Origin: Octopus vulgaris
Taxonomy: Eukaryota
NCBI GenBank assembly: GCA_951406725.2
Contig: OX597831.1
Coordinates: 32,860,001-32,924,000 of the forward strand
Length of the DNA: 64,000 nt
Reading direction: 5' to 3'
Positions 1 to 64,000 of this stretch are shown here, in pieces; the stretch's first letter is position 1, and the number at the start of each line of letters is the position of its first letter. The position numbers and the translations under genes were made by a program. The notes below the pieces were generated by a model. It saw nothing but the letters and a program-made list of their open reading frames with translations. It did not search any database and was not told the DNA's origin.

Positions 1-1460
1 AGGAAAAGAAATTATGTTGCAGTGCACATGTATGCTGTGATCTTGAATTAGGCAGGGAACGTATGGCCCGTGGTCCCAGTCTTGGATGAACCTTGAAGCT
101 AATGTTAAGGTCGTTTGGGCAAAGTTGGCGGTATATTCTCCACATCGTACAAATGATGTACCGCTCACGGCGACGCTGGAGAGAGTAAAGTTTCAAGGCT
201 TTAAGGCGATCCCAATAATCGAGAGCAGCCATGCCTTCAATTCGTTTAGTGAGTGCCCTCTGGGGTGACTCAATCCTGGTGATGTTTTGTCTTGTATGGG
301 GAGACCACAGTGGGCAGCAATATTCAAGGTGTGGCCGTACAAAGGAGGAGAAAAGTGGTATGATGACACCTTGTTCTCTAGACCGGAAAGTTTTTAAGAT
401 CCAGGAACTCATCCTACGAGCTATATCGACCTTCTTGTTGATGTGTGCACTCCAACTGAGATCGTCATCAACAATTACACCCAGGTCTCTGATATTGCTA
501 GAGGCTGTGAGCGGTTACCCTGAAGGAAGAGAGTATGGCTGTTTTAGTGAGGAATTTCTTCCAAAATGCATCAGCTCAAATTTTCCCTCATTCAGTTGCA
601 TTTTGTTTCTGTCTGCCCATTGACTCACAGCATATAGATCAGACTGGAGTTGAGTTCGGTCTGCTTCTTCATTGACGATTTGCTGGAGCTTAGTGTCATC
701 AGCAAATATTTTCACTTTGCAGTAATGTATGACACTGGAAAGGTCGTTTATGTAAATTATGAAGAGTAGCGGACCCAAGACAGTCCCCTGGGGAACACCG
801 CTGGTGACTTTTGCTGGGCTTGAGTGGACTCCATCAACTACAACATGTTGTGTTCTATTCGCCAGGAAATACTTAATCCAGTGTAGAACTTTTCCACGGA
901 TTCCAACATTTGCCAATTTTGAGAGTAGGATATTATGGTCTACCCTGTCGAACGCTTTACTGAAGTCAAGATATATGACGTCAGAGTTCGAACCTGTTCC
1001 CAAGGCTTTGAGTACATCTTCAATGTAGTGTAAGAGCTGTGTTAGACAGTCCCTGCCACAGCGAAAGCCATGCTGATTTGCATTTAGGTGTTTGTGGGTC
1101 TCCAGGAAATCAGCTATCCTTGATCTTAACACTCTTTCAAACACTTTAATGATGTGGGAGGTGAGTGAGATTGGGCGATAGTTGACTGCGAGGGATCTGT
1201 TTCCCTGTTTGAAAACCGGGATGACCGACTGGGATAGAAACTGTTTCGGTATATAACCTGCATCTAACGAATTTCTCCAAAGGTTGGTCAGAGGGACTGC
1301 AAGTTTGTGTCTACATTCCTTCAGGAGACTAGCGGGGAATCTATCAGGGCCTACAGCAGAGTAGTATTTGACCTCATTTATTGCTGCTACGATGTCAGTG
1401 GCAGTGAAGGTTATGTCTGAGATTTTATGTTGGGAGTCAACTTCGTTCGCTTCTCTTACG
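1..1460 (-). mobile_element. 5'-truncated CR1-clade non-LTR retrotransposon (ORF2 RT region, interrupted by a stop), running off the left edge
   Basis: Minus-strand translation gives NYRPISLTS, DFSKAFDRVDH, GVPQGTVLGPLLF and FADDTK (ORF 515..1144). After the TAA at 515-517 the frame continues with RDLGVIVD and VRPHLEYCCPLWSP...LQRRRER, typical of CR1/L2-group RTs. Confidence 0.9.
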
Positions 1461-1638
1461 TAGGGAGAATTCAGAAAAAAAAAAACAAAAGATGAAAATA
1501 GGTGGTGTAGACAACAATCAGATGTATTAATTTAACGCTCGGGAAGTGAAAAAGTCTTTAACGTTTCGAGCCTACGCTCTTCCACAGAAAGGAACACAGA
1601 AAGAAACAAGGACAGAAAATAAGATGTGTTGTGGCTAC
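1461..1638 (-). mobile_element. Family D: ~180-bp repeat carrying a minimal hammerhead-like motif (Penelope pLTR/retrozyme-like)
   Basis: Homologous to 20971-21150, 50919-51112, 52630-52795 and 60245-60440. Motif on minus strand at 1556-1591: CTTT-CTGTGGA-A-GAGCgtagGCTC-GAAA-CGTT-AAAG. Confidence 0.7.
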
Positions 1639-1669
1639 ATATACATATGTATGTATATATGTAGCTCAT

Positions 1670-1720
<51 letters not shown>

Positions 1721-1736
1721 TGTGTGTGTGTATCTG

Positions 1737-1801
<65 letters not shown>

Positions 1802-2646
1802 ATATCTATTTATTTATTTATCGATCGATTTGTCTGTCTGTCTGTCTGTCTCACAGATTTACGAAATAAAATAAGTTTTATCGTGAGAATATCAGAACTT
1901 TGGAATAAATATTCTCACAAGTTTCTAATCAACATACGACAACAACAATAATCACAGCCAATGTTATTGATACCATCACTCTACCTCCACAACAGCAGTT
2001 ACAAGAACATTATTCAGAATAGCAACAAAACAACAAAGGAGCCCCCACGTTGTCGTTGGACATGCTAGAAATAACAGCAAAATGTCGCTCAGATACTACC
2101 CTATCGTGTTAAAACAAGAGACATACATATGTGTTTGATGGTGGTGTTGGGGGAGGGAAAAGAGAATAAAGGAAGACAGGCCGGTCACGGCTGGGCTGGA
2201 TTTTGGACTTAGGCTTGTTTCATCACAACTGACCATAAAACATCATCATCATCATCACCATTTTCGTCAACATCATCATCACCTTGGTTATCGTTGTCGT
2301 TCTCCCTTCTGCCTCCTGCCTTGTTCAAATGTCTGCTGGGTTAGCGCGAGTAAATAACACACCACCACCATCACCACCAAAACCACCTTGGCTATAAAAA
2401 ATAGTCAAGGCAAGTGTTACATCCGCAAAACAATGCGTGTGTGTGTGTGTGTGTGTGTGTGTGGACACATCTTTGTCATTTTTTTTGTTTTTGTTTTATC
2501 AGCATTAAAGTAACTCCGGAGCCATGTCCAAAATTCTCGACCCGAGAATCACCTTTGTAGAATCACTCTCTCTCACTTTTCCTTCTTTGTTTCTTTGTTT
2601 CTTTGTTTCTTTGTTTGTTTGTTTGTTTGTTTTTCTTTCTTTCTCT

Positions 2647-2856
<210 letters not shown>

Positions 2857-3281
2857 TTTCCATCTAATCTTTCTCTCTCTCTCTCTCTAATTCCTCATTC
2901 TTTCTATCTTCCTTTCTCTCTTCCACACCTGTCACTCACGTATCTAAGTTTCTACAAAAGACTAAACACCATATCAAAGTCATAACTATCAACAACACAG
3001 CACCTGACAACAAATATTTACTAAATAGCGCACACACACACACACACACAAACACACAAACACACACACACAAACATACACACACACGCATATACAGACA
3101 CATGCATGGACAGCCACATGCGCACACATATGCATATACAGACACATACACGAACACAGACCTCTGCAGCAGGTGGTCAATTGTGCCAAAGTGATAATCG
3201 AAGTTTGCAAGGCGGTAGCCTGCTTCTGGTGGTTTTAACTTCAGAATCGATACCACTTAATAATCAATATTACATATTCTC

Positions 3282-3500
3282 AAAGGCGACGAGCTGGGCG
3301 GAATCGTCAGCACGCCGGTGGAAATGCTTGGTGGGAATTTCGTCCATCCCTAGGTTCCGAGTTCAAATTCCGCCGAGGTCGACTTTGCCTTTCATCCTTT
3401 CGGAGTCGATAAAACAAGTACCAGTTGAACACTGGGATCATTGTAATTGACTTACCCACTCCTTCGAAATTGCAGGCCTTGTGCCGGAATTTGAAATTAG
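3282..3500 (+). mobile_element. SINE family B (tRNA-like head)
   Basis: B-box-like GAGTTCAAATTCC followed by the conserved body gtcgactttgcctttcatcctttcgg.gtcgataaa..aagtaccag; at least 13 further copies or fragments in the window. Confidence 0.8.
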
Positions 3501-3810
3501 TATTGTGTATCTAGAGTCCATTTCTTTTTATGCCGTAACGCATATCACCTCCACAAACAAACATATGTACACACAAACATACACACACACGTCTACACGC
3601 ACGTGCACATGCGCATTAGGCGTACGAGTTATTCTTTAGCAGCCAACACGATTACAAGGCGTGTTTAAACATCGATGTATATACATGCACACACAATGGC
3701 CAAACGTAGAGGCATACATACGTAAAAGAAAAGTATAATACAAGTAGATGGAACGAACAGGCTTTAATCCAAATCACTGCAATTGTTTCTGTGTATTAGT
3801 ATCAGCTGTT

Positions 3811-3962
3811 ATGGCTGTGTGGTAAGAAGCTTGCTTCTCAACCACAGGGTTATAGGTTCAGTCCTACTGCCTGACACCTTGGGCAAGTGTCTTCTGCTAT
3901 AGCCTCAGGCCGACCAAAGCCTTATGAGTAGATCTGTTAGACGGAAACTGAAAGAAGCCCGT

Positions 3963-4036
<74 letters not shown>

Positions 4037-4210
4037 GCCCCCACCACCGCTTTACAACCGGTGTTGGTGTGTTTATGGCAAAAGAGACCGGTAGAATAAG
4101 TGCTAGGCTTAAAAAATGTCGTAGGGCCGATTTGTTCGACTGAACCGCTTCAAGATGTTGCTCCAGCATGGCCGCAGTCAAATGACTAAAACAGGTAAAA
4201 AATAAAAGAT
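3811..4210 (+). mobile_element. SINE family A (tRNA-derived, CORE-like segment, internal (TA)n(TG)n)
   Basis: A box TGGCTGTGTGG, B box GGTTCAGTCC, ccttgggcaagtg segment, 3' tail ..gctccagcatggccgcagtcaaatgact.. Confidence 0.85.
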
Positions 4211-4280
4211 AAAAGAAAAAACATAATCGCACAATAGTTGTGCAGCTGCACATCTTCAAGTGAATAAGCATTTATACATA

Positions 4281-4447
4281 TAGGCGCGGGAGTGGCTGCG
4301 TGGTAAGAAGCTTGCGTACCAACCATATGGTTCCGGGTTCGGTCGCACCACGTGGCACCTTGGGTAAGTGTCTTCTATACTAGCCTCGGGCCGACCAAAG
4401 CCTTGTGAATGGATTTGGTAGACGGAAACTGAAAGAAGACCGTCGTA

Positions 4448-4520
<73 letters not shown>

Positions 4521-4755
4521 ATGTGTGTGTGTGCGTGCGTATGTGTGTGTGCATATGTATTTGTCCCCCCCATCATCACTTAACAACCGATGTTGGTATG
4601 TTTGCGTCCCTGTAACGTAGAAGTGCGACAAAAGATACCGATAGAATAAGTACTAAGCTTACAAAGAATAAGTCCTGGGGTCGATTTGCTCGACTAAAGG
4701 CGGTGCTCCAACATGGCCGCAGTTAAATGACTGAAACAAGTAAAGGAGTAAAAGA
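4281..4755 (+). mobile_element. SINE family A, full length
   Basis: taggcgcgggagtggctgcgtggtaag head through ggcggtgctccaacatggccgcag...gtaaaag tail, with an internal microsatellite. Confidence 0.9.
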
Positions 4756-5329
4756 ACAAAAGAATGTGTATGCATGGTGGAACTCTTGAAGCCCCTGTGT
4801 CCGTGCAAATGTCTCTAGGGTTCAAAAGGTTTCTGTGCTTGAATTTTGCTTTTAGGGCATAAAGTGATGCACAGCACTAAAACCAGTGGCACAAAAGAGG
4901 GTGAGAAGACCAGAAACCAACTCTGCTCTTTTTTTATATTTATATATGATTTTAACATTAATTTGACGCTCAGTAAAAACAGAGTGTTTATGACGTTTCG
5001 AGCATTGTTTTTTGGGGGTCGAAAAGAGGAACGGGAAGAGTACAAAAGAAGGAAAAGGAATCACCAACAGCACGTTTGCTGTTACATACGCATACACGCA
5101 GGTGTGGATGTCTTCTTAGCACATACACACAGAGTACCTATGCTCGTCCAGAGCAGTGTTGTTTCTCAACAAAAGACTCATCAGACCTTGTTTGCGCGAA
5201 TTTACCGCGTACAAAGACGGCGAGATAAGCGATGAGTGAGGAATCGCTTAAACAAGTCGATTTGATTCTCATCCCCACTTCACAAAGATTCTAACATCCC
5301 TCGTGGCATTTAGATTAGATTCTGTGCGT

Positions 5330-6200
5330 ATATGTCGTCAGATCAGTTAGTAGCCGCACTGTTGGCATAGTAACGAAGCTAAAGCACATAGAGGAAAGCC
5401 CCTTGGCACAGATTGACCTTGAACTCTGCTGTGCATATGTACTAAGTTTTAACGTTCTAGCTCACTTCTATTGTTTACAGCAGTGCTTGGAAGGAACGTG
5501 TGTAGCATGTGACCGTCGCATTGATAATGACAAAAGATACCTGCTCAGAGACATACGCAAAGTTGCAGAAAGTGTACGGAGAGAAATGTATGAGCCGCAC
5601 ATAAGAATACGAGTGGTTCAAACGTTTCCAAGATGGCCGAAAAAGTCGATATTGACGAACGTTCTGGGAGACCCGCAACCAGCAGAACTGAAAAAAAACA
5701 TCACAGATGTGTGTGCAACTGTGAGGGAAAATCGTCGAATCACTATCTGTAGTTATCAGAGGACGTGCAGATTAGATACGGTTCAGTTCAGTCCATTATC
5801 ACTGAAGATTTGGGTTTGAGACGCGTGTCTGCCAAGTTTATGCCTAAACTGCTTTCAGCTGACCAAAAAGACACTCGGGTTTCAGTTGCACAAAATCTCT
5901 TTGGTTGTGTCAAGAAAGATGAAAACATTTTGAAAACTTTGCGTAAGCCTCTGAGCAGGTATCGCCAAGCGTTTGACAAAATTTGATGCGCAACTTTTTC
6001 TGTCATGGTCAATGCTAAGATCACACTACACACCTTCCTTCCAAGCACTGCTGTAAACAACAGAAGTAAGGTACAACGTTAAATCTTAGTGCGCATGCAC
6101 AGCAGCGTTCAGGGTCAATCTGTGCCAAGCGGCTTCACCCTTCGTGCTTTAGCTTCGTTACTATGGCAACAGTCCGGATACGTATAACTCAGAACACTAT
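5330..6200 (+). mobile_element. Internally deleted mariner transposon with long (~160-170 bp) imperfect TIRs
   Basis: 5350-5512 is the reverse complement of ~6007-6181. The interior encodes a frameshifted mariner N-terminus (VRENRRITI; YGSVQSIITEDLGLRRVSAKFMPKLLSADQKDTRV, a WVPHEL-type linker) but no DDD domain. Confidence 0.85.
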
Positions 6201-6297
6201 TTCTATTAAACAAGTAATGATGCAGGAGGGCATATATATTATATATATATATATATATACACACGTGTGTGTGTGTGTATATATATTATATATATAT

Positions 6298-6413
6298 GGT
6301 CGGCCCGAGGCTATAGCAGAAGAGACTTGCCGAAGGTGCCAGACAGTAGGACTGAACCAAAGACCATGTACTTGGGAGGCAAACATCTTACCGTACAGTC
6401 ACGCCTCTGCCGA
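6298..6413 (-). mobile_element. SINE family A, 5' part
   Basis: Reverse complement of the family A head and CORE-like region. Confidence 0.75.
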
Positions 6414-6486
6414 TATATACTTATATATATATATATATGCGTGTGTGTATGATATGTATCTACGTGTGTATCATATACACACATAA

Positions 6487-6557
<71 letters not shown>

Positions 6558-7276
6558 AAATCTATGAAGCATTAACATTTGTCATGACAAATTACTCTCC
6601 TGTTTCTTTGTATTTTATCAGTAATTTGGATCTTCAGAGTTTTATACATACATGCGCATGCACACACACACACGTACATACACACACACACATTGATACA
6701 TATACAAACATAAAATACATTCAAGCATGCATGCATACATACATATATATATAGACACATATATACACGCATATGCATATTGATATATAAATACATACAT
6801 ACATGCATGCATACACACACACACACACACACACATAGACTCCTGCATTTCTATAAATATATGTGAGACACGCAATACTAAAGATTTGCTGATGTTTCAA
6901 AAGTTTTCTTCTTATAAAGTAATATCCTTGGTACATCTCACCATGTATATATACACAAACGTATTTACGTGTATGTATATGTATGTATGCTTTGTCATAA
7001 GTGCTATATATGTATACGTGTTAGAATACGTGTCATGTGTACGCGCATCCATGTATATATATACGCCTGTACATGTATAGTTGCGGGTGAATATATGCCT
7101 ATATGAATATGAATATATGTATATAGATGGTGATAGCAATCACCAAAATGGTTGACGTGATTCGTTTGCAATTGTTGATCACGTATTTATTTTGCAGAGA
7201 TTCTGGAGACAATATTCAATCAGATGACATTTAAGAGAATTCAGCAGCTTCTAGGACGAAGGAATAGAGCGACATA

Positions 7277-7374
7277 AACAAAGAAATTCATCACATAGCT
7301 AACACTTAAAGCCCATAAGAAAAACAAAGAAATTCAGAACATAGCTGACACTTAAAGCCCATAAGAAAAACAAG
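7277..7374. repeat. Tandem duplication of a ~46-bp unit
   Basis: aaacaaagaaattca..acatagct.acacttaaagcccataaga occurs twice head to tail. Confidence 0.8.
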
Positions 7375-8253
7375 ATACATTTATTAATAAATATATAAAG
7401 AAAGAAAATAGAAAATTTATAGCAACCAGAATTATTGAGTTTTGAAAGCAACACGGAAATGTTAATAGGCAAAGATATGAATTTTTTAAATATTTTTCTG
7501 CTGTTTTCTGTGAAATTATCTCAGTTAAACATTTAATAACCATATATGAACATTTTAACACAAGCATATATATATGTGTGTGTGTGTTGCATGTGTGTGT
7601 GCATGCATATATATAAATTCGTACATACATGTGCATACTTATACATACATACGCGCATATGTATGTTTATGTATGTATGCGCACACACACATGTATGTAC
7701 ATATAAATATATATATATGTATGTATATATATATGTATATACATTTTTGCATCTATGTATTCATCACTTTTAGTGCATGTATACTCACCGTACGTTAATG
7801 ATGATGGTGATGACAACGACGGTGATGAGGTTGATGATGATGCTGATGACGACAACGATCATCTTCGTCATCACATTTATCTTCTGATTAGTCAGTTTGA
7901 CAGAGAATGTCAAATTTGGAATGGCATTCTCGGATACAAGATAATGCCTCTTGAAAATAATTTCACCTGAAAACATACAGATATATATGCACAAAAGTAT
8001 ACACACACACACACGCACATGTACACATACACGCACACACATATACACTATTACACGAAGATACTAATTCATATACACACACGTTAAAACGGCATTCATA
8101 CGCACCAACATGCAATCCCCTTCCACACACTGGCGTATATACATAGATGCATAAAGAAACATGCAGACATATATACACACACAGAGTTACACAACCGCTG
8201 CACTCAAACGCTCATACATTCATAGATGCAGACATGGTTTCTCACACACACGC

Positions 8254-8296
<43 letters not shown>

Positions 8297-8358
8297 TGCG
8301 ACCATATATGTAGGTAAATCGAAGAACAAAAGACAAGTGGATGTACAATGAGTATGGT

Positions 8359-8757
<399 letters not shown>

Positions 8758-8810
8758 AACAACTTATAAATAAGGGTATGAGTAAGTATCTCATTTACTT
8801 CTTTGCCACA

Positions 8811-8868
8811 TGTATCACTGACGAAGGGAAGGTTCTTTTTGAACTAACCCTGAAATCGGTCCGATATG
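8811..8868 (+). ncRNA. Minimal type I hammerhead ribozyme-like motif (Penelope-like), inside a segment bounded by 23-bp inverted repeats (8754-9025)
   Basis: tgtatca-CTGACGA-AGGG(aa-ggttc-tttt-t-gaact-aa)CCCT-GAAA-TCG-GTC-cgatatg: canonical core, GUC triplet, near-palindromic short stem III. Confidence 0.6.
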
Positions 8869-9100
8869 GTAATAATGGAATTTTTTTAGAGATTTCTGTC
8901 GACCTTTTTTCGAGTAGCGTGCGTACTGGGAAAAAAATTATATGGTAAATGGACAATATGTCCAATTTTCGGCATATTTGGCATTAGAAATTTTTTCGTT
9001 TGCCCTTATTTATAAGTTGTTTATAATTTAACCTTTAAAGGTATTTTTTAATATGCTGGCCACTGATAAAACTTTTTTCGAAAAAATTTTATCCTACATT

Positions 9101-9182
<82 letters not shown>

Positions 9183-9223
9183 CTCTGTGTGTGTATGTGT
9201 GTGTGTGTGTATATATATACATA

Positions 9224-9521
9224 CACGAGGGTACTACATAAGTACTTGTATCGCTAAAAGTGTAAGTCAAAAATACTTCTGTGCAACGGAATAGTCACAA
9301 ATCTAATACAGGCCTGGTATGAAAAAACAAAACAAAAAAATCCCCAGAAAAACTAGTGAACATTAAAATCGTCTTACCTCTGCTAGGTCAGCACAAGTAA
9401 TGCTGGCCAACCTGATACCACGGTTTCGAAATGAGCGCTAAGTAGCTGCCTGTTTATCCTCAACCAGAAGTATTTTGACTTCTATTTTTAGCGATGCAAG
9501 TACTCATGTAGTACCCACATC
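9224..9521. mobile_element. Mariner-type MITE
   Basis: ~53-bp imperfect TIRs, gggtactacataagtacttgtatcgctaaaa...aaatacttctg versus cagaagtattt...tagcgatgcaagtactcatgtagtaccc; begins TA|CACGAGGG. Confidence 0.7.
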
Positions 9522-9533
9522 TGTGTGTGTGTA

Positions 9534-9583
<50 letters not shown>

Positions 9584-9694
9584 TACATATCTTATATTAT
9601 ATGTATATATTTTATTAATTGCCTGTACGGCAGATAACTCGCTTGCCGCTAGTGATGGTATTGTAATAATACCATCCATCTTTTATATATATAT

Positions 9695-9761
<67 letters not shown>

Positions 9762-9848
9762 TGTGTGTGTGTCTGTGTCTGTGTGTGTATGTATGTATGT
9801 ATACAAACCAAACTTAAGATCGATTCAAATATGTTTTAAGAGATAGTC

Positions 9849-10360
9849 GAACGTGTAAAGGGCTTTCATTGCAGTTTGTCATGGAGGCAAAAAAAGCTCG
9901 TCTATTGTCAAAATAGCAGAGTGATATGAGGACGCTGTCCTTTGGGCTGATGACTGATGGATGCATTTCGAATTTGGTTGTTTTCTGCAAGATAGCAAGA
10001 GTGGCGACTCCGAGCTAATTAGGAAGCACAGCTTCCTGCATTCTTTGCTACTCTTGGCACAAGGCCCGAAATTTTTGGGGAGTGAGGGACAGTCAATTAG
10101 ATCGACCCCAGTCCGCAACTGGTACATAATTTATCGACCCCCCAAAGGATGAAATGCAAAGTCGATGATGATGATGATGATGACGACGATGTTTGTGGTG
10201 GAGGTGGTGATGGTGGTATTTGAACGTGTAAAGGTTCTTCACTGCAGTTTATCATGGAGAAAAAAATTCTCGCTCAAAAGCAAGCGATGTTAAAACGCCA
10301 TAGCCAGCTCAGAGCGCTCTCTATTGGGCTGATGGATGCATTTCGAACTGTTTTGTTTTC
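9849..10360 (+). repeat. Two diverged copies of a ~140-bp unit (about 9849-9990 and 10222-10360) flanking a family B SINE fragment (10045-10165, -)
   Basis: Both begin gaacgtgtaaagg..ttca.tgcagttt.tcatggag and contain ctgatggatgcatttcgaa. Confidence 0.6.
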
Positions 10361-10492
10361 TTCAGTACCAGATACCAAAAGAAATCACTCTTTGAACTGG
10401 TCTTAAATTTGTATACTTTCCTTCACTGCCACGTGCATCTACTCACGAATGTTTACTGGCCTGGCAGCTAATACGCACAATCAGTAAATAAT

Positions 10493-10636
10493 CCTTTTTA
10501 CTAAAGGTACAAGGCCTGAAATTTTGGAGGAAGGGGAGAATCGCTTATATCGACCCCAGTACATACCTGGTACGTATTCCATCGGTCCTGAAAGAATGAA
10601 AGGCAAAGTCGACCTCGGCGGAATCTGAACTCAGAA
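10493..10636 (-). mobile_element. SINE family B
   Basis: Reverse complement of the family B body and tail. Confidence 0.8.
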
Positions 10637-10679
<43 letters not shown>

Positions 10680-10725
10680 TTCATCATCATCATCATCATC
10701 ATCTTCATCATCATCATCATCATCG

Positions 10726-10791
<66 letters not shown>

Positions 10792-10886
10792 CTCTCCTAC
10801 AGCTGGTTGGGCCTTCAATGAGTTCTTCATGTGACGTTATGTGCATATGTGTGTGTTGTTTAAACATCTATATATGTATGCATAAG

Positions 10887-10919
<33 letters not shown>

Positions 10920-11350
10920 GTGTGTGTGTGTGTGTGTGTGAGAGAGCGTATGTGTGTATGTATATACGTTTCTATGTATGTCTGGGTGTGCCAGTGTGTC
11001 TTCAGGAAGAGGGATGGAGGTAAAGACTGGATGATGTGTTGGCATTCAATCAGTGAGGATTGTAATCAAGACATCTCAATAGTAAAGAGATGGCGTGGAG
11101 TGGGTGATGTGAGGTGTGAGTAGCGCTGGTGGTAGTAGTAGTGGTGGTGGTGGCGGCAGCCGCGGCGGTGGTGGTGATGGTGGTGGTAGCGGTAGAAGTG
11201 GTGGCCATGATAGTGGTGGTGGTGGTGGTCGCCATTGTTATTGCTAACTTCGGGGTCAGCCCTGATCTAGCAGACGTAGAACGAAATGCTTTGCAACCGT
11301 GACAATCTGTCTGTCTGTCCGTCCGCCTGTCCCCCCGTCTGTCTGTTGTC

Positions 11351-11469
<119 letters not shown>

Positions 11470-11709
11470 GCCTGCCTGATTTCTTGCCTGCCTGTCTATC
11501 TATCTGTCTCTCTATCTGTCTGCCTGCCTGCCTGCCTATCTGCCTACCTGTCTGCCTGCCTGACCTGTCTGTCGGTCTCTCTCCATCAATGTATGTATAT
11601 GTCTGTCTGTCTGTCTATGTATGTATGTATGTATGTATGTATGTATGTATGTATGTATGTATGTATCTATCTATCTATCTATCTAAGTGTCTGTCTGTCT
11701 ACCTATCCA

Positions 11710-11776
<67 letters not shown>

Positions 11777-12677
11777 CTGTCTCTCTCTTCTTATTCCCTC
11801 TCCATTCGAACTGCAAACCACAAATAGTTGGTGTCGGGGGAAAGTGTTGATGATGAAAGTGAGGAAGGAAGGAAGTTTGGCAATCTATAATTGTAAACAA
11901 TCAAGAATCGCAGACAATCAAACCATAAACACACACACACTAACATACACAAACATATTCCTATATAAGCATACACTGACATATACACAAATATATACAC
12001 ACGTAAAGCTACACACACACACATACAATCAATCAAATATACACGTGAAACAGTGTAACAATATCTTCCCTGCAGACATTTTATAAACTCTGTAATCTGG
12101 ACTTAGAAAGAAACAACAAAAACAAAAACAAACAACAAAAGAACCCCTGTCGTCTGCTAAATGGCTGACTTTTATTTCATATATGTCTTTGTTTTTATAT
12201 AATCTCGCTACTAATGATTTTTTTGGTTAAATTAAATTTCTGAGGATTAATCTAGGATTGATCATAAAATTCTTGTTTATAATGGAACAAAATAACAAAA
12301 TGTTGATGAAGATTTAACGTCTGTAATGACACCGGATTGTAAAGAGTCGAAATATTTTGGCAGAAATTACGCTGCTTGTTTGTCGTTGTTGCTGATTTCT
12401 TGATAATTTTGATTAGATTCGCTGTTAATTTTGATTGAGGAAGACATTATATGTTTTGTTAGAGTTTTCCCAGTAGATAAGCTCTTGGACTGTTTAGCTT
12501 ATCGTTTATTAGTTCAATCCCACTGCAGGTGTTCCGTTCGTCTTCTGTAGAGGGTGGCGCATCACAAGACTTCGCATCGTTTCAGAAACGAGCTATCACC
12601 ATGCAATCGTTTGTTCTGTTAGAAATCGCAGCCAAACTTTTTCTCAAATCACATCCGATAGTCCTAAAATGATAATG

Positions 12678-12747
<70 letters not shown>

Positions 12748-12773
12748 TGATAATAATAATGATAATAATAATG

Positions 12774-12830
<57 letters not shown>

Positions 12831-12854
12831 TTAATAATAATAATGATAATAATG

Positions 12855-12888
<34 letters not shown>

Positions 12889-12891
12889 TGA

Positions 12892-13016
<125 letters not shown>

Positions 13017-13049
13017 AATAATTATTATTATTATTATTGTTATCATTAT

Positions 13050-13545
13050 TATCTTGTACATTGTTTTGTCTTGGTATAAAAGATGGGCTACAGCAAATAT
13101 TCTGCTCAATACCACAGATTTGCTTGTCAGTTGTTTGACCATAACCAGTTGAGCATGTCCCTTAGTGGTTGACGATATGTGCATCTCTGATTATGAACAG
13201 AAGTAGTGGGGGAGCATCATAGCCGTGTGTTGAAAGGAATTCTTATAGGTTTGGATAATTCACCTTTGGAAACATAGGTGTTTCGTTCAACATCCTTAAA
13301 CAATCCTTATTCAGGGACCTTTTCAGCAGGATGGGTTACTCGACCAGAAGAAAATTCTATTTGGGCCCCGCCTACAAGGTCATGTGCTGTTAATCTTGAT
13401 ATGAGATCACCATGTCGTGCACATATGGTTGTGATGCATGTGCCTGGTGTACCCTTATCAGACGTGTAGTCATGATGGGTATACTGGGCTTCGTATATTT
13501 TACCCCAGTGTTACTTTGATGGCATACACTGCTCTCTCACTCTAT
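13050..13545 (+). mobile_element. Family C: non-coding retroposon associated with (AAT)n, 5'-truncated
   Basis: Colinear with 18443-18996 and 62021-62530 (-); shared 3' end cactgctctctcactc followed by an AAT-rich tract. Confidence 0.8.
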
Positions 13546-13559
13546 AACAATAATAATAA

Positions 13560-13780
13560 TCCTTTCTACTATTAACACAACCTAAAATTTTGGGCGGGGG
13601 GAGAGGACCAGTCGACTACATCGACCCCAGTGTTTCACTGGTACTTAATTTATCGTGCCCGAAAAGGATGAAAGGCAAAGTCGACCTCGGCGGAATTTGA
13701 ACTCAGAACGTAGTGATGGATGAAATGCCGCTAAGGGTTTCGTCCAGCATGCTAACGATTCTGCCAGCTCGTTGCCTTAT
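13560..13780 (-). mobile_element. SINE family B, full length
   Basis: Reverse complement reads from head aaggcaacgagctggcagaatcgttagc to tail agtagaaaggattattatt. Confidence 0.85.
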
Positions 13781-13790
13781 TTATAGTAAA

Positions 13791-13865
<75 letters not shown>

Positions 13866-13912
13866 CACCACCACCACCACCACCACCACCACCACCACCA
13901 CCACTACTACTG

Positions 13913-13966
<54 letters not shown>

Positions 13967-13986
13967 AAACCACCACCACCACCACC

Positions 13987-14026
<40 letters not shown>

Positions 14027-14094
14027 ATACTACTACTACTAATAATAATAATAGAGTCACTATCTGGTACTACATCAGGGCATATAATAATATT

Positions 14095-15475
14095 AATGGT
14101 GAAATGATAAAGGCAATTCGATTTCAGTCCAGTTATACATACTTGGGAATATTTGAGGCAGATGGAATTAGACACAACGACATGAAGGAAAAGACAAAAA
14201 GAGAGGACCTGGCTTCAAAGCTGAATGCCAGAACATGATTTTGGCAATAAACTCGCGCGCAGTTTCAGTAGTTCGTTATGGCGCTGGAATCCAGAAGTGG
14301 ACAGAGGAGGAGCTAAAGGAGATGGGCAGGAAGTCGAGAAAGCTCCTAAGGATGCATGGAGCCCATCATTCCCGTGTAGATACTGATCGCCTATACATGA
14401 AGAGAGCAAACGGAGGAAGAGGACTGCTAAGTGTAGAAGACTGCGTACATATCGAACTCGAGAGCTTAACGAGATACCTAGCCGAAAGTAAGGATACCTT
14501 GCTAGTGGAGGGACAACCATTGGAATGAGCAAGTGTCTCCACTGTGCCGCATCTGTAATAGAGTAGATCAGACCATTGCCCATATCATGAAGGAATGCCC
14601 TAGACTTGCCCCAAACCACTACAAGTTGTGCGACACGATCAGGTGGCGAAAGTGCTAGGCTGAAATCTGTGCGAAAAGTGGGGACTAGAGAGAGGCAAAA
14701 CGTGGTATGAGAACAAACCGCAGAGAGTGGCGGGGTCGGAGACTAGCAAAATCCTCTGGGATTTCCCAATCCAATCAGATTAGGTGCTAGAGCATAATAG
14801 ACCGAACCTAGTAGTGGTGGACAAGATTCACCACATGTGCTATATAGTTGATGTTGCATGCCCTTTTGACCCACGAATAGTCCAGAAGGAAGGCGAAAAA
14901 ATAGATACATACAACCCTCTTAAGTACGAAAAAGCCCGGCTTTGGAAAATGAAGAAGGTGAAGATAGTGCCAATTATTGTTTGATCCTTGTGGACATGCG
15001 TAGTAGACCTGTTAGAAAAGGTTTGCTTCCTTGGCACAGCCGGAATAATCAGGAAAGTATTAGATAGGAGTAAAGATTGTTTGCCATCATAACATGGCAG
15101 TCCTGGTTTAGGACGAATGTTGCTGTAATTTAGCCCCAGGAGACAGTCTCCAGCTGGCTGTACGACACGATCTGTGTCCTTATATTTTCGAACAAAGGAA
15201 TCTAGCACACCTACTCGAAAATATAAGGGCACAGATTGTGCCTAAATTACAGCAACAATTGTTCTAAACCAGGACTGCCATGTTATGTTGGCTAACAATC
15301 TTTACTCCAAAGTACTGTTGCTGAGTATCTCTCGTTGTGAGATTTACGAATAGAAATTTTCTAATTATTAGCTGAAAAGAACGGATACCAAGGTACCGTA
15401 GGCTACAGGTAGTAAGCCCGCTACGCATGCAAGACTTCAGGAGCTCCAACAAAACCTGCAATAAAAAGAAAATAA
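14095..15475 (+). mobile_element. Degenerate R4/Dong-type non-LTR retrotransposon (RT C-terminus, CCHC knuckle, restriction-like endonuclease), ending in (AAT)n
   Basis: Fragments read YTYLG; AINSRAVSVVRYG...W...DRLYMKRANGGRGL; CRIC..TIAHIMKEC; RHDQVA; ILWDFPIQ; HNRPNLVVVDK...IVDVACP...EKIDTYNPL; KVCFLGTAGIIRKVL. The 3' UTR matches 50716-50820. Confidence 0.85.
15067..15368. mobile_element. Hairpin-like MITE inserted into the Dong-type element, with a TA duplication
   Basis: 15067-15132 is inverted at 15242-15308, with an inner inverted pair ctgtgtccttatattttcga / tcgaaaatataagggcacag. Removing the insert and one TA restores attagaTAgctgaaaag, as seen uninterrupted at ~50708-50724. Confidence 0.8.
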
Positions 15476-15494
15476 TATTAATAATAATAATAAC

Positions 15495-15566
<72 letters not shown>

Positions 15567-15899
15567 CGGACTTATTGGAACTAAAATGAAGCTTTATCTG
15601 GAAAGTCAAGATGGTCATGGATAGAATATATTTGCTCTTAAGTCTTAGACCTTGGTCTAAACAACAACAGCAATAGCAACAACAGCAACATTGATTCTTT
15701 TGCATTTTGTTTTTGATATCCATTATCAGAGCCCTGCTACCCGTATATGTTCTTTAACCATGGCTACGCGATCTACCCGTGTCTCCTCATTTTTTTTTTT
15801 CACCTGAAAATCTACCCAACCTTCTACAAATAAGACAAAATAACCCACCCGATTCTCCTCCGTCACATTTTCCAATCAAAGCCACCCGAACCACCTAAA

Positions 15900-17850
<1,951 letters not shown>

Positions 17851-18061
17851 CCGTAAATAACAAATCTTCCTAAAAACAAAACGTAAAATCAATAAAAATC
17901 GTAAACAAAACTTTGAAAACAAGAAAACTAAGCAAAAATCAACATTGTAAAGAATAACAAAATATTGTAAAACCATATTCAGAAAAAAATGATCGCAAAA
18001 TGATATAAAAAAATTATAAAAATAAGAAAAACCAACAACGTAAAAAAAATGATATAAACAA

Positions 18062-18208
18062 CGTGCCTGTGTGGTAAGAAACCTGCTTCCTAACCACGTT
18101 GTTCCTGGTTCAGTCCCACTGCGTGATACTTTCGACGTCTTCTACTATAGCCTCGGGCCGACCAAAACTTTGTGAGTGGATGTTGTAGACGGAAACTGAA
18201 AGAAGCCC

Positions 18209-18274
<66 letters not shown>

Positions 18275-18330
18275 TTTGTTTGTGTGTGTGTGTGTGTGTG
18301 TGTATGTGTTCGCCACCACCGCTTGAACAC
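18062..18330 (+). mobile_element. SINE family A, 5' two-thirds
   Basis: Head, CORE-like segment and internal microsatellite present. Confidence 0.8.
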
Positions 18331-18401
18331 ACGTGGTAAGGGGTCGAAAGAAATAACACAAAGGACTTAGTTCGATGCTCTTACGATTCTAACACGCCTC
18401 A

Positions 18402-18442
<41 letters not shown>

Positions 18443-18443
<1 letters not shown>

Positions 18444-18996
18444 GCCCTGATGCAGTATCAGGCAGTGGCTCTCGTGGCTTCTGATCTTAACTGATTGGAA
18501 GTGTTATCATGTACATTGGTTTGTCTTGGTATAAAAAAAGGGCTACAGCAAATATTCTGCTCAATACCACAGATTTGCTTTCAGTTGTTTGACCTTAACC
18601 AATTGACCATGTTTCTTAGTGGCTGATGATATATGCACCTCTGATCCCGAGCAGAAGTAGTGGGGGAGCATCATAGCCATGTGTTGAGAGGGATTCTTTG
18701 GGGCTTGAATAATTCACCTCTGGAAACATGGGTGTTTCATTCAACATCCTTAAACAACCCTTATTCAGGGACCTTTTGAGCGGGATGGGTTACTCGACCA
18801 GAAGAAAATTCTAACTGAGCCCCACCTGCAAGTTCATGTGCTGTTTATCTTGATATGAGATCACCATGGTATGCACATATGGTTGTAATGCATGTGACTT
18901 GTGTACCCTTATCAGACGGTTAGTCATGATAGGTATACTGGGCTTTGTATATTTTACTCCAGTGTCACTTTGATGGCATACACTGCTCTCTCACTC
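18443..18996 (+). mobile_element. Family C, longest copy, flanked on both sides by (AAT)n
   Basis: (AAT)n at 18404-18440 and from 18997 onward; homologous to two other copies. Confidence 0.85.
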
Positions 18997-19085
<89 letters not shown>

Positions 19086-19392
19086 GAAGAAGAAGAAGAA
19101 GAAGAAGAAGAATATTAAAAATAATAATAATAATAATAAATACAGAAAATAACAAAATACAATACAAAAATGGTAGAAAAACATTACGAAACATTCAGGT
19201 AATCATACACACACACATACACACAAGCAGATAATTAAAATCTATCTTTATATCTTTGATGGCGGTCCTTTGTTTACAGGCATCTCATAAGTTGATAGAT
19301 CAATTGAAATGAAGTAACTCGTCCAAGGATATTCCAGAATCAAGCCCATGGAAATTCGTCCAGCCAGCTAACGATTCTGCCAGCTCGCTACC

Positions 19393-19429
<37 letters not shown>

Positions 19430-19455
19430 TAATAATAATAATAATAATAATAATG

Positions 19456-19525
<70 letters not shown>

Positions 19526-19901
19526 CAATAATAATGATGATGATAATAATAATTGTATTTGTACATGAAGCAAATCAGGGAAAAAACCATTAATGGAAAA
19601 GTAATGTTTCCAATCAGTCCAAAAAAGGTTTCTAGGCTAGTTCGTTCGTTTCGGTGATGAACTTTTTCAGGAGTATGTTCAAGGCATTTTCATTGCCTCC
19701 ACCACCCAAAATTCAGGGGAGGGGTGCTTGCACCGCCTGTACCTCGTGTTCCAGATTTTATGACCCTCAGGAAGCAGAACCACGACTAAACGTAATTCCA
19801 CTCGTTCCCATGAAGTCTTTTTGCGTTTAGTCGTAGAATTGGGATTGGAGAGATTTGGCTTCTATTTCTAGCAGGCCAATCGTTCAAGTAGAACTAGTTT
19901 C

Positions 19902-19940
<39 letters not shown>

Positions 19941-20061
19941 AATGATGATGTTGATCATGAGTGGGTGGAGGTGACTGCTGCTGCTGGTGATCATGCTGTT
20001 GATGGTGACGCTGATGGTATTAGTGATGATGTTGGCTATGATGGGGATGATGATAATGGTA

Positions 20062-20102
<41 letters not shown>

Positions 20103-20302
20103 AGAGGTGGAAATGGTGATAGTCGTGATGGTGATGTCAGTGTCAATGATGAGGGGCGATGGCGATGATGATCATGATGATGATAGTGGAGGGGATAACG
20201 ATGAAGATGAGGATTACGATAGTGATGATAATGCTGTCGATGGTGATGACGTGGATGATGATGATGATGATGATGATGATAATGCTATCGATGGTGATGA
20301 CG

Positions 20303-20358
<56 letters not shown>

Positions 20359-20912
20359 AATGTTGATGGTGTTGGTGATGGTGACGTTGGTGATGATGAT
20401 GATGATGATGTTGATGACAAAGACGGAGTTGATGGTGGTGATGTTGGTGTTGGTGGTGATGGTGGCGAAGATTAGCGAGATTACCTCGCCCGCAGGGCAA
20501 TCATTTAATTCCATCTTTATTAAAAACTCGAAGAAACTGAGCCGCCTTGTGTGCTCGCATTTAACGCGCGCGTGCGTGCGTCCGTGTGTCGGTGTCTGTG
20601 TCTGTGTACATGTCTACATATATGTGCGTGCATGAGCGTTTTTGTATGTATCTGCATGTGTGCGCGCAGGTGAGTTTGAGCGCGCGCGCGTATGTGTGTG
20701 TAAGTGTGTGTGTGTGTGTGTAAGTGTGTGTGTGTGTAAGGACCGAAAGATGAACAATATGAAAAGCGATTCAGCAGAGGTGTAGAAAATTAGAAATCAG
20801 GAACACGTTACCAATACTAATATACATGTGTATATATACACACACAATATACACGCTCTGTATATACATACATACATACATAATACATACATACATACAT
20901 GCATACATACAC

Positions 20913-20970
<58 letters not shown>

Positions 20971-20976
<6 letters not shown>

Positions 20977-21150
20977 AGCCACTACACATTCTATATATTC
21001 TCTCCTTGTTTCTTTCTGTGTTCCTTTCTGTGGAAGAGCATAGGCGCGAAACGTTAAAGACTTTTTCACTTCCCGAGCGTTAAACTAATACATCTGTTTG
21101 TTGTCTACACCACCTGTCTACGTCTTTTGCTTTTTTGTGAATTCTCCCTA
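20971..21150 (+). mobile_element. Family D with hammerhead-like motif (21024-21059)
   Basis: CTTT-CTGTGGA-A-GAGCatagGCGC-GAAA-CGTT-AAAG; embedded in (TA)n. Confidence 0.7.
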
Positions 21151-21576
21151 TATATATATGTGTGTATGGAAAAAAGTCAAGGTAGAAAATGCTAAAATAA
21201 TTTTATATAAAACATTTCAGTACCGGTTTTGGTCATTAAAACATATTTGGAAAAATTAAATGAAAAGTTTTTGTGCCAGTATTTCCGTTTAAAGATTCTC
21301 GATTTCCTAAGTCTAATTTGATGGATTAAGAATACTAAAAACTTTTTTTTTCGTCGTTTCTTGATGAAGAACTTTGTTCGAAGCGTCATAAAGTACCTTT
21401 TCTCAACACCATACAAAAACTAAAAACTCTTTGTGCTTTACCAAAGAAACCATTTTTTACGGATACAGATACTGCGAGTGTCTCGGCAAGTTTAATTTCG
21501 TATATTTGTGGGTGTGTGTGTTTATGTGTATGTGTGTATACATACATATATGTCTATATATATGAATGTATATATA

Positions 21577-21676
21577 CAGGGTGGGCCATAATGATGGGAC
21601 ACTTTAAATGTTCGTATCTTGAATTGTTAAAATATATTTATTACATAGCTGTCCCATCATTATGGCCCATCTTTTG
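21577..21676. mobile_element. Tc1/mariner-type mini-MITE
   Basis: TA|cagggtgggccataatgatgggaca ... tgtcccatcattatggcccatcttttg|TA. Confidence 0.7.
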
Positions 21677-21696
21677 TATGTATGTATGTATATATT

Positions 21697-22035
21697 CTTT
21701 TATTGGTTTCAGTCATTTGACTGCGGCTATGCTGGAGCACCGCCTTTAGTCGAGCAAATCGACCCTATAGGACTTATTCTATCGGTCACTTTGCCGAACC
21801 GCTAAGTTAAAATACACCAACATCAGTGGTCAAGCGATGGTGGTGGGACAAACATAGTCACACAACCATATATATACGACGGGCTTCTTTTAGTTTCTGT
21901 CTACCAAATCCTCTCACAAGGCTTTTTTCGGTCCAAGGCTATGGTAGATGATACTTGCCGAAGGTGCCTCGCAGTGAGACCGAACCCGGAACCATGCAGT
22001 TGAGAAGCAAGCCTCTTACCACACAGCCACGCTTG
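21697..22035 (-). mobile_element. SINE family A
   Basis: Reverse complement of tail, body and head. Confidence 0.85.
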
Positions 22036-22389
22036 TATGTATGTATATATACATATAAATATAAACTATATGCATGTATGCATATGTATGTGTATATATT
22101 GCGAGATCCTGGTTTCTGACCCTGGACCGTTCAATGCGTTGTGCTCTTGCTCTAGTCCACTCAGCAGTAAATGAATGACCCTGCGATGGACTGGTGTCCA
22201 GTTCAGAGGGAATTTTATGATTGTGGTCAACTATACGTCATGGAAAACCAGTTAAGTAATCAGCCCTATGACTCCTGGGTCTCCAGACAGTACCATGTCT
22301 ACGGACAGAACTGCAACCGCACCGACCATCTACCCAGAATTCCACCTCACCGTCTCACATTTATTTCCGTCTTCATAATCCAGCCTACA

Positions 22390-22823
22390 TTTACTCTCTC
22401 TTTTACTCTTTTACTCTTTTACTTGTTTCAGTCATTTGACTGCGGCCATGCTGGAGCACCGCCTTTAGTCGAGCAAATCGACCCCGGGACTTATTCTTTG
22501 TAAGCCCAGTACTTATTCTATCGGTCTCTTTTGCCGAACCGCTAAGTAACGGGGACGTAAACACACCAGCATCGGTTGTCAAGCAATGCTGGGGGGACAA
22601 ACACAGACACACAAACACACACACACATACATACATATATATATATATACACATATACGACAGGCTTCTTTCAGTTTCCGTCTACCAAATCCACTCACAA
22701 GGCATTGGTCGGCCCGAGGCTATAGCAGAAGACACTTGCCCAAGATGCCACACAGTAGGACTGAACCCGGAACCATGTGGTTGGTTAGCAAGCTACTTAC
22801 CACACAGCCACTCCTGCGCCTAT
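22390..22823 (-). mobile_element. SINE family A, full length, young
   Basis: Nearly identical to 38337-38735, 52125-52520 and 55884-56298; (GTAAAAGA)n tail. Confidence 0.9.
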
Positions 22824-23495
22824 ATTTGTTCAAACTTAATACCAATCATGTGGTTTTTACCAGCCTAGAAGACCCTAGAAAGGTTAGAAACCCGGCCATT
22901 CTTTCTCCTTTTTCTGACGAATCCATAAAAGCCACACCACAAAGTCACTTTAATAGCACAAATAGTTTACCATTATTACCGCCCCACCCATTGAGTAGAA
23001 CAGGAATAACTCCCAGAGAAGGTACGTTCCAGACATCGCGAAGCTTTCTTGTTAAATTCTAAACACCGTTTCCAATGGTGTATGTCTCGCATTCTTGTAG
23101 GCATTGTCAGAAGTCAGAGAAAAGACAGATAAAGAAAAAAAAAAACTATGATTCTTTTTAGTAAATTTATATTTCTTTTTCTGTATTTTATTTCATTGTA
23201 ATCCCTATTTGATCCTATCTGATCCTCTCTTCCCTATTAAGTGGTCAATTTCCACTGAGAAATCCCACAGGATCTCCCAGTAAATCATTTTCAATAACAA
23301 CCATTACCAGTGATCGCTCACCTTATTAAAGCCAACTTTCTATCACTCCACCTTCCTCTCACTTTCTGTCTGCCTGTTTGCCTGTCGGCCTGTCGACCTG
23401 TCTCTTTTCCTGATCCGGCGATGCCTTGTTTTATATTATTTTCTGTTTCTACATACATGCATAAACACACACAAAGGCACACAAATACACAGGTG

Positions 23496-23602
<107 letters not shown>

Positions 23603-23776
23603 ACATATATATATGTATATATATATGTATGTATGTATGTATATATATATGTGTGTGTGTGTATGTGTGTGTGTATGCATATACATACATACACGCACAT
23701 ATATTTCTACATTCACGAATTCGGTGTGAGTTACTTTCAGCTAATCTAGCACGGGAGCACATCCCCCTCTCCCCAC

Positions 23777-23831
<55 letters not shown>

Positions 23832-24184
23832 GCCCAAACTTCGCAACCTCCTGGATCCTATCAATGTTTGAGCTAACAAGGTTTATTCAAATCGCTTGTT
23901 CTTGGGTAACAATAATAAAGATTTGTTTCTCGTTTTAGTCTTCCACCTCAACATCTCCGTGAATATTATTATTATTATTGTTGTTGTTGTTGTTGTTGTT
24001 GCTGTTGTTATTTTCTGCTGACCTTTCCAGACGTATGGTCAAATGATTCTTTGAAGCTCTGGATTGGATTCTAAGAAATTATTCTTTTATATTTCTTCAT
24101 TTTCTAACAAGGATGATACAGGCTTCAGACAAAGAACAAATGGTCTCTTGTTAGAGAAATTATATTTTTTTACCTTTAAACATG

Positions 24185-24570
24185 GGTGCAGAGGTGGCTA
24201 TAGGTAAGAAGCTTGCTTCTCAACCACATGGTTCTTGGTTCAGTCCCGCTGCAGTGCAATTTGGGAAAGTATCTTCTACTATAGCCTCGGACCGACCAAA
24301 GCCTTGTGAGTGGACTTGATAGACGGAAACTTAAAGAAGCCTCTGTAAAAATGTTTGTGTGTGTGTCTTGTGTCTATGTTCGTTCTCACCACTGCTTGAC
24401 AACCGTTGTTTGTGTGTCTACGTCTACGGTTCGGCAAAAATGACCGATAGAATAAGCACCAGGCTTAAACCCAAAAGTACTGGGGTTGATTCGTTCGATT
24501 AAAAATTCATTCTGCAAGGCGGTGTTCCAGCATGGCCGCAGTCAAAGGACTGAAACAAGTAAAATATAAA
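24185..24570 (+). mobile_element. SINE family A, older copy
   Basis: Head to tail present, with a short internal TG tract. Confidence 0.85.
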
Positions 24571-25465
24571 TGATAACAACAAAAAAAAAAAAACGATGGC
24601 AACGAATAACGCCTTTAAATTAAAAAAATAACTCATGAAGTTAAACGCGTTTCTAGTGTATAAATAAATATATTATCCATAGAAACATTGTGTAACAAAA
24701 GACATGCCTTTTGGAGGGGAAAATATTAGCATTTCCGTGAAGAGTAGTAGGGTCGAGAACGGCCAAGTGATAATTTTAATAGAAGCAAGAACTACAGCGA
24801 CAGCGACAACAAAAACAGATACACACAGAGACAAAAGTTTATCGAATGGAAGCAACAATATAAATTTGAGTAGAGGATTAGTTTCGCGTTTTTACAAATA
24901 TAATGAAGCAAACGAATGATGGGCAAAAATAGCGAAGATCGCATGGCAATGCTACGTGGCATAAACAAGCGCATCTCCACTCGAATCTATCACACACGTA
25001 TATGAGAGAAACAAAGTCGTTTACCTGTGCGTTTACGAAGCCACGCGAACTTTCTCTGTGGCTTTCAATGTACGGAGTGAGATTTTCTTTTTTGGGCTAG
25101 GGACGGTATATGGCACAGGCATTTAAAATTGAAAGATAGAATGAAGAGATAAGTTTAGCCAGTGCATCAAATACATGTATATAGTCTAATCCCACATTAT
25201 TTGGGACGAAAAAAAACACGAGGATCAATGTAGAATGACATCGATAATAACATTGCCCGCCCCCGCTCACTCGGGATCACCTTCAGGGGAAAAGAGTCGG
25301 GGTGGGAGTCAGAGACGACATTACTTTTGGTGGTCGGGAAAGATCTCTGTAGACATAAATTCTTATGATTTCACAGCAATAGAAAATTATCTAATGGGAG
25401 TTGAGAGAGAGAGAGAGATGGAGAGAGAGGGAGGAAAAAGAGAAAGATCGAGCGAGCGAGCGAGC

Positions 25466-25583
<118 letters not shown>

Positions 25584-25591
25584 TTACACTC

Positions 25592-25785
25592 CAGCTGCTA
25601 TATAAAGTGGTAGCAAAGATCACTTGATGGATTTCTACCCAGAATTAGTTGGGAAAACAGAAGAAAGACTATAGCAACACCACACCATGAAAGTCTACAA
25701 AGTCTCCCATGTCGGCGTCTTTTCTCAGCAGCGTTAACACTCCCCAGTTCGTGGCACTTGAAAGAAATTCTCTCAGTGTGTATAG
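25592..25785 (+). promoter_or_regulatory. Candidate TATA promoter and first exon
   Basis: Long (GA)n, E-box CAGCTG at 25592-25597, TATATAAAG at 25599-25607, then unique sequence ending in a possible donor AG|GTTTGT at 25785/25786. Motif evidence only. Confidence 0.3.
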
Positions 25786-25976
25786 GTTTGTGAATGAGTG
25801 TCTGAATTTATGAGAGAGAGAGAGAGAGACAGAAAGAGGGGAGAACAGAAAGAGAAAGAGCGTACGTGGGTCCGTATGTATATGAATGTGCACAGCACAT
25901 ACATGCACACACATACATATGTGTGAGTGTGTATATAAGTGTGTATGTGGGTTAAAAGCATGAGTATGTGAATGCA

Positions 25977-26022
<46 letters not shown>

Positions 26023-26165
26023 TGCATTCACATACTCATGCTTTATATATATATATATATTGGCGTGCACATGTTTATCTCGCTGTCTGTGTATGTGATC
26101 ACAAATATGTGTGCATGTATGTAGCATTTATGTATATGCATGTGTGTATGTTCTGTACACACACA

Positions 26166-26208
<43 letters not shown>

Positions 26209-26458
26209 ACGTTAAGGGTACACGTGTTTGTGGAGTGCTCAGCCACTTACACGTTAATTACTCGAGCAAGCTGTTCCGTTGATCGTATCAGCTGGGACCC
26301 TCGTCGTCGCAACCGACGGGGTGCTCCTATATACACACGCACCTATATATATTTTATATATATATTGCATAAATATATATATATATATGTATATATATTA
26401 TACACATATATATACATACATATACGTATATATCGTATACATATATATGTATGTATGC

Positions 26459-26513
<55 letters not shown>

Positions 26514-26719
26514 TATATATATATACACACATATATATATACACATATAAATATTAAAATTGACACTACGCATACACACAGATGCATTTATGTATAAGTG
26601 TGTGCTTGTGTGTGCATGAGTGTAAGAATTGTGTATGTGTGTGTGTGTGTGTGAGTAGAGTGTGTTTGTGTAAGTATGCATATATGAAGTGTGTATTTGC
26701 GTATGTACATATGTATAAA

Positions 26720-26754
<35 letters not shown>

Positions 26755-27287
26755 ATAATATGCCAAGACCCTCTATTTTCTGGACCCTCTCCAGCGGAAT
26801 GACGTGTGTATTTCATCCATCAGTGAGGTGGTCTAATCTGGTTTGTGACCCCTCAAGGGGGGGGGGGGCATTTCTCCTCCCCTTCCTCAACCCCTCCCCC
26901 CACACACAATGGCCGCTGGTAAGTCTTCACTTAACACAATATTGTCTTCTCGTTTACAACGCAATCAATATTTCTCGTTGGCCACTGAGATTCATTAATT
27001 TCCTCACTCGTTGTTGTTGCTGTTGTTGTTGTTGTTGTTGATTGAGTGGCGATGGTGGAGCTGGCGGTGGTGGTGGTGGTGGTGGCGGCGGGGTGGTGAA
27101 ACTAATGAAGATAGTATCAATACATGAGGCTGATGATGATGTCAATGATGGTGATGATGGTAAATATGATGATGATGATGAGGAGGAGACGGTGATGATG
27201 ATAATGATAACGATGATGTCGGTGATGATGTCGATGATGATGATGATGATGATGATCATGACGATGGCGATGGTGATGAGGATGAGT

Positions 27288-27353
<66 letters not shown>

Positions 27354-27438
27354 CAATCATGACGACGACGACGATGACGATGGTGATGATGATGATGATG
27401 ATAATGACGACGATGAAAATGACGACGACGACAACGAA

Positions 27439-27499
<61 letters not shown>

Positions 27500-27837
27500 G
27501 TCGTGGTGGCGATTGCAATGGCATAAAGTCAGCTCTGCCTGAGATGAACGCAGAGCGACGCAACCGTCCTGCACGCAGTCTTGCAGTCGTCCGAGCGTTG
27601 TTCACTTGTGGATTTATGGTCGAATGCCTGCTGTTGGACAGATCCGGCCATCAGCTGACCCCATAGCCAATACTGTCCTGTCTTCTTTTAGTCGTGGTGG
27701 AGGGGAAACAATGTTTATCTGTCTACTGGCCTTGGGGGACGATGTTTGTGTGGTGGACCAGAATGAAAGGACAGAAAAACGGACAGCTTCTACTTTTGGT
27801 GAAGCCTCATCAAACTTTTCAAGGTTTTCTTAAAAAT

Positions 27838-28000
27838 AGCGCAGGTGTGGTTATGGGGTAAGAAGTTTGCTTCCCAATCACATGATCCCGGGTTCATTCC
27901 CACTGCGTAGCACTTTCGCAAGTGTCTTCTACTATAGCCTCCGGTCGACAAAAACCTTATGAGTGGATTTGATGGATGGAAACTGAAAGAAGACCGTCGT
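27838..28000 (+). mobile_element. SINE family A, 5' half (a 3' half follows at ~28905-29100)
   Basis: Head and CORE-like segment ending gaagaccgtcgtatata. Confidence 0.8.
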
Positions 28001-28680
28001 ATATATACAAGCAGTAGCGGCTCGTGTATAGGCACTGTGGAACTGCAGCACCCCCTATTTCCACTCTATATTATCGATAACATCCAATATAATGAGTCCC
28101 TTTTTCTTTAATTCTTTCTTTATACTTCTACATTATATAATCCCTAAGCTTAATGTCAGTAACCATCGCCTAGTTTATGAAAAAAACAAAAATCCTTGTA
28201 TAGAACTGTGCTCTTCACGGTTGCAGCGATGCGGTGTTTGGCTGTTATGTGCATGATCACATGTCCAATATAGGAAGCTTCACACTAGAGAAAGAGAGAG
28301 AGAGTACTGTCGTTCACGCTGTGCCGTTGAAAGGTAATGTTTCCCTTTGACTCAGCGTGTGTTGAGCTTAAAAATGTGTTAATATTCTTGAATGTGATAA
28401 AGTGTATAATTAGATTATTATCCTCTTTCCAGCTTCAGTGTTGCTGGCAGGATTTGAAAAATAGGGTAGATTTGCACCCCGCCTATTTTGTGATTTAGGG
28501 AGAGATTTTTGTAAATTAAGGGGGAATTCGCGGCGATGTTCAGTGAACAAATTAAACACATTACTCGGCAGTGGCTAAAGCGCGAACCCATCAAGTTTAT
28601 GTATAAATTTTCTTCTTATATGTTTGTTTCCTTAAACATAATATTAAAACAAATTTCCTGAAGCAGTAACCGCCATTGTA

Positions 28681-28836
28681 TACGAGGGTACGCTGAAAAG
28701 TTCCTGGTTTTAAGAGTATCGCGGAAGGTCTGGTGTGTGAGTCTGAGAAGGGGATATGTTGAATAAAATCCTAATTAACTGATCCTTTTGTATTTTCTTT
28801 TATCCGAAGACGGGAACTTTTCAGCACCCCCTCGTG
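28681..28836. mobile_element. Mariner-type MITE
   Basis: TIRs tacgagggtacgctgaaaagttcc / ggaacttttcagcaccccctcgtg. Confidence 0.8.
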
Positions 28837-30085
28837 TGTGTATATATATATGCGTGTATGTGTGTATGTGAGTGTGTATGTATGTGTGAGAGAGTGTGTG
28901 TGTCTGTTCCCTACCAACGCTTAGCAATCGGTGTTGGTTTGTTTATGTCCCTGTAACTAGGTGGTTCGGCGAAGGACTGATAGAATATGTGCCACGGTGA
29001 AAAGGAAAAAGAATAAGTCCGGGAATTGATTCGTTCGACTAAAATTCTTCAAGGCGGTGCCCCAGCATGGCCACACTCAAATAACTGAAAGCAATAAAAG
29101 AGAAGAGAAAACGAGAGAGGCGAACGAGATGCTGAATAAAACGTGAATGAGAGTAGCAAGCCCGGCCCGGGTGAACCGGCTTGATCCAGTCATGCACCTG
29201 TACCTGCGCTCAACTGGTACTTATTTTATCGATCCCAGAAGGATGAAAGGCAAAGTCAACTTGCTAAGCATTTTGCTCGGTTGCTAACGATGCTGCCAGC
29301 TTGCTGCAGCAACAACAACGACAAAAACAACAATAAAAACAACGACAATAGATAATGATAATAAACAAAATGAACAAATCACAAAGAAGAATGAGAAGGA
29401 GGAGGAGGAAGAGGAGGGGAGGAGGAGAAGAGAAGAAGGAGGGAAGAAGAAGAAGGAGGAGGAAGAGGAGGGGAGGAGAAGAATTGGAGAAAAAGAAGAA
29501 GTAGAAGAAGAAGAAGAAGAAGAAGAAGAAGAAGAAGAAGAAGAAGAAGAAGAAGAAGAAGAAGAAGAAGAAGAAGAAGAAGAAGAAGAAGAAGAAGAAG
29601 AAAGAAGAAGAAGAAGAAGAAGAAGAATATGTTCCCAATTCGAAAGTGTATAGAAATATAGTTCTCTTCGAGTGATCAGCAAAGATGACACACACCGTCC
29701 TCTATCATCAACACTAATCTACTGACAGGAAGAGATGCAACTGACGTATCTAAAATGGCGGATGTTCAAACAAATCGAAGTGTCGTAATTACACAATAAA
29801 ACATTGATAATATCCTTAACGGTGGCTGTTTTTCCAGAACATTCTTGTTTATTAAAGATAAAAATAGCAAAAATAATATAAATATATACAAAGTGAGGGA
29901 GAAAAAGAAAATAATAAACGCATAGGGAAAACTAATTTTAAAATAGGAAATAACGATACGAACGTGTGAACAAATAATGTGTGTGCATGTGTGGGTAAAC
30001 GTGTATACATGTATATAGATATAAGTGTACGTGTACTTGAGTGTATGCGTATATGTATAAGTATCAATGTATGTGTGTGTAGGTA

Positions 30086-30146
<61 letters not shown>

Positions 30147-30288
30147 ATATCTATATGTATGTATGTGTGTGTGTGTGTATATTCATTTGTATATATGTTT
30201 CTATATTTATGTATATATATGTAAATATACGTGTATGTGCGTACATAAATACATACATGGATGCACGCTTTTCACTCTCTCTCTCACT

Positions 30289-30337
<49 letters not shown>

Positions 30338-30363
30338 CATACATACATACATACATACATACA

Positions 30364-30399
<36 letters not shown>

Positions 30400-30432
30400 T
30401 AAACATTCTATAATTATAAGCATTATTACTAT

Positions 30433-30723
30433 TAGGGTTCAGCAAAATTTGCTATACCACCTACCGAAATTTAGAAATAGCAGTTAAATACTATACCACT
30501 ACCATAAAATATCTCCCAGTCAGCAATACTCTACAACTCACGCAGGTAAAGAGAAAAAAAATAACGAATCCACCCGGCTTTGATCAACTACATACGCGCT
30601 TCATTGCACGGTGATCGCTTATATAAGCTTGAGGCTTATAAAATAACATTATTATTATTATTTACAGAATTGTAAAACTCGGTAAACAAATAATATGTGG
30701 TGAAGCAATTTTGCTGAACCCTA
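30433..30723. mobile_element. hAT-like MITE
   Basis: TIRs TAGGGTTCAGCAAAATT.GCT..ACCAC / GTGGTGAAGCAATTTTGCTGAACCCTA; the flanking 8-mers attactat and attataat resemble a decayed 8-bp target-site duplication. Confidence 0.65.
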
Positions 30724-30928
30724 ATTATAATTATGCTTATAATTATAGAATTTTTGCATAAGCTTACCGATAATCGTTCTTTTAACATACCGAAATAGTT
30801 GGTAAAATCATTAATTATTAATTGATTAATTAATTTTCCCCTTTATTATTATTATTAATATTTTGCCCCTTCTTCTTCTTCTTCTTCTTCTTCTTCTTCT
30901 TCTTCTTCTTCTTCTTCTTCTTCTTCTT

Positions 30929-31018
<90 letters not shown>

Positions 31019-31820
31019 ATATATATGCGAATGGTTTTGTTAAGCGGTACCGAGTTTTACAATTTTCCCATTGGGTAGACACACTGTGGACAGTTTATCG
31101 GTTTCATCCTCTCTTTTCTTCATAATTGGAGTGGAGAGTATGCTTTTGGGGTAGATGTTGCTTAATAGATTGTTACTGAGCTTGATCATTTCTTCATGGT
31201 GGGTTTCATGATTGCTACTTATATATATTGCTTGATGTTTTAGGCACTGAGCAATAATAATAATAATGTTATTTTATAAGCTTCCAGCGTATATAAGCGA
31301 TCACCGTGCAATGACTAAGAAAACCAATCTAATAATGGGGCATATAAACCCTCGACAGAAAAAGTTAGGTTTTCCCGTGTATACGGTGATCGCTATAAGC
31401 TTTACAAAATACCACATATATATGTGTGTGTGTGCGTGTGTGCGTCCATGTATAACCATATATACATGCATACACATGTGTGTGAGTAGCTGTGAGGTAT
31501 AAGATTTGCTTCCCGTCCACATCGTTCCGGGTTCAGCCCCACTGTGTGACAACTTAGACAATTGTCTTCTACTATAGCCTTGGGCCGACTAAAGCCTTTT
31601 GAGTGGATTTGGTAGGAAATTGAATCAAGCCAATGTATATATATATCTGTGTGTGTGTATTTGAGTACTATTTTTTTCCACCTTGTTTCACATTTATGCG
31701 CTTACCCAGGTATATATATACTTTTATTTTTTATTTGTTTCAGCCATTTGACTACAGCCATGCTGGAGCACCGCCTTTAGTCGAGCAAATCGACACCAGG
31801 ACTTATTCTTTGTAAGCCTA

Positions 31821-31874
<54 letters not shown>

Positions 31875-31878
<4 letters not shown>

Positions 31879-33955
31879 TAGACAAAGCCATTAGAGCAAA
31901 GAAACAGGCCTGGAAAGCCTGGAAGGATAGGGGTAGCAGGGAACTGTACCAGGTAGCCAAAAGAGAGGCTGGGCGGCAGGTATACATAGCCAAGGGCGAA
32001 GCAGAAAAGAAGAAGTTTTCCAATGTCCAGCGACGTGAGGACCAAAGAACTGAGGTATTTCAGATTGCTAGTCAGTGTGTGAGAGAAAATTGTGATGTCA
32101 CAGAGGAGAAATGCGTCCACATGGATGATGGTGCACTTGCTTTTAATGTTTCTGAAAAGAAAGAGGCTTGGAGAAGCCATTATGAAAGACTGCTGAATGT
32201 GGAGAATGAATGGGAGGAGGAGAGCCTGCCAAATGTTGACCCAGTAGAGGGACCAGCTATCCCAATAGACAGCTCCCTAGTAGATAAAGTAATTAAGAGT
32301 ATGAAGCCAGGAAAAGCCCCCGGCCCATCAGGAATGACTGCTGAGATGCTTAAAACATCTGTTGGTGTGGGATTTGGCCTAGTCACCCGCATTGTAAACC
32401 AGGTAGTTCATGATGGAGTCATACCCAATGACTGGCGTAGCAGCACCATAGTCAACTGCTACAAGGGTAAAGGTATGCGCTAGATAGAAATAACTACAGG
32501 AGTATTAAACTGCTGGATCAGGTGATGAAAGTCACAGAGAGAGTCATAGCCCATCTCATTAGGGAGAGAGTCTGCTTAGATGAGATGCAGTTCGGTTTTG
32601 TTCCGAGTAGGATCACCACTGATACCATATTCCTGGTTCGACAACTGCTGGAGAAATACCAAGCTAAAGATAAACCCCTCTACTTAACTTTCGTGGACTT
32701 GGAGAAAGCCTTTGACAGGGTCCCCCAATCCCTTATCTGGTGGGCGATGCAGAAACTGGAGATTGACGAATGGTTAATAAGGGCTGTACAGGCTTTATAC
32801 AGAGAGGCCGTTAGGAAGTTTAGGATTGGCAACGAGTATAGTGAAGAATTCCGGGTAGAAGTAGGGGTCCACCAAGGTTCAGCCCTCAGTCCCCTTTTAT
32901 TCATCATAGTCTTCCAAGCAATAACAGAGGAATTCAAGACTGGTTGCCCCTGGGAGCTCCTCTATGCTGATGACCTGGCCCTCATAGCAGAATCACTACC
33001 GGAACTAGAAATGAAATTTAGGGTGTGGAAGCTAGGTTTAGAATCAAAGGGCCTTTGAGTCAATGTAGCAAAGACCAAAGTTATAGTTAGTAGGAAGGCG
33101 AACTCATCACACACCCCCTCAGGTAGGTGGTCCTGCTCGATCTGTAGAAAATGTGTAGGTAGAAACTCCATAAGATGTACCCAGTGTAAGCTATGGACGC
33201 ATAAGAGGTGCATCAACATCAAAGGAAAATTAACCGAGAAGATAGCTTTCGTGTGCGGCAGATGCACAGGGGCAATAGACACCACAGATACTCAGAAAAC
33301 AGATTCCATTACACTCCAGGGGGAGAAACTAAAAGTAGTTGATAGTTTCCGCTACCTAGGTGACCAAGTTAGTAGTGGATGTGGGTGCTCAGAGAGTGTC
33401 ACCACTAGAATACGAATAGCCTGGGAAAAGTTTAGAAAGCTTCTACCTCTACTGGTGACAAAGGGTCTCTCGCTCAGAGTGAAAGGTAGATTGTACGTCG
33501 CATGTGTGCGGACTGCCATGCTTCATGGTAGTGAAACATGGGCTGTGACTGCAGAGGACATGCGTAGGCTTGAAAGAAATGAAGCTAGCATGATCCGCTG
33601 GATGTGTAACATCAGTGTGCACACACGGCAGAGTGTAAGCACCCTGAGAGAAATGCTGGACATAAGAAGCATAGGTTGTGGTGTTCAAGAGAGACGTTTG
33701 TGCTGATATGGTCATGTACTACGGATGGATGACGGGAGTGGTGTGAAGAAGTGCCACTCCCAAACAGTTGAAAGAATCCGGGGTAGAGGTAGACCCAGGA
33801 AGACATGGGATGAGGTGGTCAAGCATGACCTTTGAACGTTGGGGCTCACAGAGGCAATGACAAAAGACCGAGATCTCTGGAGATATGCTGTGACTGCGAA
33901 GACCCGACAAATAACGTTGAGTTCATCGCTGTTTTCTGCACCTGCTTTACATAGT
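31875..33955 (+). mobile_element. 5'-truncated RTE-clade LINE (disrupted ORF) with a PHD-type zinc finger inside the RT
   Basis: Fragments read KPGKAPGPSG; IPNDWRSS; QFGFVP; FVDLEKAFDRV; GVHQGSALSPLLF; LYADDL; VNVAKTKV; CSIC..CTQC..WTHKRC..CGRC; VDSFRYLG; LHGSETW; GRPRKTW; DRDLWR. Frameshift near 32470 and stops at 33056 and 33704. Confidence 0.9.
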
Positions 33956-34339
33956 CGTCTATTTGCTCGACTAAAGGCGGTGCTCTAGCATGGCCGCAGT
34001 CAAATGACTGAAACAAGTAAAAAAAAAAAAAAAAAAAAAAAACATAATAATAATGAAACGCGGAGTAGTTGAAACGGTGGCGACTGACGAAGGGGAATTT
34101 TCCTTGTGTTATATGTCCTGTACTCTATTTTTCGTTGTTTAAGAAAAATGTCCAGTTCCTTGGTTTTGTGTTTATGTTTTCGTTTCTCATTGTATTCGAC
34201 GTTTTTTTGGTGTCCTGTACCCATATATGCATGTAGATGTAGGTACCTACATTTATGTATGTATATATGCATATGTTTTATTTATTAATTTGTTATTACA
34301 CGACAGAACGCACGCATCCAATTCTAAGTAAGTTTGTTC

Positions 34340-34391
<52 letters not shown>

Positions 34392-34437
34392 CAATAATAA
34401 ATCTCTGAACGAGATATAAACAGTAACTGCTCGACAA

Positions 34438-34519
34438 CGTAAGGGGTATCAGCCATCTGAATGTGGCTAGGGAACCCTGCCCAGTCCCTAGCCACATTCA
34501 GATGGCTGACACCCCTAAC

Positions 34520-34520
<1 letters not shown>
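34438..34520. other. 83-nt near-perfect hairpin
   Basis: 36-bp arms with 2 mismatches and an 11-nt loop accctgcccag. Confidence 0.8.
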
Positions 34521-34583
<63 letters not shown>

Positions 34584-34878
34584 AAAACAAAAGATTAGGA
34601 TTCAAGAAAACCGGGCACTAAATGGTATTGCATACGCTTCGAAGGGTTTTAGTCGAACAAATCGATCCGGTATTTTTTTAAAGCCTAGTACCTATTCTAT
34701 CGGTCATTTTGCCGAACAGCTAAGATACGAGGACATAAATACAACAATACCGATTGGACAAAAACAGACACGACACATACATAAATATACATACATACAT
34801 ATATACATATATATATTTATATATGCATACATATACAAACATAATGCATATACATACATACATACATACATACATACG

Positions 34879-34976
<98 letters not shown>

Positions 34977-35149
34977 GTAAGTGTCTGTGTTTGTCCCCCT
35001 AACTTGACAACCATGCTGGTTCCGGGTTCAGTCCCCGTTACTTAGCGTGGCATCAAAAGAGATTGTCTTCTGCTATAGCCCCGGGCCTACCAATGCCTTG
35101 TGAGTGGATTTGGTAGACGGAAACTGAAACAAGTAAAAGAGTAAAAGAG

Positions 35150-35183
<34 letters not shown>

Positions 35184-35443
35184 CTAATATGCAAAAGTGT
35201 CGTAAGTCCAAAACGTTGCTTTTTCAGAAAATGAAAAAAATAGTTTCACCATTCCCTAGCGAAACCGTTGTACTGCACTTTGACAATTTTTGATATCTTG
35301 GCATCTGAAGCAGCTGGAGATACGATAGTTTGACCAAAAGAACCGGCTATTGCAAGCAATAATAAATAGGTATTTGGACATACGTCAGTTTAACATAACA
35401 GCAGCGATGTACACACACACACACACACATATATATACATAGG

Positions 35444-35475
<32 letters not shown>

Positions 35476-36317
35476 GACAGACAGACAGACACAGAGCGAG
35501 AGACAGAGACAGAGAGAGAATCTGAGAGAGTGAGAGAGATGCGGCGTATCTTGATTGTATAGACCGATAGAGATAACATGACGAAGAGAGCTGGCTTGCT
35601 TGTTTGCGTGTTTGCATGTGTGTGTGGATGTATGTGTACATGTATGTGTGTATATATGCGTATGTCCGTCTGTGTGTGTGTGTGTGTGTGCGTGCGTGTG
35701 TGTCCGTGTGTGTGTGTGTACGTCCGTTGACATAGGATGAAAGAAGCAGTTTTTGTAACAGCTGGAATGGGAGGAGCAGGAGGAAGAGGAGGGGGAGAAA
35801 GAGTTGCAGGGAGAATAGGATTTTCACAGAAGTGGGAGGAGTTACGTTGGTGGGTGTAGTAGGAGTAGGAGTTGTAGCGATATTAGCGGTGGTGGTATTG
35901 GTTGGAGTGAGCGGCTTGCAAATATGACAGAACGATAGATATATAGATGGATATATCGGTAGACAGAGAGATATGTCTGTGTATTTATATATATATATAT
36001 ATATATTCTTTTTATTCTTTTCAGCCATTTGAATGCGGCCATGCTGGAGCAAATCGACACCAGGGCTTATTCTTTTTCTTTGTAAGCCTAGTACTTATTC
36101 TATCGGTTACTCTTGCCGAACCGCTAGGTGACGGGAACGTAACCACACCTGTATCGGTTGTCAAGCGATGGTGCGGGGAGGCGCAGGCGTAGCTTTGTGG
36201 TGAGAATTTATCCTGAGATAGATTGATAGATGGATATATGTATACAAGTATTATATGTATATATGTATGTACATTATCTATCTATCTATACCTTTCCTTG
36301 ATGTGCCTTTCGGTCTC

Positions 36318-36405
<88 letters not shown>

Positions 36406-36496
36406 GTATATATATATATATATATATATTATATACATATATATATATATACATATATACGTATACATATATATACGTATATATATATATATATAT

Positions 36497-36721
36497 ATTT
36501 CTTTACTACCCACAAGGGGCTAAACACAGACAGGAAAGACAAGGACAGACAAACGGATTAAGTCGATTACATCGACCCCCAGTGCGTAACTGGTACTTAT
36601 TTAATCGACCCCGAAAGGATGAAAAGCAAAGTCGACCTCGGCGGAATTTGAACTCGGAACGTAACGGCAGACGAAATACGGGTACGCATTTTGCCCGGCG
36701 TGCTAACATTTTTGCCAGCTC

Positions 36722-36724
<3 letters not shown>
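36497..36724 (-). mobile_element. SINE family B variant with an alternative 3' tail
   Basis: Family B head and body, but tail cttaatccgtttgtc...gtgtttagccccttgtgggtagtaaagaaat; the same tail occurs at 57710-57927. Confidence 0.8.
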
Positions 36725-36819
<95 letters not shown>

Positions 36820-36868
36820 TCTCTCTCTTTATATATATATGTATGTATGTATATATATATATATATAC

Positions 36869-36945
<77 letters not shown>

Positions 36946-37370
36946 GTATATATATAAGTATATAATTAGATATAGATATATTGAGAGATGGATAGGAAGA
37001 TATTGATACATAGTTAAATATGTAATATCTATTTGGTAAATACGTGTGTGTGCGTTGGTGTGATACGACGAAGCATAAGGTGCGGTGAAGAAGGGCGGAG
37101 GCGGCAAGGGGGAGGAAACGGATGATGAGTGTGGGAGTAGAGTGTGGGAGAGAGGTGACATAAAGAGAATGGGGGAAGAGGGTGGTAATGGTTTACAAGG
37201 TTTGTGTTTGTATTGATGGCGGCGATGGCGGCGGGGAAGGTGGTGGACAGAAGAGTGGTATGAGTGGTCTACCGATTATGGGAGTAGCGCGAAAGGAGAG
37301 GGTGTAGGAGAAAGCATCGTATGCGAGGTCCTGCACCGCAGCTCAGCTCACCTAGTTTGGAATTATTTAG

Positions 37371-37419
<49 letters not shown>

Positions 37420-38336
37420 CTCGTGTGTCTGTGTTTGTCCCCCTAGCATTGCTTGACAACCGATGCTGGTGTGTTTACGTCCCCGTCACTTAGCGGTTCG
37501 GCAAAAGAGACTGATAGAATAAGTACTGGGCTTACAAAGAATAAGTCCCGGGGTCGATTTGCTCGACTGAAGGCGGTGCTCCAGCATGGCCGCAGTCAAA
37601 TGACTGAAACAAGTAAAAGAGATAGTTAGACAGATAGATAGATAGTTAGATAGGCAGACAGACAGATAGAAAGATGGATAAATAGATAGTTGGATGAATA
37701 GATAGATGGATGGATAAATAGGTAGATATATAGGTTGAAAGGTAGACAGATAGATGGATAGATATGTAAATTGATGGATAGATGGCTGGAAAGATAGCTA
37801 GTTAGATAGATAGCTAGATGGACAGAAGGATAGATAGATGGATAGATGGATTGATGGACGGTGAGATAGATTGATAAATAGATGGATAGATATGTTGATA
37901 GATGAATAAATAGATCGATAGATCGATAGATAGATAAATAGATGGCTAGCTAGCTAGATAGATAGATATATAGATAGACGGATTGACGGACAGATATATG
38001 GATGGATAGATATGTAGATAAAAAAATATAGACAGATGGATTGCTAGATGGATAGATGAATTGGTAGATACATACATACATACATACATACATACATACA
38101 TACATACATGCATGCATATCAAGCTAGATCGCCAGCTTCCTGAATTGCTTGCTCGCTAGATAGGTGGGTAAATAAATAATTAGATATGTATTTAAATAGC
38201 ATGCTCGCTAGATCGGTAGATATATAGGTAGTTAGGTAGATGGATAGTTAAGCAGTGACTGAGCGTGCTACATAGCTAGAGTGATGATAAATTGGGGAGA
38301 TAAAGTGATAGGTGGATGGATAGATAGATAGATAGA

Positions 38337-38735
38337 TAGGCGCAGGAGTGGCTGTGTGGTAAGTAGCTTGCTAACCAACCACATGGTTCCAGGTTCAGTC
38401 CCACTGCGTGGCACCTTGGGCAAGTGTCTTCTACTATAGCCTCGGGCCGACCAATGCCTTGTGAGTAGATTTGGTAGACGGAAACTGAAAGAAGCCTGTC
38501 GTATATATGTATATATATATATGTATGTGTGTATGTTTGTGTGTCTGTGTTTGTCTCCCTAGCATTGCTTGACAACCGATGCTGGTGTGTTTACGCCCCC
38601 GTCACTTAGCGGTTCGGCAAAAAGAGACCGATAGAATAAGTACTGGGCTTACAAAGAATAAGTCCCGGGGTCGATTTGCTCGACTAAAGGCGGTGCTCCA
38701 GCATGGCCGCAGTCAAAATGACTGAAACAAGTAAA
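38337..38735 (+). mobile_element. SINE family A, full length, young, inside (GATA)n
   Basis: Complete head, body and tail; a separate 3' half lies at 37420-37620. Confidence 0.9.
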
Positions 38736-38742
38736 AGAAAGA

Positions 38743-38804
<62 letters not shown>

Positions 38805-39174
38805 GGATAGATAGATAGGTAGGTAGATAGGTAGTTTGATGGATAGATAACTGGTTAGAAAGGTGAATAGATGGCTTAGTAGCAAGGTAGACAGATAGGT
38901 TTGTGGATAGTGAGATAGACAGCATTGTAAATGAGGGAGATAAATTGATTTCCTAAAAGCTAGAGAGATGTAGTGATTGATTGATTGATTGATAGATAAA
39001 GAAATAGACAGATGTGAGATTAGGCAGACAACCAGCTCACTTGCTAGTTAAATGTGATAAAATAGCTAGGTAGCTAGATATGCGAGATATCTAAATGAGA
39101 CAGCCTGCTAATTAGAAGTGATAATAGCAAGATGGATGGTATATAGATACTTAGACTGTTCCATCCGTCTATCA

Positions 39175-39207
<33 letters not shown>

Positions 39208-39581
39208 TTTTATGTATACGTATGTATGTATGCATACGAAAGGCTTCTTTCAGTTTCCGTCTACCGAATCCAAGCAAAAGGCTTCGGTTGGCTCAGCGCT
39301 ATGGAAGACATTTGCCCAAGATGCCACTCGCTGGGACAGAACCTTGAGTTTGAGGAGAAAAATAATTCTTACCACAAAGCTACGCCTGCGCCTCCCCACA
39401 CCATCGCTTGACAACCGATATTGGTGTGGTTACGTCCCCGTAACTTAGCGGTTCGGCAAAACAGACCGAGAGAATAAGTACTAGGCTTACAAAGAATATA
39501 TCCTGGGGTCGATTTATTCGATTAACGGCAGAGCTCCAGGACGGTCGCAGTCACATGGCTGAAACAAGTAAAAGAGTAAAA

Positions 39582-39622
<41 letters not shown>

Positions 39623-39797
39623 TTATATGTAGAAAAAAACAAACTGGGACAAGAACGCAAAACACTTAGAAGACGATACAAAAAACACGGACGGGACATT
39701 TGAAGCCCTCAATCTTCAGTCAAGAACCGGATCATCGTAGCAATTTCGGCTGATTAAATATATATATATATATATATATATTGTAGATATATATATA

Positions 39798-40010
39798 TGG
39801 CCTAGTGGTTATATATAGCGGACTCGCGGTCGCAGGATCGCGGTTTCGATTCTCATACAAGACCGGGCGTTGTGTGTGTTTATTGAGCGAAAACACCTAA
39901 AAAAAGCTCTACGAGGCTCCGGCAGGAGGGTGGTGATCCCTTGTACTCTTTCACCACAATGGCGGTGCCCCAGCATGGCCACAGCTCAAGAGCTGAAACT
40001 GGAAAAACAA
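39798..40010 (+). mobile_element. SINE family G: different tRNA-like head, tail shared with family A
   Basis: A box TGGCCTAGTGG, B-box-like GGTTTCGATTC, 3' end atggcggtgccccagcatggccacagctc..gagctgaaact. Confidence 0.65.
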
Positions 40011-40031
40011 AAACTATAAATAACAAAAATA

Positions 40032-40069
<38 letters not shown>

Positions 40070-40077
40070 CGTATATC

Positions 40078-40109
<32 letters not shown>

Positions 40110-40641
40110 CGTATATCTACATATACATATATATGCATATACATATATACACACACACATACACACACACGCCCCCACACACATGCACACACACGCGCGC
40201 ACACACACACACATAAACACATACACTCACATACATACACACACATACATACACACATACAAACTCATGCATACACACATACATACATATATACATACAT
40301 ACATACATACATACATACATACATACATACATACATACATACATACATACATACATACATACATGCATATATACATGCATATATACATACATACGTACGT
40401 ACATACATGCACACAGAGAAGATATATTTATAACCATGCATAAATAAATACATATATGGTTTGGCTGTGTGGTAGAAAGTTTGCTTCCAAACCACATGGC
40501 TCCAGTTTCAGTCCCGTAGCACCTTGGTTGAAGAAAGCCTTGTGAGTGGATTTGGCTGACGGAAACTGAAAGAAGCCCTTCGTGTGTTTGTGTATATATA
40601 TATATATATAACAAACATATATATATATATAACAAACATAC

Positions 40642-40677
<36 letters not shown>

Positions 40678-41047
40678 TTATTTAAAAGCAACAGAAAATA
40701 TAACAAAAGCTGTTACTCAGAGTTTCACATTTATGTGCTTACTCCGGTATATATGTATATAAATGTGCGCGCGTGTGTGTGTGTGTGGGTGTGTGTGTGT
40801 ATGTATATATATATATATATATATATGCATATTTATGTATGTATATGTATATATATGTGGGTGGGTGTGGCTATATCTTTGCGTTCGTCCACCTCCGCTT
40901 GACAACCGGTGTTGGTCTGTTTACTTTCTCGTAGGCTAAGTGGTTCGGCAAAAGATAGGAACAGAAATATGCACCAGGTTGTATATTTCTTCCAGGCGGT
41001 GCCCCAGCGTGGCCGCAGTCTAATGACTGAAATAAGTAAACGATAAA

Positions 41048-41090
<43 letters not shown>

Positions 41091-41139
41091 AAATATTGAA
41101 TTTCTAAATCTGTCGTAGAGACATGTACGGTGGTGGGGC

Positions 41140-41292
41140 GATAGAATGGTTGTATACTGTGTCCTTATATACATATATGTATATAAGGACACAGGGAAAA
41201 AATGTGTCGAAGCTGTCAGGAGGCGTTCGATGCCTCCTAGGGCTATACAACGGTGGTGTATATATATATATTTTTCCTGTGTCCTTATATAC

Positions 41293-41370
<78 letters not shown>

Positions 41371-41486
41371 GGAAAAAATGTGTCGAAGCTGTCAGGAGGC
41401 GTTCGATGCCTCCTAGGGCTATACAACGGTGGTGTACCCCCTACTGTCACGTTCTTGTTAGATTGACAGTATACAACCATTCTATA
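41140..41486. mobile_element. Inverted-repeat-bounded element with internal palindrome and ~66-bp direct duplication
   Basis: Ends atagaatggttgtatactgt / acagtatacaaccattctat; palindrome ctgtgtccttatatac..gtatataaggacacag at 41157-41194; duplicated unit at ~41194-41260 and ~41370-41436. Confidence 0.65.
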
Positions 41487-41546
41487 TATATATACATATA
41501 TATGTGTTTGTGTATGTGTGTATGTATGTGTATGTATGTGTGTGTG

Positions 41547-41577
<31 letters not shown>

Positions 41578-41746
41578 ATGTTCTGCTGGAAGTATAAGAC
41601 ACCGTCGTTGGAATGCGTCCTAAACTTCGAATAAGCAGAGGAAGAAATTTGATTGAAGAAATTCTTCGAGGAAGTGCTCCAGCATGGCCGTAGTGCATTT
41701 ACGGGAGCAATGAAAGAATGAGCGTGTGCTATTGATAGAGGGAGAA

Positions 41747-41790
<44 letters not shown>

Positions 41791-42219
41791 AGGGATTTGG
41801 ATGAGATAAAGAGAAAGTAGAAGAGCCGTGTGGAGGTAGGAGGCGGAGGAAAAATGAAAGTAGCAGATGCAGGGAAGTCCATATCGGCGTGTGTGTGTGT
41901 GTGCCTCTGTGTGTGTGTGTGTGCGTGTGTGTGTGTGTGTGTGTGTGCGTGTGTGTGCGTGTATGCGTGTGTGTGTGTGTGTGTGTGTGCGTGTGTGTGT
42001 GCGCGTGTGTGCGTGTGTGTGTGCGCGCGCGCGTAACATCGATCAATGAAAACCAAGTATGAATGAAGGAAGGTTTTGATAAAGAGAGGAAGGTGTGGAG
42101 GTTTGGGGGTGGAGCAGGGACTGAATGGTGATCGGTTATACAGGTTCGTGTTGTTGTTACTGTTGTTGTTGTTGGTGGTGGTGCTGGTGCTGGTGGTGGT
42201 AGTAGAAGGTTGATCTCCA

Positions 42220-42258
<39 letters not shown>

Positions 42259-42429
42259 TCCTTCATCGACAGCAATCGTGGCATCGCCATTAAAAAAAAA
42301 AAAAAACTAAATAAACAATAACGAGAGATCATGATTATGATGATGATAATGACGATGATGTTTGATTTGCCAGAGGGGCTTCAGATGAGAGCTATAGTAA
42401 TAGTAATAATAATAATAACAATAATAGTA

Positions 42430-42468
<39 letters not shown>

Positions 42469-42495
42469 GTAATAATAATAATAACAATAATAGTA

Positions 42496-42534
<39 letters not shown>

Positions 42535-42663
42535 GTAATAATAATAATAATAATCGCATTAGTCGGTGTTGCTGCTACTACTGCTACTGCTGCTGCTGCT
42601 GATTGTGTTGGTTTCATTTTCTACCACACCCATTAATACACACCCACATATACACATGTGTCC

Positions 42664-42715
<52 letters not shown>

Positions 42716-42790
42716 ATACATACATATATACATATACGTATATGTACACACACGTACATATATATATATAAATATGTACAGACAGACATG

Positions 42791-42825
<35 letters not shown>

Positions 42826-42900
42826 ATGTGTGTGCGTGCGTTTGTGTGTGTTTGTTTGTGTGTATGTGTGTTTGTGTGTGTGTGTGTTTGTGTGTTTGTT

Positions 42901-42938
<38 letters not shown>

Positions 42939-43209
42939 CATAAACACGTACACAAATATTTTTGGAGGTTTACCGAGATTGCTTGCTATTGTTGTTGATG
43001 TTGTTGTTGACGTTGTTTGCGTATCAGATCTCTGTTTGTTTGTTTGCTTGCTTGTTGTTGTCGTTGTTGTTACCATATTTCTCTGTCTCTCTCTCTCCCT
43101 CTCTCTCTCCTTCTGTCTCGCTCTCGCTCTGTCTCTCTCTGTCTCTCTCTGTCTCTCTCTCTCTTTCATTCCATCCTCCTCCTCTCAAAGACGCTGGCGG
43201 CCAAAAACG

Positions 43210-43411
43210 ATGCCGCGGTCTTTTCTGGTGAAAAGTAAGAAATCGCCTACCACCACCGCCGCCACCACCACCGACACCACCACCACCACCACCACCACCA
43301 CCGCCACCACCACCCACGACACCCCCACTACCGGCTCGAACCTCGACAACACAGGATCTATCAGAGAACGCGGCAGTGCTTTCACTGTGGTCACCCCAAG
43401 ACAGACAGCAG
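43210..43411 (+). CDS. First coding exon of a SNAG-domain transcriptional repressor, most similar to Gfi1/Senseless; downstream zinc-finger exons not found in window
   Basis: MPRSFLVKSKKSPTTT...RERGSAFTVVTPRQTA. MPRSFLVKSKK matches the vertebrate Gfi1/Gfi1b N-terminus. Consensus donor CAG|GTGAGT at 43411/43412 (phase 1); polypyrimidine tract and AAAG acceptor at 43190. Confidence 0.8.
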
Positions 43412-43771
43412 GTGAGTTCATGGCCTCCAAGATTCTTTCTTCATTCTTCTTCTTCTTCTTCTTCTTCTTCTTCTTCTTCTTCTTCTTCTTCTTCTTCTTC
43501 TTCTTCTTCTTCTTCTTCTTCTTCTTCTTTTTCTTCTTCTTCTCCTAATTTGTTCATCTTGTTTTTTTTTTAGTCTGTTTATAGTTTTTTCGTTCTTCTT
43601 GGCTTAGTTTTTTTTTATTTTCATATTATTTATTATACTTTTGTATTATTTATATATTTTTATATATTTTTCCCGCCACTTTGCACTCTTTTGGTTTCCA
43701 CCTTTAGCCCCTTATACACCAATAAACGCATACGTATATACATAAATATATATATACACATACATTGTCAT

Positions 43772-43824
<53 letters not shown>

Positions 43825-43838
43825 TATATATATACATG

Positions 43839-43879
<41 letters not shown>

Positions 43880-43929
43880 TCTGTATATACATACATATAT
43901 ATGTATATATATTCTGTATATATATATAC

Positions 43930-43980
<51 letters not shown>

Positions 43981-44080
43981 GGTGCCCCAGCATGGCCACA
44001 GCTCGTGAGCTTAAACTAGAATCAATCGAATCAATCATATATATATATATATACATACATATAGATATATACACATAGAT

Positions 44081-44129
<49 letters not shown>

Positions 44130-44150
44130 AAGAAAGATAGATAGATAGAT

Positions 44151-44197
<47 letters not shown>

Positions 44198-44210
44198 CAT
44201 TTCTACACAT

Positions 44211-44513
44211 ATAGGCGCAGACGCTTACTTCCCAACCATCTGATTCTGGGTTCAGTCCCGCTGAAATGACACCTTCGGCAAGTGACTTCTACTGTAGCCT
44301 CGAGCTGACTAAAACCCTGTGACAGGATTTGATAGAAAGAAACTGAAAGAAGTGCCTCGTGTCTATGTTTATCCATCCATCCATCCATCCATCTATCCAT
44401 ACATACATACATACATATGTATTTGTGTGTGAGCGCGCGTCTGTGTGTATGTGTGTTTCTGTTTGTCCTACACCAAAAAGACTGTCTGATATGACAAGAG
44501 CGAGGCTAAAACA

Positions 44514-44609
<96 letters not shown>

Positions 44610-44700
44610 TACGTCAGTACTGAGGCTGAGTTGTACGATTTAAACCCGTCAAAGCGTTGCCCCAACATGGCCGCAGTCCGATGACGGAAACAAGTGTAAA
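44211..44700 (+). mobile_element. Degenerate SINE family A
   Basis: taggcgcag head, ttcggcaagtgacttc segment and diverged tail, interrupted by (CA)n. Confidence 0.65.
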
Positions 44701-44854
44701 ACAAAATATACATAGATGCATATATATGTATTTATAAATGTATGTATATTAATATGTGTGTATGTGTGTGTGTGCCGTAGCGTCAAACTAATACACCTGA
44801 TTGTTTGTTTCTTCACCTGTCTTTGTCTTCTGTTTTCTGTACAACTGAACCGTG

Positions 44855-45097
<243 letters not shown>

Positions 45098-45141
45098 ATA
45101 TACATACATATATATACATACACACACATACATATATACAT

Positions 45142-45195
<54 letters not shown>

Positions 45196-45594
45196 GTACA
45201 TGTATTCATAACTATCTATCTATCGCTCTCTCTCTCTCTCTCTATACATATACATATATATATATATATAAATATATACATATATATATGTATGTGTTTA
45301 TGTGTTTATGTGTGTGTGTGTGTGTGCGTGAGTGTGTGTTTGTATATATATATATATATATATATATATGTAGAGAGAGAGAGAGAGAGAGAGCGAGCGA
45401 TACATAGTGATACATAATTATATAACGTATGTGTGTGTGTGTGTGTGTGTGTATAGATACACGTATACATTTCAAAATTACATCCATGCATATATAGAAA
45501 CATACACACATACGCACGAATATATTTATACACACGCATGTATGCATATATGTATATATGTATGTATGTATATATGTATATGTATATCTATATA

Positions 45595-45661
<67 letters not shown>

Positions 45662-45704
45662 GTGCATGTATGTGTGTCTGTGTGCATATATATATGTATA
45701 TATA

Positions 45705-45755
<51 letters not shown>

Positions 45756-45864
45756 ATATATATATATGTATACATATATATACCTGTATGTCTATCTAAC
45801 TATTTATCTAAGTCTATCTAACTGTCTGTCTGTATGTATGAATGTATGCATGTCGTCGTCAGAT

Positions 45865-45942
<78 letters not shown>

Positions 45943-47836
45943 TGATTGATAGATAGATAGATATGGCTCCATTCACACATACGTACACATACATATACCT
46001 ATGTATACATATACTACTTCGACCCTGAAATCACATTCTATAACAGTGACTCGACTTGCTATAGTTAATAGCCAAATCCGCCTCAAATCAACCCACTTGA
46101 ACGCCTTTAGCCATAACTGAATGACACATCGGTTGATATACTCTTAGATAAACTACATCAATAAACAAACAAAAAAAAAACTGGTTGGTCACGTTTGGAT
46201 CATTGTCCTTTGGAAGAGTGCTGACTGCGGTTGACGAATGTAAGTTGCAACAATGATAACATCAATAAAACAGTCAAATCTCCTTCAAATCACTCCTTAC
46301 ACCCTTTAAAAGAAAATAAATAAAACGAAGGACACTGCGCTATGTCCAAACACAAAAGGGCATGAAGGTCACGGATGGGTACCCTCGATTATGGGATTCG
46401 ACTGTCGGGTCAGGGTTGACCTAGGCCTAAACAATATCTGATGAATGACGTACAATTTAACAATTTTGCCGATATAACGAGTCAATCTCTATATGGTAAC
46501 ACAACATGCTAGAAATCGCAGCCAATTGTTGTCCTACAAACACTGAATGAAGGTGTGGTTAAGAAGCATGCCTTGAAGCTACATTTCTTCGGGTTCAATC
46601 TCACTGCGTGGTACTTTGGGTAAGTATCTTTTGTCAAAGCTCCAGACTGACCAATGCTTTCTGGGTGAATTTGACTGACAGAAACTGTGCAGATGTCTTC
46701 TCACTTATATCTGTCTATATATTGTGTATATGTGTGTATATATTAACAATATATATGTCTATATATTGTGTATATGCGTGTGCGTCTTTGTGTTTGCGTT
46801 TGTCTCCCTTCAACCGCTTGACAACAGGTATTGGTTTGTTTATGTCCAAACAGACCGATAAAATGAATCCGACGGATGGGGTCAGATGGATCATCTTTGA
46901 CTATGGGTCCCAACAACTGTACCAACTTCTTTTATTTGATTACTTTTTGTTTGGGGCTTTTCCGCGGTTTAAAGTTAAAAAAAGAGGGTCCTCACCTCAC
47001 TGCCCTTTCTTCTCTCTGTTCCTTGGGGATCTTGAATAATATAAATATGGAGGGCACACTTTTTAAAAAACCTGTAATGAACGGTTTTTATCTTTTGTAG
47101 GGTTTTGTAAACGGGAAATCAATCCCTAGGGGCTAGAAAAATTTGTTATTGTTGTCGTTAAGTCTTAGGTCAAGGCTAACCAACAACACCCTATGGTCAA
47201 AAGTATTCCAACCGTGACTCTCTTGTCGCTACCTTCTAGTGTGTTTATCAAAAGGTGGACGTGAGTGGCAAGACTGGAGAGGTTGAATGGATCTACTCTG
47301 AGTGTGCTTTTTTAAGTAGGAGAAAAGAAACTGGAAGATGGCACTTCCCATGCCCTGGGGACGGCAGAATAATCTGGAACTCCTTGTGTGGGGTTTTACC
47401 CCTGAATTACCCGAAGTGAACTACCCCGATTTTGGAGATTCTGTTTATTTATCTATTTTTATAATTTCTATTAATATATCTTTTTTGTTGTATCCCTTAA
47501 TATTGTAGTGTCTCCCTTGTCCTTTGATTGTTGTTTTCCATGTCTTGGGGGCCCTGGCGGCCACTAAAAGAAACCATCATCATCGTCATCATCGTCATCA
47601 TCGTCGTCATCATCATCATCGTCATCGTCATCGTCATAGTCATGATCATCATCATTATTATCATTGTAGAATTCTCTCTCAATCGTTCTATGTTCCAAAA
47701 CTCTACTAGTTACTGTATCCATTGTTTAAGATGATACGGTGCAATTTGAGGGAGATTTGGCTGCTATTTCTCACTTTCTAGCTGGTCGGGTCATAATAAT
47801 GTTGTATTTGGAGCTGTGCGTTTATTTTTGTTTGCT

Positions 47837-48050
47837 GTGGGTCGTCACGTGATATCGTCCATTTCCTGTGCTCTGTTGTGAGTTGTCACGCGATGATGTC
47901 TATTACCGAAGGTCTTTTGTGAGTCGTCACGTGATGTTTGTGGCTTGTTTAAGCCTTCACACAGTGTTGTTGTGGAGTGTAGTTAATTGTGGGTGGGTAC
48001 ACGATTTGGATTGTCGTTTGTTGTGAATGGTCACATGATATCATCTGTGG
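47837..48050. repeat. Degenerate ~41-bp minisatellite with TCACGTGA-type cores
   Basis: TCACGTGA at 47845, TCACGCGA at 47886, TCACGTGA at 47927, TCACATGA at 48031. Confidence 0.6.
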
Positions 48051-48369
48051 ACAGTTGTTGGTTGTCGTTTGACGTTGTTAGTGATTTGTTGTGTAGTCTC
48101 AATAATCTTTCTTGTGGTCTGTTGTGGACAAACGTGATTAATAGTCGTATTACCAGGTGCGAGTTTCTATTGTCGGTCAGCGATGACCTTGGGTTAAACA
48201 ACAACACAACACAGGCTGGCCACTCCTGGACTGTCTTTAATCATTGACCTGTTCGATCAGTGATTAATTGGGGGGAAACACGAATAAACGTTATTATTAA
48301 CCACTCTATTATGTCACCGAATACTAGATCTTTGGATCCAAGTTTCTGACACAGAGAAAAACATCTGTT

Positions 48370-48585
48370 AAGGTGGCAGATTGGTAGAGCCGTAAGCAAA
48401 CCGGACACAACGCTCAGCGATAGTTCATCCGTCTTTATACTCTGGGTTCAAATTCCACCGAGGTCGACCTTGCCTTTCATCCTTTCGGGGTCAATAAAAT
48501 AAGTACCAGTTGGGTACTAGGGTCAATGTAATCGACTTACTTCCCTCCTCCGAAGTTGCTGGCCTTGTGCCAAAATTTGAAACCC
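48370..48585 (+). mobile_element. SINE family B, full length, diverged
   Basis: aaggtggcagattggtagag head, GGGTTCAAATTCC box, body, ggccttgtgccaaaatttgaaacc tail. Confidence 0.8.
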
Positions 48586-48698
48586 ATATGATTATAACTA
48601 AATTCTCAAGTAGCATCAGCGCTATCATATATATGTGTAAATATGAATGTGTGTGTATGTATGTATATACATATATATATATGTGCGTGCGTGTGTAC

Positions 48699-48774
<76 letters not shown>

Positions 48775-48827
48775 GTGTGTGTGTGTGTGTGTGTATGTAT
48801 ATGCATGTATATGTATATATATTTTAG

Positions 48828-49010
48828 GTGCTGGTGGTACGTAAAAAGCACCCATCACACTCTTGGAGTGGTTGGCGTTATGAAGGGCATCCAGCTGTCG
48901 AAACCATACCAAATCAGTTTGGGGCCTGCAGCAGACTGAGAACCGTCCAACCCATGCCAGCATGGAAAGCAGGCGTGAAACGACGACGACGACGACGATG
49001 ATGATGATGA
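48828..49010 (+). mobile_element. SINE 3' portion with RTE-UTR-like (Ceph-domain-like) segment and (GAT)n tail
   Basis: ggttggcgttatgaagggcatccagctgtcgaaac...aacccatgccagcatggaaa...gatgatgat. Resemblance to RTE-derived bipartite tails is from memory, not from a search. Confidence 0.5.
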
Positions 49011-49507
49011 TATATATATATATATACACTCACATGTATATATATATATGAGTGTATATGTGTATGAATGTATGTATATGTGTATATATATCTTCACATG
49101 GAAACAATTCAGCTATTTAATAAATTGACATGACAAAAATCATTGGGAAAGCAAGCAACTGTTAGTCTGGCAACGTGTACGATATCGATTGTCTGATTGA
49201 CTTTTGTTTGATATTATTGCCTGATGCAAGTTTGTGTTCGATATATATGTTTGATCTGTATCTTTGATAAGTATAGGTTTGTATGTCTGATACTTTTCAT
49301 ATATGTTTGATGTCTTTGTTTGATGTATGTTTGCATGATATGTGAGTACCTGTATGTTTGATATACCCGTATGATACACGTGGCCTTGACAAACGTCTGT
49401 TTGATCAAAGACCAATTAACTGCTAGCCATTAACTTCGAAAGTAGAAATATTATTATTATTATTATTATTGTTATTATTATCCCCCTTACTCCCCCTTTC
49501 ATCATTG

Positions 49508-49541
<34 letters not shown>

Positions 49542-49787
49542 TGTATGTATGTACGTATGTATGTATGTATGTATGTATGTACGTATATATATATATGTAT
49601 ATGTATAGTGTATGTGTATATGTGCGCATATATATTTATATATATATATAATTATTATTTGAGGGAATATAAATACAAACTTACAGGGATTATTTTAATT
49701 TTAATATTTCTATTATATGTAATTTTCTAGATGGTGTAATTTAATTGTTCATTTTGAATTGATAAAAGGTGTTATTTTTTCTAATTT

Positions 49788-49856
<69 letters not shown>

Positions 49857-50129
49857 GTATGTATATATATATATATATATATATACATACACACACACAC
49901 ACAAACACATATATATATATATAAGTACACAAACACCCATATACATTTATATTGTTTATTTTATTCTTTTATACGTTTCAGCACTAAGGCTGTGACCATG
50001 ATGGAGCACTGCCAGTGCAATCTAAGCCAGTCTTATGTGATTGGCTGTTGGTGAAGGAGGAAGTTCGACCCTGCTGCCCTCTGTTATAATATCAGATATA
50101 CAAATCCATATAATAAATATAAAAGTAAT

Positions 50130-50189
<60 letters not shown>

Positions 50190-50192
<3 letters not shown>

Positions 50193-50550
50193 TCATTGAA
50201 GTAGGCATACCAAATGACATGAATGTTGTGAGAAAAGAGGCTGAAAAAAATCACCAAGTACTGCGAATTGAAAGTGGAAATGGCAAGACTGTATGGAATG
50301 CGAGAGGGTAATGTAAAGGTGAAACCAGTGGTGATCGGAGTGTTGGGTTCAATCCCATTTAAACTTCAAGACTTCTTAAGGCAACTGGAAATCCAATGCA
50401 AGATTGATGTCTTGCAAAAAAGCAGCCTTCCTGGGCATAGCGCACATCTTAAGGAAAGTATTATCTGTCTGAAGTCCTTGTTGTGACTTGACAGATGACT
50501 AAAGACTACGGTGCATTTTTACCTACACTGTGTTACGAAGGGATAGGAAT
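50190..50550 (+). mobile_element. R4/Dong-type LINE 3' fragment (RLE C-terminus) between (AAT)n tracts
   Basis: IIEVGIPND...KEAEK/ITKYCELKVEMARLY...KPVVIGVLGSIP...LQKSSL; (AAT)n on both sides. Confidence 0.8.
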
Positions 50551-50565
50551 AATAATAATAATAAT

Positions 50566-50822
50566 AGATGGTGCCAATTATTATTGGGTGCTTGGAGACA
50601 GTATCAGAAGGCATCAAGAGGAATATCAAGGAAATTGGAATAGAGTGCCTACGAGAACTGTTACAAAAGGTTTGCCTCCTTAGCACGGCCAGAATAACCA
50701 GGAAAGTATTAGATAGCTGAAAAGACCGGATAGTATGGTACCCGTAGGCTGCAGGTAGTAATCCCGCTACAAATGCAAGGCTCCAGGAGTTCCAACAAAA
50801 CCTGTGATAAACAGAAATAATA
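50566..50822 (+). mobile_element. Second R4/Dong-type 3' fragment in tandem, same family as 14095-15475
   Basis: VPIIIGCLETVSEGIKRNIKEIGI...LLQKVCLLSTARITRKVLDS*; 3' UTR homologous to 15369-15475. Confidence 0.8.
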
Positions 50823-50918
50823 ATACAGATATTTATATGTACATATATATTTTTTAATTTTTAAAATTTTACCTAGTTTCAGCTCACGAGCTGTGGCCAT
50901 GCTGGGGCACTGCCATTA

Positions 50919-51108
50919 TAGATCGTTAGCCACTACATACATTTTTTCTCTCCTTGTTTCTCTCCTTGCTTTTTTCTGCGTTCCTTTCTGTAGAAGAGCG
51001 TAGGCTCGAAACATAAAAGACTTTTTCTATTCCTGAACGTTATACTAATACATCTGTTTGTTTTGTACACCACCTGTCTTCGTCTTTCGTTTTTTTACCG
51101 TAAAATCT

Positions 51109-51112
<4 letters not shown>
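50919..51112 (+). mobile_element. Family D with hammerhead-like motif (50984-51019)
   Basis: CTTT-CTGTAGA-A-GAGCgtagGCTC-GAAA-CATA-AAAG. Confidence 0.7.
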
Positions 51113-51142
<30 letters not shown>

Positions 51143-51483
51143 TTACACACGCGCATGCGTTTATGTGTGTATCTACGTACCTGTGAAAGCGTATACACGT
51201 ATTAATATTTATTTATTGATAAATCTAACAGCAGGTGAACTTTCACTTCTTGAGTTTTCATTGTTGCCACACCCAAATCTAGCAAAATCTATCACGGAAA
51301 ACGGGTGGCACATACTAACTGATGCATGCAAGCAAATCCGCGCGCACGCACACACATACGTACACACGCACACACATTGAGATACGAGAGCATGTACACT
51401 CACTATCTCTCTGACAAACAGTTGCTTACATAAACAAACAACGTCGGTACATTCACACGCATCTATATATTGACACATATATG

Positions 51484-51540
<57 letters not shown>

Positions 51541-51541
<1 letters not shown>

Positions 51542-51800
51542 CTCTTTTATTTGTTTCAGTCATTTGACTATGGCCATGTTGGAGCACCGCCTTTAGTCGA
51601 GCAGATCGATCCCAGGACTTATTCTTTGTAAGCCTAATACTTACGACGGGCTTCTTTCAGTTTCCGTCTACCAAATCCACTCACAAGTCTTTATTGGCTC
51701 GAGGCTATAGTAGAAGACACTTGCCCAGGGTGCCACGCAGTGGGACTGAACCCGGAACAATGTGATTGGTAAGCAAGCTACTTACCACACAGCCACTCCT
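51541..51800 (-). mobile_element. SINE family A, internally deleted
   Basis: Tail joined directly to the 5' half at ~51645. Confidence 0.85.
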
Positions 51801-52124
51801 AAGCCTATATATAATTATCTATATATACATGTGCATACATTGTGCATACATGAATATATATACATGTATATGTATCCATATACACAGATATAAACACACA
51901 CACACACACACATAACACACACATATGTACATATGTATTTACATATATATACGCGTATGTATTTGTACGCAGATGAACAACGCCAATGTGAGTGTGTACG
52001 CGTGCGCACACACACACAATGCACACATACATGCACACACACATATATACATATATATATATATTAATAGATATACACATATATATATACACATATATAT
52101 ATTTATATATATATACACATTATA

Positions 52125-52520
52125 TAGGAGTGGCTGTGTGGTAAGTAGCTTGCTAACCAACCACATGGTTCCGGGTTCAGTCCCACTGCGTGGCATCTTG
52201 GGCAGGTGTCTTCTGCTATAGCCCCGGGCCGACCAATGCCTTGTGAATGGATTTGGTAGACGGAAACTAAAAGAAGCCTGTCGTATATATGTATATATAT
52301 GTATGTGAGTGTGTTTGTGTGTCTGTGTTTGTCCCCCTAGCATTGCTTGACAACCGATGCTGGTGTGTTTACGTCCCCGTCACTTACCGGTTCGGCAAAA
52401 AGAGACCGATAGAATAAGTACTGGGCTTACAAAAAGAATAAGTCCCGGGGTCGAGTTGCTCGACTAAAGGCGGTGCTCCAGCATGGCCGCAGTCAAATGA
52501 CTGAAACAAGTAAAAGAGTA
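52125..52520 (+). mobile_element. SINE family A, full length, young
   Basis: Complete head, body and tail. Confidence 0.9.
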
Positions 52521-52629
52521 AAATAAAAAAGAGATAAACATATATGTATACACACACACACGCACACACACGCATACGCGCGCGCATACACACACACACG
52601 CACACAACGCATATGCATACACACACAGA

Positions 52630-52795
52630 GAACAAAATGCAAAAAGGAAAAAGCAAAAGACAGGGCCAGGTAAGAAAACAATGAACAAGGTGTATAAGTT
52701 TGACGCTCAGGAAAAATGGAAGAAGTCTTTGACGTTTCGAGCCGACGCTCTTTGACAGTAAGGAACAAGGAGAGAAAACAGAAGGAGATGGACAT
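52630..52795 (-). mobile_element. Family D, diverged subfamily, hammerhead-like motif at 52727-52762
   Basis: Minus strand reads CTTA-CTGTCAA-A-GAGCgtcgGCTC-GAAA-CGTC-AAAG. Confidence 0.6.
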
Positions 52796-53812
52796 ACATA
52801 TGTACATATACACAAACACATGCACGTATGTATGTATGTATGTATGTATGTATGTATGTATGTATGTATGTATGTATGTATGTATGTATGTATGTGTGCA
52901 TGTGTGTATGTATGTGTATATCTATGGGTGTATATAAACTGTGAACTAGTCAAGTTGTTTGAGCCTCGGGTGGCGTGATTTATGGTATTTCATCCTGCTC
53001 CTGTTGTGATTGTGAGGCCTATAAACCATCACGTCAGTCACAGTCTAAGATCGATCCTTCTACCTTTCTCTACTTGTGGTTTAGATCCGCTGTGATCAAG
53101 CACGAGGATCGTTGGTCACTAACAGCCCTTTATAAAAATGACCCAAACTCACAAAGTTCGTCGGAATTTGAAGGGCCCAACCGCCATGCGATTACAATCC
53201 AAATGCCACTGTTACCACCACTACCACCATCACCACCATCACCACCACCGCCACCACCCCACCACCACCACCACCACCACCATTACCACCACCACCACTA
53301 CCAAACCACCACCACCATCACCAACAACAACAACAACAACAACGAAGTCTGCAACATCTACAACAAACAAACGAAAAAATTACCTTACCGTGTCTAGAGT
53401 TCGAGACACAGTAAGGTACTCGATATACCCTTGAACCAATCCTGCCTGGTACCCGATCACCCATTAAAATTAGTTTTCTATTTATCGGACTATCTCTGGG
53501 GTAGAGCTTCTTGTTTTATAGAAACAAATAATGAATTAAATGAAAATGAAGTTGTTTAGATTTATGAAAGAGGTGAGGTTAGTGAGAGGTGCAGGGAGAG
53601 GGGAAGTAGAAAAGAGAGAGAGAGAGAGAAAGAGAGGGGGAGAGAGAGAAAAGGGGAAGAAAGTAAAATTAGAATCTGAGGAGAGGTGAAGACCGAGAGA
53701 AGGAGAGAGAGAAAGGGAAGAAATTCGATCGGGAAAACACACATACACACATGCATATATATATATATATATATATTAAATACATATATACATACAAACA
53801 TCATACATACAC

Positions 53813-53909
<97 letters not shown>

Positions 53910-54038
53910 AAATGTGATAACAAAGCCTAGGCTACGAAGAGTTTTCAGGAAATTTGTAAGGAAAAAGATATAGGTGCTCCAGCATAGCCACAGTCAAATG
54001 ACTGAAACAAGTAAAAGAGTAAAAGAGTAAAAGAGAGG

Positions 54039-54094
54039 TATAGTCTTACAGCTGTTTCTGGGATATTATGGATATTCCTTCATCAGAGACGATG
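54039..54094 (-). ncRNA. Minimal type I hammerhead ribozyme motif with canonical core (Penelope-like)
   Basis: Minus strand reads GTCT-CTGATGA-A-GGAATAT-ccata-ATATCCC-A-GAAA-CAGCTG-TA-AGAC: stem I GTCT/AGAC, palindromic stem III ACAGCTGT, GUA cleavage triplet. Confidence 0.7.
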
Positions 54095-54400
54095 TAAGAT
54101 GGTTAAATAAGGGTAAATATTTGAGTTCGAAATAAGGAATTATTATGAAAATGGACGAGATAGGGAATATATATATGTATATATATATACTTATAAATAT
54201 ACATACTGTATATACATACGAATATATATGTATGTATGTATATATATATATATGTATATATATATATGCATGTATATGTATGTATATATGCATATATATA
54301 TATATATGTGTGCATATGCATGTTTATGTATGCATATATATATGTGCATATATATATACATAATCACATATATATACAAATGTAAATATATATGTGTGTG

Positions 54401-54461
<61 letters not shown>

Positions 54462-55043
54462 CTGAGAAGGAGAGAGGGAGGGAGAAAGAGAGAGGGAGAG
54501 ATGGAGAGATAAAGAGACAGAGAATGGGAAGGGAATGTAAAATTTAAGACTATTTACGTTGGTGGCGGTGTTAGTGAAGGTGTAAGAGAGATATTATGAA
54601 GGTGTGAAGTTCATGCCTCTCCACCAAGGGGCATATATAACATCAGTGATGTAAGACAATAGAGATTTATTGTTGTCACTGTCGTTGTAATTGTTGTTGC
54701 TGTTGTTGTTGTTGTTGTTGTCATATGGGAATCAGAACCGGGTGTTGAACCGGGATTCGGTTAGTGAAGATCTTCACACCTGAAATTATTGCCTACAGTA
54801 AGTGTGGTGGTGGTGATGGTGGTAGCGGCGGCGGCGATGGTGGTCTTGGTGTTGGTGTTGGAGGGGTGTCGTTGGTCATAGCAATGGTGTCGGTGGTGGT
54901 GTTAGTGGTAGAGGTTGGCGGTGGTAGTAAAAAGGTCGGTGGTGGCGGTAGTCGTGTGGTTGTGTTCATGACAAGATGTCTGTCTGTCTTCTTATCAGCC
55001 AATCAGTTAGTCTGCCTTCTACCTCATTCTACGATATAACACA

Positions 55044-55077
<34 letters not shown>

Positions 55078-55343
55078 TGCACACACACACACACATGCAC
55101 ACACACGCGCTCACACACACACACGCTCACACACATATATATATACATATATAGATATATATATATATATAGATATATATGTATATATACATACATATAC
55201 ATATACATACATGTATATATATATATATGCATATATGTATGTATACACACACATACACACAGACATATATATATATAGACACACATACATATCTTTAATC
55301 TTTAAATTGTTTCAGCTTCGAGGCTGCGGTCATGCTAGGATAT

Positions 55344-55442
<99 letters not shown>

Positions 55443-55506
55443 TATATGTTATGTATAATTATGTATATATATATATATTTATGTTATGTATAATTATGTA
55501 TGTATG

Positions 55507-55587
<81 letters not shown>

Positions 55588-55883
55588 CATACACGTGTGT
55601 GTGTCTCAAAGAATTCTCTAGGGATGAAATGCTACATGCAATTAATACACTCTCTCCACTTCTTCCGGCACACGACACGCTTGTATACATGAACAAATAC
55701 AGTCACACTCGTACACACACAAACACGCACACACACACAGACACACACACGCACAATCCACTAAGGATAAATTTTCTTAGCCTCATACGCTGCATATTAA
55801 ATTTTAAATATGGGTCAACTGAAATTTTAAAAGTTCTCTCCCTTGCTGTTTTCCGAAAGTATTTTCATTAACGCTAACGTCAT

Positions 55884-56045
55884 AGGCGCAGGAGTGGCTG
55901 TGTGGTAAGTAGCTTGCTAACCAGCCACATGGTTCCGGGTTCAATCCCACTGCGTGGCATCTTGGGCAAGTGTCTTCTGCTATAGCCCCGGGCCGACCAA
56001 TGCCTTGTGAGTGGATTTGGTAGACGGAAACTGAAAGAAGCCTGA

Positions 56046-56080
<35 letters not shown>

Positions 56081-56298
56081 CTGTGTTGTGTCTGTGTTTG
56101 TCCCCCTAGCATTGCTTGACAAGCGATGCTGGTGTGTTTATGTCCCCGTCACTTAGCGGTTCGGCAAAAGAGACCGATAGAATAAGTGCTGGCCTTACAA
56201 AGAATAAGTCCCGGGGTCGAGTTGCTCGACTAAAGGTGGTGCTCCAGCATGGCCGCAGTCAGATGACTGAAACAAGTAAAAGAGTAAAAGAGTAAAGA
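55884..56298 (+). mobile_element. SINE family A, full length, young
   Basis: Complete head, body and tail with (GTAAAAGA)n. Confidence 0.9.
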
Positions 56299-56611
56299 GT
56301 CATGAAAATACATGTTCACAAAATATTCTCTTCGATTCACCGCTTTTTTTTTGTTTAGTCTACCTGCATACCTACCTACCTACCTACCTACCTACCTACC
56401 TACCTACCTACCTACCTACCTACCTACCTACCTACCTACCTACATGCCTGCCTGTCTGTCTACTTGTCTGTATGTATGCGTGTTTGTATGTGTTTGTCTA
56501 TGTGTGACTTTATGTGTATATATATGCATGTGTGTGTATGTGTGTGTGTGTGTGCGTGTATGTCGTTACAGAAGTAAATAAAGTTGGAAAAGGCACAGAA
56601 GTGTGTATTTA

Positions 56612-56716
<105 letters not shown>

Positions 56717-56726
56717 GTCTCTCTCC

Positions 56727-56781
<55 letters not shown>

Positions 56782-56852
56782 CATATATATATATATATGT
56801 ACATCGCTCTCTGTGTATGTATGTATCTATCTGTTCACACCCCCCACTCAGC

Positions 56853-56891
<39 letters not shown>

Positions 56892-57487
56892 CTCTCACAC
56901 ACACACTTCCATGTGATGTGCGTTTGATTGTACATAAAATCGTTTGTTATCAAAGCTCTACAGATTTTATAAATACAAACGGGTCTCAGCGCACGAGAAC
57001 CTCTACGGAGACGGTCAATCAGCTAGAAATAACAGGAAAATTTAAATCCTTCTCATCTTTAAATAAATAAAGGATACACAGAAACGCAACCTAACACCAT
57101 ATACTTTTAAAATGTCGGGAAGGCCACAAGCGGAATGTCTTTCAACTTTGTAAGGGCGGCGGTTTATTGTATTTGTTTCTTTTCTGAGTGTGATGTGCCT
57201 CGAGTAGAAATGGAAGAAAACTGCAAGTTTATCACAGAGAACTCAGTTAAAAGTAGCCAACGGATTCATGGGGTGTTAAGCATGGCGATATATTAACTCT
57301 TCTATAACTTGTTTGTATGTGTAACGTATTTTTTCTTCCTTGAGATTCACTTAATTACTTCCTTTAACTCCCGAAGTACAATTCAGCTGGATTACTAACA
57401 AATTGTCCAAATTATTTAATTTCTCACGTTTGACATCATAACTGGTTCTCTGATATTTACTTTCTGTTTTATAGAAATCGAAGCTAA

Positions 57488-58433
57488 AAGCATCCATCAG
57501 AATTTTTAGTTTTATGTTCCAAACACCAGTTGAATAATTCTTTCTACTAAAGACACACGGCCTGAAATTTTGGAGGAGGGGTTTAAGTCGATTATATCGA
57601 CCCCAGTACTCAACTGGTGGTACTTAATTTATTGACCCCCCGAAAGGATGAATGGCAAAGTCGATCACGGCGGAATTCGAACTCAGAACGCAACAACGGG
57701 CGAAATACCTATTTCTTTACTACCCACAAGGGGCTAAACACAGAGAGGACAAACGGATTAAGTCGATTATATCGCCCCCAGTGCGTAACTGGTACTTATT
57801 TGATCGACCCCGAAAGGATGAAAGGTAAAGTCGACCTCGACGGAATTTGAACACAGAACGTAACGGCAGACGAAATACGGCTACGCATTTCGCCCGGCGT
57901 GCTAACGATTCTGCCAGCTCGCCGCCTCACACCAATTAAATAATGACAAGGTTATTTTACTAAATTCTTCATTATTTTCAAGATTTATTGAAATTTAGAC
58001 TGTGCATTTTAGTAAAAATACGATAGCAAAAGCGTTAAAGTGATTTCAATCAAAGTCTTGCATCAAAATTTCATGTTAAATGATGTTCCAAACACCACTT
58101 AAATAATCCTTTCTGCTATAGACTGAAGGACTGAAATTGTGGGGGAGAGGAATAGTCGATTACATCGACCCCAGTGCGTAACTGGTACTTAAATTATCGA
58201 CCCCGAAAGGATGAAAGGCTGAGTCGACTTCGGCCAAATTTGAACTCAGAACGTAGCGACGGGAGAAAAACTGTTAAGCAGTTCGCCCGGCTTGCTAACG
58301 ATTCTGCCAGATCGCCGCCTTAAGTAACACTTGAATAATGACAAATTTATTTTACTAAATTCCTCATTGTTCTCAAGATTCATTGAAAGAAAGAAATTGT
58401 ATTTCAATAGAAATATGGTAGAAAAACGATTAA
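57488..58433. repeat. Two tandem copies of an AT-rich repeat, each interrupted at the same site by minus-strand family B SINEs (57540-57927; 58107-58320)
   Basis: Both units read tgttccaaacacca..t.aataat [SINE B] ..aataatgacaa..ttattttactaaattc.tcatt.tt.tcaagatt.attgaaa. Confidence 0.7.
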
Positions 58434-58505
58434 CCTTTTGGGCCCGGACCTCTTGAACCTTATTTTACCTTATACCTAGCACTCCACCGGTGCTGCGGTA
58501 TAGAG

Positions 58506-59133
58506 AACTAGAAAAGCACTCGAAGAGCGCAGACCTCCGCCAAGCAGCTCATTTCCACTCATATACACGTATGCTGAATATAGTCCAATTTCCCAAACCA
58601 ACGCCGGCAAAAACATAACCTCCTTGGCGATGTTAAAAAGAAATAACACAGCCATATGATTTAAAAAAAAAACCCTTTAAAAACAGGATTCATCTTAAGC
58701 AGTTATTATACATCAATGACAACAGTAAGCTAGTTTCACCGTACAACTAAAAAGAAACAACAATTACCTAAAACTTAAGTGTTAAGAGAGATACGCGAGT
58801 AAAATTACTAATAGAAAAACGAAAATAAACTATAGAAACAGCAACGCCACCATAGGTTACGTTGAAACGATGAACGTGTTTTCAAGGGAGATAATCAAAG
58901 AACGTAACATTGTACTACTTCATGTAAAGTAAATATAGCAAATGAAAACTCCTTCAAGAATTCATAAAAATTCCCGAATCATTACCAAAATTTTATCTTC
59001 TCTTCCTTGTGTCGTTAGCAACTTTTCCTGCAAATTTTATCACCTACCGTTTACAATTTTTTGAGTTATTTTGCACACAGACGTAGAAACTAACGCCGTT
59101 GAAAACATAACCTCCTTCCTTGGCGGAGGTAAA
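58506..59133 (+). mobile_element. Helentron-associated non-autonomous element (HINE/DINE-1-like), with a second internal 3' end at ~58600-58636
   Basis: 5' aactagaaaagcactc..agagcgcag-acctccgccaag; 3' aaaacataacctccttccttggcggaggtaa, which gives an inverted subterminal repeat plus a terminal hairpin. Body contains ccaaaatttt...aaattttatca...ttttgagttat. Confidence 0.65.
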
Positions 59134-59319
59134 AGTATGCCATCTACCGGTAAACCGGTGTTACGGGCTCAAAGGGTTACAACATGACTGACTTTAGGGA
59201 TTGTGGTTGTCCGAATTGATGGGGGAATTGCGTCCACAAGCGCGAGTGGATAGACTTGTAATTATGTAGTGAGTATTGCATGTCACTGTAATAGTCTAGT
59301 GTTTCTATAATCCATTACT

Positions 59320-59840
59320 GTGTGTGTGTGTACGCGTGTGTGAGTGTTTGTGAGTGTGCGAATGCGTGTGTGTGTGTACGTGTGTGTATATGTGTATGTG
59401 TGAGTGTGTGTGTACGTGTGTGTGTACGTGTGTGTGTACGTGTGTGTTCGTGTGTAAGTGTGTGTACGTGTTTGCGTGTATGAGTGTGTGTACGTGAGTG
59501 TGTACGTGTGCGTACGTGTGCGTACGTGTGCGTACGTGTGTGTGTGAGTGTATGTGTAAGTGCATATGCGTGTGTGTCAGTGTGTGCGTGTGTGTACGTG
59601 TGTGAGTATGTGTGTGTGTGTGCGAATGTATGAATGTGTGTGTTTGTGTGTGTACGCGTGTGTGTACGCGTGTGTGTACGTGTGCGTACGTGTATGTGTG
59701 TGAGTGTATGTGTAAGTGCATGTGCGTGTGTGTCAGTATGTGTGTGTGTGCGAATGTGTGAGTGTGTGCGAACGTGTGTGTACGTGTGTGTGTACGTGTG
59801 TGTGTTTGTGTATGTTTGTGTACGTGGGTGTACGTGTGTA
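59320..59840. repeat. Compound (TG)n/TACG minisatellite
   Basis: Repeated tgtgtgtacg units with internal duplication. Confidence 0.85.
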
Positions 59841-60244
59841 TTCCATATGTAGATATGATTGTATGCGTGGCTGCAGAAGAGAAACTTCAAATGGGAAATC
59901 CCCCGTAGGTTTTACGCTCTTTCTCTTTTTCACTCTCTTATTTTTTACAGAAGCCTCCTCGCCTTTCTAGATTTTTATGCAAATCTGTTGTTACATTGTC
60001 CAATTCACCGTTGGTAATAGAAACAAGCGAGCAGCTGTAGGGTTCTCGTTTGTTCTCTATAATAACTATTTTCCCTAATTTTTTTAAGAGGCATTCACAC
60101 CCGCCGGTCACGTGCATCCATCCATCCATCCATCCCTCCATCCATCCATGCCTTTGTGTACGTACTTGCAGATACATATACACATAGTTATACGTACGTA
60201 CATACATATGTATATATATTTCTATATATGTATGTTTGCCATGA

Positions 60245-60435
60245 TAGATCGTTAGCCACAACACACATTTTTTTCTCTCCTTGTTTCTCTCCTTGTTTTT
60301 TCTGCGTCCCTTTCTGTGGAAGAGCGTAGGCTCGAAACGTAAAAGACTTTTTCTATTCCTGAGCGTTATACTAATACATCTGTTTGTTTTGTACACCGCT
60401 TGTCTTCGTCTTTTGGTTTTTTTTTCGTAAACTCT

Positions 60436-60440
<5 letters not shown>
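60245..60440 (+). mobile_element. Family D with hammerhead-like motif (60310-60345)
   Basis: CTTT-CTGTGGA-A-GAGCgtagGCTC-GAAA-CGTA-AAAG; followed by (TA)n. Confidence 0.75.
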
Positions 60441-60488
<48 letters not shown>

Positions 60489-61044
60489 AGTGCATATATT
60501 GTGGGTATATTATTCACATATATAGTGTTATAGATCCGTTATAGCAGATCTTATTCATCGGTTTCCCACCGGCCATTTTCCCCCGTACCTGCCATCTCTG
60601 AAGAGCGCAGTTATTAGAAAGATGCCCGATTACCTAATATCCAGGGCGAAATCGGTTGGTAAGACCGACTGTCAGATTGTCATGAATCTGTTATGCTGTA
60701 AATGTGAATGTAACGAAGAGGCGATGGTGGTGGCGGCGGTGGTGTAAAAACTGTTAGGTTTCTGTCGCTGTCTGTAGTGATGACGATGATGGTAGTGTTG
60801 TTGTCGTTGTTGATAATGATAACGATAATGGTGATGATGATGATGACGTCGACGATGATGACGCCAACGACGATGACGACAGCTACGACTATGACGATGA
60901 TGACAATAACGATAATGCTGACGATAATGACCAAAACTAAGATTTAATGATTGCAAATTCTTGATTAGCTTAAGGCCATTTACGTAATAACGTGGATGAC
61001 CTAATTACAGGAGACTGACGACAACAACGACAATGATGATGAGG

Positions 61045-61229
<185 letters not shown>

Positions 61230-61236
61230 CATAATG

Positions 61237-61291
<55 letters not shown>

Positions 61292-61292
<1 letters not shown>

Positions 61293-61514
61293 CCTTTTTA
61301 CTGTAGACACAAGGCCTGAAATTTGGTGGGGAGAGGGCTAGTCGATTGCATTGACCCCCAGTGTTTCACTGGTACTTCATTTATTGACCTCGAAAAGACG
61401 AAAGGCAAGATCGATCTCGGTGGAATTTGAACTCAGAACGTAACGACGGGCGAAATACCGCTAAACATTTCGTCCAGCGCTTTAGCGATTCTGCCAGCTT
61501 ACCGCCTCAATAAA

Positions 61515-61584
<70 letters not shown>

Positions 61585-61798
61585 GTTTCAAATTTTGGCG
61601 CAAGGATAGAAATTCTGTGTGGGTTGGGGAGGTGAGTCGATTACATCGACCACAGTGCTTAATTGGTACTTATTTTATCGGTTCCAGACGGTCCGAAATG
61701 CAAAGTCGATGTCTGCGGCAGTTGAACTCCGAACGTAAAGATGGACGAAATGCAACTCGGCGTTTTGTTCGACGCAGAAACAATTATGTCAGCTCGCC
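61292..61798 (-). mobile_element. Two tandem family B SINEs (61292-61508, 61582-61798) within (AAT)n
   Basis: Reverse complement of family B head, body and tail, separated and preceded by AAT arrays. Confidence 0.8.
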
Positions 61799-61903
61799 AT
61801 CTTCATCTATACGCACACACATATAAGTAGGTGGTGGGTGGTGTTGAATGATGGTGGTGGTAGTGGTGATGAGATGACAGTGACGGCAATGATGATGATG
61901 ACG

Positions 61904-62020
<117 letters not shown>

Positions 62021-62530
62021 GAGTGAGAGAGCAGTGCATGCCATCAAAGTGACACTGGAGTAAAATATACGAAGCCCAATATACCCATCATGACTACCCG
62101 TCTGATAAGGGTACACCAGGCACATGCATCACAACCATATGTGCGCGACATGGTGATCTCATATCAAGATAAACAGCACATGACCTTGCAGGTGGGGCCC
62201 AGTTGGAATTTTCTTCAGGTTGAGTAGCCCATCCCGCTCAAAAGGTCCCTGAATAAGGGTTGTTTAAGGATGTTGAAAGAACCACCCATGTTTCCAGAGG
62301 TGAATTATTCAAACCCCAAAGAATCCCTCTCAACACATGGCTATGATGCTCCCCCACTACTTCTGCTCGTGATCAGAGCTGCACATATCGTCAGCCACCA
62401 AGGGACATGCTCAACTGGTTAAGGTCAAACAACTGACAAGCAAATCTGTGGTATTGAGCAGAATATTTGCTGTAGCCCATCTTTTATACGAAGACAAAAC
62501 AATGTACATGATAACACTTCCAATCAGTTA
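62021..62530 (-). mobile_element. Family C copy flanked by (ATT)n
   Basis: Reverse complement of ~18488-18996; same 3' junction with the AAT array. Confidence 0.85.
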
Positions 62531-62540
62531 ATTATTATTA

Positions 62541-62589
<49 letters not shown>

Positions 62590-62609
62590 TAATATCATCA
62601 TTATTATTA

Positions 62610-62830
62610 AGGCAGCGAGTGAGCTGGCAGAATCGTTAGCGCACCGGGCGAAATGCTTACAGGTATTTCGCACGTCATTACATTCGGAGTTCAAATTCCG
62701 ACGAGGTCGACTTTGTCTTTCATCCTTTCTGGGTCTATAAATTAAGTACCAGTTGCGTACTGGGTTGATATAATCCACTAGTGTCCTTCCCGTCAAATTT
62801 CAGGCCTCGTGCCTATAGTTGAAAGGATTA
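62610..62830 (+). mobile_element. SINE family B, full length
   Basis: aaggcagcgagtgagctggcagaatcgttagc head, GAGTTCAAATTCC box, tail gaaaggattatt. Confidence 0.85.
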
Positions 62831-63028
62831 TTAATTAATTTGAAACTAAAACGCCGGTTTCAGTTTTAGTAATATTACTTACTAAGACTGATTAATGTTG
62901 ATTAGAGTAATCAGTCTAATTAATTACGGTGTTAAAATCTCAGAAAAATCACATTGGTTAATTAGAACGATTTAGACATTTTTACGTCTATATACGCATA
63001 TATTCTTGTACGTATGCATGCATGCATG

Positions 63029-63059
<31 letters not shown>

Positions 63060-63184
63060 GGATGGATGGATGCATATTTATATGTAGGAATCTACGTAGG
63101 TGTCGCTAACTTATCTATCAAATTTATATTTCGATCTCTGTGTGTGTGCGTGTGTGTGTATGAATGTATAATGTGTCTGTATGT

Positions 63185-63227
<43 letters not shown>

Positions 63228-63254
63228 TGTGTTTGTGTGTGTGTGTACGTTATA

Positions 63255-63505
63255 TATAAGCATTTAAAAGTTGGCTCGAAAATAACGCAGGCGAGACTGA
63301 GGTTATCAGAGTGGATACTGCACTCGGCGCTCACGATGGGGGCCCCTACAGGGGCACACAAGGAAAGAGGGACCGAGGATGATATATTTTGAAGCCCTAA
63401 GGGCAGACACTGGTCGCTGGAAGACGCAGGATATGGCAGCGATGATGAGGGACAAGGACCGCTGGAGAGAACTCTTCCATGGGTCTCGGGAATTTTACCC
63501 GGCCG
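63255..63505 (+). mobile_element. 3' fragment of a second RTE-type LINE
   Basis: Frameshifted translation ..RLRL..GAHKERG/RPRMIYFEALRADTG...DMAAMMRDKDRWR matches the RTE C-terminal GRP...DR..WR pattern. Confidence 0.6.
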
Positions 63506-63623
63506 AGATAGATGTATATATTTATATTCAAATGTATGCATGTACATTATAGGTGTGCATGTATATATATATGTGCGTGAATGTAGGTATACATATATAT
63601 ATATATATACACACACACACATA

Positions 63624-63664
<41 letters not shown>

Positions 63665-63665
63665 T

Positions 63666-63870
63666 ATTTTACTTGTTTCAGTCATTCGACTGCGGCCATG
63701 CTGGAGCACCGCCTTTAATCGAACAACTCGACCCCGGGACTTATTCTTTGTAAGCCCAGTACTTATTTTATCGGTCTCTTTTGCCGATTCGCTAAGTGAC
63801 GGGGACGTAAACACACCAGCATCGGTTGTCAAGCAATGCTAGGGGGACAAACACAGACACACAAACACAT
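63666..63870 (-). mobile_element. SINE family A, 3' half
   Basis: Reverse complement of tail and 3' body. Confidence 0.85.
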
Positions 63871-63946
63871 ACACACACACACTCACATATATATATATAT
63901 ATATATATATTTGTATGTGTGTGTATGTATATATATATACATATAT

Positions 63947-63978
<32 letters not shown>

Positions 63979-64000
63979 TTTAATTGTTCCACGTCCTCGC

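Follow-up and report, generated by a model that had tools for sequence, protein, structure and literature searches.

An abundant octopus repeat carries a minimal-hammerhead-type motif with U in place of A6 and may be a Penelope-like terminal repeat

Minimal hammerhead motifs occur in the pseudo-LTRs of metazoan Penelope-like retroelements, for which the published text reports one core variant, a compensatory U3–A8 swap (Cervera and de la Peña 2014, PMC4209133). Even with the canonical A6 these motifs cleave weakly, functions other than cleavage were left open (PMC4209133), and the role of weak minimal hammerheads in Penelope-like elements is a standing question (PMC4209133, PMC8557442). Penelope-like elements account for 6.83% of Octopus vulgaris, with 31 recently active families (PMC13282606), and the described octopus families that target (TA)n include Hydra-1_Obim, Naiad_Obim and Naiad_Ovul (Craig et al. 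2021, PMC8557442); the Naiads are able to spread with no canonical hammerhead (PMC8557442). The non-LTR retrozymes are short, non-autonomous type I hammerhead repeats with a link to Penelope-like terminal repeats, have as their defining features tandem arrays, circular RNA forms and hammerheads that are mostly canonical, and are also found as dispersed solo monomers in other animals (PMC7229834; bioRxiv 10.64898/2026.07.22.740005). A natural change at position 6 in an otherwise intact core is known from the hammerhead of phage Bcep176 (A6C; PMC3088659; PMC7151607), for which the measured cleavage rates are 0.004 per min with 1 mM Mg2+ and 0.31 per min with 1 mM Mn2+ (PMC7151607). Mutants of the CUGA turn have low activity and no second-site rescue, and the supplements consulted for that work hold no per-mutant values specific to A6U (PMC9901934). 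In the literature searched, mostly main texts with few figures or supplements, we found neither a natural A6U core nor an octopus hammerhead family.

Here we analyse a short non-coding repeat in a 64-kb stretch of O. vulgaris DNA, referred to as the window, in which a minimal-hammerhead-type motif carries U at position 6. In our preferred reading, to which we give a probability of about one half, the repeat is the 3′ terminal repeat of a Penelope-like element and its U6 hammerhead would be a slow, dimer-dependent ribozyme in the source elements. The architecture of the motif is already known; what appears to be new, judged from sequence, is U6 as the norm in an abundant family of this type. 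It is also quite possible, as a tentative view, that a hammerhead lineage with U for A6 continues to drive the expansion of a major repeat, whether through a cleaving core outside CUGANGA or through a selected fold without catalysis.

The focal copy is the longest, at about 200 bp (positions 60238 to 60438, plus strand), and is followed directly by (TA)n; the depth of mapped contigs is near zero at both of its ends. The 5′ strand of stem I (60306–60313) comprises a 2-bp extension (60306–60307), a 2-nt bulge (60308–60309) and a paired segment (60310–60313). It leads into the core C3 U4 G5 U6 N7 G8 A9 with an extra A before stem II (60314–60321, U6 at 60317), a 4-bp stem II with a 4-nt loop (60322–60333, in which 60322–60325 pairs with 60330–60333) and a segment made up of G12 A13 A14, a palindromic ACGU that forms the minimal stem III, and N17 (60334–60341, N17 at 60341). 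The 3′ strand of stem I (60342–60347) closes the motif, with 60342–60345 pairing with 60310–60313. Placed by the published consensus, the predicted cut site lies between 60341 and 60342, and the repeat ends 97 nt past it. The core departs from CUGANGA, and from the U3–A8 variant, in having U6, and the remaining core positions fit.

A comparison with the minimal hammerheads of PMC4209133 reveals a match to the published consensus (CUGANGAH) at every position but 6. Shared features include a short stem I, the extra nucleotide after A9, G10.1–C11.1, GAAA, the palindromic ACGU for stem III, NUH, U-rich flanks and mostly dispersed solo copies, and the 4-bp stem II lies at the short end for these motifs. 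By contrast, A6 is present in all 44 rows of the representative alignment examined (PMC4209133). The octopus Penelope-like families resemble the repeat in their (TA)n insertion and in the position of the hammerhead, which in the Hydra clade is some 100 nt short of the 3′ end, whereas the Hydra hammerheads in the rows covered have A6 in 34/34 and mostly a stem III of 3–4 bp (PMC8557442). Unlike the tandem, mostly canonical retrozymes, the octopus copies are solo and carry U6 (PMC7229834; bioRxiv 10.64898/2026.07.22.740005). The Bcep176 hammerhead, in turn, is one phage sequence with C6 and measured cleavage, whereas the octopus motif has U6, belongs to a highly repeated animal family and is known from sequence (PMC3088659; PMC7151607).

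Pattern matching located the 28-nt motif five times in the window (1560–1587(−), 21028–21055(+), 50988–51015(+), 52731–52758(−) and 60314–60341(+)) and in none of 100 dinucleotide shuffles. A profile search recovered five repeat copies with E values of 3e-54 to 4e-37, together with two remnants; an eighth match, at E 0.14, was counted as neither. One remnant is a 3′ part that lacks the hammerhead motif (44775–44840(+), E 1.5e-11), and the other retains the 3′ half of the motif and the adjacent flank next to a decayed 5′ core (4957–5004(−), E 1.3e-4). An earlier reading made from the letters alone (the sequence-only reading) had placed remnants near 4900–5040 and 44780–44850, both thus recovered, and had described five copies of about 180 bp; the number stands, and the lengths are 160–200 bp. 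Besides the focal copy, these are copy 2 (50912–51111(+)), with A at N7, a palindrome broken to ACAU and (TA)n directly after its 3′ end; copy 3 (20973–21149(+)), with a stem II mismatch at 21046 and (TA)n at both ends; copy 4 (1462–1637(−)), intact in the motif except for U6; and the diverged copy 5 (52633–52790(−)), which keeps U6 and has G8A.

U6, the extra nucleotide between A9 and stem II and the G10.1–C11.1 pair are present in 5/5 copies, and the ACGU palindrome in 4/5. N7 reads G, G, G, A and C across the copies and N17 reads A, A, U, U and C, in agreement with the earlier observation that the former is G, A or C and the latter never G. Stem I pairs are kept in 29/30 cells and stems I and II together in 53/55 (11 pairs in five copies). 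The shared consensus had been said to begin with CUUU; all five copies contain the 28-nt motif, and copy 5 reads CUUA, which breaks the first stem I pair. In this copy, the motif is 81–86% identical to the others, compared with 60–63% in the 3′ flank. The single-copy changes that had been described (at 21046, the AUA triplet in copy 2, and G8A) are present. CpG sites underlie G8A, the AUA triplet and one of the two changes in loop II, and we interpret these three as simple CpG decay in preference to tolerated variation.

The sequence-only reading had proposed examining stems I and II for covariation and comparing the motif with Rfam hammerhead models, and neither gave support: there were no compensatory changes in the 11 stem pairs across the five window copies, and no hammerhead covariance model matched the focal copy (60250–60430) at E values up to 10. 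In the whole-window Rfam search, the 150 of 539 matches listed were below-threshold microsatellite matches and were rejected. A strict descriptor that allows any base at position 6 matched only the two intact copies in the window and detected no A6 hammerhead there.

The 3′ ends are fixed and the 5′ ends variable among copies, the longest sharing a 5′ end near 60238. The sequence ends in CTCCC followed by TA in 4/5 copies, and the 3′ end abuts (TA)n in 3/5, against a background of 2.3% (p about 1e-4), which upholds the proposed association with TA microsatellites. A fixed 3′ end, variable 5′ ends and a (TA)n bias together form the pattern expected of Penelope-like insertion.

To survey variation across the family, we mapped four of 24 listed public runs (X2, X7, X20 and X23) onto the focal copy. 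Matching contigs numbered 18,687 in X2, 5,014 in X7 (only guessed to be RNA) and one, at depth 2.3, in X20 (recorded as an RNA run), and 11 of the 12.9 million raw reads of X23 belong to the family. Neither X7 nor X20 was counted as a sign of transcription. Contig depth does not equal copy count, and the two large runs, X2 and X7, probably draw on one and the same family and do not give independent samples. Depth reaches 12 million units over the motif as compared with 1–5 million over the flanks, and at position 6 it is about half of that at stem II. Position 6 is A in 1.0% (X2) and 0.1% (X7) of depth, a share that may be under-counted if short contigs with adjacent mismatches are clipped, and C and G are not among the listed changes. 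U6 is the norm in nearly all of the alignable family, a set to which a diverged A6 sister family would be invisible by mapping on the focal copy; the claim that U replaces A6 in every copy holds in the window, and U6 is the prevailing state family-wide in two public runs. A6 is carried by 65 X2 contigs and by five X23 reads from two starts; these reads span about 110 bases (60254–60363) and may be a trace of an A6 subfamily, or come from one molecule.

Depth-weighted N7 is U in 45/36% (X2/X7), A in 23/37%, G in 19/16% and C in 13/12%, and N17 is A or U, the latter in 22/20%, with G not among the listed changes. CpG sites within the repeat change at 2–14% of depth; CpG decay aside, the catalytic G8 and G12 are kept, and loop II is nearly invariant apart from its CpG site. 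Among non-CpG positions, 1/23 of a constrained set (the core without position 6, plus the stems) varies at 3% or more, compared with 8/24 in the 3′ flank (60346–60371; one-sided Fisher p = 0.013, rising to 0.042 if one of three unlisted X2 changes is counted against the constrained set). Core and stems are therefore conserved beyond the flanks, as the sequence-only reading had anticipated for a functional hammerhead. The varying stem I position, 60345, shows G>T in 9/6% (X2/X7) with no partner change listed; the 2-nt bulge of stem I varies at 7–32% and the paired positions around it have no listed change, a pattern noticed after the test. The core other than position 6 appears, on moderate evidence, to be kept under selection. 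Because several sources differing at N7 were amplified and no other non-CpG core change reaches 3%, we infer purifying selection on the source elements.

Predicted folding of the copies gave a pair probability of 0 for stem I in 5/5 and of at most 0.25 for stem II in 4/5; other hairpins are favoured, and the z-scores are unremarkable (−0.6 to 1.1). The modelled active dimer has energies of −10.9 and −9.9 kcal/mol, as compared with −12.0 for 36 A6 relatives described below, given as a median because one of the 36 energies was invalid. The active form is less stable than the best dimer fold by about 10 kcal/mol, and the best fold is likewise not the active one in the A6 relative L050. Two alternative pairings are available in the sequence: bases immediately 5′ of stem I are complementary to the 5′ arm and loop of stem II (60302–60329), and a second GAGC (60360–60364), which lies 36 nt downstream and shows only CpG decay among the listed changes, is complementary to the 3′ arm. 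Either one would switch the hammerhead off.

The autonomous partner with GIY-YIG and reverse transcriptase (RT) domains that the sequence-only reading had suggested was not found within the 64-kb window: tblastn of 75 proteins gave no match, and no Penelope-like open reading frame (ORF) lies beside any copy. A Penelope-like protein profile gave two weak window matches (31043–31273(−), E 0.012; 49143–49415(−), E 0.03), which are far from the copies, have no Pfam support and are possibly old Penelope-like fragments. The short repeat motifs did not match the published octopus Naiad and Hydra consensus sequences. Tandem copies, also sought, number 0/5 in the window; a single contig from the public runs has a head-to-tail-like joint that connects 60422 to 60238 and may represent a tandem junction. 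Classification as a tRNA-derived SINE or as a MITE was rejected; the window lacks tRNA genes, and no terminal inverted repeat is visible at the element ends.

We searched other collections with a relative pattern that keeps the same stem II ends and palindrome and allows A or T at position 6. It matched at least 120 metagenome loci (in 21/64 parts of the collection) and two viral loci; the viral matches (L121 and L122) have U6 and were rejected as chance because they lack stem I. Position 6 is A in 126/126 metagenome matches listed, and in 80 of these stem I has at least 3 bp. Searching for the U6 family pattern in its exact form gave no match in the metagenome, viral and prokaryote collections, and the metagenome loci listed have no likeness to the octopus repeat outside the motif. 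Among the metagenome loci, 22 match Penelope-like proteins (some of these matches overlap the repeat itself), and 21/23 motifs beside such matches lie on the coding strand; L046 and L065 contain RT domains, and L050 contains a GIY-YIG domain. The position of these A6 relatives beside Penelope-like ORFs assigns the motif architecture to Penelope-like terminal repeats, with U6 as the exception. Five loci (L012, L024, L053, L055 and L069) each contain a pair of A6 minimal hammerheads, one per strand, at spacings of about 25 to 430 bases, an arrangement like that of inverted Penelope-like insertions.

The anatomy of the motif and the context of its A6 relatives lead us to infer a Penelope-like origin. 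Of the earlier assignment to a family of Penelope-like or retrozyme type, the Penelope-like part gains from the minimal-hammerhead anatomy, the abundance and the TA bias, whereas solo copies do not fit a strict retrozyme. In the preferred reading, the repeat would be the short, non-coding 3′ terminal repeat of a non-autonomous Penelope-like retroelement. Tandem source elements would be transcribed, and base pairing between the ACGU palindromes of two motifs would allow slow cutting after N17, releasing RNA for reverse transcription; Penelope-like RT and endonuclease supplied from elsewhere would then insert copies at TA (steps extrapolated from PMC4209133 and PMC6765202). U6 would lower the rate of cleavage, as the published data on position 6 and the CUGA turn predict (PMC7151607, PMC9901934), and protein or metal ions would perhaps help.

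A Penelope-derived repeat whose U6 motif no longer cuts, and is kept as a protein-recognised signal for packaging or RT priming, is an unlikely but substantial alternative. Changes of A6 are strongly deleterious in vitro, at least in the data consulted (PMC7151607, PMC9901934), A6 revertants have not spread, and loop II, too, is nearly invariant; moreover, Cervera and de la Peña leave room for non-cleavage functions (PMC4209133), and the Naiads show that such elements can spread without a canonical hammerhead (PMC8557442). However, a free N7 and an N17 with no listed G obey the rules of cleavage, and G8 and G12 are kept save for CpG decay, although these positions also have structural roles, so that their weight against a non-cutting signal is modest. 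Cleavage by the U6 core is what separates the slow ribozyme from the non-cutting fold. A cleaving core would mean that current search descriptors are narrower than the true hammerhead consensus and have overlooked entire repeat families; a core that does not cleave would mean that a fold has been selected without catalysis, pointing to a non-cutting role as a protein-recognition signal. Thousands of natural variants provide a ready map of the motif positions that matter.

More doubtful is the possibility that A6U was disabling in one ancestor and hitch-hiked through a few bursts, the functional partner being a diverged A6 element and the apparent conservation reflecting shared ancestry, CpG mutation at C7–G8 and alignment bias. 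The A6-bearing X2 contigs and X23 reads, the halved depth at position 6, the lack of covariation in five copies, the probable non-independence of X2 and X7 and the origin of U7 from C7 that CpG decay allows would all suit such a history. Nevertheless, A7 and G7 require other changes and yet reach 16–37%, many subfamily differences are found in the flanks and are absent from the core, the most diverged window copy retains U6 and most of the core, and the X2/X7 clusters listed include no loose-end cluster at positions 6–8. We think it improbable, and the least plausible of these accounts, that the repeat moved without any Penelope-like protein, as a SINE-like element or tandem retrozyme monomer relying on its own RNA processing and the machinery of another LINE. 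The window holds no partner ORF, the longest copies have a defined 5′ end near 60238, one contig carries the head-to-tail-like joint, and retrozymes occur as scattered solo monomers in other animals (PMC7229834; bioRxiv 10.64898/2026.07.22.740005), but retrozymes have been described with canonical hammerheads in tandem arrays (PMC7229834). The missing tRNA gene and terminal inverted repeat also argue against this account, as does a T7 run at 60268–60274, upstream of the motif. Such a run would stop polymerase III before it reached the motif.

The dispersed solo copies in the window are probably inert, since none has an intact partner nearby and 3/5 carry disabling changes. Exon 1 of a SNAG-domain zinc-finger gene extends from 43210 to about 43410 (+) and ends at a GT donor; its single match is a zinc-finger protein of Octopus bimaculoides (67% identity), and no further exons of that protein were found in the rest of the window. 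Given the donor and the absence of a later exon in the window, three copies and one remnant probably lie in an intron of this gene, two of the three copies, including copy 2, in sense orientation, much as the sequence-only reading had placed them. Hammerhead cleavage of the intron is unlikely, because the sense copies are 9.3 kb apart and one has a broken palindrome. Compared with the O. bimaculoides protein, the exon encodes an inserted threonine repeat, and the intron exceeds 20 kb. The window also contains remnants that we take to be LINEs, at 515–1528(−), 31752–33706(+), 14172–14528(+) and 50600–50720(+), with Pfam RT domains in the first two; the 3′ end of copy 4 joins the RT remnant at 515–1528 at a TA. 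A very frequent repeat of about 390 bp, presumably SINE-like, is present at 52128–52520(+) and many other sites, also sits in microsatellites, and in one case has its tail abutting the 5′ end of copy 2.
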